Source: Escherichia phage vB_EcoM_ESCO32
Sequence record: OM386658.1
Strand: one strand, 5' to 3'
Length of the DNA: 64,000 bases
Shown here: in pieces, positions 1 to 64,000 of the stretch
Layout: every line of letters begins with the position of its first letter
Position numbering within the stretch: position 1 is the stretch's first letter
Made by a program: the position numbers and the translations under genes
Notes under the pieces: generated by a model
Seen by the model: the letters and a program-made list of their open reading frames with translations, nothing else
The model's database searches: none
What the model was told of the DNA's origin: nothing

Positions 1-450
1 GCACAGGGCGGTATCCGAAATAGTGTATTAGCAGCTATTGCTCCAAATGAGTCCAGTAGTCTTGTAAGTAATACGACTAACTCTGTGTATCCTGTACGTG
101 ATACTATAGTTTATAAACAAAGCCAAAAGGGTAATGTTCTGTTTATTGTGCCAGACTACGATAAACTAAAAGATATTTACCAATCGGCTTGGGATACACC
201 AGATAAAGATATGGCTGAAGCATATGGGCTGTTGACTAAATTCTTAGATCAAGGTGCATCATGTGATAAGTGGATTGACTATTCTAAGATGGAAGGTGGT
301 CGTTTATCCATTAAATCAGAAATGCAATATATTCTTCAGTTTGCAAAACTTGGTGGTAAATCTTTGTACTATCTAAATAGCAGAACAAAATCGGCAACCT
401 CACTCGCTCAAGAGGATGAAGAATCCGGTTGTGAGGCTTGTAAGATGTAA
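1..450 (+). CDS. nrdA: class Ia ribonucleotide reductase large subunit, C-terminal part (5' end lies outside window)
   Basis: Frame 1 is open from base 1; C-terminal tail ...EDEESGCEACKM carries the redox Cys pair typical of R1 C-termini; nrdB follows. Confidence 0.75.
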   Translation, partial: AQGGIRNSVLAAIAPNESSSLVSNTTNSVYPVRDTIVYKQSQKGNVLFIVPDYDKLKDIYQSAWDTPDKDMAEAYGLLTKFLDQGASCDKWIDYSKMEGGRLSIKSEMQYILQFAKLGGKSLYYLNSRTKSATSLAQEDEESGCEACKM

Positions 451-457
451 TGAAACT

Positions 458-480
458 AGGGGGCTTTGTCCCCCCTTTCT
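458..480 (+). terminator. rho-independent terminator-like hairpin after nrdA
   Basis: GGGGG-cttTgt-CCCCC stem-loop followed by T-rich run; approx coordinates. Confidence 0.45.
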
Positions 481-491
481 TAAGGAGGAAT

Positions 492-827
492 ATGCCTACA
501 TTAGTTGTATTACCTGGAGCAACACCACAAAGACGCTGGGGAAATTATACACTGGTAGATAGTAAAGATTTTACATTCGATTGGTGTTGTCATTATATTG
601 CAGGTTTTCAATTTTCCAGTGTTGAAATATGGGCTTCCAATGATCCCATAGCTACCTGGTATGCTTTAACCAGAGCAAGGTATGAGGGAGAGGTTACTAT
701 ACTACTCACAAAGAGTGTATGGGACGCATTAGAGAAGGCTTACCTAGATGATGGTATGGAGAGAGAACACATTGATACAATAAAAGCAATGTGTGATATT
801 GTGGAGGATTTAAATGGCAGCAATTAA
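492..827 (+). CDS. hypothetical protein
   Basis: Track ORF 450..827 trimmed to ATG 492 preceded by TAAGGAGG; overlaps nrdB start by 14 nt; no recognisable domain. Confidence 0.55.
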   Translation: MPTLVVLPGATPQRRWGNYTLVDSKDFTFDWCCHYIAGFQFSSVEIWASNDPIATWYALTRARYEGEVTILLTKSVWDALEKAYLDDGMEREHIDTIKAMCDIVEDLNGSN

Positions 828-1899
828 CTTATACAACGACACTTACAAAGAAGGTTTCTACCCTGTATTTTTGGGAGAACAGTTAGGTATTTTTGATTCT
901 ATTAATGTAACATACCCAGAAATGCATCGTCTGTACAAACTACAAAAACAGCAAGATTGGGATGAAAACGAAGTAAACTTAGATCAGACACGAAAAGATT
1001 TCGTAGCTTGTTCTAAAAGCAACTATGATGTTATGATCAAAAACCTATCTTTCCAATGGGAAAATGATTCACTTGCTAAATCAATCATCACTTTGTTTGC
1101 ACCATTTTTAAGCAACAACGAAGCATGTGCAATGATGATGAAGCAATCAGAAATGGAAGTTTTACACGCTTTGACATATTCTGAAATTATTCGTCAGTGT
1201 ATCCCTAATCCAAATGAAGTTATCGATCAGATTATGGAGAACGAAAGAATCTTCCAGAGGATGGGTATAGTTGAAGAGATAATGAGTGATCTGGCAGAGG
1301 CAGGACATAAATATGCTCTAGGTCTGATTGAGAAGGATGATAACCTTCGTCTACTGATTCTGAAAGGAATGATTGCACTTATCGGTCTGGAAGGTATTCA
1401 GTTCATCTCCTCTTTTGCTGCAACATTTGCCTTAGCAGAGCAGCAATTGTTTGTAGGTGCAGCTAAACTCATTCAAAAAATTATGTTGGATGAACTATTG
1501 CACGTTAAAATGGATTATGCTATTATTGATGCACTGCTGAAAGATCCTGTCTGGAGAAAAGTATACGAAGATAATATCGACGTTCTGACAGAAATTCTTG
1601 ACACAGTAGTTGGACAAGAGGAAGATTGGTGTGACTATCTGTTTAGTGAAGGAAGGATTATCGTTGGCGGTAACGCAGAGTTGTTCAAACTTTGGGTTTA
1701 CTTCAATGCCGCGCCTATCTATCGCAGACTGAAAATGAAACACAAATTCCGTGCACCTAAGAAAAGTCCACTGCCTTGGATGGATGTTTGGTTAAATCCA
1801 GATCAAATTCAAGCAGCAGCACAAGAGATCCAAATTACAGCTTACAAACTGAATTCAGCAAATAAAGATGTAAGTGATGACGAGGAGTTAGACTTTTAA
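814..1899 (+). CDS. nrdB: class Ia ribonucleotide reductase small subunit (R2)
   Basis: 361 aa; motif EGIQFISSFAATFALAEQQLF...DELLH matches R2 di-iron site pattern; acidic C-terminal tail DDEELDF; GGAGG SD before ATG. Confidence 0.9.
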   Translation: MAAINLYNDTYKEGFYPVFLGEQLGIFDSINVTYPEMHRLYKLQKQQDWDENEVNLDQTRKDFVACSKSNYDVMIKNLSFQWENDSLAKSIITLFAPFLSNNEACAMMMKQSEMEVLHALTYSEIIRQCIPNPNEVIDQIMENERIFQRMGIVEEIMSDLAEAGHKYALGLIEKDDNLRLLILKGMIALIGLEGIQFISSFAATFALAEQQLFVGAAKLIQKIMLDELLHVKMDYAIIDALLKDPVWRKVYEDNIDVLTEILDTVVGQEEDWCDYLFSEGRIIVGGNAELFKLWVYFNAAPIYRRLKMKHKFRAPKKSPLPWMDVWLNPDQIQAAAQEIQITAYKLNSANKDVSDDEELDF

Positions 1900-2117
1900 T
1901 GAAACTACTTTGTGTTGGATTAATTTCTGACTTCAAAGACGTTTTCGAAAAGGGAGCCTCTTACGAGGCTTCCGAATTACAGAATGGTTTCTGTGATGTT
2001 TACGGCAAACGTTTAAAAAAGAATGGTGATCATTGGCTAGGAGTTATGTCTTGCGGTCACATTATAGTTAATGGTGTAGCCAAGTTTGAAATTATCAAAG
2101 GAGAAAAAGATGATTGA
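1899..2117 (+). CDS. hypothetical protein
   Basis: Track ORF; TAATG overlap with nrdB stop. Confidence 0.5.
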   Translation: MKLLCVGLISDFKDVFEKGASYEASELQNGFCDVYGKRLKKNGDHWLGVMSCGHIIVNGVAKFEIIKGEKDD

Positions 2118-2292
2118 TTTTGTTGATGTAGATATTAATTCTGACTTAACAGAAGATGAAGGTGGCGCTTTTGTGTGTTCAGATGGAGAAAAATGTTTTA
2201 CTCTGATGGTAGAAACTTATGACGGTATCACAGAAATTCTATTAACAGAGAATGAGTTAAAACAGATGTTAGAAAAGATTGAGGAGCTTTAA
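2110..2292 (+). CDS. hypothetical acidic protein
   Basis: Track ORF 2086..2292 trimmed to ATG 2110 preceded by AAGGAG. Confidence 0.5.
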   Translation: MIDFVDVDINSDLTEDEGGAFVCSDGEKCFTLMVETYDGITEILLTENELKQMLEKIEEL

Positions 2293-2294
2293 TA

Positions 2295-2441
2295 ATGGAT
2301 GATGTAAGTATTTGTCCTATCTGCGGGGGTACTGGGAATTTTATTGTTAGTATGGAACAATTTATTCCTTGTTGGAATTGTAACGGTTTAGGTTTCGTTC
2401 ATACAGAAGAAAAAGAAGAGGAGGAAGATAGTGGGAGTTGA
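2295..2441 (+). CDS. small Cys-rich (CxxC...CxxC) zinc-ribbon-like protein, 48 aa
   Basis: ORF below track threshold: MDDVSICPICGGTGN...CWNCNG...; starts 3 nt after upstream stop. Confidence 0.4.
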   Translation: MDDVSICPICGGTGNFIVSMEQFIPCWNCNGLGFVHTEEKEEEEDSGS

Positions 2442-2757
2442 TATTGCATGGCGTATGTTACAGGGTGCACCTTTTAATAAATGGGAAGAGGCTGTAGGAG
2501 AAGATCCTAAAATTGAAGAAGAATTTGATGGAGATTTGAACTGGTTCTTACAAGAAGGTCTTGATTTAAGTCGTATCTCTCCTTTCTATGATGCTGATGA
2601 ATCTTATTGCATATATGGCATTTATTTAGAAGGTGGCGAAGGAAGTATAGCTGTAGATCTTGAGCAACTAAATAAGAATGCAAAAGAAGCCTATGCACAA
2701 CTTCTTGAAAAATATAACATTGAAACGGAAACTATTATTTCTCAACACGTTTGGTAA
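2431..2757 (+). CDS. hypothetical protein
   Basis: Track ORF with GTG start 6 nt after GAGGAGG; in-frame ATG at 2455 is an alternative start. Confidence 0.5.
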   Translation: MGVDIAWRMLQGAPFNKWEEAVGEDPKIEEEFDGDLNWFLQEGLDLSRISPFYDADESYCIYGIYLEGGEGSIAVDLEQLNKNAKEAYAQLLEKYNIETETIISQHVW

Positions 2758-2770
2758 GGAGGATAGTAGA

Positions 2771-2968
2771 ATGATGCTAGATCAACTGATCAATGCTCCT
2801 CGCGTAACAGTAAGTCCAAAAACATTTGCATCACTTTTAGAAGATGCTAAAGAGGTTTATAACTTTACTGAAGAAGAGCTTCCTGTTCCTGTTGAAAAAG
2901 GTTCCAGATGGTTGTTTTATGAAGGTATTATTTTTACTGAAGGGAATAATTGGAAGGAGACTAAATGA
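2771..2968 (+). CDS. hypothetical protein
   Basis: Track ORF 2678..2968 trimmed to ATG 2771 preceded by AAGGAGG. Confidence 0.5.
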   Translation: MMLDQLINAPRVTVSPKTFASLLEDAKEVYNFTEEELPVPVEKGSRWLFYEGIIFTEGNNWKETK

Positions 2969-3954
2969 AATACTTAGTAACAGGTGGTTTAGGCTTTATT
3001 GGAAGTGCGGTAGTTCGTTTCCTGGCTAAAAATACTAAGAACGATATTTACGTTATAGATAAATGGGGTTACGCTTCAGATCCTAGAAATTTAGCAGAAA
3101 CACCTAATGTAAAGTTTTGTCGTGTTGACTTGACAAATGCGCAGGTAACTGCTAAGATTGTGGCAGATGTTAATCCAGATTATATAATGCATCTTGCAGC
3201 AGAAAGTCACGTAGATAATTCAATAGCATCACCGAGTGTTTTTATAAATTCAAATATTGTTGGGACATTTAATCTTCTAGAAGCTGTTCGTTTAATGGGA
3301 GATAAATCAAATCTTAAAATGTTCCATCATATTTCAACAGATGAAGTGTATGGTGATCTGGAAGAAGGGGATTATCCGTTTACAGAACAGAATCCTTATA
3401 AGCCAAGTAGTCCATATGCTGCATCTAAGGCAGCAAGCGATCATTTGGTAAGAGCGTGGCATCGTACTTATGGTATTCCGACAGTTATAACAAATTGTTC
3501 AAATAATTTTGGAGCATATCATCATCCAGAAAAACTAATACCTAAAACGATAACAAATATCTTGATGCATAAACCAATCCCTGTTTATGGCAATGGTCTT
3601 CAAGTAAGAGATTGGTTATACGTTGACGATCACGCAGAAGCATTACACCTAGTAGTAACTAAAGGCAAATCTGGAGAAACATATAATATTGGGAGCAGAA
3701 ACCCTAGAACTAATATTGATGTAATCTATATGATTTGTGATTATATGGATGCGGTGTATCCATCTGAAACAGATGCTTGTAGCCTCATTGAGATGGTTAC
3801 AGATAGACCTGGACATGATTTAAGATATGAAGTGAATCCTTATAAGATTGAAAAGGAATTAGGGTGGAAAGCTAAAGGCACATTTGAAGAAAAACTTTAT
3901 TCAACCATTGATTGGTATGTAGATAACAAAGAGTGGTGGGAAAATAAAGTTTAA
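2965..3954 (+). CDS. rmlB: dTDP-glucose 4,6-dehydratase
   Basis: 329 aa; N-terminal TGGLGFIGS Rossmann motif, YxxxK ([10 protein letters not shown]) catalytic motif, overall RfbB/RmlB-like. Confidence 0.9.
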
Positions 3955-3962
3955 GGAGGAGT

Positions 3963-4832
3963 ATGAAAGGTATTATCTTAGCAGGTGGTAGTGGAACAAG
4001 ACTTTACCCAGTTACTAAAGGGGTTAGTAAACAACTATTACCAATTTATGATAAGCCTATGATTTATTATCCGCTCTCTGTCCTAATGCTTTCTGGAATT
4101 AGGGAAATACTAATAATTACAACACCAGAAGATCAAATTAATTTTGTAAATCTTCTAGGTGATGGTTCTTCTTTTGGTATTTCCCTACAGTATGCAATAC
4201 AGGATAGCCCAAAAGGTTTAGCAGAAGCGTTTATTATTGGTGAGAACTTTATTGGTGAAGATTCTGTAGCACTTGTGCTAGGTGATAATTTATTCTTTGG
4301 TCAGAGTTTTGGTAGCATTTTAGATTCTGCTAAAGAACATATTGAAAAGAATGGTGGAGCTAATATTTTTGGGTATCACGTAAATGATCCTGAAAGATTT
4401 GGTGTTGTTGAGTTTGATTCTGAAGGTACAGTGGTGAGTATTGAAGAAAAACCAAAAGCACCAAAAAGCAACTACGCAATCACAGGCTTGTACTTTTACG
4501 ATAATTCTGTTATACAGAAAGCTAAGAGCGTTAAACCTTCTGCTAGAGGGGAGTTAGAGATTACAGATATAAATGAGATGTACTGGAAAGAAAAGACTTT
4601 ACGTGTCTGTAAACTAGGAAGAGGTTTCACTTGGCTGGATACAGGAACACATGAAAGTCTTATGGAAGCATCTCAATTTGTTCATGCAATAGAAAAGCAA
4701 CAAGGTATGAAGGTTGCATGCCTGGAAGAGATTGCTTTTAAAAATGAATGGATTACTTTAGACTCTGTAAAAAGTTCTGGAGAGGTTTTAAGTAAAACAG
4801 ACTACGGTAAGTATTTACTTAAATTAAAATAA
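3963..4832 (+). CDS. rmlA: glucose-1-phosphate thymidylyltransferase
   Basis: 289 aa; N-terminus [18 protein letters not shown]...[17 protein letters not shown] is the RmlA signature. Confidence 0.9.
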
Positions 4833-4844
4833 AGGGGGAATTAA

Positions 4845-5399
4845 ATGATTCAAGCAACAAAAATCGAAGATTTGTTGATCATTCAACCTGACGTTTACGG
4901 AGATGAACGTGGCTTTTTCTTAGAAAGTTTTAATCAGGCTTTATATGATCAATACATAGGTAAACAAAACTTTGTCCAAGATAACCATTCACGTTCTATT
5001 CGAGGAGTTCTACGTGGGCTTCATTTTCAAAAGAAAAACCCACAAGGGAAGTTAGTACGTTGTGTTCGTGGTGAAGTTTATGATGTTGCTGTAGATATTA
5101 GGGTTGGTAGTCCAACATTTGGAGAATGGGTAGGTGTTCTCTTATCTGAAAAGAATAAAACACAATTTTGGATTCCTCCTGGTTTCGCTCATGGCTTTGT
5201 TGTGATTAGTGACATTGCTGATTTTGAATATAAATGTACAGAATATTACGATCCGACTTCAGAGTGTAGTCTTGCGTGGAATGATCCAGATATCAATATT
5301 GATTGGGGTTTTGATTTAATCTTTAATGATATTAATTTTAAACCTATCTTGTCACAAAAAGATCAGGAAGCCAAAACACTAAAGGAGATCATATTTTGA
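4845..5399 (+). CDS. rmlC: dTDP-4-dehydrorhamnose 3,5-epimerase
   Basis: 184 aa cupin-type; RGFFLESF and RGLHFQ motifs typical of RmlC. Confidence 0.9.
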   Translation: MIQATKIEDLLIIQPDVYGDERGFFLESFNQALYDQYIGKQNFVQDNHSRSIRGVLRGLHFQKKNPQGKLVRCVRGEVYDVAVDIRVGSPTFGEWVGVLLSEKNKTQFWIPPGFAHGFVVISDIADFEYKCTEYYDPTSECSLAWNDPDINIDWGFDLIFNDINFKPILSQKDQEAKTLKEIIF

Positions 5400-6226
5400 C
5401 AAAATTTTTAATCTTTGGTTCAAAAGGTCAATTAGGACAATCTTTGGCAAAAGTTGCACCAGAAGATGTTATTTTGATTGAAGCAAGTGATATAGACATT
5501 ACCAACTTTAAAGATGTTATGAATAGTCTTGTACAGCACGTGCCTGATGTTGTTGTGAATTGTGCGGCTTACACGGCAGTAGATAAAGCTGAAGAAGATG
5601 TTAACACCTGTATAAATGTTAATGCATACGGTGCAACAAACATTGCCAAAGCATGTAATGATTTACTGATACAGTTTGTACATATTTCAACAGACTATGT
5701 TTTTGATGGGCATGTTGCTGGCACAGAAGATAGTAAAACAAACCCCTTGAACACCTACGGTTACAGTAAACAATTAGGTGAAACTTTAGTACAAACAGTT
5801 TGTCCTACAGCACTTACTATCAGAACAGCTTCTGTTTATAGTGAATTTGGACATAACTTTTTGAAAACTATGTTGGAACGCTACAACGGTGGTCAAAAAG
5901 AATTTAATGTAGTATGTGATCATTTGTCGTGTCCTACTTATGCACCTGATCTTGCAGAAACAATTTTTAAACTTGTAAAAGATGGTGTAAATAGTAAAAT
6001 TGTACACTATGCAGGTGCAGATTATATTTCTTGGTATGATTTTGCACGAAAGATATTTCTTGTTATAGATTTATCTGTTACAGTTAATCCTGTATCTGCT
6101 TCAACCTATAATTCCAAAGCAGTCAGACCAGCAACATCTTATTTAAAAACAGATCCTACTTTAAATCCGCGAAGTGTTGATAGCGGTATTGTAAGAACTT
6201 TAACTATACTTTTAAACAAGGAGTGA
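5396..6226 (+). CDS. rmlD: dTDP-4-dehydrorhamnose reductase
   Basis: 276 aa; TTG start overlapping rmlC stop, AAGGAG upstream; FGSKGQLGQ Rossmann motif, STDYVFDG motif as in RmlD. Confidence 0.85.
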   Translation: MTKFLIFGSKGQLGQSLAKVAPEDVILIEASDIDITNFKDVMNSLVQHVPDVVVNCAAYTAVDKAEEDVNTCINVNAYGATNIAKACNDLLIQFVHISTDYVFDGHVAGTEDSKTNPLNTYGYSKQLGETLVQTVCPTALTIRTASVYSEFGHNFLKTMLERYNGGQKEFNVVCDHLSCPTYAPDLAETIFKLVKDGVNSKIVHYAGADYISWYDFARKIFLVIDLSVTVNPVSASTYNSKAVRPATSYLKTDPTLNPRSVDSGIVRTLTILLNKE

Positions 6227-6228
6227 AA

Positions 6229-6489
6229 ATGAATTTTATTATCTACGGTAAACCAAATTGTCCTTTCTGCACTAACGCTAAGATTCTACTAGAACAGCGT
6301 GAACAGGATTTTAAATACCTTACCTTAGATGAAGACTATTCTTTAGATCAGATTCAGAATCTGGTTTTAGAGAAAACAGGTGTTCTACCACGCACATTTC
6401 CTCAGATTTTTGTGGAAGATGGTGAACAGCTAACCCACGTAGGAGGTTTTTCTGAACTACGTGAATTCATGGCTCAGATTGCGGAGTAA
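6229..6489 (+). CDS. nrdC: glutaredoxin-like thioredoxin (T4 NrdC-type)
   Basis: Track ORF trimmed to ATG 6229 after AAGGAG; CPFC active site near N-terminus, about 87 aa. Confidence 0.8.
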   Translation: MNFIIYGKPNCPFCTNAKILLEQREQDFKYLTLDEDYSLDQIQNLVLEKTGVLPRTFPQIFVEDGEQLTHVGGFSELREFMAQIAE

Positions 6490-6493
6490 CAAT

Positions 6494-6637
6494 ATGAAAG
6501 GTAAACAGAAACGTAAGATCTTTTCTCGTGCTTTGGCAACAGAGCTTAAGTCCCAAACTAAAAAGACGAAGCCTAAACGTGAAATGTCTCCTGAACACCT
6601 ACTGTTTCAAGAGCTAGATCATGGGGAGGGCGACTAA
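6494..6637 (+). CDS. small basic protein, 47 aa
   Basis: ORF below track threshold with GGAG SD; fills the nrdC-e gap. Confidence 0.35.
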   Translation: MKGKQKRKIFSRALATELKSQTKKTKPKREMSPEHLLFQELDHGEGD

Positions 6638-6649
6638 TATAAGGAAAAC

Positions 6650-7150
6650 ATGGCTAAAGTAGTTGATGTGTTTGATATGTTACGTTTTGATGAAGGACTA
6701 AAGCTAACTGTATATCCTGATACCGAAGGGTATTGGACAGTTGGTATTGGACACCTTCTGACAAAACTCAAAGATAAAGCAGAAGCTATACGCATTCTTG
6801 ATAACTTAGTAGGTAGAAAAACCAATGGAGTTATTACTGAAGCGGAAGCTAGAAGAATCTTTGAAAGTGACGTAAAGAAAGCGATACAACAAATCCATTC
6901 AAGTACCATATTATCTCCTATTTACGATAAAGTAAGTCCTAATCGTAAAATGGCTATTATTAATATGGTATTTCAAATGGGGTTGAAAGGTGCAGAATCT
7001 TTCAAAAATAGCTTGACTTTAGTGAGTAATTCATATTATACTCAAGCCTCTATAAATTTACGTAAAAGTAAATGGTATCGCCAAACGCCTAATCGCGCAG
7101 AGCGTGTAATTCAGGTGCTTAAAACTGGAACATTAGACGCTTATAACTAA
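6650..7150 (+). CDS. e: T4-type lysozyme (endolysin, muramidase)
   Basis: 166 aa; near-collinear with T4 lysozyme: MLRFDEGLKLTVYPDTEGYWTVGIGHLLTK...NMVFQMG...SKWYRQTPNRAERVIQVLKTGTLDAY. Confidence 0.9.
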   Translation: MAKVVDVFDMLRFDEGLKLTVYPDTEGYWTVGIGHLLTKLKDKAEAIRILDNLVGRKTNGVITEAEARRIFESDVKKAIQQIHSSTILSPIYDKVSPNRKMAIINMVFQMGLKGAESFKNSLTLVSNSYYTQASINLRKSKWYRQTPNRAERVIQVLKTGTLDAYN

Positions 7151-7152
7151 AC

Positions 7153-7174
7153 AAAGGGGCGAAAGCCCCTTTTA
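7153..7174 (+). terminator. rho-independent terminator
   Basis: GGGGC-GAAA-GCCCC hairpin plus TTTT directly after lysozyme stop. Confidence 0.6.
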
Positions 7175-7188
7175 TAAGGAGTGCAAAC

Positions 7189-7941
7189 ATGGGAAATAAA
7201 ACCGCAAAGGCTCGTCGTCAATCAGCAGCCAATGATGACAAACGTGCCAGTCGTTATGCGGCTAAAGCAGTAGGAAATGATGATTACCGTCTTGATGAAT
7301 TTACCCCTGTTGGGAATCAAGAAGCTATTGTAAGAAGCATGGTTTGGAATGATTTAACCATTGTTAACGCCCCAGCAGGAACAGGAAAAACGACAACAGC
7401 ACTATGGAAAGCATTGCAAATGCTTAAAGCTGGTGATTTCAGAAAGTTGATTTTCCTTAAAAACCCGACAGAAGTAGGTGATGACCAGATTGGTTTCTTA
7501 TCTGGAGATAAAACTGATAAACTAGCAGCACACTACGAATCAACTAAACGAATTTTCCAACAGTTTATGACTGCAAATAAATTGGAAAACGATATTGCAA
7601 GTGGCAAAATTGAACTTAATATTCCAAACTATGCACTAGGTGCTACGTGGGATAACAGCATTATTCTTATTGATGAAGTTCAACTTATGTCACCAAACAC
7701 AGTAAAACTTCTTCTTGAGCGAGCAGGTCTTAATACACGAATTGTCATTATGGGCGATGTTAATCAAACATATGCAATTAAACGAAGAGCTAACGGGTTA
7801 GGTGATTTGTTAGATCGTGTTGTTCCTATTAACGAAGAAGGAGAAAGGGAAGCTATTGTAGATTTTATTGGTTATGTTGAAATGACAACTGCTGATAACC
7901 AACGTTCCCGTTTGTCTCAGTTCATCACGGAAGTATATTAA
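7189..7941 (+). CDS. phoH: PhoH-like ATPase
   Basis: 250 aa; Walker A GTGKTT and Walker B ILIDEVQ, overall PhoH-like. Confidence 0.85.
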   Translation: MGNKTAKARRQSAANDDKRASRYAAKAVGNDDYRLDEFTPVGNQEAIVRSMVWNDLTIVNAPAGTGKTTTALWKALQMLKAGDFRKLIFLKNPTEVGDDQIGFLSGDKTDKLAAHYESTKRIFQQFMTANKLENDIASGKIELNIPNYALGATWDNSIILIDEVQLMSPNTVKLLLERAGLNTRIVIMGDVNQTYAIKRRANGLGDLLDRVVPINEEGEREAIVDFIGYVEMTTADNQRSRLSQFITEVY

Positions 7942-7977
7942 TAATTACAAGGCAAGGATGCCTGTTATGGAGGTTAA

Positions 7978-8472
7978 ATGACGCTAATTGAGATTGATCG
8001 CAATGGTATTGATGAATGCTATCAAGCTGGCTTAGTTAAGCCGAATGAGTTTAGACAGATTTATATTGACAAGATTGAAAAAGAGATATCTCTTCGTTTA
8101 GAGAACATGACAACTTTGCAAAAAGTTCAGATGTTTTTTAGTTGGTTAAAAGGCGAGGATTGGCTAACTAAATATTACCAGGAATTATCTGATAGTCAAG
8201 AAGGCTTGTTTGAGTGTATAATAAATATAGCTGGGTCTAATTCAGAATTACTCCTGATTGATGAAGAAGATTCTAAACTTCTTTTTCTTAGCAGTATCTT
8301 TCACAAGAAATCTATGTTAGTAAGAAATTGCAGTGATTTACTAAATCATCCACTAACAAGAACTAATAAAATTCTTGTGGATAAAGAAACACTAAGAGCT
8401 ATTGATTACCTCCGTAAATATGTAAGCGGTGGTAAAGCAGTCCTTAAAACACTACAGGAGGAAGTACAATGA
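7978..8472 (+). CDS. hypothetical protein
   Basis: Track ORF; GGAGG SD. Confidence 0.6.
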   Translation: MTLIEIDRNGIDECYQAGLVKPNEFRQIYIDKIEKEISLRLENMTTLQKVQMFFSWLKGEDWLTKYYQELSDSQEGLFECIINIAGSNSELLLIDEEDSKLLFLSSIFHKKSMLVRNCSDLLNHPLTRTNKILVDKETLRAIDYLRKYVSGGKAVLKTLQEEVQ

Positions 8473-9122
8473 CAACAATTATTGCAACACATAACAAAAT
8501 TCTATCTGATGGTAAAGTAACAGTAGGTAATCGAGTAGACACTTTAAATTTCAAGAAAGTGCGTAAAATTGGGGATTACCTTGTTGGTGGTGCAGGACGT
8601 CTGTCTTCTATCCTGACTTTCTTTTCTTGGTTCGAACAAAACTTACAGTGCCAGGCAGCACAAGAGACAATCCCAGGTTTGGTGATCCAGTCAGATCCTG
8701 ATAAAGAAGATGAAGAGTTTGTGGCATTAGTTGTTCACCCAGACGGTAAAATTTATATGCACGAGGGTAACAATCCAACGCGAGCATATCCTTTAACTGA
8801 AGATTATTATGCTGTTGGTAGTGGGGCAGATTTTGCTTTAGCAGCTTTAGACGCTGGGGCAACCCCAGAAGAAGCGATGGAAGTTGCAAAACTGCGAGAT
8901 GCTTTTTCAGGCGGTGAAACTTTTATCGAAGAGATCGAAGAACAACTGGAGTTAACAGCGGAAGATATTCTGAACTTCAGCAAGGAGCAACTAATTAGTA
9001 TGCTGTTGACTGGTGATCCTGATAGTGATGAAGCTGAAAGTATTTTAGCAGAAATGAAAGAATCACAAGAAAAAGTATTGACAGTCTCTGAAAAACTTGA
9101 TAAAGTGTCCTCTGATAATTAA
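8469..9122 (+). CDS. HslV / proteasome beta-like Ntn-hydrolase peptidase with acidic C-terminal extension
   Basis: 217 aa; MTTII N-terminus (Thr directly after Met), KKVRKI, GGAGRLSSILTFFSWFEQNL and YAVGSGADFALAALDAG align with HslV TTIV...KKVRRL...GFAGGTADAFTLFELFE...IAIGSGGPYAQAAA; about 70 extra acidic C-terminal residues. Confidence 0.6.
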   Translation: MTTIIATHNKILSDGKVTVGNRVDTLNFKKVRKIGDYLVGGAGRLSSILTFFSWFEQNLQCQAAQETIPGLVIQSDPDKEDEEFVALVVHPDGKIYMHEGNNPTRAYPLTEDYYAVGSGADFALAALDAGATPEEAMEVAKLRDAFSGGETFIEEIEEQLELTAEDILNFSKEQLISMLLTGDPDSDEAESILAEMKESQEKVLTVSEKLDKVSSDN

Positions 9123-9130
9123 TCTAGTAT

Positions 9131-9152
9131 AAACCCCCGCAAGGGGGTTATT
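9131..9152 (+). terminator. rho-independent terminator
   Basis: CCCCC-GCAA-GGGGG hairpin followed by TTATT. Confidence 0.55.
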
Positions 9153-9162
9153 AGGAGGAGAT

Positions 9163-9591
9163 ATGTTACCAGTACCTGTAATCTTTGTAGAAAAAGCCTA
9201 CTACTCTTTAGAACAAAATTGTAAAAGAGCTAAAAATTTTATTGAAAGTTTAGCAGAACAGCGTTACACTGTATCTAAAAAGGGATGGTTCAGAACTTCA
9301 CAATATTTAGTCAACCCTTTCGGAGAAGTTCGTGTGTTGTATGGCAACACAGAAAATATCTTAGAAAGAATGTTAGAACTAGACAGGATCTCCTCCTGTG
9401 ATTATCAACTGTTGAAATTTTACGATGTGTCAGAAAACGTTAAAAACTTTCTTGATGACTTATGTAAACGAAAAACAGAAGAAGATACAATACCAGTATC
9501 TATGGAAGAATTAACGTTCTTAAGAGATATTATGGTTTTTGAAGAAAACCCTGAAATCACAAAAGAGGAGATTTTAAGTAGTGGCAAATAA
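9163..9591 (+). CDS. hypothetical protein
   Basis: Track ORF; AGGAGGAG SD. Confidence 0.6.
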   Translation: MLPVPVIFVEKAYYSLEQNCKRAKNFIESLAEQRYTVSKKGWFRTSQYLVNPFGEVRVLYGNTENILERMLELDRISSCDYQLLKFYDVSENVKNFLDDLCKRKTEEDTIPVSMEELTFLRDIMVFEENPEITKEEILSSGK

Positions 9592-10090
9592 GTATGATCG
9601 TCCACCAACTGATTACTATCCTACTCCACAAAAATGTATAAATGCATTATTTAGTGTAATAGATTTTAATAACCTTAAAGAAGAAGGTTTTATTTTTGCA
9701 GAACCGTGTAAAGGCGCTGCTGCTGCAATTTATCAACATTTTCCAGAAGGATCAGAATATTGTGAGTTAGAAGAAGGGAAGGATTATTTTAACCACGAAT
9801 GGCATACTAAGCCGGATATTATAATCACAAATCCACCATTCAGACTTGCACTTGAGTTCTTGCAAAAGAGCTTAAAAGAAGCAGACGTTTGCATATACTT
9901 GTTGCGTCTTGGGTTCCTAGAGTCTATTAAACGAAGGGAATTCCATAAACAGAATCCACCAACAAATTTGATTGTTCTTTCTGAACGACCATCTTTTGTT
10001 GCAGGTGGTACTGATAAGACAGCATATGCTTGGTACGTCTACGACCCAAAAAACAGGCTGGGTTTAACTCAACCTTTCTATTTTGTTTAA
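9581..10090 (+). CDS. putative DNA N6-adenine (amino-) methyltransferase
   Basis: 169 aa, GTG start; NPPF catalytic tetrapeptide (motif IV) downstream of YYPTP and AEPCKGAAAA AdoMet-like segment. Confidence 0.55.
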   Translation: MANKYDRPPTDYYPTPQKCINALFSVIDFNNLKEEGFIFAEPCKGAAAAIYQHFPEGSEYCELEEGKDYFNHEWHTKPDIIITNPPFRLALEFLQKSLKEADVCIYLLRLGFLESIKRREFHKQNPPTNLIVLSERPSFVAGGTDKTAYAWYVYDPKNRLGLTQPFYFV

Positions 10091-10103
10091 GAGGAGCATT
10101 TTT

Positions 10104-10334
10104 ATGACCGAGAAATTTATTGTTACTATGGAACTCACCTTTGATGAAGAAGATTTTGATCTTCATGTATCAACTAAAGCAGATAACATTCACACAACAC
10201 AGAGTGTTGCAATCGCTATGTTCTTTAAGCAAGCAATTGCAAAACAAGCTGAAGTGTGTGCTGGTTTAGCTGTAGAGTACGCAGAAGTTGTCAAGGTTCT
10301 TGAAAGTGCTCGCAACAACGATTGGGATGAATAA
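10104..10334 (+). CDS. hypothetical protein
   Basis: Track ORF 10083..10334 trimmed to ATG 10104 after GAGGAG. Confidence 0.5.
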   Translation: MTEKFIVTMELTFDEEDFDLHVSTKADNIHTTQSVAIAMFFKQAIAKQAEVCAGLAVEYAEVVKVLESARNNDWDE

Positions 10335-10537
10335 TGGCATACAATTACTATCTGGTATATTTTAACGAAACTAAGAAAAAAGACACAGGAACTAATGTTT
10401 ATGCGGAATCCGAAGAACACGCAAAAGCTATTGGTTCAGTGCTTCTTTCTAGAATAGCAGGTGAAGAAATTCCTGTAGAGGCTATCTTTGCAGAAGTTGA
10501 CCCTGATATTCAAGAAGATGATATTACCACTACTTAA
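10334..10537 (+). CDS. hypothetical acidic protein
   Basis: Track ORF; TAATG overlap with upstream stop. Confidence 0.45.
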   Translation: MAYNYYLVYFNETKKKDTGTNVYAESEEHAKAIGSVLLSRIAGEEIPVEAIFAEVDPDIQEDDITTT

Positions 10538-10540
10538 CTG

Positions 10541-10569
10541 TTGACTTTAACATTAAGGTAGTGCATACT
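10541..10569 (+). promoter_or_regulatory. sigma70-like promoter upstream of recombinase gene
   Basis: TTGACT - 17 nt - CATACT; approx. Confidence 0.4.
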
Positions 10570-10594
10570 TCCTGCAACAGAACAGGAGGGTATT

Positions 10595-11257
10595 ATGAAG
10601 TTTGTACTGTATCATCGACTTTCTAAGAAGAAACAACAAGGCAACCAGTATGGTATAGAATCACAGGAAGCAGATATCCAACGCTTCCTGGATTCACAAG
10701 AAAATTATACTATTGTAGGTAGCTTTGCAGAGTTTTATTCTGGTAAAGGCGATTGGAAGCAACGTAGAGAGCTTGTAAAAGCTGTTAATCTTTGCAAAGA
10801 AACAGGTGCTACACTTGTTGTTGCTAAGGTTGACCGTCTGGGACGTAACACAGCTTCTGTTGCAACCTTGTTAGAGATGATTAATGTACGGATAGCAACT
10901 ATGCCCTCCGCTGAAAATATGATAATAAATATTTTAGCAGTTCTGGCAGAAGAAGAGGCTCGTGCAATATCTGATCGTGTTAAGAAGAGCCTTAAGGTAG
11001 CAAAAGCGAAGGGAACGCTTCTTGGTGCAGCAAACCCTAAATACAAAAGAACAGATTATACGAAAACGGAAGAAGCAAAACGCTCAAGAGAGTTTGCGCT
11101 TTCTTTAAAAGATTCTTTAGTTGCATACAGAGCTTGTAAAACGCCATATATGACGATTGCAAAGCATCTGAATGAATCAGGAAAGAGAACTATTCGTGGG
11201 AGTTTGTTCGATGCCAAAGCGGTACAACGTCTTTGTGCAAAATTGAATATTAAATAA
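10595..11257 (+). CDS. serine recombinase (resolvase/invertase family)
   Basis: 220 aa; N-terminal YHRLSKKKQ with catalytic Ser, VAKVDRLGRN matches the resolvase DRLGR motif, AVLAEEEARAISDRVKKSLKVAKAKG region, C-terminal HTH-like tail. Confidence 0.8.
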   Translation: MKFVLYHRLSKKKQQGNQYGIESQEADIQRFLDSQENYTIVGSFAEFYSGKGDWKQRRELVKAVNLCKETGATLVVAKVDRLGRNTASVATLLEMINVRIATMPSAENMIINILAVLAEEEARAISDRVKKSLKVAKAKGTLLGAANPKYKRTDYTKTEEAKRSREFALSLKDSLVAYRACKTPYMTIAKHLNESGKRTIRGSLFDAKAVQRLCAKLNIK

Positions 11258-11266
11258 GGAGGAAAC

Positions 11267-11470
11267 ATGGCAGTTCAATCTTTTGAGGAGACTGTTAAAA
11301 AACAATTCCTATCGAAGCGAGCGATGGTTGAATTTTTGCATTTTCTCGAAGTAGATAGGGTACTTATTGAGACTACACCAGATGGTAACTGGCAAGTCTC
11401 GTATATTGCCACCAGGCATATCGTAGACAGTACGAAAGAAGAAAGTTCGGAAGTTACGGTTGCTAGTTAA
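11267..11470 (+). CDS. hypothetical protein
   Basis: Track ORF; AAGGAGG SD. Confidence 0.55.
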   Translation: MAVQSFEETVKKQFLSKRAMVEFLHFLEVDRVLIETTPDGNWQVSYIATRHIVDSTKEESSEVTVAS

Positions 11471-11481
11471 AGGAGTTAAAT

Positions 11482-12054
11482 ATGCGTTTAGCTTTTAACG
11501 GGAAGATAAGCACAGCAAACATATTGTCAGCAGTAGGATTATTAGGTAAAAAATTCACACCTTTCAGTTTACCAGTTTGTGTAGATTTTGATCATGTGTT
11601 TGATATTAATAATCCTTCACGTTGTATCGCCAGAAGTAATATTGATAACCCAAGTGAAAATCTGTTTTATATTACTAAACCATCCCAAGCAATTTTGAAT
11701 CAATGGGAAGCAGGTCTGATTAAACCAGGTAAATATTTTGCATTACTACCTTGTAAATCATTGGCTATAGAGGACAGTCTAAACTATGCAAACAATCTTG
11801 TTGTTACAGCATTCATTGTCTCAGAAAAAGAAGAAACTGCGGCACTTGCAAACACTGTTAAATCTTTGTATGATGCTTTGGGTGTTACTTACACTACCTT
11901 CGTTTGTGAAGATATTCCACATTGCGTTGAATTCGTGGTGAATGGTGTAACTGTATGTCGTGTAGAAACAACTCAAGACGAAGACGTTTTTATTACTGTA
12001 GCCGATGTAATATCTGAACCTGTGTTTAGTTACGCAGTTTCATTAACACATTAA
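11482..12054 (+). CDS. hypothetical protein
   Basis: Track ORF; AAAGGAG SD. Confidence 0.6.
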   Translation: MRLAFNGKISTANILSAVGLLGKKFTPFSLPVCVDFDHVFDINNPSRCIARSNIDNPSENLFYITKPSQAILNQWEAGLIKPGKYFALLPCKSLAIEDSLNYANNLVVTAFIVSEKEETAALANTVKSLYDALGVTYTTFVCEDIPHCVEFVVNGVTVCRVETTQDEDVFITVADVISEPVFSYAVSLTH

Positions 12055-12064
12055 GGAGAAGGGG

Positions 12065-12391
12065 ATGAAAATAACGACAGAACAGGCTTTAATAGACAAA
12101 GGAAGGGAAATCTTAGAAAGTCATTTGGAGGATATTCAAAGGACTCCAGGGTATCTCGGCTGGCGTATACAAGAAGCCGTCGATTTTCTACCCCGTAAAA
12201 ATAAAGAGATTGAAGTAAGATCTCTATTCCTCCTTGTTAAAGTAGATGGTGACGCTATATACAAAGATGTAGCGTCTCACATTGAACAAATAGAAGAAAA
12301 AGCCTACAAAGAATTTGCAGATCTTGTTGTAGAACATAATATAGAAGGTAAAGTTAATATCTTTATACTTATGGATTTTGAGGAGAGTTGA
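12065..12391 (+). CDS. hypothetical protein
   Basis: Track ORF; AAGGAG SD. Confidence 0.6.
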   Translation: MKITTEQALIDKGREILESHLEDIQRTPGYLGWRIQEAVDFLPRKNKEIEVRSLFLLVKVDGDAIYKDVASHIEQIEEKAYKEFADLVVEHNIEGKVNIFILMDFEES

Positions 12392-13134
12392 TGTTAGTAT
12401 ATCAAGAAATTAGTGTAAAAGATGATCAAGACCTGTTTATTATTGGTGATTTACATGGTTGCTTTGATTTGTATCAGAAGGGTGTTAATACTTTAGGTAT
12501 CCGAGATCAAGATGTTGTTGTATCTTTAGGAGATCTTACAGATCGCGGCAAGCAGAATTTTCGTTGTGTTGTTGAATTCACCAGAAAGCTAAATCGTTAT
12601 GGTATTCGTGGAAATCATGAAGATATGATGATTAAAGGGTTGCTAGAAGGTGATAGACGATATTACGAATGTTGGTTTCAGAACGGAGGCCATACAGTTC
12701 TAGACGAGTGTGGAGAAGAGGGTGCAACTGCTCTTGCTTTGATGCTAGAAGATTTACCTGTTGTACTTGTTGTCAATTATCGTAATATGAAACTAGGCTT
12801 TATTCACGGTGGGTATCCTTCAGTTTTGGAACATTTACCAGTAACAGAAGTTTTGCCATTTTGTTTGAATATGAATAAAGAGCAAGTTTCTCGATTCACA
12901 GAATCTTTAATGTGGGATCGTGATATGATAGATTGCGCACTTGAAGGGATTCTTCTTCCTAGGGTTTCAGGAGTAGATTATGTATTTCACGGGCATTCTT
13001 ATGTTCCTAAACCTGTAATTAGCAGTAATAGGGTATATATGGACACAGGATCTTGCTTCAATGGTAATTTAACCTTTGCATATTTTGATGATTCAAATAC
13101 GTTACAATTTTATTCTACTTTAGAGGAGGATTAA
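12391..13134 (+). CDS. Ser/Thr protein phosphatase (calcineurin-like metallophosphoesterase, lambda-PPase type)
   Basis: Motifs GDLHGC, GDLTDRG, GNHE in canonical order; ATG 12391 after GAGGAG. Confidence 0.8.
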   Translation: MLVYQEISVKDDQDLFIIGDLHGCFDLYQKGVNTLGIRDQDVVVSLGDLTDRGKQNFRCVVEFTRKLNRYGIRGNHEDMMIKGLLEGDRRYYECWFQNGGHTVLDECGEEGATALALMLEDLPVVLVVNYRNMKLGFIHGGYPSVLEHLPVTEVLPFCLNMNKEQVSRFTESLMWDRDMIDCALEGILLPRVSGVDYVFHGHSYVPKPVISSNRVYMDTGSCFNGNLTFAYFDDSNTLQFYSTLEED

Positions 13135-13454
13135 TGTATAAAATCACAATTAAAGAAACAGTAGGAGAACTTACGAAAGAAACTACTATTGAGACGGAAG
13201 ATGTTGAGTTAGTCCAAGAGCTTTTATTTCCAAAACCAGAAATAAAAGACAATGATGAACAGTTGGATGAAGATAATGAGACAGCAAGGGATAAATGGAA
13301 GAAACAATTAGCGGAGATTTGGAAAAAGCCTGAAGTAACTCCTCCATACGATCCTCGTAGACCTTATTATCCTTGGGAAATTGGAAGCCCTTGGTTTACG
13401 TACCCTATTACTCCAATTGTTAATCCAATTGTTACTCCCAATATTACTTGTTAA
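13134..13454 (+). CDS. hypothetical Pro-rich protein
   Basis: Track ORF; GGAGG SD. Confidence 0.5.
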   Translation: MYKITIKETVGELTKETTIETEDVELVQELLFPKPEIKDNDEQLDEDNETARDKWKKQLAEIWKKPEVTPPYDPRRPYYPWEIGSPWFTYPITPIVNPIVTPNITC

Positions 13455-13464
13455 GGAGAAAACC

Positions 13465-14043
13465 ATGAGCGATTTATTCTACACAGGTGTTGGTAGCAGA
13501 GATATTACAGACGAAGAATGGGATACTATGGTATCTGTTGCAAAATGGTTATCTACATGGTTCATTTTGCGGTCTGGTAAAGCAGAAGGTGCAGATTCCG
13601 CATTTGAATGCGGGGTATATGATAGTGGGAACAATACGAAGAAAGAAATATACATCCCTTGGCTCTCGTTTAAAGGTAATGAGATAGAGGGAGAGGTTAT
13701 TGTTCTTGACAGACCAGATAGTGTAAACTATGCTTTAACCTTACAATATGCAAAAGAATTGCATCCAGCTTGGGACAGATTATCTCAAGGTGCTAAAAAA
13801 TTACATCAAAGAAATATCCACCAAGTTCTTGGAAGAGATCTTGAGAATCCAAAACCATCTTGTTTTCTTTTAGCTTGTGCAAATACAGATAAAAATGGAG
13901 ATCCTTTAGGTGGTACAAGAACAGCTTGGATGTTGGCTAAAAAGTTTAATGTCCCTTGTTTTAATATTCGAGGTAAAAGTAAAAAACAAATTTTCGAATT
14001 TATTAAGCCTATTTTAGAGGAGAATGGTCTTGTCCAGAAATAA
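13465..14043 (+). CDS. DprA/Smf-like (SLOG Rossmann) protein
   Basis: Track ORF trimmed to ATG 13465 after AAGGAG; GVGSRDITDEE...LRSGKAEGADSAFE fits the GSR...SG.A.G.D pattern of DprA/LOG-type Rossmann domains. Confidence 0.5.
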   Translation: MSDLFYTGVGSRDITDEEWDTMVSVAKWLSTWFILRSGKAEGADSAFECGVYDSGNNTKKEIYIPWLSFKGNEIEGEVIVLDRPDSVNYALTLQYAKELHPAWDRLSQGAKKLHQRNIHQVLGRDLENPKPSCFLLACANTDKNGDPLGGTRTAWMLAKKFNVPCFNIRGKSKKQIFEFIKPILEENGLVQK

Positions 14044-14548
14044 TATAAGCGTCATTAAAGATAGTTTTATTGATGTAACAAACGATATTGTACCTACAAT
14101 ACAATATATAGTTGAGGCACAAGGTTTAAACTTTATACGTGATAAAGTTAAGATTGTTTTTCATAACACTCCAGGTTTTGTAATAGTAGATTCAACAAAA
14201 ACGATGTATCCTACAGATCTGATTACTTTAGACAAAAACTTAACACAAGAAGAAGTAGAAATTCTTAACCTCTATTGGTTAGGTTTTAAAAGATACGAGG
14301 ATACAGCTTTATCCCGAATGTCAACTATTTTAGCTAACATTCTGGTTCGGAAAATTTCTAAACTATGGGATGAAGAAAACCCAGATGAAATAGTTTTACA
14401 CTTTGCTAAACCGGAAGACGGGGCATATGATATAGACACATCTGAAATGGCTTACGGGTTTATTATTTCTGGTAATGTATTACAGATGGAATCTTTATTG
14501 TATGTTGAGACAGTAAAACACAATAACAACTACGAGGAGGTTGTATGA
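14024..14548 (+). CDS. hypothetical protein
   Basis: Track ORF; SD is very close to ATG 14024, so in-frame TTG 14030 may be the true start. Confidence 0.5.
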   Translation: MVLSRNNISVIKDSFIDVTNDIVPTIQYIVEAQGLNFIRDKVKIVFHNTPGFVIVDSTKTMYPTDLITLDKNLTQEEVEILNLYWLGFKRYEDTALSRMSTILANILVRKISKLWDEENPDEIVLHFAKPEDGAYDIDTSEMAYGFIISGNVLQMESLLYVETVKHNNNYEEVV

Positions 14549-14802
14549 AAGGTTTAGAGTTTAACTTTGTAGATGCGTGGGAAGGATGGGATGAACTAGG
14601 AGTAGGGGATTTATGTTTTTATGATGTTACCTTGAAGGAAGAATACAAACATCTAGCTCCTAGTGAAGATTGCGATGTGATTCTATCTATCCTATTAAGT
14701 CAGTCTATAGTGCAATTTGATTTTCTAAAAGGTAGTGAGTGTATTGAAAGTAAAGCATTCCGTTTAGAAGTTTCTCTTGGTGAAGAAGTTCCTGTAGAAT
14801 AA
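14545..14802 (+). CDS. hypothetical protein
   Basis: Track ORF; GAGGAGG SD. Confidence 0.55.
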   Translation: MKGLEFNFVDAWEGWDELGVGDLCFYDVTLKEEYKHLAPSEDCDVILSILLSQSIVQFDFLKGSECIESKAFRLEVSLGEEVPVE

Positions 14803-14805
14803 TAT

Positions 14806-14829
14806 AAACCCGCTTCGGCGGGTTTTTTG
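14806..14829 (+). terminator. rho-independent terminator
   Basis: CCCGC-TTCG-GCGGG hairpin plus TTTTTT. Confidence 0.65.
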
Positions 14830-14858
14830 TTGACAACACCAGTTTTTTCGAATAAACT
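14830..14858 (+). promoter_or_regulatory. sigma70-like promoter
   Basis: TTGACA - 17 nt - TAAACT directly after the terminator, about 25 nt before gene 14885. Confidence 0.45.
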
Positions 14859-14884
14859 ACAGAAAAACAGAAGAGGAGATTAGC

Positions 14885-15295
14885 ATGTATTATAGTGATT
14901 ATTTTGTAAACCCAACAAAAGAACAACTTCAATCAGCAGTGGATAAGATGCAGATTGTAGTTAAAGAATGTGAGAAAATAAGAAAACAACTACAAGAAGA
15001 GACTGTTGTTGCTAATAAATGGTTTGGTCTTAAGAAGAAAGTTGTTAGTAAACACGATATCATCCTTGAAAAAGCAAAAACGACAGGAACTAGTTACGCC
15101 TTACAAGCCTTGTTACTAAATTACATTGATATAGAACAACATTCTCTTCTGCACTGTTGGCTTAACAGCCCTGGTATTGAGGATCTCTTGTTCTGGTTAT
15201 CGTGTGAATCTGTACTTTTAAATGAGAATGAGGCTTATCGTTTAAACTTCTGCCTCAAGGCAGAATTACCAGCTAGTGTTAAGGAGAAGAAGTAA
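14885..15295 (+). CDS. hypothetical protein
   Basis: Track ORF; AGAGGAG SD. Confidence 0.6.
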   Translation: MYYSDYFVNPTKEQLQSAVDKMQIVVKECEKIRKQLQEETVVANKWFGLKKKVVSKHDIILEKAKTTGTSYALQALLLNYIDIEQHSLLHCWLNSPGIEDLLFWLSCESVLLNENEAYRLNFCLKAELPASVKEKK

Positions 15296-15297
15296 TA

Positions 15298-16287
15298 ATG
15301 AAAGTTTTAAGTCTTTTTGATGGTATGTCAGGAGGAATGCTTGCGCTAAAAAGTGCAGGTATTGAAGTAGATACATATTATGCTTCAGAATTAGACAAAT
15401 TCGCCATAGCTGAAAGCCAAGCAAATTTTCCAGATATTATTCAGTTAGGTGATGTTACAAAATGGAGAGAATGGGATATTCCGTGGGGAGAAATTGATCT
15501 TTTGTTAGGTGGTAGTCCGTGTCAAGGCTTCTCTTCTTCTGGTAAGGGTTTGAACTTTCAAGATCCGCGATCTAAGCTATTCTTCGAATATGTTGAGATT
15601 CTTGAACATATTAAAAAGTTTAACCCTAATGTTAAGTTCATGCTTGAAAACGTTAAGATGAAAGTGGAGTGGGAAAACGTGATCACAAGTTACTTAGGTG
15701 TTGATCCCGTATTCATTAACTCCGCAGATTTCACGGCACAAAATAGACAACGTTTATACTGGTGCAACTGGGAAATAAAACCTTGGGATATTACCAATGA
15801 AGTGTTGCAAGATATCATTGAAGATGATAGTATCGTAGACAGAGATAAGGCTTATTGCATAGATGCAAATTATGCCAAAGGTGGTAATATAGAACAGTAT
15901 TTTGAAAAGAGTCGCAGACAACTGGTTTTTTATCCGGCAGCAATATATGGGCGTAGAATTAATGAAAATGGTAAACGTAGTACATCTAAAACTGATCGTT
16001 TGGTACATTGTTTGGAAGTTCAGGACAGTGAAAAAACTCGTTGCCTCACGACTGTGCCTAAAGACGTACTATTAGCCTACATTCCACCTGGAAGATATCT
16101 AGATGCCTTTGAAAAATTGAGTGAAGGCGTACATTATAGAAAGTTAACGGTTAAAGAGTGTTGCCGCTTGCAAGGTGTGCCAGATGATTACTTTAAAGTG
16201 AGTAGTAACACACAAGCATATAAGATGTTAGGCAATGGTTGGACTATACCTGTCATTGCACATATTCTTAAATGTATGGAGGAATAA
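15298..16287 (+). CDS. DNA (cytosine-5)-methyltransferase
   Basis: 329 aa; motif I LSLFDGMSGG, motif IV GGSPCQGFS, motif VI ENV, C-terminal RLQGVPDDY and GNGW. Confidence 0.85.
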   Translation: MKVLSLFDGMSGGMLALKSAGIEVDTYYASELDKFAIAESQANFPDIIQLGDVTKWREWDIPWGEIDLLLGGSPCQGFSSSGKGLNFQDPRSKLFFEYVEILEHIKKFNPNVKFMLENVKMKVEWENVITSYLGVDPVFINSADFTAQNRQRLYWCNWEIKPWDITNEVLQDIIEDDSIVDRDKAYCIDANYAKGGNIEQYFEKSRRQLVFYPAAIYGRRINENGKRSTSKTDRLVHCLEVQDSEKTRCLTTVPKDVLLAYIPPGRYLDAFEKLSEGVHYRKLTVKECCRLQGVPDDYFKVSSNTQAYKMLGNGWTIPVIAHILKCMEE

Positions 16288-16409
16288 TGGAAACATTGTG
16301 GAAAGGCTGGAAGACTGCTCTGATAGCTTTTATAATTCCATTAACTTTTCTTGGTTGGTGTTTTTGGGAATTTATCTTTTGGTTAATTTCCCATATACAT
16401 TGGGGGTAA
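16287..16409 (+). CDS. small hydrophobic peptide, 40 aa
   Basis: ORF below threshold, TAATG overlap with methyltransferase stop; predicted TM helix. Confidence 0.35.
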   Translation: METLWKGWKTALIAFIIPLTFLGWCFWEFIFWLISHIHWG

Positions 16410-16410
16410 T

Positions 16411-17019
16411 ATGACTCAAAAAGTTGCATATCAAGTAGATCGTGAAGATGGTGAAGGTAGTGTTGTAGTTTTTGATACACATGGCCTTGCAGCAAGACGC
16501 AAAGGAGCTTGTCTACTGGACATTGGTGGTGAAGATGAATACTGCACTGTACGTAGAGTAAAAGAATTTGATCAATATGCTGAAAAAGGTTTTGTACCTG
16601 TGAAAGCACTATTAGAAGCTGGATGGTGGATACCTAGTGCACATGATTATGATATTTTGGAAGATACAGATGAATTCAACAGCGAGGATTTTGTTTTTTC
16701 TCTGGATGAAAAATGCGTTTGGAAAGACTGGGATGAAATGGAACGCCATGCTTATTTTATAAACGAAGCATTAGATCGTAAAACTTGGTTTGAAAATACA
16801 GTTAAAGCAGCGTATCCTCAATTTACTTTTACACAGTTTTGGGGTGGCCCACATCATATTACTCATACAGCATATTTCGAGTTCCCAGGTTCACGTTATA
16901 AAGGTACTGTTTATTGGGATTGGGACGAGGACAAAGAACCTTCTGCTCAAGACTTCCGTTGCTATGTTTGTCAAGGTGATCAAGAAGCCCTTGACAAGTA
17001 CCTTAAAAGTCTGGTATAA
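16411..17019 (+). CDS. hypothetical protein
   Basis: Track ORF. Confidence 0.6.
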   Translation: MTQKVAYQVDREDGEGSVVVFDTHGLAARRKGACLLDIGGEDEYCTVRRVKEFDQYAEKGFVPVKALLEAGWWIPSAHDYDILEDTDEFNSEDFVFSLDEKCVWKDWDEMERHAYFINEALDRKTWFENTVKAAYPQFTFTQFWGGPHHITHTAYFEFPGSRYKGTVYWDWDEDKEPSAQDFRCYVCQGDQEALDKYLKSLV

Positions 17020-17035
17020 TCCGTAAAACTTAACC

Positions 17036-17061
17036 AAAGCCCCCAGGCAGGGGCTTTATTT
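17036..17061 (+). terminator. rho-independent terminator
   Basis: GCCCC-caggca-GGGGC hairpin plus TTTATTT. Confidence 0.55.
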
Positions 17062-17074
17062 GTCTGGAGAATAT

Positions 17075-17605
17075 ATGGGTTTTGATGACATGTTATTATA
17101 TGAGGAGGCTTGTGTGAAAGAAGCTATGGCTTTACCAGTTTTATCTATTGATATTACAACAGTAGACACTTTTTCAGATTGTGAAACGTGTGGATCGTAT
17201 TCGTCTATTGTACATGAGGTTAGTGGGGATTTAGGCACTTACGAAGATGGAGATTATGCAAGTTGTTTAGGTGATAATCGAGATGGTGAAGTGGCGAATG
17301 TTGCAAACTGGATTGCTTCTAAGTTAAAAGAAAGAAATCGTCCGTTCCCTAATCTTCTTACACCAGAAGCTATGCTTAAAGCTGAACAAGAGATGTATGA
17401 TTATGGTTATAAAGTAGATTATGACTATAATGATCCTAAATATAAAAAATTGAGTGACAAGTATTGGGAACTAGCTAATGCTTATGATAAATACTACTCT
17501 ACAGAAAACATTGTTAAATTGTTTTTAGATTTTGGAGTAGAAATTAATTGGGATTTCGAAGAGGAAGAGCGTTACGACGCATCTTCTTGGGATGATGATT
17601 ACTAA
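17075..17605 (+). CDS. hypothetical acidic protein
   Basis: Track ORF 17060..17605 trimmed to first ATG. Confidence 0.55.
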   Translation: MGFDDMLLYEEACVKEAMALPVLSIDITTVDTFSDCETCGSYSSIVHEVSGDLGTYEDGDYASCLGDNRDGEVANVANWIASKLKERNRPFPNLLTPEAMLKAEQEMYDYGYKVDYDYNDPKYKKLSDKYWELANAYDKYYSTENIVKLFLDFGVEINWDFEEEERYDASSWDDDY

Positions 17606-17616
17606 GAGGATATTGA

Positions 17617-18429
17617 ATGCGAAGAGTAATTTTTGTTAGTGGCGCAGGTTTAAGTGCAGACAGTGGGATTCGAACGTTCCGAACAGACACAGATAGTGGT
17701 CGTGCCTTATGGGAAGAATATGACTTAGAAGAGGTCTGCGATATTGGAGCTTTCCAAGCAGGTTATCGTGTGAGAACATCTCCAGATCTTCCAGTGGTCG
17801 GTGGTGTAGACGAGAACGGTATGGACTTGTATGCCAAAACACACGAATTTTATAACAAAAGACGTGTTGAGCTTAAAGATGTACAACCTAATGCTGCACA
17901 TATTCAAATAGCAAGGTGGTTTAAGGAATATCCTAACCAAGTAGTAAACTTGACAACAAACGTTGATGACCTACTAGAGCGAGCAGGTGTAGACAGGGAT
18001 TCTGTTATTCACGTGCACGGATATCTTCCTGAAGTAGTTTACCGTATGCATCCTGGAGATTACAAAACACTGGTAGACATTGGTTACAATAGTATAAACA
18101 TAGATGATTATAACTGGGTGAAGCCTAATGTTGTATTTTTTGGTGAGGCTGCACCTTTGTATGCAGATATGGCTCACTTGTTTGATACTTTGACCATGCA
18201 AGATTTGGTTGTTGTAGTAGGATGTTCAAACCAAGTTATCAATTTTAATTGGGAATTATTCCCTGCACTTAATATGGGTACAAAAATGATCGTTGTTAAC
18301 CCAGGAATTAATTACGAAGAAACTCTTCTTTACGAAGATAGAGGAGTCTTTGTTTATAGAGAAAAGGCAGCAGATGCTTTTAGCAATCCTGCTTTCATAA
18401 AAATGATAGAAGATCATTTGACTAAGTAA
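17617..18429 (+). CDS. Sir2-family (sirtuin-like) NAD-binding protein
   Basis: 270 aa; N-terminal VIFVSGAGLSADSGIRTFR matches the Sir2 GAGISxxxGIPxFR motif; GGAG SD. Confidence 0.7.
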   Translation: MRRVIFVSGAGLSADSGIRTFRTDTDSGRALWEEYDLEEVCDIGAFQAGYRVRTSPDLPVVGGVDENGMDLYAKTHEFYNKRRVELKDVQPNAAHIQIARWFKEYPNQVVNLTTNVDDLLERAGVDRDSVIHVHGYLPEVVYRMHPGDYKTLVDIGYNSINIDDYNWVKPNVVFFGEAAPLYADMAHLFDTLTMQDLVVVVGCSNQVINFNWELFPALNMGTKMIVVNPGINYEETLLYEDRGVFVYREKAADAFSNPAFIKMIEDHLTK

Positions 18430-18436
18430 CTTAACC

Positions 18437-18460
18437 AAGGGGGCGAAAGCCCCTTTTCTT
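18437..18460 (+). terminator. rho-independent terminator
   Basis: GGGGC-GAAA-GCCCC hairpin plus TTTT. Confidence 0.6.
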
Positions 18461-18473
18461 ATAGGAGAATATT

Positions 18474-18731
18474 ATGACCACAGAACAAATCGTTAAAGAC
18501 CATTTTATGATGCACTACGTTTATTACTTCAATAATAATCAACAGAAAGGTGAGGGATTTTGTTATCTATCTGCACAACAAGGTTTTGGTATCCGTCAAG
18601 CAGATATTAACGGGGCAGTGGCTGGGATTACAAAAGGCTTGGTTGCAAACCTTAAAGACAATGTTGTTGTTGTCCCAACATGCATCTCTTATCTCTCAAC
18701 CTGTCCTGAAGAAGATTTTATGCATTCCTAA
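18474..18731 (+). CDS. hypothetical protein
   Basis: Track ORF; AGGAG SD. Confidence 0.55.
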   Translation: MTTEQIVKDHFMMHYVYYFNNNQQKGEGFCYLSAQQGFGIRQADINGAVAGITKGLVANLKDNVVVVPTCISYLSTCPEEDFMHS

Positions 18732-18797
18732 AACCTCCTGTAACGCATTCTAACGCACTTTTTATTTTAGTAATACGTTTCCCTACCTTATGCAAAC

Positions 18798-18833
18798 AAA
18801 AGCCCCTAGAAGCGATTCTAGGGGCTTTATTTT
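18798..18833. terminator. bidirectional terminator at convergence of plus and minus transcription units
   Basis: 10-bp stem AGCCCCTAGA/TCTAGGGGCT flanked by A-run and T-run. Confidence 0.6.
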
Positions 18834-18906
18834 AGTCTTCTGTAAAATATCCTATGACAACAATGATAAAGATGATTAACACTACGATACTCTCTAGTAA
18901 AGTCAT

Positions 18907-19128
18907 CTATAAATCTCGTTCATATAGTTCAATTATCAATTCATCCTCTGCTGTTATCGTACCAATTTGCCAAGTGTGAAGATAAACCTCTGTGTAAGAG
19001 TGTATCTTACTATCTAACAAGCACAACCACGTATTGTTGCTTACCTTTTCTTGAATATGAACCTTAACCACGAAAGGGTGAGGGTTATCTACTAAGAAAC
19101 CAATACTACCTTCTACAACTACAGACAT
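18907..19128 (-). CDS. hypothetical protein
   Basis: Track ORF; AGGAGG SD. Confidence 0.55.
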   Translation of the reverse strand: MSVVVEGSIGFLVDNPHPFVVKVHIQEKVSNNTWLCLLDSKIHSYTEVYLHTWQIGTITAEDELIIELYERDL

Positions 19129-19184
19129 AATACCTCCTATTGTTTATGCTAAAAGTGTTTATAACATATAAAGAGCATATATAC

Positions 19185-19210
19185 AAGAAAACCCGCCGAA
19201 GCGGGTTTAT
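19185..19210 (-). terminator. rho-independent terminator (minus strand)
   Basis: ACCCGC-TTCG-GCGGGT hairpin with T-run on minus strand, just downstream of gene 19214..19537. Confidence 0.55.
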
Positions 19211-19213
19211 GCG

Positions 19214-19537
19214 TTATACAATGTGTTTTGTTTTAACGTGCGAAGATTTAAAAATCTTATTATGTAATGAAATACGATTATCACGGAACACATAATAGTT
19301 AGCAACATCTGGCTTATCAACACAGAGTGTAGCCACAACTTTCATAGGTATAGATACATTCTCACGAAGAGTAACACTACCTTTCAAACGTTCAGATGAA
19401 ATGTGAATCAAACCTTCTTTTTCATCAATGACAACTTCTTTAACATTTTTGAAATTATAACAAGAGTTGTCAATATAAGATACCCTTGCCTTTGTTTGCT
19501 TCTGTTTAGGACGAGAACCAGTGTTTATTTTTTGCAT
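19214..19537 (-). CDS. hypothetical protein
   Basis: Track ORF; AAGGA SD. Confidence 0.55.
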   Translation of the reverse strand: MQKINTGSRPKQKQTKARVSYIDNSCYNFKNVKEVVIDEKEGLIHISSERLKGSVTLRENVSIPMKVVATLCVDKPDVANYYVFRDNRISLHNKIFKSSHVKTKHIV

Positions 19538-19545
19538 AGTTTTCC

Positions 19546-19833
19546 TTATTTGCTTTCACGAGCAAAATAATAATTTTCATATTCATTACGTGTAACGATT
19601 TCTGGATGATCAGGTTCACCGTAACTAAGTTTAACTTCAGGATACACTTTGGTGTTGAACAGACACGTAACACCTCTCATATAATATCCTGTAGGACTTA
19701 AAACAACATCATCTTCACTTACACTTGAGAATTTTATTTCACCATTAGTATCTTTGACGACAATAAGAGCATGTTCAGGCCAATCAAGATTTTCTTCTTT
19801 TAGTTTTTCATAAACTTCTTGTACTAGTTCCAT
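19546..19833 (-). CDS. hypothetical protein
   Basis: Track ORF; GAGGAGG SD. Confidence 0.6.
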   Translation of the reverse strand: MELVQEVYEKLKEENLDWPEHALIVVKDTNGEIKFSSVSEDDVVLSPTGYYMRGVTCLFNTKVYPEVKLSYGEPDHPEIVTRNEYENYYFARESK

Positions 19834-19842
19834 ATTGCCTCC

Positions 19843-20016
19843 TCAGATTACAAATTTTTCTTCTTCTGGTTTCTCGTAGTTGGGAGAATAAACGTGGGAT
19901 GGATTAAAACCTTTAAAGCTACCTCGCCCTTTTCGTGGACAATTGAACGTCTTAGCTTGGTGATCACCAAAAGATTTACCACAATGTACACATTTATAAT
20001 TGGTATCTTTGAACAT
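19843..20016 (-). CDS. small Cys-rich zinc-finger-like protein, 57 aa
   Basis: MFKDTNYKCVHCGKSF...FNCPRKG; strong AAGGAG SD; better supported than the overlapping track ORF 19848..20045 in another frame. Confidence 0.45.
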   Translation of the reverse strand: MFKDTNYKCVHCGKSFGDHQAKTFNCPRKGRGSFKGFNPSHVYSPNYEKPEEEKFVI

Positions 20017-20172
20017 TTTACTCTCCTTTGAAAGATAGGCTGCACAATAGTACAGCCTTTTAGAAAATTAGTGTTTAAATTTTTCGATTACTTCGTCAAC
20101 TTTAGCGATGATAACATCCTGATACTTGTGACCAAAATAACCAACAACAACACCAACAATAAACGTCATCAT

Positions 20173-20772
20173 TTACTTCTCCTTTTTAACTATAATGGCT
20201 TCTTCATTCAGAGTAAACAGCAAGGAAGATGTATCACCAACACACCTTGCACCTGGAATGAGTTCTAAAATTTTAGAGGATATAGCAATAGTAGTGTCAT
20301 CCAGTACGTATTCCCCAGGTAACAATCTTAATGTTATTGGAAAATCTACAGATGCCAGACCAGAGAACATCCCATCATTCAGAAGAATAACTTCTAAACC
20401 GCTATCTTCTTGTTGTGCATTATGCACTTTTTCAGGTAAGAAGTCAATACATTGATTTAAAATTTCTACATCTAATTCTACACCAGTCCTAGCCTTATAA
20501 ACTCTAGCCAAATCTATGATCCGAGAATCAATGCTGGCGTAAGGAGATTCCAAGTGTTTTGGGTCAATAGGAGCAACGCGTAATTTACTATCGAGAGATA
20601 CCCACGTTACAATCCACATTTCACCAACCCCAGGTTGATCTCGCGCAGTAAGGAATTCTACTAATGCTCCAGGATTAGGCATTATGTAATCTTGTGTGAT
20701 CAACATGTTCTTCACTCGCAAAAGCATTCCTGGCTTTAGTAAGCCCTTCTCACCACTCCAATATTCTTTCAT
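20173..20772 (-). CDS. hypothetical protein
   Basis: Track ORF 20173..20817 trimmed to ATG with CAGGAGTG SD. Confidence 0.55.
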   Translation of the reverse strand: MKEYWSGEKGLLKPGMLLRVKNMLITQDYIMPNPGALVEFLTARDQPGVGEMWIVTWVSLDSKLRVAPIDPKHLESPYASIDSRIIDLARVYKARTGVELDVEILNQCIDFLPEKVHNAQQEDSGLEVILLNDGMFSGLASVDFPITLRLLPGEYVLDDTTIAISSKILELIPGARCVGDTSSLLFTLNEEAIIVKKEK

Positions 20773-20785
20773 TTTCACTCCTGAT

Positions 20786-21058
20786 TTAATGTCGTAGTTC
20801 ACTAAACTTACAAACAAAGTGAACGTTAAGAAAAGTTAGTTTTCGATCTGGTGTAAACTCTGTTACTGTTTTATACACCTGTGCAATACCGAACCTGTTG
20901 ACAGCAGGTACTGACAATTGGCTTATACACTTTATAGCTGATAGTTTTGCCTCTTCTTCAGATGCAAAATAGGTAAACATACCTTCTTCGTCAACTATAA
21001 TCTCTTGTGTAACACAGTCTACAAAACAAAAGAAGACGTTAGGTAATTTTTCCGACAT
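20786..21058 (-). CDS. hypothetical protein
   Basis: Track ORF 20786..21175 trimmed to internal ATG (the 5' part overlaps next gene in another frame). Confidence 0.45.
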   Translation of the reverse strand: MSEKLPNVFFCFVDCVTQEIIVDEEGMFTYFASEEEAKLSAIKCISQLSVPAVNRFGIAQVYKTVTEFTPDRKLTFLNVHFVCKFSELRH

Positions 21059-21059
21059 A

Positions 21060-21272
21060 TTAGTTGTTCCTGTACTTAGAGAACAAAGTATTGACCAACC
21101 AATCAGCAAACAGTAGTCCAAGTGTACCAATACCGTAACCAATAAGCATAATGTAAGGCACGGCTTTATTTTCATTACCTGTCATTACTTCGGGAAAAAT
21201 CAAAAATACGATACCGTTACCAACGATAATCCAAAACATAAGAAACACAAAAACACGAAGCAACATTCCCAT
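21060..21272 (-). CDS. small membrane protein (two predicted TM helices)
   Basis: Track ORF; AGGAGG SD; hydrophobic. Confidence 0.55.
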   Translation of the reverse strand: MGMLLRVFVFLMFWIIVGNGIVFLIFPEVMTGNENKAVPYIMLIGYGIGTLGLLFADWLVNTLFSKYRNN

Positions 21273-21273
21273 A

Positions 21274-21456
21274 TTATTCTTCCTCCTTCACTTCTTCAAC
21301 TTTACGAAGCATACGTTTATCAAATGTAGCTTTCTGTAGTTGCTCATTAACATCAAACCACACTACTTCGCAAGTATCATAAGTAGATACCATTACAGTC
21401 ATTAACATTTCTTCACTGGCAAGACGTACAATATCACCTGTTTTAATATTTACCAT
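21274..21456 (-). CDS. hypothetical protein
   Basis: Track ORF; GGAGG SD. Confidence 0.5.
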   Translation of the reverse strand: MVNIKTGDIVRLASEEMLMTVMVSTYDTCEVVWFDVNEQLQKATFDKRMLRKVEEVKEEE

Positions 21457-21860
21457 AACTCCTCCAGAAGTTTACCAAGTTTAGTTTTAAATTCATTATC
21501 CCACGCTATACGAACTATGTCAAGATCACCTTGTGCATTACGTTTTGTATCTAAGTAGTAACCACCATGCTCATAGCGGTGTTTTATATGCTCGATCAGA
21601 CGTTCTTTATCACTCTTAGATAAATAATCATCAAACTCCCCATTGAAAAGATCTAAGATTGTTTGTCTATTATCTCCTAATTGAGTGATTCTAAAGCTAA
21701 TCAGACACCCCTGTAAACCTATATCTGTTTGTTTAAGAGAAAACCCATGACCAAAGCCGCCTGTAACTATAACAAGCGGTTTTCCTGTGATAGAGCTTTT
21801 AATAACATCTTGCTTAGGTTCTGCCAAAGATGTTAGAAACCCTTTTAACCATTTGAACAT
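21450..21860 (-). CDS. hypothetical protein
   Basis: Track ORF; AGGAGGG SD. Confidence 0.55.
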   Translation of the reverse strand: MFKWLKGFLTSLAEPKQDVIKSSITGKPLVIVTGGFGHGFSLKQTDIGLQGCLISFRITQLGDNRQTILDLFNGEFDDYLSKSDKERLIEHIKHRYEHGGYYLDTKRNAQGDLDIVRIAWDNEFKTKLGKLLEELW

Positions 21861-21965
21861 AAACCCTCCTGTGTGGCGTGGCTTTGCCTAAGCGCCGAAG
21901 GCGCGGATCAAATATAAGCTGAATTTATTACGCCCAGGTAGCCAGGGCGCATAAATATCAGAAAT

Positions 21966-22214
21966 TTACCATCGAATAACTATTCGAGTAAAGTTTTCAT
22001 CGTAATGAGATGTTTCTGTATCAATAAAAGTTGAAAAACCTTCAGCATCCAAGCTAACTTTTACGAAAGTTGGATAAAGCGTGTATATAGCAGCTTCTCT
22101 GTCCCCATCTTTAGCTGCTCTTTCAATATACGCGTAGATGCTTTGTAAACTCTCTTTTGCTTTGTTAAGTTCTGCGTTTTCTGCCAGTTCTCTCATTTTA
22201 TCTGCTACAGTCAT
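21966..22214 (-). CDS. hypothetical protein
   Basis: Track ORF. Confidence 0.5.
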   Translation of the reverse strand: MTVADKMRELAENAELNKAKESLQSIYAYIERAAKDGDREAAIYTLYPTFVKVSLDAEGFSTFIDTETSHYDENFTRIVIRW

Positions 22215-22483
22215 TTGTCAGTATCCTTTTCAATAAAGCCTGTGGTTTTACAAGGTACACATTCATACATTTGTCCAACATCTGCAACCACCCAACCCAT
22301 TCCATTGCAATAAGGACAGATTGTTTTGTTCTCTTTAGCATACACAGCCAGAAGTCTTTCTTCTAGCTTGTTGTAATCAGCAAGAAGAACATAGTCTCCT
22401 TCTGGATCTGGTACAATATCACATTGACCAGCAGCACCTTGGCTGTACACCTCTAAATCATATCGTGTAACCATTATTCCCAC
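22211..22483 (-). CDS. hypothetical Cys-containing protein
   Basis: Track ORF; CPYCNG...CVPCK pairs. Confidence 0.5.
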   Translation of the reverse strand: MGIMVTRYDLEVYSQGAAGQCDIVPDPEGDYVLLADYNKLEERLLAVYAKENKTICPYCNGMGWVVADVGQMYECVPCKTTGFIEKDTDK

Positions 22484-22692
22484 TCCGCAATCAGTTTTGG
22501 ATTTTCTGCACGAGAATAGAATGTTGTAATGTCACCGTAAGTGTACTCTTGTTCCGACAGTTTTACAAGAGAGATCATTTCACGATCTGGAGTACCAGGA
22601 ATCCAGTCAAATACAGCAACGCCACGTGGTGTTACATAGAAACCAGATGTATTACCCGTAAACTTATCTTTTCCTTTATATAATTTGTACAC
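22474..22692 (-). CDS. hypothetical protein
   Basis: Track ORF, GTG start after GAGGAG. Confidence 0.5.
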   Translation of the reverse strand: MYKLYKGKDKFTGNTSGFYVTPRGVAVFDWIPGTPDREMISLVKLSEQEYTYGDITTFYSRAENPKLIAEWE

Positions 22693-22751
22693 TTTCTACT
22701 CCTCATAGATAGAATCTATTAAAAACCTGCTATCAATCGGTATAAACAGTT

Positions 22752-22818
22752 TTACTTTTCGTAAAAAACATGCTACCCTAATCTTATATACCGAGCGATA
22801 GCGAGGTAGAGAATATTC
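22752..22818 (+). repeat. conserved intergenic element, copy A (promoter-like)
   Basis: 18-nt core AAAAACATGCTACCCTAA plus GAGCGA.AGCGAG.TAG shared with copy B at 51214..51280; reads as TTTACT - 17 nt - TGcTACCCT extended -10. Confidence 0.45.
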
Positions 22819-22899
22819 CATGTTATACATGGAAAGAGTATATGTAATGTTACTAACTCTATAACTAACTATATACTCTTTATACCTTACTTACTACTC

Positions 22900-23142
22900 T
22901 TATTGAAGTTCAAAGATATCCCCATCTCCATCATATCCATACTCTAACTCTCCTGTATCATATAATACAATAAAGTCTGTATCATCTTCAATAAAAGATT
23001 TAGCATAATCTACTAACTCTTCATTATCTTCATACCCTTCCAGGTACTCAATACGACCATTGATACATTTAGCTGCAACAACTCCTGGGCCATTGCTTGG
23101 AGTCCACTCACTGTATACTCGCATACCTAATTCTTTAATCAT
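22900..23142 (-). CDS. hypothetical acidic protein
   Basis: Track ORF 22900..23163 trimmed to ATG after AGGAGA. Confidence 0.5.
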   Translation of the reverse strand: MIKELGMRVYSEWTPSNGPGVVAAKCINGRIEYLEGYEDNEELVDYAKSFIEDDTDFIVLYDTGELEYGYDGDGDIFELQ

Positions 23143-23359
23143 TGTTTGTCTCCTCATAATCAATGTAGTTGTAACACTTATTCTTTAAGAAATCTTCTGC
23201 TTGTTTCTTGTGTTTTAGAATGATGCACTTCTCTTTATTCTGTTCTACATCATTATGTAGATTGTATAAGTTAGATGCACCATACAGAATACCAATTAAC
23301 AAAAGCAAAAAGATTGCGGTTGATAACAAAAATTGTTGCAACTTGTTTACAGACTTCAT
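23135..23359 (-). CDS. membrane protein, paralogue of 27853..28071
   Basis: Track ORF; N-terminal TM helix; C-terminal KEKCIILKHKKQAEDFL shared with paralogue. Confidence 0.55.
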   Translation of the reverse strand: MKSVNKLQQFLLSTAIFLLLLIGILYGASNLYNLHNDVEQNKEKCIILKHKKQAEDFLKNKCYNYIDYEETNND

Positions 23360-23412
23360 AAACCCTCCTTATCGTTAGTACACATTGATACTAACAAGAA
23401 GTTAAGATCGTG

Positions 23413-23586
23413 TCAACATCTTTGTGTTAATTTTATCCACTGTTCACATTCTTCTTTTGTGTCGTACTCTACAGGCTTTCCTGTATCATTTCCACAACCA
23501 TCTCCGAACGTAGCCCACCAGGAGAATAGAAAACAAGTTTCTCTTACTCTCCACTTATTGGCATAAGGTACAACATAATAACTCAT
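23413..23586 (-). CDS. small Cys-rich protein, 57 aa
   Basis: ORF below threshold; ATGA overlap with upstream stop; fills gap. Confidence 0.3.
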   Translation of the reverse strand: MSYYVVPYANKWRVRETCFLFSWWATFGDGCGNDTGKPVEYDTKEECEQWIKLTQRC

Positions 23587-23834
23587 AAGATTGTGATCCT
23601 TAGCTCATTTTCTAAGGTATGTCTCACACATTCTTTGAAATTGTTATCAATATAAACCACACGTACTCCATGAGGTGTTTCTTTACATTCAAACACATTA
23701 TATACAGTGTCAGATAAGACATGTTGTACGTTTACTTGTCCAATACCATCTTTAACCACAACCATTACTTTCAGTAAACTTGTATGGTTTTTAACTTCAT
23801 CTTCTACGTATGCTACAACATCTTTGATATTCAT
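23583..23834 (-). CDS. hypothetical protein
   Basis: Track ORF. Confidence 0.55.
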   Translation of the reverse strand: MNIKDVVAYVEDEVKNHTSLLKVMVVVKDGIGQVNVQHVLSDTVYNVFECKETPHGVRVVYIDNNFKECVRHTLENELRITIL

Positions 23835-24130
23835 CGTTTCTCCTGTTTAAGTACGATATAAGATTGACGAGATTTCCATCGTCCTATCTTAACAAGGCAA
23901 ATAATGCCTCTCTTTAACAGATATTTCATATCTTCGTCATAAGCTGTTTGCAATTGCCACTTACTGTTAACAGGAAGAGAACCATGTACCCTTAAATGAG
24001 CTAACAAATACTTTCTTCGCTCCTTCCCATAAGGCAGATATTGCCATTCTTTCTTTGATACAGGTTCATGTACTTTACGATGCCAGTAAGTAAGGTGTCT
24101 TCTTTTATGTAAACCCCTATTCCTTACCAT
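23831..24130 (-). CDS. hypothetical basic protein
   Basis: Track ORF. Confidence 0.5.
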   Translation of the reverse strand: MVRNRGLHKRRHLTYWHRKVHEPVSKKEWQYLPYGKERRKYLLAHLRVHGSLPVNSKWQLQTAYDEDMKYLLKRGIICLVKIGRWKSRQSYIVLKQEKR

Positions 24131-24369
24131 TATACCTCTACCTCCGTTACCCCAGGATCTCTAGTCCAGGTGTAGTAGAGCATACCATCTTCTTTCAGTG
24201 CAATGCGATCACTTTCGTCTCGAAGATATAGGTCACATACTACGCGCAGTTGCGGATCTGATCCGAGTAGTTCTGAAACAATAAGGTCATCACCGCTCAT
24301 ACGAGCAACAATCACTGCATATTGACCAGTATCTGCATCAAAAATTGGTTGTCCGATGTTTAATTGCAT
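24130..24369 (-). CDS. hypothetical protein
   Basis: Track ORF. Confidence 0.5.
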   Translation of the reverse strand: MQLNIGQPIFDADTGQYAVIVARMSGDDLIVSELLGSDPQLRVVCDLYLRDESDRIALKEDGMLYYTWTRDPGVTEVEV

Positions 24370-24554
24370 TGTGTTGTCTCCTTATTCAGTACGTTGTTTT
24401 GTGCTGCGCACCAGCACTCATAAAAACCTTGGGTTAATGGCATAGTGTAATTTCCAGAAGGATCTCTTTCGAGATCCCCATCTGCATAACAACCACTACC
24501 TAAGAACCATTTTTCAAAATCGGATAAATCATACCAATCTACACTATTTTTCAT
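24360..24554 (-). CDS. hypothetical protein
   Basis: Track ORF 24360..24641 trimmed to ATG adjacent to upstream stop. Confidence 0.4.
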   Translation of the reverse strand: MKNSVDWYDLSDFEKWFLGSGCYADGDLERDPSGNYTMPLTQGFYECWCAAQNNVLNKETTQCN

Positions 24555-24555
24555 A

Positions 24556-25014
24556 TTATACTGTCTTATACCCGACAATGGCAACCTGATTCGTAGGCTT
24601 CCAACGACCAATAATCTCACCAGAAATCTCTGTGCTACCATTTATGTATTGGTAATGGGTATCATCATGATTAACCCACGCCATAACGTCAAGAGTAGGG
24701 GTTTTGACGTGTACCAGTAGTGTAGCCCATTCTGGGGCTTCTTTAATATCTACAGAATCTTGCCAATCTTCTTCGATGTGCCAAGTAGGTTCACCATCAA
24801 CATCTGTAATGAAGAAACGAGCTTTCATACGTTTAAAGAACATTGGTGTATACCCGTGATCGCACTCTGGGATAAAATCATCCATTGTCTCGTCATAGGT
24901 GAAATATTGTCCATCTTTGTAATGAAAAGATGCACAAAATAGTTCATTACGAGCAGGAACATGCCATACAGCTACAAAACTACGACCATGTGGATAATGT
25001 TTAACCTCTTGCAT
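24556..25014 (-). CDS. hypothetical protein
   Basis: Track ORF trimmed to ATG after AAGGAG. Confidence 0.55.
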   Translation of the reverse strand: MQEVKHYPHGRSFVAVWHVPARNELFCASFHYKDGQYFTYDETMDDFIPECDHGYTPMFFKRMKARFFITDVDGEPTWHIEEDWQDSVDIKEAPEWATLLVHVKTPTLDVMAWVNHDDTHYQYINGSTEISGEIIGRWKPTNQVAIVGYKTV

Positions 25015-25030
25015 AGTTTTCTCCTTATTT

Positions 25031-25375
25031 TTATTCAAAAGAATCAATTCGATTTTGTTCTATGTCAATTGCAGCATCTAAGATAAGTTTTAATGCTTCA
25101 AATTGCAAGTGTTCTTCTAAAGAGAAGACGTATAAAACAACGGATTCCAAGTAAGACAGCACCCCAAGACTAAGAGTTGCAATTTCTACTCCTGCATCGG
25201 AGAAGCCTGTTTGCAAAACTTCTTTGAAGAAACGTTGTTTATCAACAATAGCAGATAAAATAAGCGTTTTACACTCGTCTGCTGATCGTACTGTGCAGTA
25301 TATGTTGCTAAAAGAATCTAGCCACATTTTGATCATACCCTGTCGGTACATAAGGATTTCAATATCAGCCAACAT
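25031..25375 (-). CDS. hypothetical protein
   Basis: Track ORF 25031..25474 trimmed to ATG after GAGGAG. Confidence 0.5.
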   Translation of the reverse strand: MLADIEILMYRQGMIKMWLDSFSNIYCTVRSADECKTLILSAIVDKQRFFKEVLQTGFSDAGVEIATLSLGVLSYLESVVLYVFSLEEHLQFEALKLILDAAIDIEQNRIDSFE

Positions 25376-25376
25376 A

Positions 25377-25544
25377 TTATTTCTCCTCTGGAGAGAGATT
25401 AGGATTGATTTGATAGTAAAAATCAAAATCCTTGTGTTGATCGCACCATTCTTGAGCTTCTTTAAATGACGCAAATTGCATAGTGAATGTTGCCATCCAC
25501 GTGTTCATACTTTTATTGAACTTGTCGATAAAAAATGTTTGCAT
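25377..25544 (-). CDS. hypothetical protein
   Basis: Track ORF 25377..25565 trimmed to ATG after GGGAGG. Confidence 0.45.
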   Translation of the reverse strand: MQTFFIDKFNKSMNTWMATFTMQFASFKEAQEWCDQHKDFDFYYQINPNLSPEEK

Positions 25545-25762
25545 TATTCCTCCCATTTTATCCAAAGGCAGTATTCTGGAACATAAACCTCCTTCCCTTT
25601 GTTATTTACAAAGGTGTACTCCACAAATTCTGCTTTATATGTTTTGTTATATTCCTCTGCTGCTGGCACAGGACATTTTGTAATGCGCGTTTCAGTCCAA
25701 CGGCGGTGTATAACCGCCTTGTTCTTTGGATCAAATGGATGTATAAAGTGCGTTTTACTCAT
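25544..25762 (-). CDS. hypothetical protein
   Basis: Track ORF. Confidence 0.5.
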   Translation of the reverse strand: MSKTHFIHPFDPKNKAVIHRRWTETRITKCPVPAAEEYNKTYKAEFVEYTFVNNKGKEVYVPEYCLWIKWEE

Positions 25763-26159
25763 GCGCCATTTCCACCAGATTTTTAATCATAGTCTCTCGA
25801 CAGAGATTCCACATATCTGAAGCAACCATAGAGGCATATTCATCGGGGTTGGATTCTGGTAAAATCTCTTTAACGGCTTCTGGTGTCGGGTTGCACATAG
25901 CGGGTAGTGCTTTAAGTGCATCTTCAATAGAGAGCTTCTTACCTTCACTGTAAATAACTTCGTAATCATAGTCATTTACATCTTCTGGAATATCTCGATC
26001 CAGGAAACGTACAGTAGAGTTATGCATTTTGTTCATAGCTTCACTAACACCAGCGCCACAAAGCTGTGCAACTTCTTTAGAGATACAGTCACAAATAACA
26101 ACTTCGTAAGGCTTTCCACCATAATACTGCGCATTATATTTGATTTTAACAGACCACAT
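25755..26159 (-). CDS. hypothetical protein
   Basis: Track ORF; AAGGAG SD. Confidence 0.55.
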   Translation of the reverse strand: MWSVKIKYNAQYYGGKPYEVVICDCISKEVAQLCGAGVSEAMNKMHNSTVRFLDRDIPEDVNDYDYEVIYSEGKKLSIEDALKALPAMCNPTPEAVKEILPESNPDEYASMVASDMWNLCRETMIKNLVEMAHE

Positions 26160-26169
26160 ATTACTCTCC

Positions 26170-26856
26170 TTATTTAACGTGTTTTAGCAATTCAATGTTG
26201 GCAGAATAGTTTTCACCACAATTAGTAACGCTCAACAGTGACCATTTACAAGAGAATACACCTTTTAGATGATCTGGAACACACATCAGCGGAACATAAA
26301 CTGTTTCTGAATCTTCTGTTTGCTCTGTTTTGTTAACATTGCAACAAAATGGCAATACATCATCATGAATCATTTTACATTCACTCAAATTATCTAACAT
26401 ATGTGAAACTTGTTCTGAAGTTTCAAACATTTGTGCTTCACAAGCCAGCGCACCAACCACTTGATAAGCCTCTCCACACAAATCTTCTAGTTCTAAAATA
26501 CGTTCAGACATAGCTTCGATGATTGCTGATCGTGCTTCCACCTTAGTTTCTGCTTCTTTAATTTTCTTCTCAAGTTCTGCAATGTACTTCAGTAGCGCAC
26601 TAACAACATCTTGAGTATTTTCTTGGTCATCTTGGGAAATTTTTACCAAAGAAGAAGCTGCTTTGCAACGTACTTTAGGTTCTACATAACCAAAAGTCAT
26701 ATTTTCCGAAGAAGATTGTTGTGAAAACCAGTGTTTGTTCGAAGAAAACACAGGTTCATCTTCAAACCAGAACACATCTCCAGTGATATCACGAGCCATG
26801 AAATTTGCATTGTCTGGAACTTCGTAACGATGCCCTTCAAACATAATCTCTTTCAT
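26170..26856 (-). CDS. hypothetical protein with central coiled-coil-like segment
   Basis: Track ORF; GGAGG SD. Confidence 0.55.
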   Translation of the reverse strand: MKEIMFEGHRYEVPDNANFMARDITGDVFWFEDEPVFSSNKHWFSQQSSSENMTFGYVEPKVRCKAASSLVKISQDDQENTQDVVSALLKYIAELEKKIKEAETKVEARSAIIEAMSERILELEDLCGEAYQVVGALACEAQMFETSEQVSHMLDNLSECKMIHDDVLPFCCNVNKTEQTEDSETVYVPLMCVPDHLKGVFSCKWSLLSVTNCGENYSANIELLKHVK

Positions 26857-27440
26857 TACACATCCTCCATTTGGAACATCTCTTTGTGGTTAGAATAGAT
26901 CTGTTTGAAAATCTTGTCAAGGCGTTCATATGATTCTTTATGCTCTTGTTTCCATCCATGATTTCGGATTTTATCTGCCAAATCATAAGCCTCGCATAAA
27001 ACTTTGGCAAAGTTGGTATTATCTATAGCACAAGCCTCAAAACCTTGAACTAAACCCTCTACATCATACCATGTATAGTCAGAGTCACTAGGAGTCTTTC
27101 CTGCATCGGCTAAACGTTGCCTCACCCATTCGATACGTTTTTCATTCAAATGGCACTTACCTTCTCTACACTCTTGTTCTAATTCTTCTTTAGATTCATT
27201 GAATGGGTGAAGGACAGGTAGCTCTGCTTTTTGCAATTGCTCCAGATATTCTCCTACAATGCGCATAGCTTCACTGTGTGTACACTTTCTACCTGTGTGC
27301 CAGTAACGGAAGATACTTTCTGTTAAACAGATGTTTTTACTAAACATCGCATTATCTTTAACATTCGATCTATTAACCCAGTCTATATAATATACATAAA
27401 ACTGCAATAATTCATAACTGCTTGGTATAATTTTACTCAT
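26856..27440 (-). CDS. member of 4-gene paralogue family (LxFY...PFN...H.N..R..WV..R)
   Basis: Track ORF; AAGGAG SD; shares motifs with 28064..28432, 30356..30724, 30714..31091. Confidence 0.6.
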   Translation of the reverse strand: MSKIIPSSYELLQFYVYYIDWVNRSNVKDNAMFSKNICLTESIFRYWHTGRKCTHSEAMRIVGEYLEQLQKAELPVLHPFNESKEELEQECREGKCHLNEKRIEWVRQRLADAGKTPSDSDYTWYDVEGLVQGFEACAIDNTNFAKVLCEAYDLADKIRNHGWKQEHKESYERLDKIFKQIYSNHKEMFQMEDV

Positions 27441-27449
27441 AACCTCTCC

Positions 27450-27617
27450 TTAATTGTGAAAAATGTTATCGATCAGTATGACTAGTAGTACGAGGACAGA
27501 AGGGAGCAGGAATAGAAATCTTAACATTATGTGATGCGTGTGAGAAGCGGCTTTAGCGCCAGCCGCCAATAAGCCTACTAATCCTACAATAAAGAGCAGT
27601 TGTTCAGGGACACCCAT
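27450..27617 (-). CDS. small membrane protein, about 55 aa
   Basis: ORF below threshold; hydrophobic; approx coordinates. Confidence 0.3.
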   Translation of the reverse strand: MGVPEQLLFIVGLVGLLAAGAKAASHTHHIMLRFLFLLPSVLVLLVILIDNIFHN

Positions 27618-27618
27618 A

Positions 27619-27843
27619 TTATGGAACACTTGGATACTCCGTAAGTTTGGCTAATAGTTGGATATGTGGACACGTAAACTGTTGTCCTGGATAGCGTGAG
27701 CTAATGTCATCCAGTAAAGCAATCACAGCATTGTGCAATGCTTCGTAATCCTCATAATACACCATCTCTCCATTAGGATCTTCAACAATATCACAGTGAC
27801 AAGCGTGAGCAGTACACGCATCCCATTCCAGACGTTTTACCAT
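27619..27843 (-). CDS. hypothetical Cys/His-rich protein
   Basis: Track ORF; AAGGAGGG SD. Confidence 0.55.
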   Translation of the reverse strand: MVKRLEWDACTAHACHCDIVEDPNGEMVYYEDYEALHNAVIALLDDISSRYPGQQFTCPHIQLLAKLTEYPSVP

Positions 27844-27852
27844 AAACCCTCC

Positions 27853-28071
27853 TTACTCATACATTTGATAAGATACATAACGATTGCAATCAAGTGCGAG
27901 AAACTTTTCAGCATCTCTTTGATGCTTGAACACAATACACTGTTCTTTTTTAGCTGCACTTTCACGAGCTTCTCTTGCCATATACTCACCTAAACGAATG
28001 ATACTAGAGAATAACACGTATGCAAGAATAAGACAAATAGTGATTGCACAGAAAGTTTTAAACTTAACCAT
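27853..28071 (-). CDS. membrane protein, paralogue of 23135..23359
   Basis: Track ORF 27853..28101 trimmed to ATG after GGAGG; KEQCIVFKHQRDAEKFL shared with paralogue. Confidence 0.5.
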   Translation of the reverse strand: MVKFKTFCAITICLILAYVLFSSIIRLGEYMAREARESAAKKEQCIVFKHQRDAEKFLALDCNRYVSYQMYE

Positions 28072-28432
28072 TGTATTCCTCCATATCACGAATACGATCA
28101 ATCACCCATTGTACACGTTCTTTATTAAGGTGTGCAATGCCTAACTCTGTTTCCGTAAAGTAATGTGAGAAATCTGTATTAAATGGGTGTAAATGGTTCA
28201 AACCCGCTTTCTTAAACTGTTCCTTCATTTCCTCTCGTACAGAGGACTGGAGGTTTGCTACATTCTCAACATCTTTTATCCAAGCAATATTGTACAAGAA
28301 GTCTACAAGACACGTGCAAAGACCATAATGCTTTTTGCTAAAGTTTGTATCTTCTTGTTCTAACCACCACTCATAAAATTGTAGCAAATAGGGGCTGCTT
28401 TTCATGTTACACACTTTATTATTTTCTTGCAT
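28064..28432 (-). CDS. paralogue family member
   Basis: Track ORF; AAGGAG SD; LLQFYEWW...GLCTCL...HPFN...HLNKERVQWVIDRI. Confidence 0.6.
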   Translation of the reverse strand: MQENNKVCNMKSSPYLLQFYEWWLEQEDTNFSKKHYGLCTCLVDFLYNIAWIKDVENVANLQSSVREEMKEQFKKAGLNHLHPFNTDFSHYFTETELGIAHLNKERVQWVIDRIRDMEEYNG

Positions 28433-28441
28433 GGCTTCTCC

Positions 28442-28741
28442 TTAATGCCAATCTACGATCACTGAATCTACAAAACCCTCTTTGGTGTTTAAAGCATACA
28501 CCTTACTAAGCCCACGCTCTCGTAGTGCTTCCATAGCAAGATCAATCAAATCAACTTGGCGTTTCCTTGCTTGTTCATTTGTCGGATAGTCATCCAAACC
28601 GAAAACAGATGGTTTAAATGCTTTGGAGTATTTACCAGTTTTAGCCTGATCATAACAGTCCTGAATAACTTCATCAATAGGAAACCATAAACCTTCCCCG
28701 CTTTGCTTTGCAATACAGCGCAGTTTTTCTGTAACAGTCAT
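28442..28741 (-). CDS. hypothetical protein
   Basis: Track ORF; AAAGGAGAGG SD. Confidence 0.55.
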   Translation of the reverse strand: MTVTEKLRCIAKQSGEGLWFPIDEVIQDCYDQAKTGKYSKAFKPSVFGLDDYPTNEQARKRQVDLIDLAMEALRERGLSKVYALNTKEGFVDSVIVDWH

Positions 28742-28950
28742 TCTTCCTCTCCTTTCAATTTATACTCAAAGATACCATTCTTAATGTTATCTGTCAAATA
28801 AAGGTTATCTTCTATCTCTTCTTTTGTATACACATAAGCCTCCTTTTCCACGTCTGTCAGACCTTGCATCGGAGCTAGTAGCCACCAGCCCCGCCAGTCA
28901 AACATAGGAGACTTATCAGATACACGAAGAATGTATCTGGCATTACACAT
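28738..28950 (-). CDS. hypothetical protein
   Basis: Track ORF; start uncertain. Confidence 0.45.
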   Translation of the reverse strand: MCNARYILRVSDKSPMFDWRGWWLLAPMQGLTDVEKEAYVYTKEEIEDNLYLTDNIKNGIFEYKLKGEEE

Positions 28951-28953
28951 ATA

Positions 28954-29406
28954 TTATACGATGTTCACACTAATATCTGCAACACCAACAAGAGAATAGA
29001 CTTCAACTACACTCTGTGTACGATCCAGCTTGTAACGTTTCGCCTCTTTTTCAACTTCCTCACGGGAGATGGTTTCCATGATCGGAACTCCATCCACTAC
29101 AAGCAGGTATTTCTCTTCGTGTTTACTTTTTGGTGCTTCCTCTAAGACTTCTACAAAATACTCAAACTCACTTTTTGCAAGCAACGTGTAACACTGAAGA
29201 AAGTCTCCTTCATTTTGAGCGATAATTTCTTGTTCTCCTGCTAAGGATTGCAAAGCAGTGACACCATACCAATCATCCACATCTAATACACGAAAATAGG
29301 AATCACCTAAAAAAGAAGCAATCCTGCTATTACACTCAGACATGTTAGCAAACTTACGGATATAAGATGGGTTTTTAAAACGATACACTTTACCAATTTC
29401 AAACAT
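28954..29406 (-). CDS. hypothetical protein
   Basis: Track ORF; AAGGA SD. Confidence 0.55.
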   Translation of the reverse strand: MFEIGKVYRFKNPSYIRKFANMSECNSRIASFLGDSYFRVLDVDDWYGVTALQSLAGEQEIIAQNEGDFLQCYTLLAKSEFEYFVEVLEEAPKSKHEEKYLLVVDGVPIMETISREEVEKEAKRYKLDRTQSVVEVYSLVGVADISVNIV

Positions 29407-29417
29407 TACACAAATCC

Positions 29418-29594
29418 TTATTGTTCAAGAGTAAAAGGAATGATTTCACTATAGCTGTATTGCATGGCATTCACTTCTGCTTCTGCACGTTGTGCTAGTT
29501 CTAATGTTGCACAGATCTTGTAAGGTACAGTGCTGCATTGGCTCCAGCCTGGGGTATTCTTTGTTACTAAGTACACAGTAGTTTGTTTATCCAT
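29418..29594 (-). CDS. small protein, 58 aa
   Basis: ORF below threshold; GAGAGGAAAAG SD; fills gap. Confidence 0.35.
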   Translation of the reverse strand: MDKQTTVYLVTKNTPGWSQCSTVPYKICATLELAQRAEAEVNAMQYSYSEIIPFTLEQ

Positions 29595-29609
29595 CTTCTT
29601 TTCCTCTCT

Positions 29610-29825
29610 TTAAACAGTATATTCGTGTGGAAGGAAAACATAATCTTCTCCTTCAACAACATCAACTACTTCCCACTTCCAGCCAGGTACTTGGCTCATT
29701 GTCTTGAATGACACATAAGCAACTCCGCTGTAAGCGATATCGGCATCTAATATAAGAGGGAAAGCAACGTGTGTCAACCCCAGATAACCACAATTATTTT
29801 CAATACACACCTGAATGCTTTTCAT
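29610..29825 (-). CDS. hypothetical protein
   Basis: Track ORF 29610..29870 trimmed to ATG overlapping upstream stop. Confidence 0.45.
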   Translation of the reverse strand: MKSIQVCIENNCGYLGLTHVAFPLILDADIAYSGVAYVSFKTMSQVPGWKWEVVDVVEGEDYVFLPHEYTV

Positions 29826-29826
29826 G

Positions 29827-30285
29827 TTATGCTCCATTAAAGACGGGGCGTGTAGCATTACGTTCATCATTCACTGTAATAAGGTTTTTCATAACCATAA
29901 CACCCTGAATATAGCCTAGCCAACGATGGCGTTTGGTTTCAGACATACCATTACTCCCATCCTGAATTTCACTCAACATCCACAGTAAGTGGGGAACACC
30001 TGTTTCACTGGTATCTGGATCTTCTACAGAACTAAGAATCGTTTCATAGCGTTCACAAATTTCTGGGTAGAATTCATAATCCTGTTGTACATCTCGCATT
30101 TCTCGAATGAAGTGACGAGCAATAGGCTTCCCACGAAAATATTCATTGATGAAATCAATAACACACATCTCGCTGCCTGTCACCACGGAAGGCGTTCCTA
30201 TGTTAAATTGAACACTCACACCGCATTCTTTTACAAGATTATGTACACGCTCCGTGTTAGCAAGATACAAAGATACAGTTTTCAT
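29827..30285 (-). CDS. hypothetical protein
   Basis: Track ORF; GAGAGGTG SD. Confidence 0.55.
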   Translation of the reverse strand: MKTVSLYLANTERVHNLVKECGVSVQFNIGTPSVVTGSEMCVIDFINEYFRGKPIARHFIREMRDVQQDYEFYPEICERYETILSSVEDPDTSETGVPHLLWMLSEIQDGSNGMSETKRHRWLGYIQGVMVMKNLITVNDERNATRPVFNGA

Positions 30286-30355
30286 TTACACCTCTCATTA
30301 GTAGTTTGTTATGCGCGATATTGCATATTTTATGGAACACAGTGTACAGGCATTT

Positions 30356-30724
30356 CTATTCAATGCAAGCATTATTTGCATCTTCGATTCTGTCTTTCAC
30401 CCATTGAAGACGTAACGTGTTGGTATGACACGCCAAGTCTATACACTCTGAAAGGTAATCCATGCAATCTGCATTGAACGGAAGATTGTAGTCCAGTCCT
30501 GCACATGTAAATTGTTTCCTCATTTCGTATTTCAAACTATCCAACAAACGATCACGCCATCTTTTATCTTCTTCTCTAGTTACCTCACCAACAAAATCAT
30601 CTACATAATCTACCAGACAACCACATAAGCCACTCGTTGTGCGATTCATTGCAGGATGGTTGGCAATCCATGCTTTATAGAATCGTATTAAAGCTGCACT
30701 ACTCAACGGAATATTACTTTTCAT
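30356..30724 (-). CDS. paralogue family member
   Basis: Track ORF; LIRFYKAW...GLCGCL...LPFN...HTNTLRLQWVKDRI. Confidence 0.6.
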   Translation of the reverse strand: MKSNIPLSSAALIRFYKAWIANHPAMNRTTSGLCGCLVDYVDDFVGEVTREEDKRWRDRLLDSLKYEMRKQFTCAGLDYNLPFNADCMDYLSECIDLACHTNTLRLQWVKDRIEDANNACIE

Positions 30725-31091
30725 TATTACCCCCTAACACCAAACATGAATCGGCAATACGATCTTTCACCCACTGCAATCTCCCTGGGTTAGTATGGCA
30801 AGAATGTTTCTTACCTTCATCTTCATAACACAGAAGGTCATCATTAAAGGGCAGGAAGGAGGATAGCCCAGCACACGTGAATTGCAATTTCATCTCTTCT
30901 AGCGTTTTACTACGAACCATCTTGAAATGTTCTATATCTTCTTGCGTAGGTTTTTTCTTTGACATAGTGGTTGCCAGATAATCCATAAGGCAAATACACA
31001 AACCAACATTCTCACGATGCATTGAGGAATGATCTTCCATCCATGCTTTGTAAAATTCTAACAGCAGTGGACTGCTAAGAGGAACACACAT
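30714..31091 (-). CDS. paralogue family member
   Basis: Track ORF 30714..31148 trimmed to ATG after AAGGAG (matches paralogue N-termini); LLEFYKAW...GLCICL...LPFN...HTNPGRLQWVKDRI. Confidence 0.55.
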   Translation of the reverse strand: MCVPLSSPLLLEFYKAWMEDHSSMHRENVGLCICLMDYLATTMSKKKPTQEDIEHFKMVRSKTLEEMKLQFTCAGLSSFLPFNDDLLCYEDEGKKHSCHTNPGRLQWVKDRIADSCLVLGGNNEK

Positions 31092-31461
31092 ATCAGACTC
31101 CTTTATAAATTTACGTTTCATGCCACACATCATACAGCATCTTTTCATCTATTACAAGAACAGCAACATAGAAACATCATTAATGGAGGGCTTAGTATAG
31201 GAATTAGTATAGGTATTCCCTATCAATTATTCTATATATACCTATTATTTTTAACACACCCCTTTGTACATAATATAGACAAATAAATATCTATGCCACA
31301 AAAATTTTCCGGTATACCCGATTTATTTCGACACACCCTTTTTCATAAGCGTAAAGTCAATAATATCAATAACTTGCCGCAAAATACTGCTCGCTTGCGA
31401 GAGGTGCTTAACGCGATTTTCAGCGCCCCCCGATTTCTGCCGACCGTCCCCCTCAAATATC

Positions 31462-31480
31462 AATGAGAATAATTATCATT
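31462..31480. promoter_or_regulatory. Fur-box-like palindrome
   Basis: AATGAGAATAATTATCATT, followed by TTGCAT; approx. Confidence 0.4.
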
Positions 31481-31658
31481 TGCATTATCATTCAATGACT
31501 TATAAGACTTTTGATTATTTTCTGAGCAAGAAAGGTACTACTCACAACAAAACAGATAAATTCTAAGTAAATCAATGGCTTGGCAAGTCTAAACATCTAT
31601 ATACACCTTGCCAAATGAAATGATCTGGCGTGAAATAGTGCCACCCGTGGAAGATAAC

Positions 31659-31675
31659 TGATAATGATTATCATT
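31659..31675. promoter_or_regulatory. Fur-box-like palindrome (best copy)
   Basis: ctGATAATGATTATCATTtgc matches 16 of 19 positions of Fur consensus GATAATGATAATCATTATC; preceded by GATAAC hexamer. Confidence 0.45.
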
Positions 31676-32542
31676 TGCATACTTTCTGTACTATAAAACC
31701 GACTAAAAATCAAGATAATTCTGATTTATTGCGCTTTTAAGAAAGTAGGCTCAACAAATAGGGGAATACATTGCAACAAATGAGGTATGTTATAGGGGCA
31801 ATAGTATGAAAAATCATCTATTCAGATAAAATAATTTTGCGCAATAGTGGCAATATTTTTCTTGACAAGAAAGATTTCTTTGTGTTCACATAGCGCCCCC
31901 TGGAGGGTGGCGCATTATGATCATCAGTGTCATTATTCATTTCAGTGTTATTATTCACCATGTTTATTATATGCAGCTTATATTATAGCCAATGTTCTAA
32001 ACATTAGCTAATAATAACGCACCGCAACAATGTAAGGGAATACAATATACTCGTATATTGTTGCGCTTGCAATTGTTGCAAGCTACATAAGCACAAATAA
32101 TAACTATCGGTGATGGTTATTATGTGGGGTGTGTAGTTGCGTTATTATTAGCCGCCTATGTGTCCGGCATAGGCTGCTAATGATACGCTTGCGAATTATA
32201 TTTCTTGTTATAGTTATTGTATGAAATGATTACTACATGAAATGGTTATTTAGGTAATAGATAGGGAGGTAAAGATTAGATCATAAATAGATAGGATATT
32301 AATTATTTAGCAATGTTACTAACAATTTAATAGTTACTTTGTGCAACAATTCGATAGATTATAGTTATAGTTTTAAGGGTTAGATAGATTATAGTTAGCT
32401 TAGTAATGATTTACATTGATTATTGTTGTTTAATATAAGGTTATCAATAAGATAGTAACAGTATGTTATAAATAAAAGTAAGATAATTAGCTTTAATTTA
32501 GTTAGATAACTTATTATTTTATAAGTTAGATGGTCTTAAGTT

Positions 32543-32561
32543 AAGAATGATTATCATTATT
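32543..32561. promoter_or_regulatory. Fur-box-like palindrome
   Basis: AAGAATGATTATCATTATT. Confidence 0.4.
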
Positions 32562-32597
32562 GCATTATGCAGTTTATTGCATAAATAATCAGCTATA

Positions 32598-32618
32598 AAT
32601 GAAAATGATTATCACTTA
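32598..32618. promoter_or_regulatory. Fur-box-like palindrome
   Basis: AAATGAAAATGATTATCACTT; the segment AATGATTATCACTTA recurs at about 44268. Confidence 0.4.
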
Positions 32619-32821
32619 AGAGGAAAGACAAGAAAAAGGCTGTTTTTGCCAGATAGTTACATTGAGAAATTAAAAATAAGCGGTCTAAAACACGTTGTAA
32701 GCGCCTTATGATCTTCATGGTATGGTTGTTCATCTGCTCCTTGATTAGCTCGATACCGCGATCTATTCACTTTTTTCGGTGAACGTTTTTGATAGGTAAA
32801 AGCTATCATCTTTATTTAGGT

Positions 32822-32850
32822 AAAAAGAAAGGGCGCTTTGTGCGCCCTGG
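32822..32850 (-). terminator. rho-independent terminator (minus strand)
   Basis: GGGCGC-TTTGT-GCGCCC hairpin with T-run on minus strand after gene 32864..33247; same hairpin family at 34304 and 38518. Confidence 0.6.
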
Positions 32851-32863
32851 TGTGAAATGTTAT

Positions 32864-33247
32864 TTACTTATAAGCCGGATCGTTTGTTATATCAATCCAA
32901 TGAGCTAAATTAATTTTATTTTTTGCTTTCATTTTCTCGATCAAACGTTCGGCTAATGTCTCGGAACGAATATAAACATGCTCGCTAAAATCTTGCCCGG
33001 TTTCTTCGTCGATCATCTCGCGATATTCAATTTTCCCGATAAACGCATGATTCAGCGCATAAGTTTTACCCGTGTACCAGTTATGTAAATGGATCTCGCA
33101 TTTATAATCATCGCTATACCCTTCGGTTGTTCTAACTTCAACCAGATCGCCTTTAAACACTGATAAGCACCACATAGGATCACGATCTACAGCGCCGTTA
33201 AAATCTTTACCGTTTACAGTAGCCGCCAGGTTGATGATATTGCTCAT
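32864..33247 (-). CDS. hypothetical protein
   Basis: Track ORF; GAGGA SD. Confidence 0.6.
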   Translation of the reverse strand: MSNIINLAATVNGKDFNGAVDRDPMWCLSVFKGDLVEVRTTEGYSDDYKCEIHLHNWYTGKTYALNHAFIGKIEYREMIDEETGQDFSEHVYIRSETLAERLIEKMKAKNKINLAHWIDITNDPAYK

Positions 33248-33322
33248 GGTGATTCCTCGTTTACCGTTTAAAATTGCTTGCCCTACACGATAACTATAAG
33301 TTAACAGAGGCTATAAAGCAAG

Positions 33323-33553
33323 TTATTTTTCAAAAAATTTTTCTGCTGTGATATTCTTCCCAGTGGGGTTAGCTACTTTCAAAATTTTATCATGTACTGG
33401 ACGCCCGAAAGAATAAGATCCGTATACAGTAAACCAATAATCGCCGTCAGGCTGTACTATTACCGCCGCATAGGGTACGCCTTTTTCGTTATTGCTGACA
33501 AAATAGATCACATTGCCGTTAATAGCCTCAGCGCGTTTAATTTGTTCGATCAT
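33323..33553 (-). CDS. hypothetical protein
   Basis: Track ORF; preceded by PeSL-like cassette. Confidence 0.55.
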   Translation of the reverse strand: MIEQIKRAEAINGNVIYFVSNNEKGVPYAAVIVQPDGDYWFTVYGSYSFGRPVHDKILKVANPTGKNITAEKFFEK

Positions 33554-33571
33554 GATATGATTCCTATATTG

Positions 33572-33632
33572 GGCGGGAAACCATTTCCCGCCTTACGTGA
33601 TACATCTTAGTATAAGGGCGATCCGGTGTCAA
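33572..33632 (-). promoter_or_regulatory. PeSL-like cassette (early promoter + 5' stem-loop)
   Basis: Minus strand TTGACA - 17 nt - TAAGAT, then perfect 9-bp hairpin GGCGGGAAA-cca-TTTCCCGCC, then SD and ATG. Confidence 0.55.
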
Positions 33633-33645
33633 TAGATAAAGTTAA

Positions 33646-33882
33646 TTATTTTGCATAATCAATAACAGCGCATATTTTATCATTTACATCTTGTAAATCA
33701 AAGGCATAGGCGATCTTGCCTTGTAATTTTCCACGGGTGAAACAGATACGATAAACGCCGTTTTTACTGTCATCTTCTGATTTTAGTATTTTTGCAACTG
33801 TTGCAATTAACAGATCATCAGAGTAAGCGATAAAACCGCCACGTAAAATAGGTGATTTTTTGAGGATCATGACTTCTTTCAT
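33646..33882 (-). CDS. hypothetical protein
   Basis: Track ORF 33646..33930 trimmed to ATG after AGGAAAAG. Confidence 0.5.
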   Translation of the reverse strand: MKEVMILKKSPILRGGFIAYSDDLLIATVAKILKSEDDSKNGVYRICFTRGKLQGKIAYAFDLQDVNDKICAVIDYAK

Positions 33883-34303
33883 TTTCTTTTCCTGTTTTCG
33901 TTTTGGGTATGTTCTACCCTCTAAAAACAATATTAAACTGTTGTGATTTATCGGTCAATAGATGAGATTGTAAAGATTTGATAGTTTATTCCTTTGATGT
34001 TTTGTTATTTAATAGATATTAGCTATCAATATATAGCGGGATCTTCCGGTGATTATCTTCCCCTGTCCCCAGGTGCCGCCCGTTCCATAATAATAATCAA
34101 AAGCAGGATAAAAGGCAAGATAAAAGGCAAATTATTCCCTATGTGCTTTAAACGCTCTAAACAGCTTTCTAACAGCTTTTTCATCCTGGCAAGGTGATTA
34201 GTCATTGTTACCTTGTTTAAGCGGTTATAATCGGTTTTAGGCTGTTTTACGCCACCTTTTACGTTTATTCTTTACGTGTTACTTCCATCGTGAAAAAAGA
34301 ATA

Positions 34304-34335
34304 CAAAAAAGGGCGCTTAGTGCGCCCCTTTCTTT
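34304..34335 (-). terminator. rho-independent terminator
   Basis: GGGCGC-TTAGT-GCGCCC hairpin flanked by A and T runs. Confidence 0.6.
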
Positions 34336-34344
34336 TACCGTGTA

Positions 34345-34734
34345 TTAATATTCGTTATAATACATCGCTAACTTTTCATCAAAAGCCGATTGACGATCTG
34401 CATACTCCCAAAACATTTCTTGATCCTGTTGTTCGTCATCATCCATCATGTTGAATTGCGCAACCTCCTGGTAAGTGATCGCCATATTATAACGATAGGT
34501 GATCTCTTCTGCGATGTTTTCCGGTAAAGATGATTCTACACTGTCTAACAGCATATTTAACATCATTTCAGCCGCTTTTTCATCATTATCAAAGCAGTAA
34601 GCAGACCATGCCGCATGATGTTTATTTTTCATCTTTGCAATCAAGCCGTTGACTAAAAAAGGCGCTACGTTGTTAACGATACCCTGTAAAGATTGGAATT
34701 TTTCAACGTTAGAAACAGAAACCAGGTTGCGCAT
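34345..34734 (-). CDS. hypothetical acidic protein
   Basis: Track ORF 34345..34770 trimmed to ATG (longer form would run through the hairpin). Confidence 0.5.
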   Translation of the reverse strand: MRNLVSVSNVEKFQSLQGIVNNVAPFLVNGLIAKMKNKHHAAWSAYCFDNDEKAAEMMLNMLLDSVESSLPENIAEEITYRYNMAITYQEVAQFNMMDDDEQQDQEMFWEYADRQSAFDEKLAMYYNEY

Positions 34735-34757
34735 AGTATTTACCTTTTTGATTACCT

Positions 34758-34816
34758 GGCGGGAAACCATTTCCCGCCTACGTGGTAAATAATACCATAT
34801 TGGGGATCGGTGTCAA
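34758..34816 (-). promoter_or_regulatory. PeSL-like cassette
   Basis: TTGACA - 16 nt - TATTAT then GGCGGGAAA-cca-TTTCCCGCC hairpin. Confidence 0.55.
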
Positions 34817-34822
34817 TACTTT

Positions 34823-35209
34823 TTATTCAATATAAATCAAATTATCTTCACCAATGTAAGCATGCACCGATGGCATTAATTTAGCTGCATTTGTTAGGCG
34901 GTTGGCGGTGTTAGTAGTGTATATTTCAGGGCGATCCCAAAAGCCTACGCCGTGACCGTTACGGGTGAAATGTAAGTCATTCCCGATCTGGTTTGCTGTT
35001 GCGCCGTCGCTCATTGCCTCAGAGATAGCAGCATCATTGGCATCACAATAAGCCGCTACGTCATGAATGATCCGCTGATGGGCTTGATCTGAAAAATCAT
35101 AATCGTCTAAGTTATCAATAAAATAGCCTTCATGATCCCTGGCGGATTCAGCAAAAATAAAGGCTTCTTTATAACCGTTGATGATTTCAATAATGATTTC
35201 AGTTTTCAT
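34823..35209 (-). CDS. hypothetical protein
   Basis: Track ORF. Confidence 0.55.
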   Translation of the reverse strand: MKTEIIIEIINGYKEAFIFAESARDHEGYFIDNLDDYDFSDQAHQRIIHDVAAYCDANDAAISEAMSDGATANQIGNDLHFTRNGHGVGFWDRPEIYTTNTANRLTNAAKLMPSVHAYIGEDNLIYIE

Positions 35210-35421
35210 GCTGTACGCTCGACAATAATAATGGTTTGCGGTATCTCGTTTTCTACTACTAACAAGGCTTTTTTCTGTGTGATAGATATTTTAACACGTT
35301 GTAAAGTAGCGGTAAAATCTTTCATTTCATTATGCGCGGATTTAGTGCAATGCCATATTTCAGGTTTACCAATTTGCAAGCCGCGTAAAAATTCTGTTTT
35401 ACCTGTCTTATTCGTGATCAT
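35206..35421 (-). CDS. hypothetical protein
   Basis: Track ORF 35206..35439 trimmed to ATG after AAGGTG. Confidence 0.5.
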   Translation of the reverse strand: MITNKTGKTEFLRGLQIGKPEIWHCTKSAHNEMKDFTATLQRVKISITQKKALLVVENEIPQTIIIVERTA

Positions 35422-35431
35422 TTGATTCACC

Positions 35432-35536
35432 TTATCCAATACCGTGGGAAGATAGGATCATGTTAGCCATAGTTGCAACCAATCCAACCGATAACACCAG
35501 GCCAACTACTACAACCGTGAAAATTTTCTCTAACAT
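35432..35536 (-). CDS. small hydrophobic peptide, 34 aa
   Basis: MLEKIFTVVVVGLVLSVGLVATMANMILSSHGIG; GAGGGTAG SD; sits behind a PeSL-like cassette. Confidence 0.35.
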   Translation of the reverse strand: MLEKIFTVVVVGLVLSVGLVATMANMILSSHGIG

Positions 35537-35554
35537 GATTCTACCCTCATTAAT

Positions 35555-35616
35555 GGGCGTTGCCTTATTGCCCCGCCCTATGTCGTACACTTTACCAGAT
35601 AACTGAATATTGTCAA
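35555..35616 (-). promoter_or_regulatory. PeSL-like cassette (variant hairpin)
   Basis: TTGACA - 16 nt - TAAAGT then GGGCG...CGCCC hairpin; approx. Confidence 0.45.
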
Positions 35617-35617
35617 A

Positions 35618-35812
35618 CTATTTTTTACAAGGGATCAGTAAACTTCTTGCTACCGCTTCACGTAAACCTTTACTTTTTATTAAATCTATTGTTGCAGGGT
35701 GGCAAGTAAAAGCCTTTGACCATTTTTGATCACCTGGTTTACGGGCGAAAATGTAAACTTCTCCGTCGATTTCATCCCAACGAGTATTGCTTGTTAGTTT
35801 TTTAAGCGCCAT
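35618..35812 (-). CDS. hypothetical protein
   Basis: Track ORF 35618..35842 trimmed to ATG downstream of hairpin. Confidence 0.5.
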   Translation of the reverse strand: MALKKLTSNTRWDEIDGEVYIFARKPGDQKWSKAFTCHPATIDLIKSKGLREAVARSLLIPCKK

Positions 35813-35835
35813 GCTGATTTCTCTTTTAGTTATGA

Positions 35836-35891
35836 GCGGCACTATTGCCGCCCTACGAAATACATTCTACCCGATTTATAATTGTTGTCAA
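35836..35891 (-). promoter_or_regulatory. PeSL-like cassette
   Basis: TTGACA - 16 nt - TAGAAT then GCGGCA-ctat-TGCCGC hairpin. Confidence 0.5.
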
Positions 35892-35892
35892 A

Positions 35893-36162
35893 CTATTTTT
35901 TCAAGCTCGACCAGTCAAAACACGGGGCGATCTCGTTAAAACTTGTGCCCTGTAAAGCACATAATTTTTTAGCAATAGCCGCCGTGACCTGGCGCTGTAC
36001 GCGCGGATCTGCTACTGATTGGAGAAAGTAGGCGGCTTTATATGTGATCATGCTTTCGCCTGTTTCCTTGTTAACGTGGTGCACGGTTTTAGCCTTATCA
36101 TCTTTTACCAGGGTGTAACCGGATTCGATGGCCTTGATTGCAACGTCCAATGATATTTTCAT
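35893..36162 (-). CDS. hypothetical protein
   Basis: Track ORF. Confidence 0.55.
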   Translation of the reverse strand: MKISLDVAIKAIESGYTLVKDDKAKTVHHVNKETGESMITYKAAYFLQSVADPRVQRQVTAAIAKKLCALQGTSFNEIAPCFDWSSLKK

Positions 36163-36181
36163 GATTTATCTCTTTATTGAT

Positions 36182-36203
36182 GGCGGGGAATACTCCCCCC
36201 GCC
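36182..36203 (-). promoter_or_regulatory. leader stem-loop (PeSL-type hairpin without adjacent -35/-10)
   Basis: GGCGGGGAA-tact-CCCCCCGCC, about 20 nt upstream of gene 35893..36162 start. Confidence 0.4.
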
Positions 36204-36210
36204 TTATTAA

Positions 36211-36381
36211 TTACTCTTCATCGTCGCCGTTGTAGTATTCAATGCCGTTTTCATCGGTTACGGTAATATTAACGCCACCGATAGCAACACGATCACGGGC
36301 AAACGTCATGGCTTCATTTAAATCTTCAGACCAAAAAATATTGTGACCTTTGCGCGATACATAAAACATAGTCGGGATCAT
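36211..36381 (-). CDS. small protein, 56 aa
   Basis: ORF below threshold; AGAAGAGAAAC SD; behind a PeSL-like cassette. Confidence 0.4.
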   Translation of the reverse strand: MIPTMFYVSRKGHNIFWSEDLNEAMTFARDRVAIGGVNITVTDENGIEYYNGDDEE

Positions 36382-36404
36382 GATTTGTTTCTCTTCTGTT
36401 GTGA

Positions 36405-36464
36405 GCGGGAAACCACTTCCCGCCCTATGTGATAAACTTTACTACGTTGTTTTTCTGCTGTCAA
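36405..36464 (-). promoter_or_regulatory. PeSL-like cassette
   Basis: TTGACA - 17 nt - TAAAGT then GCGGGAA-accac-TTCCCGC hairpin. Confidence 0.5.
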
Positions 36465-36465
36465 A

Positions 36466-36750
36466 TTATTTTTTAATGTTTTGCCCTACAAAATTGATCA
36501 CTTCCTTAAGCTGTTTCTCAGTCATGATCGTGCCTGGTAATTCTTCTTTGATTTCTTCCGGTAAATAGATATTACCGCGCCAAGTTAATAAACAACAGTT
36601 TTGATCTTCGCAGATGGAATAAGAGAAGATCCACTCATTATCATTCTCAAGCTCCCAAAAGCACAAAAAATCTTCTTTCCCTAAGTTTTCAACGGTTAAG
36701 CATAATCCGCGACGTGCTGCATAGTTGGAAAGTGCTTTTGTGATCTTCAT
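36466..36750 (-). CDS. hypothetical Cys-rich protein
   Basis: Track ORF. Confidence 0.55.
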   Translation of the reverse strand: MKITKALSNYAARRGLCLTVENLGKEDFLCFWELENDNEWIFSYSICEDQNCCLLTWRGNIYLPEEIKEELPGTIMTEKQLKEVINFVGQNIKK

Positions 36751-36769
36751 AGCTTATCTCTTCTTTTAA

Positions 36770-36832
36770 GGCGGGGAAACCATTTCCCCGCTCTATGAGA
36801 TACAATATACTACCCGTTCGGTGTGCTGTCAA
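36770..36832 (-). promoter_or_regulatory. PeSL-like cassette
   Basis: TTGACA - 17 nt - TATATT then GCGGGGAAA-cca-TTTCCCCGC hairpin. Confidence 0.55.
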
Positions 36833-37156
36833 TCAATAATCTTCAATATTTTCTACATTGACAAAAGCATGTTTATTTTCTAAGTTTTCGCCGTACCATT
36901 GCCCCATGTTGATTTCTGCGGTGCGCAACCAGGACATGCCGCGTTGTATCTTTTTACTTGCAATCTCGATCCGGCTTTTGCATAGTGCTTTCGCTTGCAA
37001 TGTAAAAACACTATTGCCCTGTAATGCTTCCAGGTCATCATGTGCAAGGCGATACTCTTTAAAGCCTGATTCTATCATTTCAATAGCATCAAGTAAACGC
37101 GCGCGATGATAGAAAAAATCAGAGTTATCCAAATAAACACCGATCACAGATTTCAT
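36833..37156 (-). CDS. hypothetical protein
   Basis: Track ORF 36833..37216 trimmed to ATG after AAAAGGG. Confidence 0.5.
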   Translation of the reverse strand: MKSVIGVYLDNSDFFYHRARLLDAIEMIESGFKEYRLAHDDLEALQGNSVFTLQAKALCKSRIEIASKKIQRGMSWLRTAEINMGQWYGENLENKHAFVNVENIEDY

Positions 37157-37256
37157 AATTTTACCCTTTTGTTTGCGGCCTTTGCCGTTTTCAAGATATA
37201 TTTTAAAGCATAACAAAAAATTGTCAAACCTTTAAAGCGTACAACTATAAAACCTA

Positions 37257-37376
37257 TTAAAACACAATATATAACAACATGGCTATAGTAGCAATATAAC
37301 ATAAAACCATGCTTGTTTTCCTTCCTTCCTCATATGCTGGATTTATTACGCTATACTGTACGGGAATAACTTTCAT
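37257..37376 (-). CDS. small protein with hydrophobic C-terminus, 39 aa
   Basis: ORF below threshold; AAGGAAAC SD; approx. Confidence 0.3.
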   Translation of the reverse strand: MKVIPVQYSVINPAYEEGRKTSMVLCYIATIAMLLYIVF

Positions 37377-37385
37377 GTTGTTTCC

Positions 37386-37481
37386 TTAATGTCTTAAAAC
37401 GTGGTTTACAATAGAAACAAGTATACAGAAGAAAAAAGATCCTGACAATAAGATCCCGAAAAATAAATGTAAATAGGGCAT
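37386..37481 (-). CDS. small hydrophobic peptide, 31 aa
   Basis: MPYLHLFFGILLSGSFFFCILVSIVNHVLRH; strong TAAGGAG SD. Confidence 0.35.
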   Translation of the reverse strand: MPYLHLFFGILLSGSFFFCILVSIVNHVLRH

Positions 37482-37485
37482 GGTT

Positions 37486-37788
37486 TTACTCCTTAAAAAA
37501 ATCATTGACAATTAAACTGATAACGCCCAGCACCAGATCACCAGGTAGCGCCGCGCTTTCGTTGTTGCTTATTTGCACTTCCTCACTAGTACCAGCATGA
37601 TAAATCGCATGGTAAGCAATAGTATAATAACCTTTCGTTATTTCTTTAAGATTAATGATTAGCACGTTATTTGTTTCATCTTGAAACAATTTAGCGGTGA
37701 TAGTATTGTTTTCTTTTACACTATCGACTTTTATTGATGGATCAGTTACACCAGAAAAAAGAAAAAACGTTTTAGCTATGCCGTTCAT
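37486..37788 (-). CDS. hypothetical protein
   Basis: Track ORF; AAAGGAG SD. Confidence 0.6.
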   Translation of the reverse strand: MNGIAKTFFLFSGVTDPSIKVDSVKENNTITAKLFQDETNNVLIINLKEITKGYYTIAYHAIYHAGTSEEVQISNNESAALPGDLVLGVISLIVNDFFKE

Positions 37789-37835
37789 GTAGTTCTCCTT
37801 TGTTGTGTGTATCTTATAACGTGCTTTCTATGTTG

Positions 37836-38237
37836 TCAATCTTTTATCTCGGTGCATTTTGCTAGGGTATACGTTGCAAGTGCTGACACTAGTTTTTCAT
37901 TGCTACGATCTGCGGCTGTACTGTGTACTTTTTGAATACTTTTTAGCCACGGCGTAAAGTTTTGAGTAGTAAGCACACTAGTAATAATTTCACATGGCAC
38001 GTTTTCATTTAAACCGTTAGCTATAGATTTATCTATTTTTGCCGTTAGTTGTGTAACAGCACCATAAGCGATCATGTGTGAATCCTCCATGATTTCATCG
38101 GGGATCGCATTATTAATGATCATCACGTTTTCCATTGCATCAACGGCGCTTAATTCTGCTACTGTGGAGGATATTGCCGCGTGAGATGTTCCAACCATGC
38201 CAAAAGAGATTAAACCAGCGATCAATAATTTTTTCAT
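37836..38237 (-). CDS. predicted secreted/periplasmic protein (signal peptide)
   Basis: Track ORF trimmed to MKKLLIAGLISFGMVGTSHA-AISS: n/h/c regions with AxA-type cleavage site. Confidence 0.55.
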   Translation of the reverse strand: MKKLLIAGLISFGMVGTSHAAISSTVAELSAVDAMENVMIINNAIPDEIMEDSHMIAYGAVTQLTAKIDKSIANGLNENVPCEIITSVLTTQNFTPWLKSIQKVHSTAADRSNEKLVSALATYTLAKCTEIKD

Positions 38238-38245
38238 TTCTTGCC

Positions 38246-38428
38246 TCATATATGTTTTATTGAGATTATATTGTCACTATATACAACGTTTTTCAACGTG
38301 TCAATAAAAATCTTATTGCCTTCAATCCCCAGGATCACGCCGCTAGTTATGAAGCCATATTGATCACGGTATCGGGCGCATAACCTTTGCCCCTGGGCTA
38401 GTGCCTTGCTTATTTCTTCTAATCTCAT
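38246..38428 (-). CDS. hypothetical protein
   Basis: Track ORF; AGGAG SD. Confidence 0.55.
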   Translation of the reverse strand: MRLEEISKALAQGQRLCARYRDQYGFITSGVILGIEGNKIFIDTLKNVVYSDNIISIKHI

Positions 38429-38517
38429 TTTAAAGCTCCTGTAAAGCCGTCTAACGTTGATTTATAGGCTTGCCCTGGCGTTACCATTGCCTATGGGTAA
38501 CAAGCCTCTATATAAGC

Positions 38518-38546
38518 TAAAAGGGCGCTTATTGCGCCCTTTTTTG
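38518..38546 (-). terminator. rho-independent terminator
   Basis: GGGCGC-TTATT-GCGCCC hairpin plus T-run. Confidence 0.6.
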
Positions 38547-38684
38547 TTATTCGTTCCAGTATCTTTTTGTGCTGCGATCTCTTTTTGTTTTGTTCCGCTT
38601 ATCGCCTTTCTTGGTGATCTCTTCGTTCCAATTTTTACGCGCCTTGCTGCGGTTGAATTTTTCGATCTGCTGTGATGCGTTCAT
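38547..38684 (-). CDS. small basic protein, 45 aa
   Basis: ORF below threshold; AGAGGAAAAAAC SD and own terminator. Confidence 0.4.
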   Translation of the reverse strand: MNASQQIEKFNRSKARKNWNEEITKKGDKRNKTKRDRSTKRYWNE

Positions 38685-38699
38685 GTTTTTTCCTCTTAA

Positions 38700-39059
38700 T
38701 TACGCCACGTTATGCTGTTTTGCCAGGATTACGATCATGCTTGCAATATATAACCAATAATTTTCCCGCTCACGGGTAACGGTTGTTTCTTTGCTTGTTT
38801 CTTTTATGTACTTCCATTCAATTAACAAGTGATCGATCTCGTTATAATCAAAAGCAATATTGACTTCTGACGGTAAACCTTGTAACCATGAGGCTATTGC
38901 CTTGATCACGTTATAATTGTAACGTTTTTGATTATCGGGATACCAGTATTCAGAGTTAAAACGGCGCATCAGTTCGGTGATCTTTTCTTTTTCGGTTGTA
39001 GTACCATCAAAAGAAATAGCCGACACAATGTAAGTTTTAATTGCTTTTACTGATTTCAT
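38700..39059 (-). CDS. hypothetical protein
   Basis: Track ORF; behind PeSL-like cassette. Confidence 0.6.
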   Translation of the reverse strand: MKSVKAIKTYIVSAISFDGTTTEKEKITELMRRFNSEYWYPDNQKRYNYNVIKAIASWLQGLPSEVNIAFDYNEIDHLLIEWKYIKETSKETTVTRERENYWLYIASMIVILAKQHNVA

Positions 39060-39079
39060 AATCTTATCTCTTTATTGAT

Positions 39080-39139
39080 GGCGGGAAACCATTTCCCGCC
39101 GTTGTTGTTACTTTACTTATAAATGATGCTACTGTCAAA
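39080..39139 (-). promoter_or_regulatory. PeSL-like cassette
   Basis: TTGACA - 17 nt - TAAAGT then GGCGGGAAA-cca-TTTCCCGCC hairpin then conserved leader ATCAATAAAGAGATAA. Confidence 0.55.
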
Positions 39140-39145
39140 CGGATA

Positions 39146-39316
39146 TTATTTGTTTTTTAACGTTAATGTTCCCAGCTTATCAGCGTGACGCAGACCAGGA
39201 AAGATCCATTTTCCTGATTCATCTTTTACCGGGGCTTTAAGCGTAGCGCCCAGATTGGCGGCATTAACTTTACGTGCAACGTTGCGAGCGGCTTCACGGG
39301 TGGCGAAAGTGATCAT
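39146..39316 (-). CDS. small protein, 56 aa
   Basis: ORF below threshold; AGAGGAAAACACC SD; behind PeSL-like cassette. Confidence 0.4.
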   Translation of the reverse strand: MITFATREAARNVARKVNAANLGATLKAPVKDESGKWIFPGLRHADKLGTLTLKNK

Positions 39317-39340
39317 GGTGTTTTCCTCTTCTCTTTGTTA

Positions 39341-39401
39341 GGCGGTGGGCTATTCCACCGCCTTGATGAATATAGTTTACTTTATTTTGTTAAGATTGCA
39401 A
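39341..39401 (-). promoter_or_regulatory. PeSL-like cassette (variant)
   Basis: TTGCAA - 16 nt - TAAACT then GGCGGTGG-gctatt-CCACCGCC hairpin. Confidence 0.45.
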
Positions 39402-39407
39402 GCGGTT

Positions 39408-39623
39408 TTATGAAATAATTGTCAAAGTAAAATCATAATCTTTTGACAGTTTATATTGTACCTTGTTCCCGTAATAGTCACCTTTACGTAAAGATCCGCG
39501 AATACCTATTACATCCTTTACATCTTTAAGATTTTTCACGCCTGTAATGTCTTTATTGAAATGATCGTGATCAGAAAATAAAACCTGCTTTGCATTTTTT
39601 AACAATGTGCGGATATTAGCCAT
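39408..39623 (-). CDS. hypothetical protein
   Basis: Track ORF. Confidence 0.55.
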   Translation of the reverse strand: MANIRTLLKNAKQVLFSDHDHFNKDITGVKNLKDVKDVIGIRGSLRKGDYYGNKVQYKLSKDYDFTLTIIS

Positions 39624-39645
39624 TTGATAATCTCTCTCACTATGA

Positions 39646-39701
39646 GCGGCACTATTGCCGCCCTATGAATTACATTTTACTAATTTTAGTTATCTTGTCA
39701 A
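39646..39701 (-). promoter_or_regulatory. PeSL-like cassette
   Basis: TTGACA - 16 nt - TAAAAT then GCGGCA-ctat-TGCCGC hairpin. Confidence 0.5.
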
Positions 39702-39709
39702 TATTATTT

Positions 39710-39937
39710 TTAGTTTAATGCATCCAGGCACAACAAGCGATCAACATTTAGATCGGTTAGGCTAATCGTTGGCACCTGGTAGGATTCGATATATTCGACG
39801 CTCGACCACTGACCAAAATTAGCGACCGCCCAGCTATTCAAGGAAGAGTGAAGATCATCCCCTTTCTTCTCTGTGATGACTGCTACTACCTGGGAGCTTC
39901 CAACCGTACCGGATACGCGAACAATAACGATAGCCAT
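39710..39937 (-). CDS. hypothetical protein
   Basis: Track ORF. Confidence 0.55.
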   Translation of the reverse strand: MAIVIVRVSGTVGSSQVVAVITEKKGDDLHSSLNSWAVANFGQWSSVEYIESYQVPTISLTDLNVDRLLCLDALN

Positions 39938-39959
39938 AATTATAACCTTTCTTTGATTT

Positions 39960-40019
39960 GGCGGGAAACCATTTCCCGCCCTATGTGATAAACTATACCA
40001 GAATATAAAACGTTGTCAA
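39960..40019 (-). promoter_or_regulatory. PeSL-like cassette
   Basis: TTGACA - 16 nt - TATAGT then GGCGGGAAA-cca-TTTCCCGCC hairpin. Confidence 0.55.
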
Positions 40020-40028
40020 CTGTTTTTA

Positions 40029-40268
40029 TTACATTCCAACCATAGCGGCACGGATTGCAGTTTTACTATACTTGAATCCGTCCGGTGTTTTATCTTGTCC
40101 AGTTTGCTCCAGGAATAACATCATATCACGCGCGGCATCATTCTTATTTGTATTAGCTGCGATAAATTCACGCGCAAGATTATAAAAACCTTCATCGTTG
40201 TTGATCCAAAGGCTTACATTCCAATGAGTTTTGTTTTTGTGACCGTTGTACATTTTAGATTTAGCCAT
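40029..40268 (-). CDS. hypothetical protein
   Basis: Track ORF 40029..40325 trimmed to ATG downstream of hairpin. Confidence 0.5.
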   Translation of the reverse strand: MAKSKMYNGHKNKTHWNVSLWINNDEGFYNLAREFIAANTNKNDAARDMMLFLEQTGQDKTPDGFKYSKTAIRAAMVGM

Positions 40269-40292
40269 GATGTTAATCTCTTTTTCAGTGAG

Positions 40293-40351
40293 GCGGGAAC
40301 TATTCCCGCTCTCTATGCAAAACATTATACGCCTTTAAACCTAGTTTGCAA
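40293..40351 (-). promoter_or_regulatory. PeSL-like cassette
   Basis: TTGCAA - 16 nt - TATAAT then GCGGGAA-ctat-TCCCGC hairpin. Confidence 0.5.
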
Positions 40352-40370
40352 GTGCTTTTTAAAAATATGC

Positions 40371-40601
40371 TTAGATTGCAATCGCGTCTAGGCTATAATA
40401 ATAATAAGTGCCGTATTGGTGTACTTTATTACCTTTTATTTCAGTGCTGAATGAATCCGAACGATTAGCATATGATGTTAATTTATAATACTTTGCTTTA
40501 CTAATACGTTGCCATACACCGCAGATCCGCTGTAAGTAAGTAGTTTTATTAGTAGTAGTATCTTTTACGGTTTTAACTTCGGTCATATACATATTAGCCA
40601 T
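40371..40601 (-). CDS. hypothetical protein
   Basis: Track ORF 40371..40634 trimmed to ATG downstream of hairpin. Confidence 0.5.
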   Translation of the reverse strand: MANMYMTEVKTVKDTTTNKTTYLQRICGVWQRISKAKYYKLTSYANRSDSFSTEIKGNKVHQYGTYYYYSLDAIAI

Positions 40602-40621
40602 TTTATTATACCTAGTTATAG

Positions 40622-40683
40622 GCGGGGGAACCATTCCCCCGTCCTGATATGAAACATTTTACGCTTTTTATTCGTGCTGTCAA
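40622..40683 (-). promoter_or_regulatory. PeSL-like cassette
   Basis: TTGACA - 16 nt - TAAAAT then GCGGGGGAA-cca-TTCCCCCG hairpin. Confidence 0.5.
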
Positions 40684-40689
40684 TGCTTT

Positions 40690-41055
40690 TTATAAATCTT
40701 TTTTACGTTTAACATCGCTTGCATGACTGTATACAGCGATCCCATTGTCACGGCAAAAACGGGAAAGGTAAGCATAATTTGAAAAGTCTTTGCCTTCCAG
40801 GTTGATGACCTTGCTAAACTCTTCCAGGGCAACGGTATCAAAATGATCCCCGTAACCATAGTGAAACGGAACGTTAACGACTTCAATCAGTTTACCGCCG
40901 ATCTCAACGTCAACCATCAAAGAGAAATAAGTATTACCATAAGACTTTTGAAACCAGCGACGGGCGCTAATATGTACCGCTTCAATGCTGGATAGTTCAA
41001 TTTTAGCAGTGTTAGCCAGGGTAGCATAAGCAGAAACATTGATATTTTTAGCCAT
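40690..41055 (-). CDS. hypothetical protein
   Basis: Track ORF. Confidence 0.55.
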   Translation of the reverse strand: MAKNINVSAYATLANTAKIELSSIEAVHISARRWFQKSYGNTYFSLMVDVEIGGKLIEVVNVPFHYGYGDHFDTVALEEFSKVINLEGKDFSNYAYLSRFCRDNGIAVYSHASDVKRKKDL

Positions 41056-41150
41056 AGTCTTTAATCTCTTTTGATTAGTTAGGAGTATTCCCGATAAAAG
41101 TTATTATGCTTGTACTATCGTTCGTTGTCAATAGCACAAGACTAAAACTT

Positions 41151-41330
41151 TTAACGATAATCATCATATGCTTTATTGACCTGGCGAATATAGCATTCAA
41201 AAGCTAGATCAATAGATTTATATTCACGGATATAATTACCATAGGAAACCACATACATTTCTATAGCTTCCTCATATGCCAGGAGGATAGAATCTAAACC
41301 TACGATCTCAGTCTTCGCAATAATAGCCAT
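41151..41330 (-). CDS. hypothetical protein, 59 aa
   Basis: ORF just below track threshold; TAAGGAATAAAAGC SD; own TTGACA-16-TATAAT promoter. Confidence 0.45.
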   Translation of the reverse strand: MAIIAKTEIVGLDSILLAYEEAIEMYVVSYGNYIREYKSIDLAFECYIRQVNKAYDDYR

Positions 41331-41389
41331 GCTTTTATTCCTTAGTAATGTTTCAATCTATATAAGCATTATAGCTTACTGATTTTAGG

Positions 41390-41472
41390 TGTCAACTGAT
41401 TTTTTATTTCACCTTTGAGAAGTTGCCCCGCTCTATGTGGTACATATTACGGGGCTTGTTTGCATATGTCAA
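41390..41472 (-). promoter_or_regulatory. tandem sigma70-like promoters with variant leader hairpin
   Basis: Two TTGACA boxes about 77 nt apart with TATAAT / TAATAT -10 elements and GCCCCG...CGGGGC hairpin between them; approx. Confidence 0.4.
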
Positions 41473-41475
41473 CCC

Positions 41476-42030
41476 TTACACAATGCAATTTTCATAATTT
41501 TTTAAGGCTTGTATTTTTTCCTCTTCTGTCGGCGTGTATGGCTGGATCTCTTCCTCTTCCATGTTAGGCATGATTTCTTCCTCTTCCTCCTGGTCGTCCT
41601 GGTCTTCCTCTTGCGCTATGGTAACAAGTTTATTGATCTTCTCCTGGGCTTTAATCAATTTTGCATCTAGCACCATTTTAGCGGTGTTGTATACAGTCCA
41701 TGCCATGCGCTTTTCTTCGTATGCCTTATCTAGTGCGGCTAATTTAGCGGGATACTCTTCTAACACCTTAAAAGCCGGATCAATGCTATATAAGGGATTA
41801 TTTTTAGCGTCATCGCTTGGATCTGCGGCGCTTGCAATGTCAGCGTTACCGTTTGCCAGCCAACCAGGGCGAACGGATCGCGTCTTTGTGTGACCGTTGC
41901 TCTTTGCCGCTCGATTCCCTATCTGCTCCCCGCTGTACCCTACCATGTGATCGATCATGTCATCTGGTATTATGCGCGGATCATTAGCGTCATGCTTTAC
42001 CCATGACTGGATCACATATTCACGCCCCAT
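41476..42030 (-). CDS. hypothetical protein with acidic coiled-coil C-terminus
   Basis: Track ORF. Confidence 0.6.
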   Translation of the reverse strand: MGREYVIQSWVKHDANDPRIIPDDMIDHMVGYSGEQIGNRAAKSNGHTKTRSVRPGWLANGNADIASAADPSDDAKNNPLYSIDPAFKVLEEYPAKLAALDKAYEEKRMAWTVYNTAKMVLDAKLIKAQEKINKLVTIAQEEDQDDQEEEEEIMPNMEEEEIQPYTPTEEEKIQALKNYENCIV

Positions 42031-42292
42031 GTTCGTTCGCCTCTTCTGTTAGTAGTTTACACACCTTAAACATGCTTGCCGCGTCTTTTGACGGTAGCCA
42101 GCCTATGCGATACACTCCAGGATCTGGATTCGTTATATCCGTTAGTTGGGCATTACGATGATTAAAAATAGTGTAACCGCCGCCAGCACGGGGATAAACA
42201 TTATCTTTAAACCTGATAGCGTATCTCGCCAGGTTGAACGTCGTAGCATGTTCAAAAGCGATCACATTATCAAAAACTTTTAGAAAAAACAA
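42020..42292 (-). CDS. hypothetical protein
   Basis: Track ORF, TTG start 7 nt after GGAGGA. Confidence 0.5.
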   Translation of the reverse strand: MFFLKVFDNVIAFEHATTFNLARYAIRFKDNVYPRAGGGYTIFNHRNAQLTDITNPDPGVYRIGWLPSKDAASMFKVCKLLTEEANEHGA

Positions 42293-42294
42293 GA

Positions 42295-42441
42295 TTATCC
42301 TCCCCAGCGTTTAAAGCCCGTTGCACGGTTATTTTTTAACTCTCGTTTTAGTCTCTTGCAACGGTTTACAAGTGCAAACCGTGCCGGAGTGGTAACAGTA
42401 GCGCCGTTTTTGGTGTGAATACTCATTACATATTGTTTCAT
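42295..42441 (-). CDS. small basic protein, 48 aa
   Basis: ORF below threshold; AGGATAAAA SD; behind PeSL-like cassette. Confidence 0.35.
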   Translation of the reverse strand: MKQYVMSIHTKNGATVTTPARFALVNRCKRLKRELKNNRATGFKRWGG

Positions 42442-42460
42442 AAAGTTTTATCCTATGTAA

Positions 42461-42513
42461 GCGGGAACTATTCCCGCTTTAAGATAGCTTATCAGGTTTT
42501 AGTGCAATGTCAA
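42461..42513 (-). promoter_or_regulatory. PeSL-like cassette
   Basis: TTGACA - 16 nt - TAAGCT then GCGGGAA-ctat-TCCCGC hairpin. Confidence 0.5.
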
Positions 42514-42519
42514 CCGTTT

Positions 42520-42882
42520 TTATTCGTAAATTTTACCGCTTTCCACCCATACCATAACACGGCGCATGTTATCCCATGCATCTTGTCGCAGATTTAAGGC
42601 ATGCAATTCTTCCGTGGTGCTCATACCTGGAACGGGCTTATTATACGTTACAAAGAGATCGCCAGCATATTCATAAGCCAGGGTAAGATCACATTGAATC
42701 ATCTTTTTAATCATAGCATCAAGCATCATATTAGCGGCATGTTGATCACGTTTTAACGGTAATGTCGCGATCTGTGTGCGATAGCTTTCGATCCGTGCAT
42801 CCACTGCATCACGCGAAAGATTTTTCACGTCATCGCGGAAAGATACCAGGTTTAACATGATAGTATTGATTTGCTTGCTCAT
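42520..42882 (-). CDS. hypothetical protein
   Basis: Track ORF. Confidence 0.6.
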   Translation of the reverse strand: MSKQINTIMLNLVSFRDDVKNLSRDAVDARIESYRTQIATLPLKRDQHAANMMLDAMIKKMIQCDLTLAYEYAGDLFVTYNKPVPGMSTTEELHALNLRQDAWDNMRRVMVWVESGKIYE

Positions 42883-42904
42883 TGTGTTACCCTTTCTTTG
42901 ATTT

Positions 42905-42964
42905 GGCGGGAAACCATTTCCCGCCCTATGTGGTATATATTACTAAATTATTTTTCAGTGTCAA
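42905..42964 (-). promoter_or_regulatory. PeSL-like cassette
   Basis: TTGACA - 16 nt - TAATAT then GGCGGGAAA-cca-TTTCCCGCC hairpin. Confidence 0.55.
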
Positions 42965-42967
42965 GCC

Positions 42968-43240
42968 TTAAAGCAAAAATGCTACATCTTGCGCTTTTAG
43001 TGTAGTGTCGATCATTTTCGGGCTTTTATAATCAACAAAGCGCGCGGTTTTTTCAATAGCGAAACCTAAATAATCTTGCTTATTGAAATTACATTCTTTT
43101 TTAAATGTTTCCCGTGCCACGGTGATCGCTGCATCCAGGGATAAACGCCCATCAATATTAATATTAGCGAAAGATCCGCCACCGCGCATAGGTTTACCAG
43201 TGATACCCATTACGATCATTGATGCGCTATATGATGCCAT
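42968..43240 (-). CDS. hypothetical protein
   Basis: Track ORF. Confidence 0.55.
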   Translation of the reverse strand: MASYSASMIVMGITGKPMRGGGSFANINIDGRLSLDAAITVARETFKKECNFNKQDYLGFAIEKTARFVDYKSPKMIDTTLKAQDVAFLL

Positions 43241-43254
43241 GATTATTTCTCTCT

Positions 43255-43310
43255 TCTGTTATGAGCGGCACTATTGCCGCCCTATGTGATACATCTTATC
43301 AGATTAAAAA
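43255..43310 (-). promoter_or_regulatory. PeSL-like cassette
   Basis: TTGATA - 16 nt - TAAGAT then GCGGCA-ctat-TGCCGC hairpin. Confidence 0.5.
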
Positions 43311-43328
43311 ACGTTATCAAGAATATTT

Positions 43329-43424
43329 TTAAAAAATAATAACCGCTACTACAACCCAAAATGGAACGGCGAGAATGATAGCGTTAATCGTTCCAACCGC
43401 CAAGCTGTTTTCTTTCTTGATCAT
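43329..43424 (-). CDS. small hydrophobic peptide, 31 aa
   Basis: MIKKENSLAVGTINAIILAVPFWVVVAVIIF; weak SD; approx. Confidence 0.3.
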   Translation of the reverse strand: MIKKENSLAVGTINAIILAVPFWVVVAVIIF

Positions 43425-43692
43425 CGTTATCAACCTTTTATAAGTAATGTTATTGTGACGGTGGATTGTGGAGATCCTCACCTTTGCCCGTCCTGCATTG
43501 CGCCCTCCTTTTGTTTATTGTCGTTGTGCCTCGCCCCCCTCGACAAGATGAATAATACGCTACCAGGTGAGGAACGTCAACCCCTTTTTTAATCTTTTTT
43601 TCATTTCTTTTTTGCTTGCTATCTATAAAGGAAAGGGGCTATTATCTTTCTACCGCGCCAACCAGGGCGCACATCAAAGAAAGGGCGATACC

Positions 43693-43959
43693 ATGACAAA
43701 TACTACTTTACACCTCATGCACTCATTAGGCTGGCAAGGCGGCACGGTGCACCAGGTAGCAAGCGCAACGGGCTTAAAGGTTGAAACCGTTCTCAACCTG
43801 GGCGATCATAAGGTGGAAGAAATAGATCATTTTGATACGTTCGCAAATGGTTATCTATGGGCTTGCAGTGGCGGCGGGGAAAGCAAGATCCCACCAGGGG
43901 CGCGGGGTGATATGTATTTTTGGTTAGGTGTCCTATCCTGGCAAGAAAACAAAAAATAA
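43693..43959 (+). CDS. hypothetical protein (lone plus-strand gene at edge of minus-strand block)
   Basis: Track ORF 43567..43959 trimmed to ATG 43693; upstream TTGCTA-18-TATTAT and small hairpin. Confidence 0.45.
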   Translation: MTNTTLHLMHSLGWQGGTVHQVASATGLKVETVLNLGDHKVEEIDHFDTFANGYLWACSGGGESKIPPGARGDMYFWLGVLSWQENKK

Positions 43960-43961
43960 TA

Positions 43962-43990
43962 TTGACAAGCCCAGGGATCGGGCTTATACT
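43962..43990 (+). promoter_or_regulatory. near-consensus sigma70 promoter with no ORF downstream
   Basis: TTGACA - 17 nt - TATACT; downstream about 200 nt are GC-rich with inverted repeats and no SD-ATG ORF. Confidence 0.5.
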
Positions 43991-44221
43991 GTCTTACATA
44001 CAGAAGAGGAAGCGCCACCCCCACGGCGTAAAGGCGGGGCTAACATACCAGGGCACTACTGGTTGGAAGGTTGATCGCCGGTAGCTCGTCTAAAATAAAT
44101 TTGTAAAGAAATGTAAAGATAAAAATAATTGCTTGCTTTTGTTGTTGGTTATGCTATTCTTATTGTATGGCGAGGGGACACGGGAGCGCGAGACAAACAC
44201 CGCCCCTGCGCGTTATTCTCT

Positions 44222-44332
44222 AAATGAGAAAATTCTCATTTGCTAATGATTCTCATTCTCTTACTGAGAATGATTATCACTTACATAGTTAAATGATAAT
44301 GATTCTCATTTACAAATGAGAATCATTATCAT
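44222..44332. promoter_or_regulatory. cluster of five Fur-box-like palindromes
   Basis: AAATGAGAAAATTCTCATTT; TAATGATTCTCATT; GAGAATGATTATCACTT; GATAATGATTCTCATTTAC (15 of 19 to Fur consensus); AATGAGAATCATTATCAT. Confidence 0.45.
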
Positions 44333-44354
44333 ACGCACACCTATAAAAACACGA

Positions 44355-44557
44355 AATTGAACTTTTCATTTTTGATTTTTCTACGGAAAAAGGCAAAAAA
44401 ACTTTAAATAAACTGGGGAATTTTTAAAAAATTGAAGTTTTCATTTTCTAAACCTGGATAGAAATACGTACAAAAACTTTAAATAATTTTGACCAAACTT
44501 GAACTTTTCATTTTCTAAATTTGTACCCAAAAATCTGTAAAAACTTTAAATAATTTT
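44355..44557. repeat. three tandem direct repeats of a 66-76 bp unit
   Basis: Each unit has TTGAA(C/G)TTTTCATTTT and AAAAACTTTAAATAA boxes separated by about 22 variable nt; approx. Confidence 0.55.
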
Positions 44558-44772
44558 GTCCTTTTTATAAAAATGATTTTACTGTTCTGTTATAAATAGT
44601 AGCTAAGAGATAATGTGTCTTTTAAAAACCAAATAGCATAGTCCAACAAACAAATTAAATAATTTATTAACAGAGTACAAAATAATACTTACTCTGGATA
44701 TATTATTCAGAGGGTGAATTTCCGTACATGAAACCCACACCCCTTTTTATAAAAATAAAAATTTTCAAAATA

Positions 44773-45324
44773 TCAGGAAATATCAGATTGTGCTTTTAGA
44801 TAAACAGCAAGGTCTGTATGCCATTTTCCTAAAAGATTTTGTCCTTTCCAACAGTCCTTATTTTCCACATCACGATCCCACATCCCCATTTTGATACCAT
44901 AAATAGAATCATAAGGGCTTGCCTCTACGAACTCCTTATCGGCGTAAGCAATAAGTTTATTTTTGAGATCTTCATTTTGTGTGTATTTAAGATACAAACC
45001 ACGCTTGACAATCTTCTCTCGTAAAGAAGTCCAGGTATCTTCATCATAATCTTTAACTAATCTGCCTAGTCGCTTATAATATGCTTGTTCTTTTTCTCCT
45101 GTATATCTTAGACCTCCGGTTAAAATAGAAGATGCAATGTTGTAATCATAAAATAAACATGCTTTTCTCCACATCATATATTGTTCCACACAAGTAAATT
45201 CAACAGAACTTGTAATAGAATTATTATACTTGGGAGCTAAAGGTTCAATAAAAGATGATAGATACCAGTTGCTAAATTCATCTTTTGCCGAGAAGAAGAA
45301 CACATACTTATCAGTAATCCGCAT
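44773..45324 (-). CDS. NADAR-domain protein (YbiA/DUF1768-like)
   Basis: 183 aa; FSNWY...VEQYMMWRKACLF...GQNLLGKWHTDL resemble YbiA/NADAR motifs FSNF...SEHYFQAQKF...N.LG; AAGGAGG SD. Confidence 0.55.
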   Translation of the reverse strand: MRITDKYVFFFSAKDEFSNWYLSSFIEPLAPKYNNSITSSVEFTCVEQYMMWRKACLFYDYNIASSILTGGLRYTGEKEQAYYKRLGRLVKDYDEDTWTSLREKIVKRGLYLKYTQNEDLKNKLIAYADKEFVEASPYDSIYGIKMGMWDRDVENKDCWKGQNLLGKWHTDLAVYLKAQSDIS

Positions 45325-46503
45325 TTACACCTCCTTACTGTATACTAACTTGCCACCATGTTGTGTAATAATTTTTTGAAGATTTTCCAAATCAGAAGCA
45401 CTTACTGTTTCTGTATGACCATCTTTCAACTCTCTTGCTGTTAAAATACCAGTTTTTAGTTTTTTCTTTATAGCTCTTTCAGCAGCCTTACACTGTTTCA
45501 CTGTACTAAAATCATATAAACAAATACGCTCCATAAAAAACATATTATGCCTATTTTGATTGTTTAATCGCCTGTCACTATCTTTAGCTATGCCAAACTT
45601 AAGAGCAACTATAATATCATTATCTTTAACAATATTAATATATAATTGCTGTTGACTATGACCTGCACATTGTGGACAACCTTGACCGTGGCTTAATAAG
45701 TTATTAACACGCCCTATCTGCTCCCCATGCACAAGACAAAGATATTTAAACTTACCTGTAGAAGATGGTTTGGTAATCCAATCTACCCAGACATACCCTT
45801 TCCCTTCTACTTCCTTTTTTACCCTATAGGTGATCTGGTCTTCTGTATACTGATAGTTCCCACAACGACACGGAATGTACCCTTGTTTAAGGCGATTTCC
45901 TTTAGAGTAAAATTTACCATCACAAACACCTGCTTGAACATATTCATCATGAGAGCAAACAGGACATTCAACCATCCAGGTAATATGCCTACATCCTTTA
46001 CCCCGTGTTCCTGTGTTAGTGAAGATAGTGCCTTCCTTAAATTTCCCTGTAGAAAAGAAACCTGCAATATGTTGATCGTCGGACATTGTTTGTTTCTCCC
46101 TCCTACATTGTGGACAACCTCGACCGACTTTAAATTGATCAATTGCTGTACTTTGCCATCTATTCCCACAATGGCACAACAAATCAAGTTTTGTGTAACA
46201 CCCTTTCCATTCTCCAACGTACCCTAATACTTGATACTCCTTCTTCTGTGCTATCTCTTCCAAGATCGGTAATTCTGCTTCCCATGTTAACGGCTTATTC
46301 CTTGCACATGTCGGACAACCACGTCCATTCTTAAAATCATTAATGCTCGTGGTGTTCCATTCTCCATGATCAGAGCAAGATAGCTTAAGTTTAGTCTTGT
46401 TCCCTTTCCATTCTCCCGTCCATCCTAAGATTTGGATTTGCTTACTCTCTGCTATTGGTTGACACTCTTCTTTATATTGTTCCCATGATTTTGGTGCTAC
46501 CAT
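45325..46503 (-). CDS. putative nuclease: triplicated Zn-ribbon repeats plus C-terminal GIY-YIG-like (T5orf172-type) domain
   Basis: 392 aa; three repeats of G(W/Y)xGEWKG..TKLxLxC...GRGCPxC; C-terminal LYINIVKDNDIIVALKFGIAKDSDRRL resembles the T5orf172 pattern. Confidence 0.5.
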   Translation of the reverse strand: MVAPKSWEQYKEECQPIAESKQIQILGWTGEWKGNKTKLKLSCSDHGEWNTTSINDFKNGRGCPTCARNKPLTWEAELPILEEIAQKKEYQVLGYVGEWKGCYTKLDLLCHCGNRWQSTAIDQFKVGRGCPQCRREKQTMSDDQHIAGFFSTGKFKEGTIFTNTGTRGKGCRHITWMVECPVCSHDEYVQAGVCDGKFYSKGNRLKQGYIPCRCGNYQYTEDQITYRVKKEVEGKGYVWVDWITKPSSTGKFKYLCLVHGEQIGRVNNLLSHGQGCPQCAGHSQQQLYINIVKDNDIIVALKFGIAKDSDRRLNNQNRHNMFFMERICLYDFSTVKQCKAAERAIKKKLKTGILTARELKDGHTETVSASDLENLQKIITQHGGKLVYSKEV

Positions 46504-46540
46504 CTACTACTCCTTTTATTAAATCTGGCATCAATACAAG

Positions 46541-46566
46541 AAAACCCGCCGGAGCGGGTTTTTATT
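46541..46566. terminator. bidirectional rho-independent terminator
   Basis: AACCCGC-cgga-GCGGGTT hairpin flanked by A and T runs, downstream of gene 46578..47705. Confidence 0.6.
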
Positions 46567-46577
46567 TGCTGGCTTAC

Positions 46578-47705
46578 TTAAAACACGCTTGCCAAAGTTG
46601 CACCATTGGTGATAGTTGGTTCCAGAACAATACGGAAAGAATCTTCTGGATCATCACTAAACACAACGATTTTACCACCTGTAATAAGATCTGCTTTCAT
46701 TTTTGTCGCATTCAATGGAATTCGAGCATCGCCTTCATCATCAAAAACCACGTAAGAGCTATTAGCAAGGGCTTCTTTAGAGTCTGCATCACTTGGAGAT
46801 GACAAGTACACGTCTAGTGTGCACGAGCCACCTAAAAAGATTGCAGGTGTAAAGTTATGCCAACTAGATACCCAGCTAACTTTCTGAAGTTTTCCATTAA
46901 TAACAACGCTACTGATATCCCATTTATTACCCCCACCCAAAGAAACGCCCATCATAGAGATACATTCTTTAAAGGATAAATCAGGGTAGAAATTAAGTTC
47001 TTCTACTATACCTTGGATCACATCAAAGGACAACTCTAAACTTACATCCCAAAGTCTTTGGAAATTATCAAAGTGTGCTTTGTTATCCAGGTTTTTATCT
47101 AAATAGTCAATCATAGTTTCTAGTGAGATTTTATCATAATTAAAATTATAAAACACACGACTAGGACGATTTAAAAAGAATTCAGAGATAAAACCACTGT
47201 TTTTAGTCAGAATAAACAGTTTATTACCACTGCCAGTACCATCTAACAAAGTGAGAAGTGCTTCTTGATCTTGTTTCTTCTCATACACTTTATCAAACTC
47301 GTCAAAAATAATCACTGCTTTGTCGGTGATCTTGCTAATAAGTTCAATGAAATTAGCATCACTGTAGGCTTGAGTAACCATAATAGTAGGAATACCTTCT
47401 TCTACAAGGTCACGACTAATGAGTTTGGCTAACATAGTTTTACCACTACCCTTAGTTCCTGTCAGAAGCAATCCTGTATTTTTACCTTGTGCACTCCGGC
47501 GATGGAATGTACGGATAACGTGATTTGCTCGTTTTTCTGTTTCACCATACAGAACATCCGGTACACCTGTCAGATTACCACGGCTTAAAAAATAATTGCC
47601 AAGGGGATCACGACTAACAGTATAGAATCCAGGTGGAAGATAGTTAGATTCCACGCCCATATCTTTATTTACACTTACAATATCACCATAAATCGTGTAT
47701 TTCAT
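46578..47705 (-). CDS. P-loop (AAA-like) ATPase, paralogue of 62467..63627
   Basis: 375 aa; Walker A GTKGSGKT, Walker B IIFDEFD; collinear similarity to the 62467..63627 product. Confidence 0.65.
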   Translation of the reverse strand: MKYTIYGDIVSVNKDMGVESNYLPPGFYTVSRDPLGNYFLSRGNLTGVPDVLYGETEKRANHVIRTFHRRSAQGKNTGLLLTGTKGSGKTMLAKLISRDLVEEGIPTIMVTQAYSDANFIELISKITDKAVIIFDEFDKVYEKKQDQEALLTLLDGTGSGNKLFILTKNSGFISEFFLNRPSRVFYNFNYDKISLETMIDYLDKNLDNKAHFDNFQRLWDVSLELSFDVIQGIVEELNFYPDLSFKECISMMGVSLGGGNKWDISSVVINGKLQKVSWVSSWHNFTPAIFLGGSCTLDVYLSSPSDADSKEALANSSYVVFDDEGDARIPLNATKMKADLITGGKIVVFSDDPEDSFRIVLEPTITNGATLASVF

Positions 47706-47716
47706 TTTAACCCCTT

Positions 47717-48154
47717 TTATTTTTGTTGAGATGAACGAATTAAATCAGCAGCAAATTCAATCAGATACACTTTTGGTGCAATAATGATTTTTAGCCAATC
47801 AAAATTCGAAAAGAAAATAACAAATCCTAAAAAGAAAAAGAAAGCACAGACAACAAGGCCAACAATAGGTAAAGCAGATACTTCACCATAGCGATCTCGT
47901 GACCACAGGCATTCTTTATCTTTAATTGCTTTTACGAGGTTCCGCACAGCAATAAAAGTAATAAACATAAAGCAAATACTAAAAAGTTGCCATAAACCTG
48001 CGGATACTGCTTTCCACACTAATAGTTGATGGATTACTTCTGGAATTTGTTGTTTTCCAAACTCTACAACATCACTCATTGTTTGAATAGTGACGTTAAC
48101 CATGTTCAGAAGTACATCCGTTGCTTTATCTGCGATTGCGTTTGTTTTACTCAT
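47717..48154 (-). CDS. membrane protein (multiple TM helices)
   Basis: Track ORF; hydrophobic segments. Confidence 0.55.
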   Translation of the reverse strand: MSKTNAIADKATDVLLNMVNVTIQTMSDVVEFGKQQIPEVIHQLLVWKAVSAGLWQLFSICFMFITFIAVRNLVKAIKDKECLWSRDRYGEVSALPIVGLVVCAFFFFLGFVIFFSNFDWLKIIIAPKVYLIEFAADLIRSSQQK

Positions 48155-48168
48155 TCTTTATTCCTCAC

Positions 48169-48342
48169 TTACCTTTTAAGGAAACCAATCATAATGAAGA
48201 ACCACATCCAGGCAGGAGAGATAATAAAGCCAAAGAAACCGCAAATAACCGCTTTCTTAATCTCTTCCAGACAACCCACCAGGAAAAGAACGAGTGAGAC
48301 TACAATCCAAATAGCCATAAATACTGTAACAAAGAAACTCAT
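48169..48342 (-). CDS. small membrane protein, 57 aa
   Basis: ORF below threshold; GGAGAAAGG SD; two hydrophobic segments. Confidence 0.4.
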   Translation of the reverse strand: MSFFVTVFMAIWIVVSLVLFLVGCLEEIKKAVICGFFGFIISPAWMWFFIMIGFLKR

Positions 48343-48362
48343 ACCTTTCTCCCGTCTGTATT

Positions 48363-48614
48363 TTAAAATTCAACCACCACTTTATCGAGGTGCTCTGCTT
48401 CAACTTGATCTAATGTTAACACCTCAACTAAACCCTTGTCAATACCTAATTTAATAACATCAACATATTGTCCAAACAGATCCTGGATAGATATCTTGTG
48501 TTCGACAACAACAACCACTTCATTCCCTTTTGTGAATTCTCTCCATACACGTCCACATTTGAAAATAAAGTCTGCTTCATCTGCTGTTATCATTTTAGGT
48601 TTGATACTTAACAT
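48363..48614 (-). CDS. hypothetical protein
   Basis: Track ORF. Confidence 0.55.
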   Translation of the reverse strand: MLSIKPKMITADEADFIFKCGRVWREFTKGNEVVVVVEHKISIQDLFGQYVDVIKLGIDKGLVEVLTLDQVEAEHLDKVVVEF

Positions 48615-48952
48615 TATAAAACTCCGTACTCTGGTTCAATATTATGCTTACGACAAATGGCATCCCAACGCTCATTACCAAAACTTCTTCCATGTAGTGC
48701 ATCGTATGCGAAATGTTCTGCCAACCACATTACTACACCATCTGGTTCAGTGTCAAGCGGAATTCGAAACTCTCGATCATAACGCATACGGAGAACAAAC
48801 TCATTACCGTCTTCCAGCAGGTGCATATGACTTTTAGCTCGTGATGCCAAATCGAAGAAAGGAGGTTCATCGTTCCAAACGTGACGCTCAACTTCAACAC
48901 CATGATCAACTACCAAAGTGGCAATTACTTCTCTCATTTCTTTACTAAACAT
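48614..48952 (-). CDS. hypothetical protein
   Basis: Track ORF; AGGAGGG SD. Confidence 0.55.
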   Translation of the reverse strand: MFSKEMREVIATLVVDHGVEVERHVWNDEPPFFDLASRAKSHMHLLEDGNEFVLRMRYDREFRIPLDTEPDGVVMWLAEHFAYDALHGRSFGNERWDAICRKHNIEPEYGVL

Positions 48953-49050
48953 ATTAAAGCCCTCCTAATTTAATAGTCCACTCAACACCTGTTAGATAAC
49001 TTCTTTACACAAGTATACTAAGAACATATAAGTGATTTTACCAGATATGT

Positions 49051-49404
49051 TTAGCTCCACAAATTATGGAAATACTTAGCAAACAAAATACGACCTTCTA
49101 AACGCTTTTGCCGTTGTTTTTCATTAACTTCTTCAGGTGGAGTTGAATCCTTAAAAGAGGACTCCATTTTTTCAAGAATTTCTAACCAGTGTTCTGCTGC
49201 TCGTTCTTCCATATAAGGTAGATAGTCACCTTTAGCGTGTGGGTACATCCGACGAAGTAACCCGCTAGGAATTTTAACATTGTTTGTGGCTATCACTTTT
49301 GCACGATATGCAGAAAGTGCGTTGTAGATCAGTTTACTTAGTGTCACATCCAGATCAAGAAGATCACTCTCTTCAAATTGAATTTTATCGTGTACAATTT
49401 TCAT
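49051..49404 (-). CDS. hypothetical protein
   Basis: Track ORF; AAGGAG SD. Confidence 0.55.
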   Translation of the reverse strand: MKIVHDKIQFEESDLLDLDVTLSKLIYNALSAYRAKVIATNNVKIPSGLLRRMYPHAKGDYLPYMEERAAEHWLEILEKMESSFKDSTPPEEVNEKQRQKRLEGRILFAKYFHNLWS

Positions 49405-49415
49405 ATCACTCTCCT

Positions 49416-49706
49416 TTATAGTAAAACACGTTTTGCACTGCTTGGTGCATTGTCGAACATGTTTATCACTTTGTCAAGTTTGTGTATTAACTCGTTCGTA
49501 ATGTTCCACTCTTTGTATGATCTCCATTGTTTCTTATTCTCACCTACCTGGTGTAAAACTTTGATTGGTGCATTCAAACGTACATTGCGTTCTTTGTCCT
49601 CTTCAAAAGAGGCTAACCATTTTTCGTTATGCCCATGAACAGCAATAATAATGCCAAAACCATCAAAAGTTTCTGTAATATTCTTAGTTGCTAGTGTGAT
49701 GTTCAT
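49416..49706 (-). CDS. hypothetical protein
   Basis: Track ORF; AGAGG SD. Confidence 0.55.
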   Translation of the reverse strand: MNITLATKNITETFDGFGIIIAVHGHNEKWLASFEEDKERNVRLNAPIKVLHQVGENKKQWRSYKEWNITNELIHKLDKVINMFDNAPSSAKRVLL

Positions 49707-49765
49707 ATCTAACCTCTTTTGTTACGATACCCACAGAGTACCAGAAACTAATTTCAAATCAAGTA

Positions 49766-49793
49766 TTGACATACATTTTTATTTTGTTAAGAT
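49766..49793 (+). promoter_or_regulatory. sigma70-like promoter at strand switch
   Basis: TTGACA - 16 nt - TAAGAT, about 30 nt before gene 49825. Confidence 0.45.
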
Positions 49794-49824
49794 TAGCGCA
49801 TACCAAATGAAAGGAGAAAAACAA

Positions 49825-50004
49825 ATGCAAAACATCGAACTAACTTCTATCGAAGCTAAAGAAGCAATGAAGGAAGATAGACGTGTTGAACATAACCGTT
49901 TTTGCGGTGGTGAGTGGTTTGAGATGGAATTCAGATCGGAAGTTTGGCAAGGGAGTGATGGGGCTGTAATCAAAAAGGAAAGAAGAAATGATCTACAAAA
50001 ATAA
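49825..50004 (+). CDS. hypothetical protein, 59 aa
   Basis: Track ORF 49651..50004 trimmed to ATG after AAAGGAG. Confidence 0.5.
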   Translation: MQNIELTSIEAKEAMKEDRRVEHNRFCGGEWFEMEFRSEVWQGSDGAVIKKERRNDLQK

Positions 50005-50140
50005 GTTCACTGGCTGTCTGCGTAAATTTATTGACAAAAAAGGGTATGTTTCTGTTGACAATGGTGTTACGTGGGTGCAAAATGGCACTTCAGAACAACT
50101 GGTCAAGGCTTTACCTTACTACGAGGAGTTTACAAAATGA
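49988..50140 (+). CDS. small protein, 50 aa
   Basis: ORF below threshold; AAAGGAAAG SD; ATGA overlap with next gene. Confidence 0.35.
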   Translation: MIYKNKFTGCLRKFIDKKGYVSVDNGVTWVQNGTSEQLVKALPYYEEFTK

Positions 50141-50337
50141 CAGAATGGGTAAAAGTAGAAGATCCATACGATATCCCACTAGGTGAGTATGTGGTGGTAA
50201 TGGAAGATGGTGAAAAAGGGTATTGTGAAGTGCATAAAAGTATGTCTGGTAAGATTATTGTGGTGAACCATCATTTTCACTTTGATTACCCTCCTATTGT
50301 GGCATATATGCCTTTACCTAAATATGAAGGGGATTAA
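50137..50337 (+). CDS. hypothetical protein
   Basis: Track ORF 50071..50337 trimmed to ATG 50137 after GAGGAG. Confidence 0.5.
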   Translation: MTEWVKVEDPYDIPLGEYVVVMEDGEKGYCEVHKSMSGKIIVVNHHFHFDYPPIVAYMPLPKYEGD

Positions 50338-50484
50338 ATGTTATTCTTTAAACTTAATATTGCTTTTTGTTTGTTTGCAAACATTGCATTCTGGGTACTA
50401 GGTAGTGTAAAATTAGGCTACTTCTTTACTGTACTACAAGCTATTTGTTTAGCTGGTCAAATAATCACTAAGGGGCGAGTATGA
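50338..50484 (+). CDS. small membrane peptide, 48 aa
   Basis: ORF below threshold; hydrophobic; ATGA overlap with next gene. Confidence 0.3.
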   Translation: MLFFKLNIAFCLFANIAFWVLGSVKLGYFFTVLQAICLAGQIITKGRV

Positions 50485-50909
50485 CACAACAAATTCAAGA
50501 CAAATTTAATGAACTCTATCCAGCAAGTGAAAGCGGCACTCATAACGTGCGTAAATCGCTCTATAACGTCTTTAAAGCAGGATGGGAGGCTTGCCTTCAG
50601 GCTCAAGAAAAACCAGCGTCAGAGACGCGTAACGGCTTTTATATCCCGATTGTTGAAAGTGAGGAAGGATGGGGTAGCAAACATGATGGTTATATGGTAG
50701 GATTCACCATAGAAGATCTTGAAGAACGCCGTAAAGTCTTTGAGGCAGCTAATACAGAAAAGTATGGCTACTATTATGAACGACCTGTTCGTTACATTCC
50801 TGTTGTGCTTAGTCCTAAAGCTGTTGAAACAATGTCTGCAACAGAAAAAGAAAGGACGCGCCATTGTGTATGGTTTGATGATATTGACGACTTTCGATTT
50901 GGAGAATAA
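50481..50909 (+). CDS. hypothetical protein
   Basis: Track ORF. Confidence 0.55.
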   Translation: MTQQIQDKFNELYPASESGTHNVRKSLYNVFKAGWEACLQAQEKPASETRNGFYIPIVESEEGWGSKHDGYMVGFTIEDLEERRKVFEAANTEKYGYYYERPVRYIPVVLSPKAVETMSATEKERTRHCVWFDDIDDFRFGE

Positions 50910-50912
50910 TTT

Positions 50913-51185
50913 ATGAAAAATAAACACCCTTACTATCAACTATTGCATGTACTGCGCCGATTGCGCAATAAGCAGATTGAAGATTTCCGTCACTTCAAGC
51001 GTGATCGTGTGAATCGTCAATGGATGGATCATCGTTTCTTCTCTTTAACTGTACGTAAGTTCCGTGAAGAGATTAAGAAGACAGACCAGGTAATTGCAGG
51101 TGCTAAACGTGCAATCTCTATGTCAAAAATCACAGGTGTAAATCATATGTACGACTTCAAAACAGACTCTGTTGTACCTATGTAA
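50913..51185 (+). CDS. hypothetical basic protein
   Basis: Track ORF. Confidence 0.55.
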   Translation: MKNKHPYYQLLHVLRRLRNKQIEDFRHFKRDRVNRQWMDHRFFSLTVRKFREEIKKTDQVIAGAKRAISMSKITGVNHMYDFKTDSVVPM

Positions 51186-51213
51186 AGTATTTTGTAAAGT
51201 TTTGTGGAGAGTA

Positions 51214-51280
51214 TTGACTTTTTCAGAAAAACATGCTACCCTAAACCTGAAAGGTGACGAGCGAAGCGAGTTAGTATTCT
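51214..51280 (+). repeat. conserved intergenic element, copy B (promoter-like)
   Basis: TTGACT - 17 nt - TGcTACCCT with the same 18-nt core AAAAACATGCTACCCTAA and GAGCGAAGCGAGTTAG as copy A; followed by hairpin GTTCCTG...CAGGAAC and gene 51349. Confidence 0.5.
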
Positions 51281-51348
51281 CTATAGATATTGTTCCTGTC
51301 ACTCATGGAGGGGCAGGAACAGAGTATATTACTGTATAGGAGAATGCT

Positions 51349-51555
51349 ATGGATATTACTACACTAAAGTTTATACTTCTCTTCTTACTTATAGTTATAG
51401 GATTAATTGTTATACCCTATCTATATGTCTACATGTTATCTCGTAAGTATGGTTATGAGCGTATACCATTTTACTATTTAATACCTGTCTTAGTTATCTA
51501 TCTATTTCTCTTTTGTAGATATTGTCCTGAACTAGTCCTGAACATTGGAAGTTAG
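51349..51555 (+). CDS. small membrane protein
   Basis: Track ORF; AGGAGAA SD; two hydrophobic helices. Confidence 0.55.
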   Translation: MDITTLKFILLFLLIVIGLIVIPYLYVYMLSRKYGYERIPFYYLIPVLVIYLFLFCRYCPELVLNIGS

Positions 51556-51674
51556 AACCTGTTGAAGTTTACCATCGTGTATGGAAGACAAAATACAGAT
51601 CTAACAGTAATTAGTTATTGACTCTATCTACTAAATAATCTAGACTCTATGTAAAGTTTACTAAGGAGATTACT

Positions 51675-51839
51675 ATGCAAAACATTTCTATCACTAAAAC
51701 AAAAAGATCTGTACCTAAACTTACTCACTCTACCTACCCTGTTATCATCCGAAAAGGAAAAGAATGGATTAAAGATGATCATGGTGGTTATGTAGAAGTG
51801 TCAAAGCTGAAAGAAGCAGAAGTTAACTTTGTACGCTAA
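51675..51839 (+). CDS. small protein, 54 aa
   Basis: ORF below threshold; AAGGAG SD; N-terminus MQNI like gene 49825. Confidence 0.4.
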   Translation: MQNISITKTKRSVPKLTHSTYPVIIRKGKEWIKDDHGGYVEVSKLKEAEVNFVR

Positions 51840-51849
51840 GGAGTAGATT

Positions 51850-52131
51850 ATGACTGAAGAGTTTAAGCAATGGTTTGATAAAAACTTTCTACCCCATCTG
51901 TGGCCTAATGAAGAAGAACGTCAAGAGATGATGATCTACACTTGGCTTGCCTGGCGGGATGGCATCCGTAGCAAAGAAGCACAGGAAGAGGAACCTATTG
52001 CTTACATCTTTAAACATCCGGCAGGTAAGTTGTTTTGGGCTTTAACAGACGAAAGTAATAAAGATCACCATGATGTTATTCCTGTGTATGCCAAGAACAA
52101 TGTGAAGGATCAATCAGATGACAATGTATAG
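51850..52131 (+). CDS. hypothetical protein
   Basis: Track ORF; AAGGAG SD. Confidence 0.55.
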   Translation: MTEEFKQWFDKNFLPHLWPNEEERQEMMIYTWLAWRDGIRSKEAQEEEPIAYIFKHPAGKLFWALTDESNKDHHDVIPVYAKNNVKDQSDDNV

Positions 52132-52600
52132 CATATGGGGTAGAATGGGTGAAGACCATGACTACTATTGCTTGAAAAGTAACGTTGAACAGGCAGATGT
52201 TGATCAAATTATAAAGCACTACCTGAAAACATGGCGTGAGGTGGAGTTTAGAGAGTTCGCTATCCTCCATAGTCAAGAAGGAGAAAAGGAGATAGACATG
52301 AGTACACTAACTAAAGCAGTACAAACGCATAAGGAATACGAGGAAGCAGTTAAAGACGAAGTGAACCCTACTTCACTGACGTTCGAAAACCTTACTCCTT
52401 TATTTTGGTCATATGATGGTAATGAAATTTTTACACATGATACACCAGAGGCTGTTAAAAATTGGGAAGGCTGTTGTAATTCCTATGAGGTATTATATGT
52501 CGTAGAAGAAGATGATACGTACATTATGTTCCGCATAGATAACGGTTGTGGTGATCAGTGGGATATTGTTCTTTCTAAACATTTGCAATTGGGTGGTTAA
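52118..52600 (+). CDS. hypothetical protein
   Basis: Track ORF. Confidence 0.55.
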   Translation: MTMYSIWGRMGEDHDYYCLKSNVEQADVDQIIKHYLKTWREVEFREFAILHSQEGEKEIDMSTLTKAVQTHKEYEEAVKDEVNPTSLTFENLTPLFWSYDGNEIFTHDTPEAVKNWEGCCNSYEVLYVVEEDDTYIMFRIDNGCGDQWDIVLSKHLQLGG

Positions 52601-52601
52601 A

Positions 52602-52964
52602 ATGCTAAAGTACCTGATGATCACTTGGTTATGTTTACTTTCATTTGCGGGACATGCAACAGAGGGTTTTAAACTTGGTGCTGACGGTACTAAATTCTTT
52701 ACATATTGGGGTGGGAAAGCCTTATACCAAGAAGAAAAGAATAGCATAGAGTGTACGGTTAGTAAGAAGATTAAATCAGTAGATCAATATGGGGATGCCT
52801 ATACTGGTGTAGGTTTTAACTGTGGAAAAGATTTATTTCTATTTGTTAAGAAGTATTTAGATGTTAACCTTGTATTGCTTATTGTTGTAGATCCTGCTAA
52901 GTTTGAAGAGCGTAAAGCATATCGTGCAGATATGTTCCTAGAATATGATGATAAGGAGAAATAA
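52602..52964 (+). CDS. predicted secreted protein (signal peptide)
   Basis: Track ORF 52548..52964 trimmed to ATG 52602; MLKYLMITWLCLLSFAGHA-TEG signal-peptide-like N-terminus. Confidence 0.5.
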   Translation: MLKYLMITWLCLLSFAGHATEGFKLGADGTKFFTYWGGKALYQEEKNSIECTVSKKIKSVDQYGDAYTGVGFNCGKDLFLFVKKYLDVNLVLLIVVDPAKFEERKAYRADMFLEYDDKEK

Positions 52965-53315
52965 ATGCTTGATGTAATTATTAATGGTGTTAAATATATT
53001 CCTTATGTAGAGAAAAGCAATCCTGATGCCTTGGATGTTATGTTTGAGGATTCAGATCTTGGTACTGTCACTGTACGGGAATATTTCCGACAACTACTCT
53101 CTACGTTATGGAGAGAAGAAGAGTGTTTTAATGGTAAACGTCCATTTGGTAACTCATGCTGGCAATTTGATATGATCCGCGCCTTAATTGAGGCAGGGTA
53201 TATTGAAGGTACAGTTGTGTACGATGAAGATGGATATCCAGAAGAGACTGACTACGACAGCAAAGAAGCTAATAAATTTATACAGGGCTTGATTGCACAG
53301 ATGTGTTTGGGTTAA
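52965..53315 (+). CDS. hypothetical protein
   Basis: Track ORF; AAGGAG SD. Confidence 0.55.
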   Translation: MLDVIINGVKYIPYVEKSNPDALDVMFEDSDLGTVTVREYFRQLLSTLWREEECFNGKRPFGNSCWQFDMIRALIEAGYIEGTVVYDEDGYPEETDYDSKEANKFIQGLIAQMCLG

Positions 53316-53316
53316 T

Positions 53317-53703
53317 ATGAAAGTATTAAATTTTTACCACTTAGGTAAAGTAATACCTGAAGGTGCAGTTTACATTGGCAGAGCTATGCCTCATATGGGG
53401 TTAAAAGCCTCAAAGTTTGCAAATCCTTTTAAGTTAAAGGATGATGAACCACGAGGGTCAACTATACAAAGATATAAAGAGTGGTTGTGGGAACAAATTC
53501 GTTGTGGTAAAATCACTCTTGAGGATTTGTTAGAATTAGAAGGGAAAGACTTAGTTTGCTTCTGCGCACCTCAACCTTGTCATGGTGATGTGTTGGTAGC
53601 AGCGGTTGCTTGGGCTAGAACAGAGTGGGATAAAAGGCATCCTACTTACACAGATGATTATTGGATTTGGGAGGATATTTATGAAGACTACACAAGAAAT
53701 TAA
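53317..53703 (+). CDS. DUF4326-like protein
   Basis: Track ORF trimmed to ATG 53317; YIGRAMP...FANPF...CFCAPQPCHGDVL motif pattern recalled for DUF4326. Confidence 0.45.
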   Translation: MKVLNFYHLGKVIPEGAVYIGRAMPHMGLKASKFANPFKLKDDEPRGSTIQRYKEWLWEQIRCGKITLEDLLELEGKDLVCFCAPQPCHGDVLVAAVAWARTEWDKRHPTYTDDYWIWEDIYEDYTRN

Positions 53704-54046
53704 GGTATTTGATCTGTCAGGCTTAGATATGGAAAAAGCAACCCTGTATCATCACGATAAAGATAATATTACGTACATCTACATCGGAGCAGATAAATAT
53801 AACATTCCTGAAAACTCCCTAGCGGTAATGAAGGAAGGGGATATGCCTTTGCAAGAGAAGATGATTGGTTTTTCCTTTCGTCAAGATGTTAAGATGGATG
53901 GTGTTATTGCTATCTTCCAGGTAGACGAGTTTTATATGGTTACTTTTGTCACACCAAATTTCACCAATATCAATGGGGAAGAGGCAGCAAACGATGTTAT
54001 TGTTCTAACGTTGGGTAATGCCTTAAAAGATTTAGAAAACGTTTAA
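53681..54046 (+). CDS. hypothetical protein
   Basis: Track ORF 53606..54046 trimmed to ATG 53681. Confidence 0.5.
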   Translation: MKTTQEIKVFDLSGLDMEKATLYHHDKDNITYIYIGADKYNIPENSLAVMKEGDMPLQEKMIGFSFRQDVKMDGVIAIFQVDEFYMVTFVTPNFTNINGEEAANDVIVLTLGNALKDLENV

Positions 54047-54067
54047 CAAACCAATAAGGAAAATATA

Positions 54068-54583
54068 ATGTTTTTTGATGCTCAATCTCCACTTGTTGAC
54101 TCTGTAAGCAGGGCGGTAATATATCCAGACTTTGATGAAAGAGAAATATGGCTTAAGGAACACCACTATGATCCAGAAAATGTCAACTGGTGCAATCTGG
54201 ATGTTGGTAAGTATCCGCGAGATAAGGGCATCTTGAAATATTATGCTTGCTATACGGTGGATAACATCTATGAATACTACGTGTTTCGTAGTTTGATTAT
54301 CCATTTAAATAAATTGGGTGCTCTAACAGGGGATTCTCAATTCACTCTAGGCCACTATAAACCATTTAAGAAAGGTGGAGAGCACTTTCCAAGCAATTGG
54401 ATTATACAAACATTAAAAGATAATTCTCGTGCTAGTGATGTTATCCCAGACAAAAAAGAAAAGTGGACATGGCATGAGCAAATGGAGTATATTATACAAC
54501 ATATGCCACAACGTGTATTGTATGAGGAAAAGTTGGTCAACCGTTGTGCCGAGTTAATACAGATTGTTAAAGGGTTTTACTAG
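54068..54583 (+). CDS. hypothetical protein
   Basis: Track ORF; AAGGAAAA SD. Confidence 0.55.
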   Translation: MFFDAQSPLVDSVSRAVIYPDFDEREIWLKEHHYDPENVNWCNLDVGKYPRDKGILKYYACYTVDNIYEYYVFRSLIIHLNKLGALTGDSQFTLGHYKPFKKGGEHFPSNWIIQTLKDNSRASDVIPDKKEKWTWHEQMEYIIQHMPQRVLYEEKLVNRCAELIQIVKGFY

Positions 54584-54591
54584 GGGGAAAT

Positions 54592-55068
54592 ATGTCTAAA
54601 CGTTTTGGTCGTAATCAAAAAAGAAAGTTAAGTGCTCAACTAGCAGCTTTGCAAAAAGAGGTTAACACTTTACAAAAAAGTGTTTGTGAACTTAAGGAAC
54701 AAAACCAACTTGAAAAAGAGTGTATCCAGCTTACACAGGAAGTTATTGGTGAGTATTTTCCTTCACTAGTTCCTAAGAAGGTGGCTCTTAGGGAAAATCT
54801 ACCTTTTACCTTGTCCTTAATGCAAGCAAATGATAGATTCCAAACTGAAACTGATGATTTGATGTTTGCAATGCATCAATTACATGGTTTAGAATATACA
54901 GCACAAGTGGATAAACTTCGTAACATGTTATATGTGCGGGTAGAAACACCTAAAGGTGAGACAGTAGCTTTTAATTATAATTTCCAACAGCTACCTGATC
55001 ATATTATTGAACAAATTTTAAAACGAGATTTTGTTCCTATGCTTGTTAAACAAATTAAGAGAGGTTGA
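54592..55068 (+). CDS. hypothetical protein
   Basis: Track ORF; AGGGGGAAA SD. Confidence 0.55.
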   Translation: MSKRFGRNQKRKLSAQLAALQKEVNTLQKSVCELKEQNQLEKECIQLTQEVIGEYFPSLVPKKVALRENLPFTLSLMQANDRFQTETDDLMFAMHQLHGLEYTAQVDKLRNMLYVRVETPKGETVAFNYNFQQLPDHIIEQILKRDFVPMLVKQIKRG

Positions 55069-55069
55069 A

Positions 55070-57844
55070 ATGGCTAAGAAAGAGTTGAGCTTCACTCCGA
55101 CAGAAGAGCAAACAGCTATTAAGGAGGCTTTTCCAGACCATCGCTTTTTAACTATCCAAGCTAAATCTGGGTCAGGCAAAACGTCAACACTTTATTTGCT
55201 GGCTAACAGTACAGAAGATCGCATTCTTTACTTAGCTTTCAATAAAAGCATGGCAGAAGAAGCACGACGTAAGATGCCACTAAATGTAGAATGCCGTACA
55301 TTGCATTCTATTTGCTATCAATTCCTGGATCATCGTTTACGTGCAAAACTGTCACGACCAGAAGGACAGTATGTTAACGTTGCAGGTACAGGTAGTGAGA
55401 TAGCAAAGAAATTTAAGATTAATAATCTTATTGATAAACGAGGGAAAACACTTTTAACTCGTGCTATGATCGGTTTAATGATCAAGCAAACCGTAGGTAA
55501 GTTTGAATTTTCGGATGATCCTTTTATCAGCCGTAAACATTTTCCTAGTGTACATCTTGCAGATATTAAAAGAAAAGGTATTAACGAACACAAACTAATT
55601 ACAGAAGTAGTTAAGTATGCAAAACAATTGTGGCGAGAGCGCATCGATCCTAACACAGACACTTTGATGACGCATGACACCTATGTAAAATTGTTTGAAT
55701 TATCTGGTGCTGATCTTGGTTATGATATTATTTTTGGTGATGAATTCCAGGATGTTAACCCTGCATTCTTATCTATTCTGCGAAATGCTAAATCTGCAAA
55801 ACAAATTGTGGTAGTGGGCGATGAATTCCAATGTGTGTCGGAAAACACGGTACTTAATACCGAGAATGGTCAGGTTACAATGAAAGACCTGCAAATCGGT
55901 GATAAGGTAGAGTCTTATTCTAATGGTAAAGTTACATTTAGAAAAGTAACAAATAAGACTTTATCTACACGTACAAAAGGTAGGAATATTATTACTGCCA
56001 CAGGTAAAACTTTAGATATGACACATAACCATCGTATTTGGGCTTCATCCTATGTTCTGAAAGATGATCAGATGGTGGTATACCTAATGTGGAGGAAAGA
56101 TTTAGGTTTCCGAGTAGGGATCACTAACAAATTCGATGATAAAGAAGGTTTTTCTAAACTGGGGCAACGTACACGTTCTGAAAAAGCACAGAAATTGTGG
56201 GTGTTGGATATTGTTGAAAACCGTGAAGCTGCTATGGAAAAAGAAATGGCATACAGTTTACAATATGGCATTCCTACTTGTGTATTTGAAGCAAGTTCAC
56301 GCGGCATTAATCAAGAAAGGATCAATAACATTTTTGAACAATTCGGACAAAACGGTTTTAAACTTTTAGAGGATAAAGATTATCATTTTGCTTATCCACA
56401 TTGGCACAGCATCAATTGTGCAGTAGATGAAAGAAAAATGTTAACAGTGACTTTGCGAGCACAAGGTTGTAAAGGAACACAAGTTAGTTTTGAGTGGACA
56501 GAAAGTGAAATGTCAATCTATGCTTCACTCATTGAAGCAGGTGTAAGCGTAAGTGTTGCTAAGTTGGAAGGTCGTTACCGTGTACGTAAATATTTCAATT
56601 CTTATCGTGAAGCATTGAGTTTTGCACAAAAGATCCTTGAAATAGTGCCGTTTGCATCTTTAAAAGAATGCATGTCCTCTGTGAACACCGCCAAATATAC
56701 TTTAATTCCGGCGGCGGGTTTGTTTAAAGGCATGTCTGTGTTGGTAAAAGATGGTGATACTGTAACGGCAGAAGAAATTGTGGACATTGTAGATAGTGAA
56801 GGTATCTATTATGATATTGAAGTAGAGGATACTGCTAACTTCTTTGGCAATGAAATTCTTAGCCACAACTGCATTTATCAATTTAGAGGTAGCTCTAATA
56901 TGATGATTGAAACAGCTAAGTATGGGGCAGAGCTTCCATTAACTGCTTGCTTCCGTTTTGGCCCCAAAGTGGCAAACATTGCCAATATGATTTTAAGCGA
57001 TAAAGAACCTTTGCGTCATCCTTTGGTTGGTAAAGGCTTTGATACTGTAGTAGGTAGCTACAAATCAGATGTTGTAGACTATACAAAACCTTACACTATC
57101 ATCTTTCGCAAGAATTTAACCTTGCTTATGGAGGCAATGGATCGTATTGCAGATGGGGAAGAAATTATTATTAACGTAGACACCAGGGATTTTATCTCTA
57201 TGGTAGATAGTGTTAATGCTCTTCGGAGAGGAGATATTGAGAAAGTAAAACATGAAACTGTATTACCTTACGCAGACTGGGATGAATTTGTTGAGTGTGC
57301 AGAGGCTGATCCAGATGCTAAACGCTTGTTAAACATTGTAGTTTCTGGTAAGGCAAACACTATAGCACATACACTTAGAACGCATAGAAATTCTCCTACA
57401 GCAAAAGTCACACTGACTACAGCACATAAGTCTAAAGGTTTGGAGTGGGATCAGGTTATTGTTGCTAATGATTTTCCTTCCAATTATGATAAAAAGACTG
57501 GTGAGTGGGTAGGACTAGAAGAGGCAGAGCGAAACCTACTGTATGTAGCGCATACCCGTTGTGTTAAATGCTTACAATGGAACACAACCGTACAGGAGAT
57601 TATAGATATCAACCGTGTTGCAACAGAGAAAGTACCAACAAGCACCACTTTACCGATCAATGGTATTAAACTTGGTGTATTTGGCGCTGGCACATCTCGA
57701 AAAGCTGTAGAAAAATTTGTTGCAGATTCTTTTGATGGTAACTATAATCATGCACAAGCATATGAGAGTTGGCTAGAGGAAGGTGAAGGTGATTTTTTAG
57801 GTGAAATAAATCTTTTACCAGACATAAATAAACTGGTAAACTAA
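55070..57844 (+). CDS. UvrD/PcrA-like superfamily 1 helicase containing an intein
   Basis: Track ORF trimmed to ATG 55070; Walker A AKSGSGKTST, motif II IIFGDEFQD; motif III is split (VVVGDEFQ / CIYQFRGSS) by a 346-aa insertion. Confidence 0.8.
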   Translation: MAKKELSFTPTEEQTAIKEAFPDHRFLTIQAKSGSGKTSTLYLLANSTEDRILYLAFNKSMAEEARRKMPLNVECRTLHSICYQFLDHRLRAKLSRPEGQYVNVAGTGSEIAKKFKINNLIDKRGKTLLTRAMIGLMIKQTVGKFEFSDDPFISRKHFPSVHLADIKRKGINEHKLITEVVKYAKQLWRERIDPNTDTLMTHDTYVKLFELSGADLGYDIIFGDEFQDVNPAFLSILRNAKSAKQIVVVGDEFQCVSENTVLNTENGQVTMKDLQIGDKVESYSNGKVTFRKVTNKTLSTRTKGRNIITATGKTLDMTHNHRIWASSYVLKDDQMVVYLMWRKDLGFRVGITNKFDDKEGFSKLGQRTRSEKAQKLWVLDIVENREAAMEKEMAYSLQYGIPTCVFEASSRGINQERINNIFEQFGQNGFKLLEDKDYHFAYPHWHSINCAVDERKMLTVTLRAQGCKGTQVSFEWTESEMSIYASLIEAGVSVSVAKLEGRYRVRKYFNSYREALSFAQKILEIVPFASLKECMSSVNTAKYTLIPAAGLFKGMSVLVKDGDTVTAEEIVDIVDSEGIYYDIEVEDTANFFGNEILSHNCIYQFRGSSNMMIETAKYGAELPLTACFRFGPKVANIANMILSDKEPLRHPLVGKGFDTVVGSYKSDVVDYTKPYTIIFRKNLTLLMEAMDRIADGEEIIINVDTRDFISMVDSVNALRRGDIEKVKHETVLPYADWDEFVECAEADPDAKRLLNIVVSGKANTIAHTLRTHRNSPTAKVTLTTAHKSKGLEWDQVIVANDFPSNYDKKTGEWVGLEEAERNLLYVAHTRCVKCLQWNTTVQEIIDINRVATEKVPTSTTLPINGIKLGVFGAGTSRKAVEKFVADSFDGNYNHAQAYESWLEEGEGDFLGEINLLPDINKLVN
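55832..56869 (+). mobile_element. intein (346 aa) inserted in helicase motif III
   Basis: Starts with Cys (CVSENTVLN, block A), block B LDMTHNHRIW, C-terminal blocks YYDIEVEDTANFFGNEILSHN ending His-Asn, followed by +1 Cys; size implies an internal endonuclease-like domain. Confidence 0.75.
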
Positions 57845-57854
57845 GGGGGTTAAA

Positions 57855-58106
57855 GTGGCAGGGTATCATTTGAAGGAGATTAGCAAAGAGGAATATGGTT
57901 CTGTTGCTAAGATTCAAGAAGAGCTTTATGAACTTCAAGATGCTATTGATCAAGATTGCAAGCTGATGCAACTTATTGAGTTATCAGATATTGTAGGCGC
58001 TGTTGAAGGTGTTCTTGAACAGCATTTTCCTGGTATGACGCTTCAAGATTTGATCACTATGTCAAACATTACTAAACGTGCATTCCGCAATGGAGGTCGA
58101 TCATGA
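57855..58106 (+). CDS. possible MazG-like nucleotide pyrophosphohydrolase
   Basis: 83 aa, GTG start after AAGGGGG; EExxEL...ELSDIVGAVEGVLE pattern weakly like MazG-family helices. Confidence 0.35.
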   Translation: MAGYHLKEISKEEYGSVAKIQEELYELQDAIDQDCKLMQLIELSDIVGAVEGVLEQHFPGMTLQDLITMSNITKRAFRNGGRS

Positions 58107-58675
58107 ATGTTGCAGTAATAGCTCAAGCTATTGATTACTATGGTCGATTTGCACAAATGTTAGAAGTTCCATATCTCGTGGATGCTGATATACTGGCGTA
58201 TACACTACCAGAAAATAAAGAGGATCGCCCATTAGGGCATCCTAACGGTAAATACTATGTAGCTAGTGCAGAACAATCTTTCCTGCAAATGGAGAAGGAT
58301 GGTTTTGAATTTGCAGTAGGTAATCCGTATATGGCACTAACACCATGTTACCGCACAGAAGAAAATTTAGATGATACCCATTTTAATATTTTCTTGAAAT
58401 TGGAGTTGATTGAGTTCTACCCTGATGCTACAATTGAAGAGTATGCTAACTCTATACGCTGTTTCTTCTCTACTTATTATGGAGTTAAAACATATTTAGT
58501 ACCCACTAATATTGGGGTTGACGTAGAGGATGAATATGGTTTAGAATTAGGTTCATTCGGTATGAGGGAGTCTCCAAGAGGTCATCCTTATATCTATGCA
58601 ACAGGTATTGCGGAGCCTAGGGCTTCACTGGCAATAAACCGTGTTGTAAATAACATTCAAAGCATTAGCAAATAA
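58103..58675 (+). CDS. hypothetical protein
   Basis: Track ORF. Confidence 0.55.
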   Translation: MNVAVIAQAIDYYGRFAQMLEVPYLVDADILAYTLPENKEDRPLGHPNGKYYVASAEQSFLQMEKDGFEFAVGNPYMALTPCYRTEENLDDTHFNIFLKLELIEFYPDATIEEYANSIRCFFSTYYGVKTYLVPTNIGVDVEDEYGLELGSFGMRESPRGHPYIYATGIAEPRASLAINRVVNNIQSISK

Positions 58676-58687
58676 AAGGAGAATAGA

Positions 58688-59122
58688 ATGTCTATTGTGA
58701 CACAAATGAAAGCAGATCGTATCTTAGCACGTACAACCGATAAGGGTGCTTTTGCTTTGTTAACTAATATTATTGGTGAGTTTGACCTTGCTCGTACTCA
58801 AAAGGCAAATCTAAACAAATCAGAAGACGATATTATGATTAACATTGTTAAGATTGGTATTGCACACGCTAAAGAGGAACTAGACTCACTTAAGAAAGTT
58901 AATGCCTCCATTAGCAAATGTGAGCGAGCTATGCGTGATATCACCACTCTGGAAAAATATTTGCCAGAAATGCTATCTGAAGATGATCTTCGAGCTATTG
59001 CTGAAGAATTTGCCTTGACAGGCAAGAAAATGCCAGATATGATGAAACACCTTAAAGCAGAGTATCCGAATCAATATGATGGAAAACTTGCTTCTACCAT
59101 TGCAAAAGAAATTTTAAACTAA
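58688..59122 (+). CDS. GatB/YqeY-domain protein
   Basis: 144 aa; EKYLPEMLSEDDLRAIAEEF matches the YqeY motif EEYLPEQLSEEEL; AAAGGAG SD. Confidence 0.6.
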   Translation: MSIVTQMKADRILARTTDKGAFALLTNIIGEFDLARTQKANLNKSEDDIMINIVKIGIAHAKEELDSLKKVNASISKCERAMRDITTLEKYLPEMLSEDDLRAIAEEFALTGKKMPDMMKHLKAEYPNQYDGKLASTIAKEILN

Positions 59123-59139
59123 TTTAGAAGGAGAACATA

Positions 59140-60090
59140 ATGATTGCATTTTACGCTAATAAACTGGAAGTTAAAAAAGCAGCAGAAGAGATGGGTATCC
59201 TGCATATTCTTAACGAAGCAATTCACAAGAGTTTTGGTTACACAACTGAAGCAGAAATCAATGATCTGATTCACAGTGTTAATGATTTGTTCTTCTACCC
59301 TAACTTTCTACAGCAGTTAGATGGTTGTGGATTTGAATATATGGAGCTTCATCCTGAATATACATTTATGGAAGTAACACCTGAAGGTTTTCTGGAGATT
59401 ATTCGTACTGAATATCTTGCTAAAGAGGATAAAGAAAAAGATATGGCTGAAAAAGTACAACTGACTGTGCATAATACGTGTTTCCTGGATACTGAGGCCA
59501 CGGAAGAAAATATTAATTATCTGCTTTCCGTTTGTAATCCTCGTTGTCCACAACCACATTGGAAAAATGCAGATCATTATCTAATGTATTCAACTGAAGA
59601 AAACATTACTTTCTTCGATGAAAACAGTGGTATTAATGGTGCACATAAGAATTCTCCATATAGGAAAGATCGGTTTGTAGTTGATGTAAAAACATTTACT
59701 AAACTGTTTGATGAGTATTATTCAAAAAATGAAAGTAAGACTGAATCTTCACCAAAACCACGTTTTCGCCGACCGCGTAAACCTGTGCCTACTCGTTCTG
59801 TAAGTTATGTTCGTATCATTTACACTACACAGCAGGTATATACTCTTAAGAACGTAAGTGCTCTTACTGTACAAGAAGATGCAATTAATATTGTGCGCAA
59901 TAATGTTATTACAGAGGGTATTGAGGAAAAGATTATGTCTGTTATCGATCCTAAACTTGTTATGGCAATCATTATTAATGAACCAAAAGGTGTAACAACA
60001 TTGTTCCGAAATATTCACGGTACTTGGGAAACTCAAGTTGACGGTTTGACTTCTGACGGTTGTACACGTATTACCAAAAACCTTGACTAA
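59140..60090 (+). CDS. hypothetical protein
   Basis: Track ORF; GAAGGAG SD. Confidence 0.6.
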   Translation: MIAFYANKLEVKKAAEEMGILHILNEAIHKSFGYTTEAEINDLIHSVNDLFFYPNFLQQLDGCGFEYMELHPEYTFMEVTPEGFLEIIRTEYLAKEDKEKDMAEKVQLTVHNTCFLDTEATEENINYLLSVCNPRCPQPHWKNADHYLMYSTEENITFFDENSGINGAHKNSPYRKDRFVVDVKTFTKLFDEYYSKNESKTESSPKPRFRRPRKPVPTRSVSYVRIIYTTQQVYTLKNVSALTVQEDAINIVRNNVITEGIEEKIMSVIDPKLVMAIIINEPKGVTTLFRNIHGTWETQVDGLTSDGCTRITKNLD

Positions 60091-60137
60091 GATCAAGGAC
60101 AATCTTACGAAAAAGATTTAAAATAAAGATCCACCCT

Positions 60138-60166
60138 AAAGCCAGCTTAATGCTGGCTTTTATTTT
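60138..60166 (+). terminator. rho-independent terminator
   Basis: GCCAGC-ttaat-GCTGGC hairpin plus TTTTATTTT. Confidence 0.55.
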
Positions 60167-60179
60167 CCACGGAGGATTA

Positions 60180-61979
60180 ATGACCCAAAAACTATATGAG
60201 GATGTAATCGGATTCCTCGAACAAACATCCGAAGAATTTACTCGTGAAAATGCAAACAAACCTGCAATGATTGTTAATACTCACCGAGACTTACTAGCAG
60301 GTATCCTAAGCAAGCACATGGCAATGACCCATATTTTACCGGAAGATCTGGCAGAATGGCATAAGAGTGGGTATGGTCACATTCACGATTTAGATTATTT
60401 ACTCTCACCTCTAACTAATTGTTGCCTGGTAAATTACCAAGATATGCTTGAGAACGGTTTCCGTATTGGTAATGCGCATATTGAAAAACCAAAATCTATT
60501 GGCGTAGCAACTACTGTCCTAACTCAAATTATTCAAGCAGTAGCTTCTAGCCAATATGGTGGACAAACTTGTGCACATGTTGATACTGGGCTTAGTCAAT
60601 ACGTTAAAGCAAGTTTTAATAAAATATATGCCGATGTTGGCGATTATGATATTGCTATGCGTATGGTAGATAAACAGGTCTATGATGCAATGCAAACTTT
60701 AATCTACCAGGTGAACACTCTAATGAGTGTAAATGGTCAGTCACCTTTTATAACAATTAGTTTAGGTTTGGATACCTCTGCTTTTGGTAGAATGATCACT
60801 AAAAACTACCTAATGGTGCACAAACAAGGATTGGGAAAAGATAGGGTAACTCCTGTGTTTCCTAAAGTTATCTTCTTCTTGGAAGATGGTGTTAACATGA
60901 AAGCTGGCGATCCAAATTATGATTTGAAGCAACTGGCAATGGAGTGTTGTGCTGAACGCATTTATCCTGATTTTATCTCTGTACCTTTAAACAAAGAAGT
61001 TACAGGATCTTCAGATGGTCGCGTTACAAGCATGGGTTGCCGTAGCTTCTTGTCATACTATGCAACAGAGCAAGGTGAAAAATATGATGGTCGTTTCAAC
61101 TTAGGCGTAGTTTCTTTAAACTTACCTATCATTGCAGCAGAGTCCCGTGAAAAGGGCATCTTATTTACTGAACTGTTGGAACAACATATGGAGATGGCGT
61201 ATAAGGCACATATGCTACGTGTTAACCGTATTAGACATACCAAAGCATCTCAAAACCCTACATTGTTTATGGAAGGGGCTTTAGCTCGACTAGAAGCTAA
61301 TGAAGAGATTGGTAAACTATTCGAAGGTGGTTATGCCTCTATTAGTATCGGTTATGTAGGTTTAGCAGAAGCTATGGAGATTTTATACCCAGGTAACACC
61401 AATCCAAAAGCAATGGGTAAAAACATCCTTCAATATATGAAGGATATCTGTGGCACATTTAAAGAACGTTCTGGTTTAGCTTTTAGTTTGTATGGAACAC
61501 CAGCAGAATCCTTGTGCTATAAATTTGCCAAAGCATTAAATGATCGCTATCCTGGTTCTATTGATCGTGACTACTTGACAAACTCTTTCCATCAACCTGT
61601 GTGGATGCACACTACCCCGTTCCAAAAGTGGGATTATGAGGAAGGTTTTGCACAAATCAGTAATGGTGGGAACATAGGTTATGTAGAAACACCAAACCTT
61701 AAAAATAACTTGCAAGCACTGGAAACTCTTGTAGATTATGCCTACAACAAAATTCCTTATTTTGGCGTGAACCAACCTGTAGATCAGTGTTTCAAATGTG
61801 GTTTTCATGGTGAATTTAAGGCAACAGCTAAAGGCTTCGAGTGTCCAAGTTGTGGCAATCATGAGGAAGAATCTATATCTGTAATCAGAAGAGTGTCAGG
61901 ATATCTTTCTGCCCCTAACTCTCGCCCTTATAATAAAGGTAAAATGCAAGAGGTATTAGAAAGGGAGAAACATTTTTGA
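60180..61979 (+). CDS. nrdD: anaerobic ribonucleoside-triphosphate reductase (class III)
   Basis: Track ORF trimmed to ATG 60180 after GGAGG; about 599 aa; C-terminal Cys cluster CFKCGFHG...CPSCG and glycyl-radical-type RRVSGYL motif. Confidence 0.85.
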   Translation: MTQKLYEDVIGFLEQTSEEFTRENANKPAMIVNTHRDLLAGILSKHMAMTHILPEDLAEWHKSGYGHIHDLDYLLSPLTNCCLVNYQDMLENGFRIGNAHIEKPKSIGVATTVLTQIIQAVASSQYGGQTCAHVDTGLSQYVKASFNKIYADVGDYDIAMRMVDKQVYDAMQTLIYQVNTLMSVNGQSPFITISLGLDTSAFGRMITKNYLMVHKQGLGKDRVTPVFPKVIFFLEDGVNMKAGDPNYDLKQLAMECCAERIYPDFISVPLNKEVTGSSDGRVTSMGCRSFLSYYATEQGEKYDGRFNLGVVSLNLPIIAAESREKGILFTELLEQHMEMAYKAHMLRVNRIRHTKASQNPTLFMEGALARLEANEEIGKLFEGGYASISIGYVGLAEAMEILYPGNTNPKAMGKNILQYMKDICGTFKERSGLAFSLYGTPAESLCYKFAKALNDRYPGSIDRDYLTNSFHQPVWMHTTPFQKWDYEEGFAQISNGGNIGYVETPNLKNNLQALETLVDYAYNKIPYFGVNQPVDQCFKCGFHGEFKATAKGFECPSCGNHEEESISVIRRVSGYLSAPNSRPYNKGKMQEVLEREKHF

Positions 61980-62446
61980 ATTACGCCGGATATGAACCTG
62001 TTGACATGCTCAACGGTGACGGTGTAAGATGCTCTTTGTGGGTGAGCGGTTGTAGCCACGGTTGCCGTGGCTGCTTTAACCAGAAAGCCTGGTCGTATAA
62101 CTACGGACAAGAGTTCACTACTGAAACATTAGATCTTATCTTGAAAGATTTATCTCGACCTTTCATTAAAGGATTAACAGTTTTAGGTGGTGAACCTCTT
62201 GACAAAGAGAACATTGACACTGTAGCGTATGTTCTTGAGAAGGTAAGAGATTGTTTTGGAAACAAAAAAGATATTGTCTTATACACAGGATATCTTTTTG
62301 AAGAAATTCCAGAGAAAATTAAAAAACTGGTTGACATAGTGATAGATGGTAAGTATGATATGAATCAACCAACAACGAAACGTTATAGAGGCTCAGATAA
62401 TCAACGAATGTGGGTTAAGAAAGACAACATTTGGGAATCTGACTAA
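61976..62446 (+). CDS. nrdG: anaerobic RNR activating protein (radical SAM)
   Basis: 156 aa; TTG start overlapping nrdD stop; N-terminus NYAGYEPVDMLNGDGVRCSLWVSGCSHGCRGC parallels T4 NrdG MNYHQYYPVDIVNGPGTRCTLFVSGC...C..C. Confidence 0.85.
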   Translation: MNYAGYEPVDMLNGDGVRCSLWVSGCSHGCRGCFNQKAWSYNYGQEFTTETLDLILKDLSRPFIKGLTVLGGEPLDKENIDTVAYVLEKVRDCFGNKKDIVLYTGYLFEEIPEKIKKLVDIVIDGKYDMNQPTTKRYRGSDNQRMWVKKDNIWESD

Positions 62447-62466
62447 ATTAAATAGAGGAGAAAACT

Positions 62467-63627
62467 ATGTTTACAGTATTCGGCAATCAAATCTTCCTGC
62501 GTCAGAAATCTGGTACAGATATTGAAGAAATTCCAGCAGGAACTTTTGGTGTAGGTGTTACTCAAAGTGGTGAGTTCTTCCTGTATCCTAAAAACGATAT
62601 GGAAGTGCCTTCAGTAACATACGGTGATACTGATGATAAATCAGAACGTATTATCAAAACGTTCCTTAGCCGCAAAGGTAAAAACACAGGTGTTCTCCTT
62701 GAGGGTACGAAAGGTAGCGGTAAAACTTTGCAAGCTAAAATGCTGTCTTCTGCTCTTCGTGAAATGGGTATTCCTACTATTTCTATCGGCAGTGCTTTTA
62801 ATGGCGAAGGTTTTATCAATTTTATGTCTAAAATCACACAACCTGTGATGATTATGATCGATGAATTTGATAAACTGTATGCTGAAAAAGATGCACAAGA
62901 TGGTTTGCTTACCCTGTTGGATGGTGTTGGTGGCTACGACAAACTGTTTGTATTGACTAAAAATGATGGTTATGTATCAGAATTTTTGCGTAATCGTCCT
63001 AGCCGTATTTTCTACAGTTTTAGCTATAAGAAACTACCTAAAGCTACTATGGATGATTATCTGGCTAAAAATCTGGAGAACAAAGCCTTCTTACCAGATT
63101 TTGAAACGCTTTATAATCTCTCCGTGGATTTGAACTTTGATATTGTTCAGTCATTAGTAGAAGAACTTAACCGTTACCCTAATGACAAATTCTCTGATGC
63201 ACTTGCATTGATGGGTATCAGTATTACTGAACACCGCTATGCTGCAAAAGAGGTTAAACTTCTGAAAGTTAACGGTGTAGATCGTACAGGAGATGTTTCG
63301 TCAGATACCGATATTGACGGTATGACAGCACAAGGTTTGTTTAGCGGTAATCGTTATGTTGTAGCTGTAGACCATAAACTAGGTGAAGAGCATCTTCCTG
63401 AAATGGAAGGGATTGTTACCGTAGAAGATAAAGATGAAGAAGGTGACTACTACTGGGGTGTAGACCGTATCTTGCTAACGTATGATGAAAAACACATTCG
63501 TACAATGGGTGGTGACGGTTATCACTTTATGTTCACCGATGATAAAGGTAACAACATTGAAGTTGTTATTAAAAACAAAGAACGTAAAAACTACACAGAG
63601 TATGTGTTTGGTGGTCGTTCTTACTAA
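62467..63627 (+). CDS. P-loop (AAA-like) ATPase, paralogue of 46578..47705
   Basis: 386 aa; Walker A GTKGSGKT, Walker B IMIDEFD; AGGAG SD. Confidence 0.7.
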   Translation: MFTVFGNQIFLRQKSGTDIEEIPAGTFGVGVTQSGEFFLYPKNDMEVPSVTYGDTDDKSERIIKTFLSRKGKNTGVLLEGTKGSGKTLQAKMLSSALREMGIPTISIGSAFNGEGFINFMSKITQPVMIMIDEFDKLYAEKDAQDGLLTLLDGVGGYDKLFVLTKNDGYVSEFLRNRPSRIFYSFSYKKLPKATMDDYLAKNLENKAFLPDFETLYNLSVDLNFDIVQSLVEELNRYPNDKFSDALALMGISITEHRYAAKEVKLLKVNGVDRTGDVSSDTDIDGMTAQGLFSGNRYVVAVDHKLGEEHLPEMEGIVTVEDKDEEGDYYWGVDRILLTYDEKHIRTMGGDGYHFMFTDDKGNNIEVVIKNKERKNYTEYVFGGRSY

Positions 63628-63633
63628 GTGATA

Positions 63634-63660
63634 AAAGGAGGCGAAAGCCTCCTTTATTTA
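63634..63660 (+). terminator. rho-independent terminator
   Basis: GGAGGC-GAAA-GCCTCC hairpin plus TTTATTT. Confidence 0.6.
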
Positions 63661-63673
63661 TATGGAGGGTATT

Positions 63674-63865
63674 ATGGATCATTATTTTGTTTTTAAAGAT
63701 AAAGTTGATACCGCAGGTGGTCACGTTGCTAAAAATGATCGTGACATTAAAGAAGTATTAGGAGATCTGATTAACATTTTAGAACAAAAAGAGTTGCTTT
63801 TAGATAAGGATATTGCTAGACTTCTGGGTGTGGGGATAAGTGACATACAAAGATTACCATTCTAA
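63674..63865 (+). CDS. hypothetical protein
   Basis: Track ORF 63662..63865 trimmed to ATG after GGAGGG. Confidence 0.5.
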   Translation: MDHYFVFKDKVDTAGGHVAKNDRDIKEVLGDLINILEQKELLLDKDIARLLGVGISDIQRLPF

Positions 63866-63876
63866 AGGGGAAGAAA

Positions 63877-64000
63877 ATGCTTACAGATGATGAATATAAA
63901 GCTATCCAGGAAAAACTAACGGAGCTTGAAATTCTTGCTGTCAATATTAAAGATCAATCACATGCTGGAAAGTTACTACAGCAAGAGATCAATAAAATTA
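63877..64000 (+). CDS. hypothetical protein, N-terminal part (3' end outside window)
   Basis: ATG after AAGGGGAAGAAA; open to end of window. Confidence 0.4.
   Translation, partial: MLTDDEYKAIQEKLTELEILAVNIKDQSHAGKLLQQEINKI

What the first reader, a model, noticed from the sequence alone, without database searches (positions are those of the whole stretch)
9581..16287. Two DNA methyltransferases of different specificity classes in one module
A small NPPF-type amino-methyltransferase (9581..10090) and a full motif-bearing C5-cytosine methyltransferase (15298..16287) lie 5 kb apart with no cognate restriction endonuclease evident. C5-methylation capacity implies the phage DNA carries ordinary cytosine rather than a T4-style hypermodified base, which fits the apparent absence of glucosylation genes but contrasts with the rml operon.
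Basis: partly seen in the sequence, partly recalled or inferred. Interest (0 to 1): 0.45.

Follow-up and report, generated by a model that had tools for sequence, protein, structure and literature searches.

The report
Two solitary methyltransferases in phi92-like phage
This stretch of a phi92-like E. coli phage does encode a cytosine-C5 DNA methyltransferase and a very small adenine-type methyltransferase without partner nucleases, but both genes are already annotated in dozens of public genomes, so the finding is real and ordinary.

Summary
The window is a phi92-like E. coli myophage (Justusliebigvirus), about 98.8% identical to VEcB, outra and EmilieFrey. Both ORFs exist exactly as described.

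ORF 15298-16287 is a full-length C5-cytosine DNA methyltransferase (PF00145, E=1.4e-43) with every catalytic motif. ORF 9581-10090 is a 169-aa bare catalytic domain of the gamma-type (N/D)PP(F/Y) amino-methyltransferase kind. It has no target-recognition domain and no Pfam, NCBIfam or PDB sequence hit. It belongs to a very large phage family (PHROG 799; 13,214 cluster representatives).

No nuclease partner was detected, and flanking ORFs do not co-travel with either gene.

The two genes are not one functional module. They lie in separate predicted transcription units and have different evolutionary histories.

The "ordinary cytosine" inference is indirectly supported by three things:
- published hypersensitivity of these phages to restriction;
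- extreme avoidance of palindromic restriction sites;
- no ThyA-type hydroxymethylase or TET detected.

The "no glycosylation genes" statement fails genome-wide. Near-identical relatives carry four glycosyltransferases and a third, beta-class methyltransferase outside the window.

Target sequences remain unknown, and it is not settled whether the small enzyme acts on DNA or RNA.

Both genes are already annotated publicly and mentioned in the literature, so interest is low.

The parts
9581..10090 (+). Small (169 aa) TRD-less gamma-type amino-methyltransferase. Motifs: D11-x-Y13-P-T15-P16, F39-x-E41-P-C-K-G45, E62, D68-Y69, N84-P-P-F87, R136-P-S-F.
15298..16287 (+). Canonical C5-cytosine DNA methyltransferase (329 aa). 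Motif I at 6-13, PCQ at 74-76 (Cys75), ENV at 117-119, QNRQR at 148-152, variable/TRD region about 156-280, motif IX about 281-298, GNG at 312-314.
   Evidence: PF00145 at 1.4e-43 over the full length. TIGR00675. PHROG 116 at 2.2e-74. Motif positions. Model pLDDT 81.6. Best structural matches are DNMT3A/B/C catalytic domains and M.HaeIII.
9163..9591 (+). 142-aa ORF of unknown function whose stop overlaps the GTG start of the small methyltransferase by 11 nt. Context only.
   Evidence: PHROG 15078, unknown function. No homologue beside distant methyltransferase homologues. No PADLOC hit.
9078..9106 (+). Promoter-like site (TTGACA-17-TAAAGT, TG) upstream of ORF142 and the small methyltransferase. 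Prediction only.
   Evidence: consensus scan; the total number of such sites does not exceed shuffles.
14806..14825 (+). Terminator-like G+C hairpin with T-run that separates the small-methyltransferase block from the C5 block. Prediction only.
   Evidence: 14 terminator-like sites against 6.5 +/- 2.1 in shuffles.
14830..14858 (+). Promoter-like site (TTGACA-17-TAAACT) directly upstream of ORF136 and the C5 methyltransferase. Prediction only.
14885..15295 (+). 136-aa backbone ORF immediately upstream of the C5 gene. Not a methylase partner.
   Evidence: PHROG 16551, unknown function. Homologues in Phapecoctavirus and Klebsiella relatives that lack this C5 gene.
16411..17019 (+). 202-aa acidic (pI 4.6) backbone ORF downstream of the C5 gene. 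Not a cognate endonuclease.
   Evidence: PHROG 8514, unknown function. pI. Present in 68 Phapecoctavirus records, and in a Pseudomonas siphophage replication module with no methylase nearby. No PADLOC hit.
17036..17057 (+). Terminator-like hairpin closing the predicted C5 transcription unit. Prediction only.

Best explanation
These are two independent, solitary ('orphan') phage methyltransferases expressed from the early/metabolic gene block. They most likely methylate the phage's own, otherwise canonical DNA after replication, masking a limited set of sequence motifs from host restriction enzymes.

The 329-aa enzyme is a conventional SAM-dependent C5-cytosine DNA methyltransferase. Cys75 of the PCQ motif attacks C6 of a flipped-out cytosine. 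Glu117 (ENV) and Arg150/Arg152 (QxRxR) assist, and the methyl group goes to C5. The region from about 156 to 280 sets a still unknown target sequence.

The 169-aa enzyme is a minimal gamma-type amino-methyltransferase. It binds SAM through F-x-E-P-C-K-G, E62 and D68-Y69. It most probably transfers the methyl group to the exocyclic N6 of an adenine held in the N-P-P-F pocket. It has no separate recognition domain, so any specificity must come from loops of the catalytic domain itself.

Shown: gene presence, family or fold assignment, intact catalytic motifs, no detectable partner gene, and different phylogenetic distributions. Inferred: activity, DNA as the small enzyme's substrate, the anti-restriction role, and the target motifs.
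For: C5 enzyme:
- Full-length PF00145 and TIGR00675 matches above the curated cut-offs.
- All motifs present.
- Predicted fold matches DNMT3 and M.HaeIII catalytic domains.
- Best PADLOC matches are type II, Druantia DruM and orphan methyltransferase models.

Small enzyme:
- Near-invariant motifs in gamma order across 32 and 47 homologues.
- Profile alignments place Y/F-TP, motif I and NPPF in register with PacII and StySJI M subunits.
- Weak Pfam hits of family members fall mostly on DNA adenine methylase families: EcoRI_methylase 9, Eco57I 7, Dam 6, N6_Mtase 3.
- Distant homologues sit among other phage DNA methylases. In L009 it lies between PF05869 and PF02086 genes. In L014 a PF00145 gene lies 2 kb downstream.

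Orphan status.

Canonical DNA under restriction pressure:
- 22 of 64 six-bp palindromes are absent genome-wide (for example AAGCTT 0 against 46.5 expected), and GGWCC is 0 against 46.5.
- The same holds in the window alone, with 24 of 64 absent.
- Published restriction sensitivity (PMC8594841).
Against: - No methylome or biochemical data exist for either enzyme in the searchable literature.
- Phi92-like and rV5-like phages, all of which carry the small enzyme, are strongly restricted by six adenine-methylation-based systems (EcoKI, EcoCFT_I, EcoRI, EcoRV, EcoCFT_II, EcoP1_I). Whatever it does, it gives no broad protection.
- The small protein reaches no curated family threshold.
- The C5 recognition region is modelled with low confidence and matches no enzyme of known specificity.
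Confidence: 0.65

Rival explanations
1. The 169-aa protein is not a DNA methylase. It is an RNA N6-adenine methyltransferase (METTL5/PH1948-like or TrmN6/TrmM-like) that modifies host or phage tRNA or rRNA during infection.
For: - Phages of this supergroup carry large tRNA clusters (15 tRNAs in VivaForever).
- The enzyme gives no visible protection against adenine-methylation-sensitive restriction systems.
- One GenBank record names it tRNA A37 N6-methylase.
- A few family members weakly hit MTS, UPF0020 and RrnaAD models.
Against: - Most weak Pfam hits of the family are to DNA adenine methylases.
- Homologues occur inside clusters of DNA methylases in small phage contigs.
- Homologues also occur in small phages such as Vibrio PV94 (34 kb) and Roseburia Shimadzu (45 kb).
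- Profile alignments to PDB sequences favour DNA methylases.
Confidence: 0.2
2. The C5 methyltransferase is the first step of a post-replicative cytosine hypermodification pathway. 5mC would be oxidised and then glycosylated, perhaps rhamnosylated, using the rmlBACD operon and the four glycosyltransferases. This would parallel the phage C5-MT/TET/GT clusters.
For: - A known precedent exists (PMC8256090; bioRxiv 10.1101/2023.12.21.572611).
- An rmlB-A-C-D operon lies 9 kb upstream in the DNA-metabolism block.
- Four glycosyltransferases lie next to primase/helicase and DNA polymerase in relatives. One has a sub-threshold TAGT hit (23.3 bits against 27.5).
- Olsen et al. speculated about rhamnosylated nucleotides (PMC7552041).
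Against: - No TET/JBP or 2OG-dioxygenase domain lies within +/-10 kb of the C5 gene, or among the larger proteins I scanned across the genome.
- The glycosyltransferases are about 58 kb from the C5 gene, not clustered with it.
- Phapecoctaviruses have the rml pathway (PMC7552041) but not this canonical C5 enzyme.
- The phages are highly restriction-sensitive and have purged restriction sites.
- GpC-containing sites are purged, unlike what GpC-wide modification would predict.
Confidence: 0.05
3. One or both methylases serve a regulatory role for the phage rather than anti-restriction. Examples would be timing of packaging, replication or gene expression, as Dam methylation does at the P1 pac site (established knowledge).
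For: - There is no measurable protection against the six restriction systems tested.
- The small gene is conserved as a core gene across a whole supergroup at 45-87% identity. That fits a housekeeping role better than an arms-race role.
Against: - There is no direct evidence.
- Strong restriction-site avoidance shows that restriction is a major selective force on this genome.
- The C5 slot is variable between genera, which is typical of arms-race genes.
Confidence: 0.08
4. The C5 gene is part of a complete restriction-modification system whose endonuclease is an unrecognised neighbouring ORF (ORF136 or ORF202).
For: - ORF136, the C5 gene, a 40-aa ORF and ORF202 appear to form one transcription unit.
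- Type II endonucleases often lack detectable homology.
Against: - ORF202 and ORF136 homologues exist in Phapecoctavirus, where they flank a different, truncated methylase-like gene.
- An ORF202 homologue sits in a Pseudomonas phage with no methylase nearby.
- Neither ORF accompanies the 60%-identical C5 homologue in L008.
- ORF202 is acidic, pI 4.6.
- No PADLOC or Pfam nuclease hits.
Confidence: 0.02

Closest known systems
Solitary phage C5-cytosine DNA methyltransferases (PF00145; PHROG 116), as in Vibrio siphophages and the jumbo phages 121Q, PBECO4 and GAP32
   Same: Same domain, all ten-motif landmarks, stand-alone gene in a phage early or replication region. 45-52% identity to those phage enzymes and about 60% to metagenomic homologues that share the conserved variable region.
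   Different: Target sequence unknown. Within the rV5/phAPEC8/phi92 supergroup only the phi92-like genus has this full-length version.
E. coli Dcm / M.EcoRII (CCWGG); the gene is annotated 'Dcm-like' in BASEL records
   Same: Same enzyme class. CCWGG is one of the few GC-containing quasi-palindromes not avoided in the genome (187 sites, O/E 0.93, against GGWCC 0 of 46.5).
   Different: Not an orthologue. NF007772 scores 29.9 bits against a cut-off of 710, and only motifs IX-X align to Dcm structures. The 'Dcm-like' label says nothing about specificity.
DNMT3A/3B/3C catalytic domains
   Same: Best sequence matches (E about 1e-23) and best structural matches (Foldseek E about 1e-20, TM about 0.65-0.75) among solved structures. 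Shares the S-L-F-D-G motif I and the W-(S/T)-(V/I)-P-V-I motif X flavour.
   Different: The margin over M.HaeIII and M.HhaI is small (1e-22). The phage enzyme has a longer, unrelated variable region. CpG-containing restriction sites are purged from the genome, which argues against CpG-wide methylation.
Gamma-class N6-adenine DNA methyltransferases (M.TaqI, M.EcoRI, Eco57I/MmeI methylase domains, type I HsdM)
   Different: Only 169 aa, with no target-recognition domain and no specificity subunit nearby. Below every curated family threshold.
Small phage Dam-type methylases of Pfam PF05869 (about 170-180 aa)
   Same: Comparable size, phage-borne, solitary. 6 of 47 family members weakly hit PF05869, and a PF05869 gene neighbours a homologue in L009. 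From memory, members of this family were described as lacking a separate recognition domain. That is a lead, not a test.
   Different: The window protein itself does not hit PF05869. GATC specificity is untested.
METTL5 / PH1948 (COG2263) rRNA m6A methyltransferases
   Different: Sequence similarity is marginal (E about 0.7 with the family profile). The genomic company is DNA methylases.

Membership tests
C5-cytosine DNA methyltransferase (Pfam PF00145 / TIGR00675) | Score above the curated threshold over the full-length model | tested here: met
   150 bits against 22, profile positions 1-322 of 324. TIGR00675 at 141.4 bits against 100.65.
C5-cytosine DNA methyltransferase (Pfam PF00145 / TIGR00675) | Catalytic motifs: I (FxGxG-type), IV (P-C with nucleophilic Cys), VI (ENV), VIII (QxRxR), X (GNx) | tested here: met
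   LFDGMSGG at 6, PCQ at 74, ENV at 117, QNRQR at 148, GNG at 312. These residues are invariant in 45 homologues.
C5-cytosine DNA methyltransferase (Pfam PF00145 / TIGR00675) | Methyl transfer to C5 of cytosine in DNA | not testable with these tools
   Needs bisulfite or EM-seq, or LC-MS.
E. coli Dcm / EcoRII-type methylase (NCBIfam NF007772) | Score above the subfamily cut-off | tested here: not met
   29.9 bits against a cut-off of 710, C-terminal motifs only.
Gamma-class N6-adenine DNA methyltransferase | Motif order X-like (Y/F-TP), then I, then IV, with (N/D)PP(Y/F) | tested here: met
   YPTP at 13, EPCKG at 41, NPPF at 84. Near-invariant in the family. In register with PacII-M and StySJI-M.
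Gamma-class N6-adenine DNA methyltransferase | Class-I SAM methyltransferase fold resembling known members | tested here: met
Gamma-class N6-adenine DNA methyltransferase | Membership in a curated model (PF02384, PF07669, PF13651 or an NCBIfam) | tested here: not met
   No Pfam or NCBIfam hit for the window protein. Only some relatives give weak hits.
Gamma-class N6-adenine DNA methyltransferase | C-terminal target-recognition domain or separate specificity subunit | tested here: not met
   The 169-aa model is a bare Rossmann domain. No conserved neighbouring gene.
Gamma-class N6-adenine DNA methyltransferase | DNA (not RNA) substrate, N6-adenine product | not testable with these tools
   Fold hits split between DNA and RNA m6A enzymes.
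PHROG 799 (phage 'DNA methyltransferase') | Significant profile match | tested here: met
   E=1.7e-56, residues 2-163.
Type II restriction-modification system | Cognate endonuclease gene adjacent to and co-inherited with the methylase | tested here: not met
   No nuclease models hit the neighbours. Neighbours are not conserved beside homologues. ORF136 and ORF202 occur without this methylase.
Phage C5-MT / TET / glycosyltransferase hypermodification cluster | TET/JBP (5mYOX) dioxygenase encoded next to the C5 methylase | tested here: not met
   None within +/-10 kb. None among the additional proteins scanned genome-wide in a near-identical relative.
Phage C5-MT / TET / glycosyltransferase hypermodification cluster | DNA glycosyltransferase in the same gene cluster | tested here: not met
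   The four glycosyltransferases lie about 58 kb away in VivaForever (129.6-132.8 kb against 70.7 kb). One has a sub-threshold TAGT hit.
T4-type pre-replicative cytosine hypermodification | ThyA-family dCMP hydroxymethylase | tested here: not met
   The only thymidylate-synthase-like gene matches ThyX (PF02511). This was tested on the near-identical relative, not on the unseen remainder of this exact genome.
T4-type pre-replicative cytosine hypermodification | Resistance of phage DNA to classical restriction | tested here: not met
   Published: phi92-like phages are 'exceptionally susceptible' (PMC8594841). The genome also shows extreme restriction-site avoidance.

The most novel reading that the evidence does not exclude
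The 169-aa protein represents a very large family (over 13,000 clusters at 50% identity) of TRD-less minimal amino-methyltransferases that has never been characterised and has no Pfam model. Its real substrate or recognition mode may be unusual. It could be tRNA or rRNA m6A methylation by a phage, or DNA methylation whose sequence reading is done entirely by the catalytic domain, with a Zn-ribbon insertion in some members. This would explain why a gene conserved across the whole rV5/phAPEC8/phi92 supergroup gives no protection against six adenine-methylation-based restriction systems.
Probability: 0.25. Interest if true: 0.45.

Novelty: already known. Interest (0 to 1): 0.15.

Why it matters
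Its importance is limited. Orphan methyltransferases are common in phages. These two are already annotated in many GenBank records, for example Bas61_0203 and Bas61_0190. The BME3 paper discusses them in silico.

Three points from this work are useful:
1. Corrections to the public picture. There are three real methylases, not two or four. One 'DNA methyltransferase' annotation is in fact an XkdF-type prohead protease. 'Dcm-like' is not an orthology statement.
2. Sequence-based evidence that this therapeutically used, broad-host-range phage group relies mainly on restriction-site avoidance, with site-limited methylation, and not on base hypermodification.
3. A pointer to a very large minimal methyltransferase family with no biochemical characterisation found in the searchable literature.

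Knowing the methylation motifs would help predict which hosts restrict these phages.

Tried and rejected
1. Specificity of the C5 enzyme from homology. Sequence and structure searches align only the catalytic core (DNMT3, M.HaeIII, M.HhaI). The variable region is poorly modelled (pLDDT below 50 at 177-208) and unmatched, so no motif could be assigned.

2. Specificity from genome statistics. Purging of CpG- and GpC-containing six-mers, GGCC, CCGG and GGWCC argues against those targets. CCWGG, GCNGC, GCGC and GATC are not avoided. This is only permissive evidence, and the avoidance may predate acquisition of the gene.

3. A specificity partner or nuclease for either enzyme. No neighbour is conserved.

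4. TET/JBP or hydroxymethylase. None found in Pfam scans of 30 proteins from the complete relative (including 10 previously unannotated ones), or in the precomputed Pfam context. Small ORFs and proteins under about 150 aa were not all scanned. A 200-aa protein with a faint cupin hit (L005:27691-28293, E=0.0036) upstream of the glycosyltransferases could not be modelled because it lies outside the window.

5. A published methylome for phi92-like phages. None found. The original phi92 genome paper is not held in the library.

6. The 'fourth methyltransferase' of relatives (VivaForever CDS0029). Rejected: it is a Peptidase_S78_2 / XkdF-like protease.

Full report
**Identity of the window.** Megablast of window 9000-17000 finds 53 phage records covering at least 80% of the query. 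The best are 98-99% identical: Escherichia phages VEcB, outra, EmilieFrey/Bas61, phi92 and others of genus Justusliebigvirus, subfamily Stephanstirmvirinae. The window is collinear with phage VivaForever, with window position plus 55,362 giving the record position.

**The observation.** Both ORFs exist as stated.
- ORF 15298-16287 (329 aa) matches PF00145 end to end (E=1.4e-43) and TIGR00675.
- It carries motif I (LFDGMSGG at 6), PCQ at 74 (Cys75), ENV at 117, QNRQR at 148 and GNG at 312.
- ORF 9581-10090 (169 aa, GTG start overlapping the upstream ORF by 11 nt) contains NPPF at 84.
- It has no Pfam, NCBIfam or PDB sequence hit. It does match PHROG 799 'DNA methyltransferase' at 1.7e-56.
- A motif scan of all ORFs in the 64-kb window finds no further methyltransferase.

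**What the small protein is.**
- A word-indexed search returned 237 homologues, nearly all of the best-scoring ones 160-200 aa and without any Pfam domain.
- An exhaustive profile search found 13,214 cluster representatives at E<=1e-3 and 6,571 at E<=1e-10. Nearly all of the best 150 are 160-220 aa.
- Alignments show near-invariant D-x-Y-x-T-P, F-x-E-P-C-x-G, E62, D68-Y69, I-I-T-N-P-P-F, R-P-S-F and T-D-x-x-x-Y-A-W-x-x-W-D. Some members carry a Cys-rich insertion after RPSF.
- The AlphaFold model is confident (pLDDT 90.6) and is a bare Rossmann domain.
- A family profile against PDB sequences gives only marginal hits (E>=0.014). They are to DNA adenine methylases, with Y/F-TP, motif I and NPPF in register.
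- Of 47 diverse members, the weak Pfam hits are EcoRI_methylase 9, Eco57I 7, Dam PF05869 6, MTS 5, N6_Mtase 3, UPF0020 2 and RrnaAD 1.

By established motif rules, NPPF favours N6-adenine over N4-cytosine, which usually has SPPY. It works like a gamma-type adenine methylase. It is not a member of any curated family, and it lacks the recognition domain that defines the characterised members.

**DNA or RNA?** Distant homologues sit in phage early or replication regions, often with other DNA methylases. In L009 it lies between a PF05869 Dam and a PF02086 methylase. In L014 a PF00145 gene is 2 kb downstream. No neighbouring ORF is conserved, so there is no candidate specificity subunit.

Against a broad DNA role stands the BASEL study. 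It reports that Vequintavirinae and phi92-like phages are 'exceptionally susceptible' to restriction. The six systems tested were EcoKI, EcoCFT_I, EcoRI, EcoRV, EcoCFT_II and EcoP1_I. By established knowledge, all of these are blocked by adenine methylation. All these phages carry the small gene. It therefore cannot be a non-specific DNA adenine methylase acting on phage DNA.

I put DNA m6A with a restricted motif at roughly 0.6 and RNA m6A at roughly 0.2.

**The C5 enzyme.**
- The best solved relatives by sequence are the DNMT3A/B catalytic domains (1e-23), narrowly ahead of M.HaeIII and M.HhaI (1e-22).
- The predicted structure (pLDDT 81.6, variable region 177-208 below 50) again matches DNMT3A/B/C (E about 1e-20, TM 0.65-0.75), then M.HaeIII.
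- Only the catalytic core aligns, so no specificity can be read.
- The 'Dcm-like' label in BASEL records is not orthology: NF007772 scores 29.9 bits against a cut-off of 710.
- Forty-four homologues at about 57-84% identity conserve much of the variable region (K184, C187, A190, K194, G196, N197, Y201, R206) and probably share one target.

**Orphan status.**
- No nuclease model in Pfam, PHROGs or PADLOC hits any ORF around either gene.
- The 60%-identical C5 homologue in an unrelated 85-kb phage-like contig has different neighbours.
- ORF136 and ORF202, which flank the C5 gene, have homologues in Phapecoctavirus. There they flank a different 227-aa gene annotated 'Dcm'. That gene has no Pfam hit. 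It aligns weakly (E=0.003) to motifs I, IV (PPC) and VI (ENP) of the window enzyme and is too short to hold the C-terminal half.
- An ORF202 homologue also sits in a Pseudomonas siphophage replication module with no methylase nearby.
- ORF202 is acidic, pI 4.6.

A cognate endonuclease is very unlikely.

**One module?** Both genes are on the + strand in the early/metabolic block, which also holds RNR, rmlBACD, glutaredoxin, endolysin, PhoH, an HslV-like protease, a serine recombinase, a phosphatase, a DprA-like protein and Sir2. Consensus scans place a terminator-like hairpin at 14806-14825. It is followed at once by a promoter-like site at 14830-14858, and another hairpin lies at 17036-17057. 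These are predictions only.

Phylogenetic distributions differ.
- The small gene is at 95% identity or more in phi92-likes, 80-90% in 76 other records (the sampled ones mostly Phapecoctavirus-type phages), and 45-52% in rV5-like and related Klebsiella, Cronobacter and Salmonella phages.
- The canonical C5 gene is at 95% or more only in 54 phi92-like records. It then drops to 52% or less in Vibrio phages, jumbo phages and Bacteroides phages.

They are two independent genes that happen to lie 5 kb apart.

**Ordinary cytosine?** The logic holds: a post-replicative C5 methylase needs cytosine in DNA. I also found strong independent sequence evidence.
- In the complete relative, 22 of 64 six-bp palindromes are absent. 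Examples: AAGCTT 0 against 46.5 expected, AGTACT 0 against 21.9, CAGCTG 0 against 21.2, GGTACC 0 against 21.0, GGATCC 0 against 19.5, and CTGCAG 1 against 32.
- GGWCC is 0 against 46.5, GGYRCC is 2 against 49.8, and GGCC is 46 against 129.
- GATC, CCWGG, GCNGC, GAATTC and GATATC are at expectation.
- The window alone shows the same, with 24 of 64 absent and a summed expectation of 116.5.

Such purging implies DNA that restriction enzymes can read, as the BASEL phenotypes show. It also argues against CpG-wide or GpC-wide methylation by the C5 enzyme. One caveat applies: the avoidance may be older than the gene.

**Glycosylation genes.** The rmlB-A-C-D operon at 2965-6226 is real. Outside the window, near-identical genomes carry four consecutive glycosyltransferases just upstream of primase/helicase and DNA polymerase I. 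One has a sub-threshold hit to TET-associated glycosyltransferases.

The only thymidylate-synthase-like gene is ThyX-type, not a ThyA-type hydroxymethylase. No TET/JBP or 2OG-dioxygenase domain was found near the C5 gene or among the 30 proteins I scanned from the complete relative.

Glycosyltransferases are present, but no hydroxymethylase was detected. What the rml and glycosyltransferase genes glycosylate remains open. Olsen et al. speculated about nucleotides (PMC7552041), and BASEL notes that the machinery gives no restriction protection. The known C5-MT/TET/GT pathway (PMC8256090) is a weak rival here.

**Methyltransferase complement.** The BME3 paper states four methyltransferase CDSs (PMC12210895), and VivaForever annotates four.
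- One of them (159 aa, in the head module) is actually an XkdF-like prohead protease, PF14550.
- The 243-aa gene after DNA polymerase I is a true beta-class PF01555 enzyme with DPPY.

The real count is three: one m5C enzyme and two predicted adenine methylases.

**Verdict.** However, the genes are already annotated and discussed, and the arrangement is typical of large lytic phages. The residual interest lies in the minimal methyltransferase family, for which I found no biochemical characterisation, and in the unexplained rml and glycosyltransferase genes.

Noticed in passing
whole window (also L003-L005 = complete relative PP925843): Extreme avoidance of palindromic restriction sites. 24 of 64 six-bp palindromes are absent from the window (summed expectation 116.5), and 22 of 64 are absent from the 146-kb genome (HindIII 0 against 46.5, PstI 1 against 32, ScaI, PvuII, KpnI, BamHI, NcoI, PvuI and others). 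GGWCC is 0 against 46.5. EcoRI, EcoRV, XbaI, BglII, GATC and CCWGG are at expectation, which matches the published sensitivity to EcoRI and EcoRV.
   Followed up: yes
window 2965-6226 (+): A complete rmlB-rmlA-rmlC-rmlD (dTDP-L-rhamnose) operon sits inside the nucleotide-metabolism block, between the RNR small subunit and glutaredoxin. Its acceptor substrate in a lytic phage is unknown. The literature only speculates.
   Followed up: partly
L005 29644-32820 (PP925843 129644-132820; about 10 kb beyond the window end): Four consecutive glycosyltransferase genes lie directly upstream of primase/helicase and DNA polymerase I. One has a sub-threshold hit to TET-associated glycosyltransferase PF20691 (23.3 bits against 27.5). 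No TET or hydroxymethylase was found to feed them.
   Followed up: partly
L005 40148-40879 (PP925843 140148-140879): A third genuine DNA methyltransferase of the phage group: 243 aa, beta-class PF01555 (E=1.9e-30), DPPY at residues 27-30, located after DNA polymerase I and outside the window.
   Followed up: partly
L003 25778-26257 (-) (PP925843): The CDS annotated 'DNA methyltransferase' between the portal and head genes is an XkdF-like prohead serine protease (PF14550, E=2.5e-11). This is a probable mis-annotation, and it may contribute to the published count of four methyltransferases.
   Followed up: yes
L015 7702-8385 (Phapecoctavirus nepoznato MN850571 43701-44384): At the slot syntenic to the C5 gene, Phapecoctavirus carries a 227-aa 'Dcm' with no Pfam hit. 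It keeps motif I, a P-C dipeptide and an ENx motif, but is too short to hold the recognition region and motifs IX-X. It is a truncated, highly divergent C5-methylase-like protein of unknown activity.
   Followed up: partly
L005 18297-28293 (PP925843 118.3-128.3 kb; begins at about window 62,900 by the coordinate offset): A Ter-type stress gene cluster in a lytic phage: HAD hydrolase, ComF-like PRTase, Macro domain, TerC, TelA, vWA-TerF-like, TerD, then a 200-aa protein with a faint cupin hit. An endolysin and the glycosyltransferases follow.
   Followed up: no
window 10595-11257 (+): A serine recombinase / DNA invertase (PF00239, E=8e-22) lies between the two methyltransferases in a strictly lytic phage. 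No target inversion sites were looked for.
   Followed up: no
window 16991-17057 (+): A perfect sigma-70 consensus (TTGACA-18-TATAAT with an upstream TG) lies at the 3' end of ORF202. A strong G+C hairpin at 17036-17057 follows immediately, scoring as a terminator on both strands. The reverse arrangement (hairpin, then TTGACA) occurs at 14806-14858. These may be promoter/terminator cassettes separating small early operons.
   Followed up: no
window 15298-16287 (+): The catalytic core of the phage C5 enzyme is marginally closer to animal DNMT3A/B/C than to bacterial M.HaeIII or M.HhaI, both in sequence (1e-23 against 1e-22) and in predicted structure. Some metagenomic homologues are auto-named 'DNMT3A' by JGI. 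The margin is small and the PDB sample of bacterial enzymes is thin.
   Followed up: partly
A1 alignment columns about 175-215 (homologues P0061, P0073, P0077, P0088, P0094, P0100, P0106, P0117): A subset of small-methyltransferase homologues carries a 25-35-residue Cys-rich (CxxC...C..C-like) insertion after the RPSF motif. This may be a zinc ribbon serving as a minimal recognition element. The window protein lacks it.
   Followed up: no

What the first reader, a model, noticed from the sequence alone, without database searches (positions are those of the whole stretch)
10541..11257. Small serine recombinase (resolvase/invertase family) with its own promoter
The protein has the resolvase catalytic serine region (YHRLSKKKQ), the DRLGR motif (VAKVDRLGRN) and a C-terminal HTH-like tail. 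T4 relies on its own recombination machinery, so a site-specific recombinase here suggests an invertible DNA switch, a resolution system, or a captured mobile-element remnant. I could not identify crossover-site inverted repeats by eye.
Basis: partly seen in the sequence, partly recalled or inferred. Interest (0 to 1): 0.65.

Follow-up and report, generated by a model that had tools for sequence, protein, structure and literature searches.

The report
Early serine recombinase in phi92-like phage
The gene is a real, intact-looking serine recombinase that phi92-like (not T4) virulent coliphages all carry and probably express early; databases already annotate it, its DNA target and role are unknown, and I found no working DNA switch tied to it.

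Summary
ORF 10595-11257 (+) encodes a 220-aa serine recombinase (Pfam PF00239, E=8e-22). Every catalytic residue aligns with gamma-delta resolvase and Hin. A sigma70-type promoter sits 26 nt upstream and is conserved in eight divergent loci.

The genomic context was wrong. The window is a phi92-like Justusliebigvirus (up to 99.9% identity over the locus), not T4. The gene is phi92 gp053, annotated since the original record as "putative recombinase, resolvase family / DNA invertase".

The protein belongs to none of the characterised subfamilies. It joins a resolvase catalytic domain to a truncated large-serine-recombinase "Recombinase" helix-turn-helix domain. That ~220-aa architecture is widespread in phages and on small plasmids.

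It is under strong purifying selection (dN about 0.11-0.18, synonymous sites saturated). It is frameshifted in phAPEC8/Schickermooser, so it is dispensable.

No crossover sites flank it, and no long non-hairpin repeats exist genome-wide. The genus has one inversion polymorphism, a 0.9-kb promoter cassette at 49056-49958 (23 vs 32 genomes). It has no flanking inverted repeats and shows orientation-linked divergence, so it looks like an old allele rather than a switch.

Best guess, low confidence: a resolvase-like accessory enzyme acting on replicating phage DNA. Interest is modest.

The parts
10541..10569 (+). Sigma70-type promoter candidate: -35 TTGACT (10541-10546), 17-nt spacer, -10 CATACT (10564-10569)
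   Evidence: Sequence. A 9/12 match, which is not above chance alone. Both hexamers keep the same position in 8 loci at 100-50% protein identity while the spacer and flanks diverge. Function is inferred; there are no transcript data.
10584..10589 (+). Ribosome-binding site AGGAGG, 5 nt before the ATG
   Evidence: The phi92 record annotates an AGGAG RBS for gene 053.
10595..11257 (+). Serine recombinase CDS, 220 aa plus stop (the phi92 gp053 orthologue)
10622..10624 (+). Codon of Ser10, the predicted nucleophile (aligns with S10 of gamma-delta resolvase and of Hin)
   Evidence: Alignment A2. At least 90% conserved in A1, missing only in the N-terminally truncated P0081.
10832..10846 (+). D80-R81-L82-G83-R84 (DRLGR) active-site motif, equivalent to gamma-delta D67/R68/R71
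   Evidence: D80, R81, L82 and R84 are invariant in 30 family members and in the alignment with gamma-delta resolvase and Hin; G83 varies (S or A in some members).
10916..11008 (+). Long helix E (residues 108-138), the dimer/tetramer interface helix of serine recombinases; carries E121 and R128
   Evidence: AlphaFold model helix H108-138. E121 and R128 are invariant.
11063..11242 (+). C-terminal helical DNA-binding domain (residues 157-216): a truncated 'Recombinase' domain of the large-serine-recombinase type, not the HTH_7 of invertases and resolvases
   Evidence: Four helices at pLDDT about 90. PF07508 hit in 22/30 family members, best E=3.3e-7. No HTH_7 hit. Foldseek full-length alignments to the Bxb1 integrase (9iu2) and another serine integrase (9dxd).
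10334..10537 (+). Conserved upstream neighbour 'up1' (67 aa, phrog_15892, unknown function)
   Evidence: Homologues sit directly upstream of the recombinase in L003 and L004 (E=3e-6 and 3e-10). PHROG assignment. The functional link is untested.
11267..11470 (+). Downstream neighbour 'dn1' (67 aa, unknown function), starting 9 nt after the recombinase stop
   Evidence: Homologue in the same position in L004 (E=1e-4). A gene of 59-67 aa occupies the same place in L101-L104. The AlphaFold model has no PDB fold match.
10527..10564 (.). 38-bp imperfect dyad (CCACTACTTAACTGTTGA-CT-TTAACATTAAGGTAGTGC) centred on the -35 hexamer; probably chance
   Evidence: 13/18 arm matches, in the top 0.012% of window positions. 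Not conserved in L022, L101 or L104, whose recombinases are 87-78% identical and have the same recognition-helix sequence.

Best explanation
The gene encodes a catalytically competent small serine recombinase. It has a resolvase-type catalytic domain and helix E, followed by a truncated large-serine-recombinase 'Recombinase' helix-turn-helix domain. It is a conserved but non-essential accessory gene of phi92-like and phAPEC8-like virulent myoviruses (Stephanstirmvirinae) and of allied 130-150-kb phages.

It is probably transcribed early by host RNA polymerase from its own sigma70-type promoter, inside the DNA-metabolism gene block.

By analogy with the family, a dimer would bind a dyad-symmetric site. 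Two site-bound dimers would synapse, Ser10 would cut all four strands with covalent 5'-phosphoserine links, and subunit rotation would exchange the partners.

The target site is not next to the gene and was not identified. My best guess for the role is resolvase-like: resolution or cyclisation acting on replicating phage DNA, as inferred for same-architecture relatives on small plasmids. It is not a flip-flop switch.

What is shown: family identity, intact active site, domain architecture, conservation, selection and dispensability. What is inferred: early expression, catalytic activity, mechanism and biological role.
For: Identity and active site:
- PF00239 matches at E=8e-22.
- The structural and profile matches are to Sin, Tn3, gamma-delta, Gin and Bxb1.
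- Y6, R8, S10, D80, R81, R84, E121 and R128 are conserved in 30 homologues down to 31% identity. They align with the gamma-delta and Hin catalytic residues.

Selection:
- dN is 0.11-0.18 with synonymous sites saturated (dN/dS about 0.08 where it can be computed) against homologues at 87-78% identity.
- The gene is present at >=99% aa identity in 55/55 Justusliebigvirus records.

Context:
- It is always co-directional within blocks of small early or DNA-metabolism genes on large lytic-type phage contigs.
- Promoter hexamers are conserved in 8 loci.

Resolvase-like reading:
- Full-length relatives at about 35% identity with the same ~220-aa architecture lie on plasmids, 92 of 110 of them non-mobilizable. 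Examples are 6.4-kb and 7.3-kb plasmids with only a handful of genes.
- The architecture is a large family. The best 150 cluster representatives score E<=1e-22, and nearly all are about 210-245 aa matched over almost their full length.

Not a lysogeny gene:
- The locus has no match in 5,426 complete E. coli genomes.

Not essential:
- The phAPEC8/Schickermooser copy carries several frameshifts.
Against: - No recombination site was found. The upstream gap is only 57 bp and holds no conserved dyad.
- Genome-wide exact repeats of 15 nt or more are terminator hairpins or coding coincidences.
- phi92 has 343-bp direct terminal repeats. T7-like replication of such genomes needs no site-specific recombinase.
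- The plasmid relatives' resolvase role is itself only inferred from context.
- Some relatives at about 35% identity sit at the ends of viral contigs, as integrases do (positions only).
- No transcript, binding or activity data exist, and no paper in the searchable library addresses the gene.
Confidence: 0.4

Rival explanations
1. It is a DNA invertase that flips an invertible segment, as the RefSeq label and the first reader suggest. The only candidate is the 0.9-kb divergent-promoter cassette at window 49056-49958, whose inversion swaps the promoters feeding the leftward and rightward gene clusters. The inversion also splits or fuses a gene.
For: - The cassette is the only inverted segment in whole-genome comparisons of three Justusliebigvirus genomes.
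- Both orientations are common: 23 records are window-like and 32 are inverted, including phi92.
- The cassette carries a divergent promoter region.
- There is a weak, sub-threshold HMM similarity to the Mpi 'master invertase', which acts at dispersed promoters.
- An LSR-like enzyme could invert between dissimilar att-like sites, which would leave no inverted repeats (inference).
Against: - There is no significant inverted repeat at the junctions. The best is 11/12 nt, and 19 of 300 shuffles do as well in the window-like form; the inverted form shows nothing above shuffles.
- Orientation is strictly linked to sequence divergence. The adjacent left flank is 86-87% identical between forms against about 98-99% within the window-like form, about 220 bp at the junction is unalignable, and the cassette itself is 90-97% identical. 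These are old alleles, not a flipping switch.
- Outgroups have the window-like layout, so one derived event suffices. The outgroups are Phapecoctavirus nepoznato and the Klebsiella phages phi1_175008 and KP13-26.
- The recombinase is >=99% identical in both forms.
- There is no HTH_7 domain, and no hix/gix-like sites lie near the gene.
Confidence: 0.1
2. It acts on DNA other than the phage's own: the host chromosome, resident prophages or satellites, plasmids or defence islands. It would be an early host-takeover or anti-defence function.
For: - The promoter is an early, host-RNA-polymerase type.
- The gene lies among small early genes of unknown function and near candidate counter-defence genes such as DNA methyltransferases and Sir2.
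- No site was found in the phage genome.
- It is non-essential in the laboratory, as accessory host-interaction genes often are.
Against: There is no positive evidence. Orthologues are conserved across phages of very different hosts (Escherichia, Klebsiella, Pseudomonas, Vibrio, Shewanella), which would require a shared or co-evolving host target. No paper in the searchable library reports a serine recombinase of a virulent phage acting on host DNA.
Confidence: 0.15
3. It is a relic of a temperate or mobile ancestor (a small serine integrase or transposon resolvase) that is kept by inertia and has no current role.
For: - Several relatives at about 35% identity lie near the ends of viral contigs, the usual place of integrases.
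- The phAPEC8/Schickermooser copy is frameshifted.
- No target site was found.
Against: - Purifying selection is strong and the catalytic residues are invariant over deep divergence.
- The gene is present and intact in 55/55 Justusliebigvirus records and in the sampled Phapecoctavirus records other than Schickermooser.
- Micro-synteny with up1 and dn1 and the promoter are conserved.
- There is no transposase, no flanking repeats and no integrated copy in 5,426 E. coli genomes.
Confidence: 0.1
4. It is a domesticated DNA-binding protein, such as a transcription regulator, that no longer catalyses recombination.
For: A 38-bp dyad overlaps its own -35 hexamer in the window. This recalls autoregulation of tnpR by resolvase.
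Against: The complete catalytic set is conserved across the family, which is not expected if only binding mattered. The dyad is not conserved in close relatives.
Confidence: 0.05

Closest known systems
Small serine recombinases of the resolvase type (Tn3 / gamma-delta TnpR, Sin, and plasmid multimer-resolution enzymes)
   Same: The catalytic domain fold and all active-site residues match (S10, R8, D67, R68, R71, E118 and R125 equivalents). So do the long helix E and the small size. Same-architecture relatives occur on small plasmids.
   Different: - There is a 10-residue insertion after the Ser motif.
- The C-terminal domain is of the PF07508 type with a longer linker, not HTH_7.
- There is no three-subsite res region upstream; only 57 bp are available.
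- There is no transposon and no obvious circular replicon to resolve.
DNA invertases Hin / Gin / Cin / Pin (the name given to this gene in RefSeq and PHROG 125)
   Same: Same superfamily and phage-borne. Similarity to P1 Cin and to Gin is detectable.
   Different: - Only about 28% identity to Hin in a global alignment and about 32% to P1 Cin over half the protein.
- No HTH_7 domain.
- No adjacent invertible segment or hix/gix-like inverted repeats.
- Tail-fibre regions are collinear between genomes.
Large serine recombinases / integrases (Bxb1, phiC31, TP901-1, A118, CcrB)
   Same: The spacing of the N-terminal motif (S..Q then G.S..Q) matches, and the first helical part of the 'Recombinase' domain is present. 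The top Foldseek hit is Bxb1 integrase, and the best NCBIfam hit is CcrB, far below its cut-off.
   Different: It is 220 aa rather than 450-600 aa. It lacks the rest of the recombinase domain, the zinc-ribbon domain and the coiled coil that control att-site choice and directionality. There is no evidence of integration.
Bacteroides Mpi 'master DNA invertase'
   Same: It is a small serine recombinase that acts on sites far from its own gene. The HMM match runs nearly full length (residues 6-196 against model positions 5-197 of 203).
   Different: The score is 32.6 bits against a 272-bit cut-off, so it is not a member. No family of dispersed inverted repeats exists in the phage genome.
P1 Cre-lox (functional analogy only)
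   Same: It is a phage-encoded site-specific recombinase that can cyclise a terminally redundant genome and resolve dimers. This is the kind of role proposed here (established knowledge, offered as an analogy).
   Different: Cre is a tyrosine recombinase and P1 is temperate. No lox-like site was identified in the 343-bp terminal repeat, whose palindromes look like host Fur boxes instead.

Membership tests
Serine recombinase superfamily (PF00239) | Resolvase-type catalytic domain detected above the curated threshold | tested here: met
   78.3 bits against a 23.3-bit cut-off, E=8.4e-22, residues 4-141. The AlphaFold model matches Sin and gamma-delta catalytic domains.
Serine recombinase superfamily (PF00239) | Nucleophilic Ser and the Arg/Asp/Glu active-site set (gamma-delta R8, S10, D67, R68, R71, E118, R125) | tested here: met
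   All are invariant in alignment A2 with gamma-delta resolvase and Hin. All are conserved in 30 homologues.
Serine recombinase superfamily (PF00239) | Catalyses conservative site-specific recombination through a covalent 5'-phosphoserine intermediate | not testable with these tools
   Needs a biochemical assay.
DNA invertase subfamily (Hin/Gin/Cin/Pin) | C-terminal HTH_7-type domain and close sequence similarity within the subfamily | tested here: not met
   No HTH_7 hit in the window protein or among the families listed for the 30 relatives. About 28% identity to Hin. Gin structures hit only at E=8e-4 for the single sequence.
DNA invertase subfamily (Hin/Gin/Cin/Pin) | Invertible segment bounded by ~26-bp inverted crossover sites adjacent to the gene | tested here: not met
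   No such repeats within 9000-13000 or across the window. Window 1-25000 is collinear in all 55 genomes.
DNA invertase subfamily (Hin/Gin/Cin/Pin) | Fis-bound recombinational enhancer | not tested
   Fis sites are too degenerate to call from sequence.
Tn3-family / plasmid resolvases | Multi-subsite res region immediately upstream of the resolvase gene | tested here: not met
   The upstream gap is 57 bp. A single 38-bp dyad is present but is not conserved in relatives.
Tn3-family / plasmid resolvases | Residence on a transposon (with a transposase) or on a circular plasmid | tested here: not met
   The neighbours are phage early and DNA-metabolism genes, with no transposase. More distant same-architecture relatives are on plasmids.
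Large serine recombinases (integrases) | Complete recombinase domain plus zinc-ribbon domain with coiled coil; length over 400 aa | tested here: not met
   The protein is 220 aa. Only the first helical part of PF07508 is present.
Large serine recombinases (integrases) | Integration into a host attB (lysogeny) | tested here: not met
   The locus has no match in 5,426 complete E. coli genomes. This tests only that collection, at megablast sensitivity.
Mpi-type master invertase (NF009949) | Score above the NCBIfam equivalog cut-off | tested here: not met
   32.6 bits against 272.

The most novel reading that the evidence does not exclude
A conserved, early-expressed serine recombinase of strictly virulent ~150-kb myoviruses performs a programmed rearrangement of the phage genome during lytic growth. 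One form would be cyclising or resolving the terminally repeated genome through a site not yet recognised. Another would be a unidirectional LSR-style inversion between dissimilar sites that produced, and might still produce at low frequency, the two orientations of the divergent-promoter cassette at 49056-49958. Either would be a new use of site-specific recombination in a non-temperate phage.
Probability: 0.12. Interest if true: 0.6.

Novelty: new member of a known kind. Interest (0 to 1): 0.3.

Why it matters
phi92-like and phAPEC8-like phages are popular candidates for phage therapy. A gene labelled invertase, recombinase or integrase raises a safety flag, and one genome paper states that these phages carry no specific recombinases (PMC5374246).

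This work shows four things. The gene is a genuine, selected serine recombinase. It is not an integrase of a lysogenic cycle, since no integrated copy was found in 5,426 E. coli genomes. It is not a Hin/Gin-type invertase. Its role is open.

If the role were found, it would explain why a strictly virulent phage lineage maintains a site-specific recombinase. It would also characterise a large, unstudied ~220-aa subfamily that is common in phages and on small plasmids.

Tried and rejected
- **Inverted and direct repeats.** I searched around the gene, across the window and across two complete genomes. Only terminator hairpins and coding coincidences turned up. One example was an 18-19-nt pair that simply encodes a shared ADLVV peptide.
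- **Dyad scan for crossover-like sites.** The 38-bp dyad over the -35 hexamer is statistically unusual in the window. It is absent from relatives at 87-78% identity, so I rejected it as a conserved site.
- **The inversion at 49056-49958 as the recombinase's product.** I tested the junctions for inverted repeats, compared outgroups and compared divergence between forms. It was rejected as an active switch. A one-off recombinase-mediated event is not excluded.
- **A site in the terminal repeat.** The palindromes there match the E. coli Fur-box consensus, so they are more simply host Fur sites.
- **The downstream neighbour dn1 as an accessory factor.** Only 2 homologues were found with the word-indexed search. 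The AlphaFold model reached pLDDT 80, but no PDB fold matched. Dead end.
- **Lysogeny.** No match in the E. coli genome collection.
- **Literature.** Nothing functional was found. The 2012 phi92 genome paper is not held.
- **Rfam.** No RNA family anywhere in the window.

Full report
**What is there**

The region holds one ORF, 10595-11257 on the + strand, of 220 aa with an ATG start. An AGGAGG ribosome-binding site lies at 10584-10589. A 57-bp gap upstream contains TTGACT-17 nt-CATACT at 10541-10569.

Pfam places residues 4-141 in PF00239 (Resolvase N-terminal domain) at E=8.4e-22. PHROGs gives family 125 ("DNA invertase") at 1.5e-31 and family 95 (large serine integrases) at 1e-25. Single-sequence and profile searches of the PDB hit Sin, Tn3, gamma-delta and Gin.

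**The active site is intact**

I aligned the protein with four distant homologues and with gamma-delta resolvase and Hin.

The invariant columns are Y6, R8, S10, Q24, S49, G50, R57, D80, R81, R84, E121 and R128. They correspond to gamma-delta Y6, R8, S10, Q14, S39, G40, R45, D67, R68, R71, E118 and R125. The same residues are invariant or at least 90% conserved in 30 homologues down to 31% identity. The condition "catalytic serine absent on proper alignment" is not met.

**Architecture**

AlphaFold (mean pLDDT 85.7) gives four parts:
- an alpha/beta catalytic domain (residues 1-100)
- a long helix E (108-138)
- a low-confidence linker (pLDDT below 50 at residues 151-157)
- a four-helix C-terminal domain (157-216)

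The best Foldseek match is the Bxb1 large serine integrase. Next come the Sin and gamma-delta catalytic domains.

The C-terminal domain is not the HTH_7 of invertases and resolvases. 22 of 30 family members hit Pfam PF07508 "Recombinase" there, with best E=3.3e-7. The window protein itself does not reach E<=1 for that model. A 10-residue insertion follows the Ser motif, as in large serine recombinases.

NCBIfam gives only far-sub-threshold hits: CcrB, Mpi and YneB. The protein is therefore a small serine recombinase with a truncated LSR-type DNA-binding domain. It belongs to none of the characterised subfamilies.

That architecture is common. The library of 50%-identity cluster representatives gives 5,986 hits at E<=1e-3 and 2,562 at E<=1e-10. 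Nearly all of the best 150 are about 210-245 aa and match over almost their full length.

**Whose genome this is**

It is not T4. The 1.2-kb locus is 99.9% identical to Escherichia phage VEcB. Fifty-five records of phi92-like phages match it at 95-99.9%. These are genus Justusliebigvirus, subfamily Stephanstirmvirinae, with ~147-kb myovirus genomes.

The gene is phi92 gp053. The phi92 record annotates it as [quoted passage not shown].

All 55 records encode it at >=99% aa identity. Orthologues occur at several identity levels:
- 78% in Klebsiella phage phi1_175008
- about 57% in Phapecoctavirus
- 55% in a Pseudomonas phage
- 35-49% in 130-140-kb Vibrio and Shewanella phages

In every locus examined, the gene lies co-directionally inside a block of small early or DNA-metabolism genes of a large lytic-type phage. 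In phi92 that block also holds nrdAB, thymidine kinase, DNA ligase, DprA-like and RdgC-like proteins and two methyltransferases.

**Promoter**

The hexamer pair scores 9/12, which by itself is at chance level (22 sites found against 20.9 expected). However, a TTGAC(A/T)-17/18-nATAnT pair occupies the same position in eight loci whose recombinases are 100, 87, 82, 78, 72, 56, 52 and 50% identical. The spacer and flanks differ between them.

I take this as good comparative evidence for a host-RNA-polymerase promoter, and hence early expression. No transcript data exist.

**Selection and dispensability**

Against homologues at 87, 82 and 78% aa identity, synonymous sites are saturated (pS 0.68-0.81) while dN is 0.11-0.18. 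dN/dS is about 0.08 where it can be computed.

Small flanking genes are conserved with the recombinase: up1 in the window, L003 and L004, and up2 and dn1 in the window and L004. In Phapecoctavirus Schickermooser the N-terminal half carries several frameshifts. Only a 128-aa C-terminal ORF is annotated, and the record describes it as identical to phAPEC8_0049. So the gene is selected but is not essential for plaque formation.

**Search for recombination sites near the gene**

No notable inverted or direct repeats lie within 9000-13000. Across the window, the only high-identity inverted repeats are terminator hairpins.

A scan for dyads with a 2-bp core found a 38-bp imperfect palindrome centred on the -35 hexamer (10527-10564). 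It has 13/18 arm matches, in the top 0.012% of window positions. It is absent upstream of relatives at 87-78% identity that share the same putative recognition helix. I regard it as chance.

Downstream, the next gene starts 9 nt after the stop. There is therefore no room for a res-like region.

**Search for inversions between genomes**

Window 1-25000 is collinear as a single piece in every one of the 55 Justusliebigvirus records. The only exceptions are records whose ends cut it.

Window 25-50 kb is a hypervariable mosaic. I therefore fetched three complete genomes and compared them locally.

Genome-wide, exactly one segment is inverted: window 49056-49958. It carries these features:
- a 117-aa gene
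- a 96-aa DUF7325 gene
- a divergent promoter region
- a 59-aa ORF

Among the 55 records, 23 have the window's orientation ("B") and 32 have the opposite ("A"), including phi92. In A, the 59-aa ORF is fused in frame to the neighbouring 112-aa gene, giving a 183-aa protein.

It does not behave like a recombinase-driven switch, for three reasons:
- The junctions carry no significant inverted repeat.
- Orientation is strictly linked to sequence divergence. The adjacent flank is 86-87% identical between forms, against about 98-99% among window-like genomes. About 220 bp at the junction cannot be aligned. The cassette itself is 90-97% identical.
- The outgroups have the B layout, so A is a single derived event. 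They are Phapecoctavirus nepoznato and Klebsiella phages phi1_175008 and KP13-26.

A one-off event catalysed by the recombinase between dissimilar sites cannot be excluded. Nothing points to it.

**Other tests**

- Exact repeats of 15 nt or more in two complete genomes are terminator hairpins or coding coincidences.
- The locus has no match in 5,426 complete E. coli genomes, so there is no sign of an integrated or plasmid form.
- On plasmids, full-length relatives at about 35% identity occur in 110 records. Ninety-two of these are non-mobilizable, and they include 6.4-kb and 7.3-kb plasmids with a handful of genes. This is the usual setting of multimer-resolution recombinases.
- In IMG/VR, 596 stretches encode relatives, some near contig ends.
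- The downstream neighbour dn1 gave no fold match.
- No paper in the searchable library discusses the gene's function. One genome announcement states that phAPEC8-like phages have no specific recombinases (PMC5374246). That does not hold for ESCO13, whose RefSeq record annotates a "resolvase".

**Interpretation**

The firm part is this. It is a bona fide, probably active, probably early-expressed serine recombinase of an uncharacterised ~220-aa subfamily. It is a conserved accessory gene of a virulent phage lineage.

The mechanism (dimer binding, tetramer synapsis, Ser10 cleavage, subunit rotation) follows from family membership and is inferred.

The biological role is unknown. I favour a resolvase-like action on replicating phage DNA. 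The reasons are that the nearest same-architecture relatives sit on small plasmids, the gene sits in the DNA-metabolism block, and there is no evidence for a switch or for lysogeny. With no site identified, that reading deserves only low confidence.

The rivals cannot be excluded without experiments. They are action on host or rival DNA, a relic integrase, an invertase of the promoter cassette, and a non-catalytic regulator.

**Verdict**

This is a new member of a known kind, already annotated in public records. Interest is modest at 0.3. What lifts it slightly is the open question of why a strictly virulent phage keeps a site-specific recombinase, together with the promoter-cassette dimorphism found here.

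Noticed in passing
window 49056-49958 (flanks 48614-50140): A 0.9-kb cassette exists in two orientations among 55 Justusliebigvirus genomes: 23 like the window and 32 inverted, including phi92. It carries a 117-aa gene, a 96-aa DUF7325 gene, a divergent promoter region and a 59-aa ORF. In the inverted form the 59-aa ORF is fused to the 112-aa gene (48614-48952) to give a 183-aa protein. It is the only inversion genome-wide in three genomes. There are no flanking inverted repeats, divergence is linked to orientation, and the outgroups are window-like.
   Followed up: yes
window 31455-31485, 31655-31685, 32543-32616, 44240-44335: Clusters of palindromes match the E. coli Fur-box consensus GATAATGATAATCATTATC. 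There are 6 hits at <=3 mismatches against 0.04 expected, and the core AATGAKWMTCATT gives 11 against 0.9. They include a perfect 40-bp palindrome at 44293-44332. They lie in the terminal repeat and in a 1.5-kb gene-poor region. This suggests iron/Fur control of promoters near the genome end.
   Followed up: partly
window 44340-44560: Three iteron-like direct repeats (GAACTTTTCATTTT ... AAAAACTTTAAATAATTTTG, about 67 nt apart) lie next to the Fur-box cluster in a region without ORFs. They may mark a replication origin or a regulatory region. Rfam finds no RNA family in the window.
   Followed up: no
window 31409-31751: This stretch corresponds to the 343-bp direct terminal repeat annotated in phi92 (phi92 positions 1-556 align to window 31751-31199). 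The window therefore runs across the physical genome end, which means it comes from a circularly closed or permuted assembly. The leftward gene cluster 18.9-30 kb is phi92 gp001-036, read inward from the left end.
   Followed up: partly
window 33573, 34759, 36405, 39081, 39961, 42906: Six copies of a GC-rich stem-loop GCGGGAAACCATTTCCCGCC occur between small genes of the hypervariable leftward cluster (0 expected by chance). In related genomes the copies are often followed by CTATGTG. They resemble the repeated terminator/promoter stem-loops that mark hyperplastic early regions of other large phages.
   Followed up: no
L016 1390-2046 (Escherichia phage Schickermooser, NC_048196.1 about 11300-11955): The recombinase orthologue is a pseudogene, with several frameshifts in the N-terminal half. 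The remaining 128-aa ORF is described in the record as identical to phAPEC8_0049.
   Followed up: yes
window 25000-49000: This is a highly mosaic region of small leftward genes. Identity to other Justusliebigvirus genomes drops to 90-96%, with many insertions and deletions. Several records have their start or end here.
   Followed up: partly
phage records MG065639.1, MG065645.1, MG065656.1, MG065689.1: Four 'Campylobacter phage' records (hosts listed as C. jejuni, marked UNVERIFIED where inspected) are ordinary Justusliebigvirus genomes about 98% identical to this coliphage window. This is probably a host mis-assignment or a contaminant.
   Followed up: no
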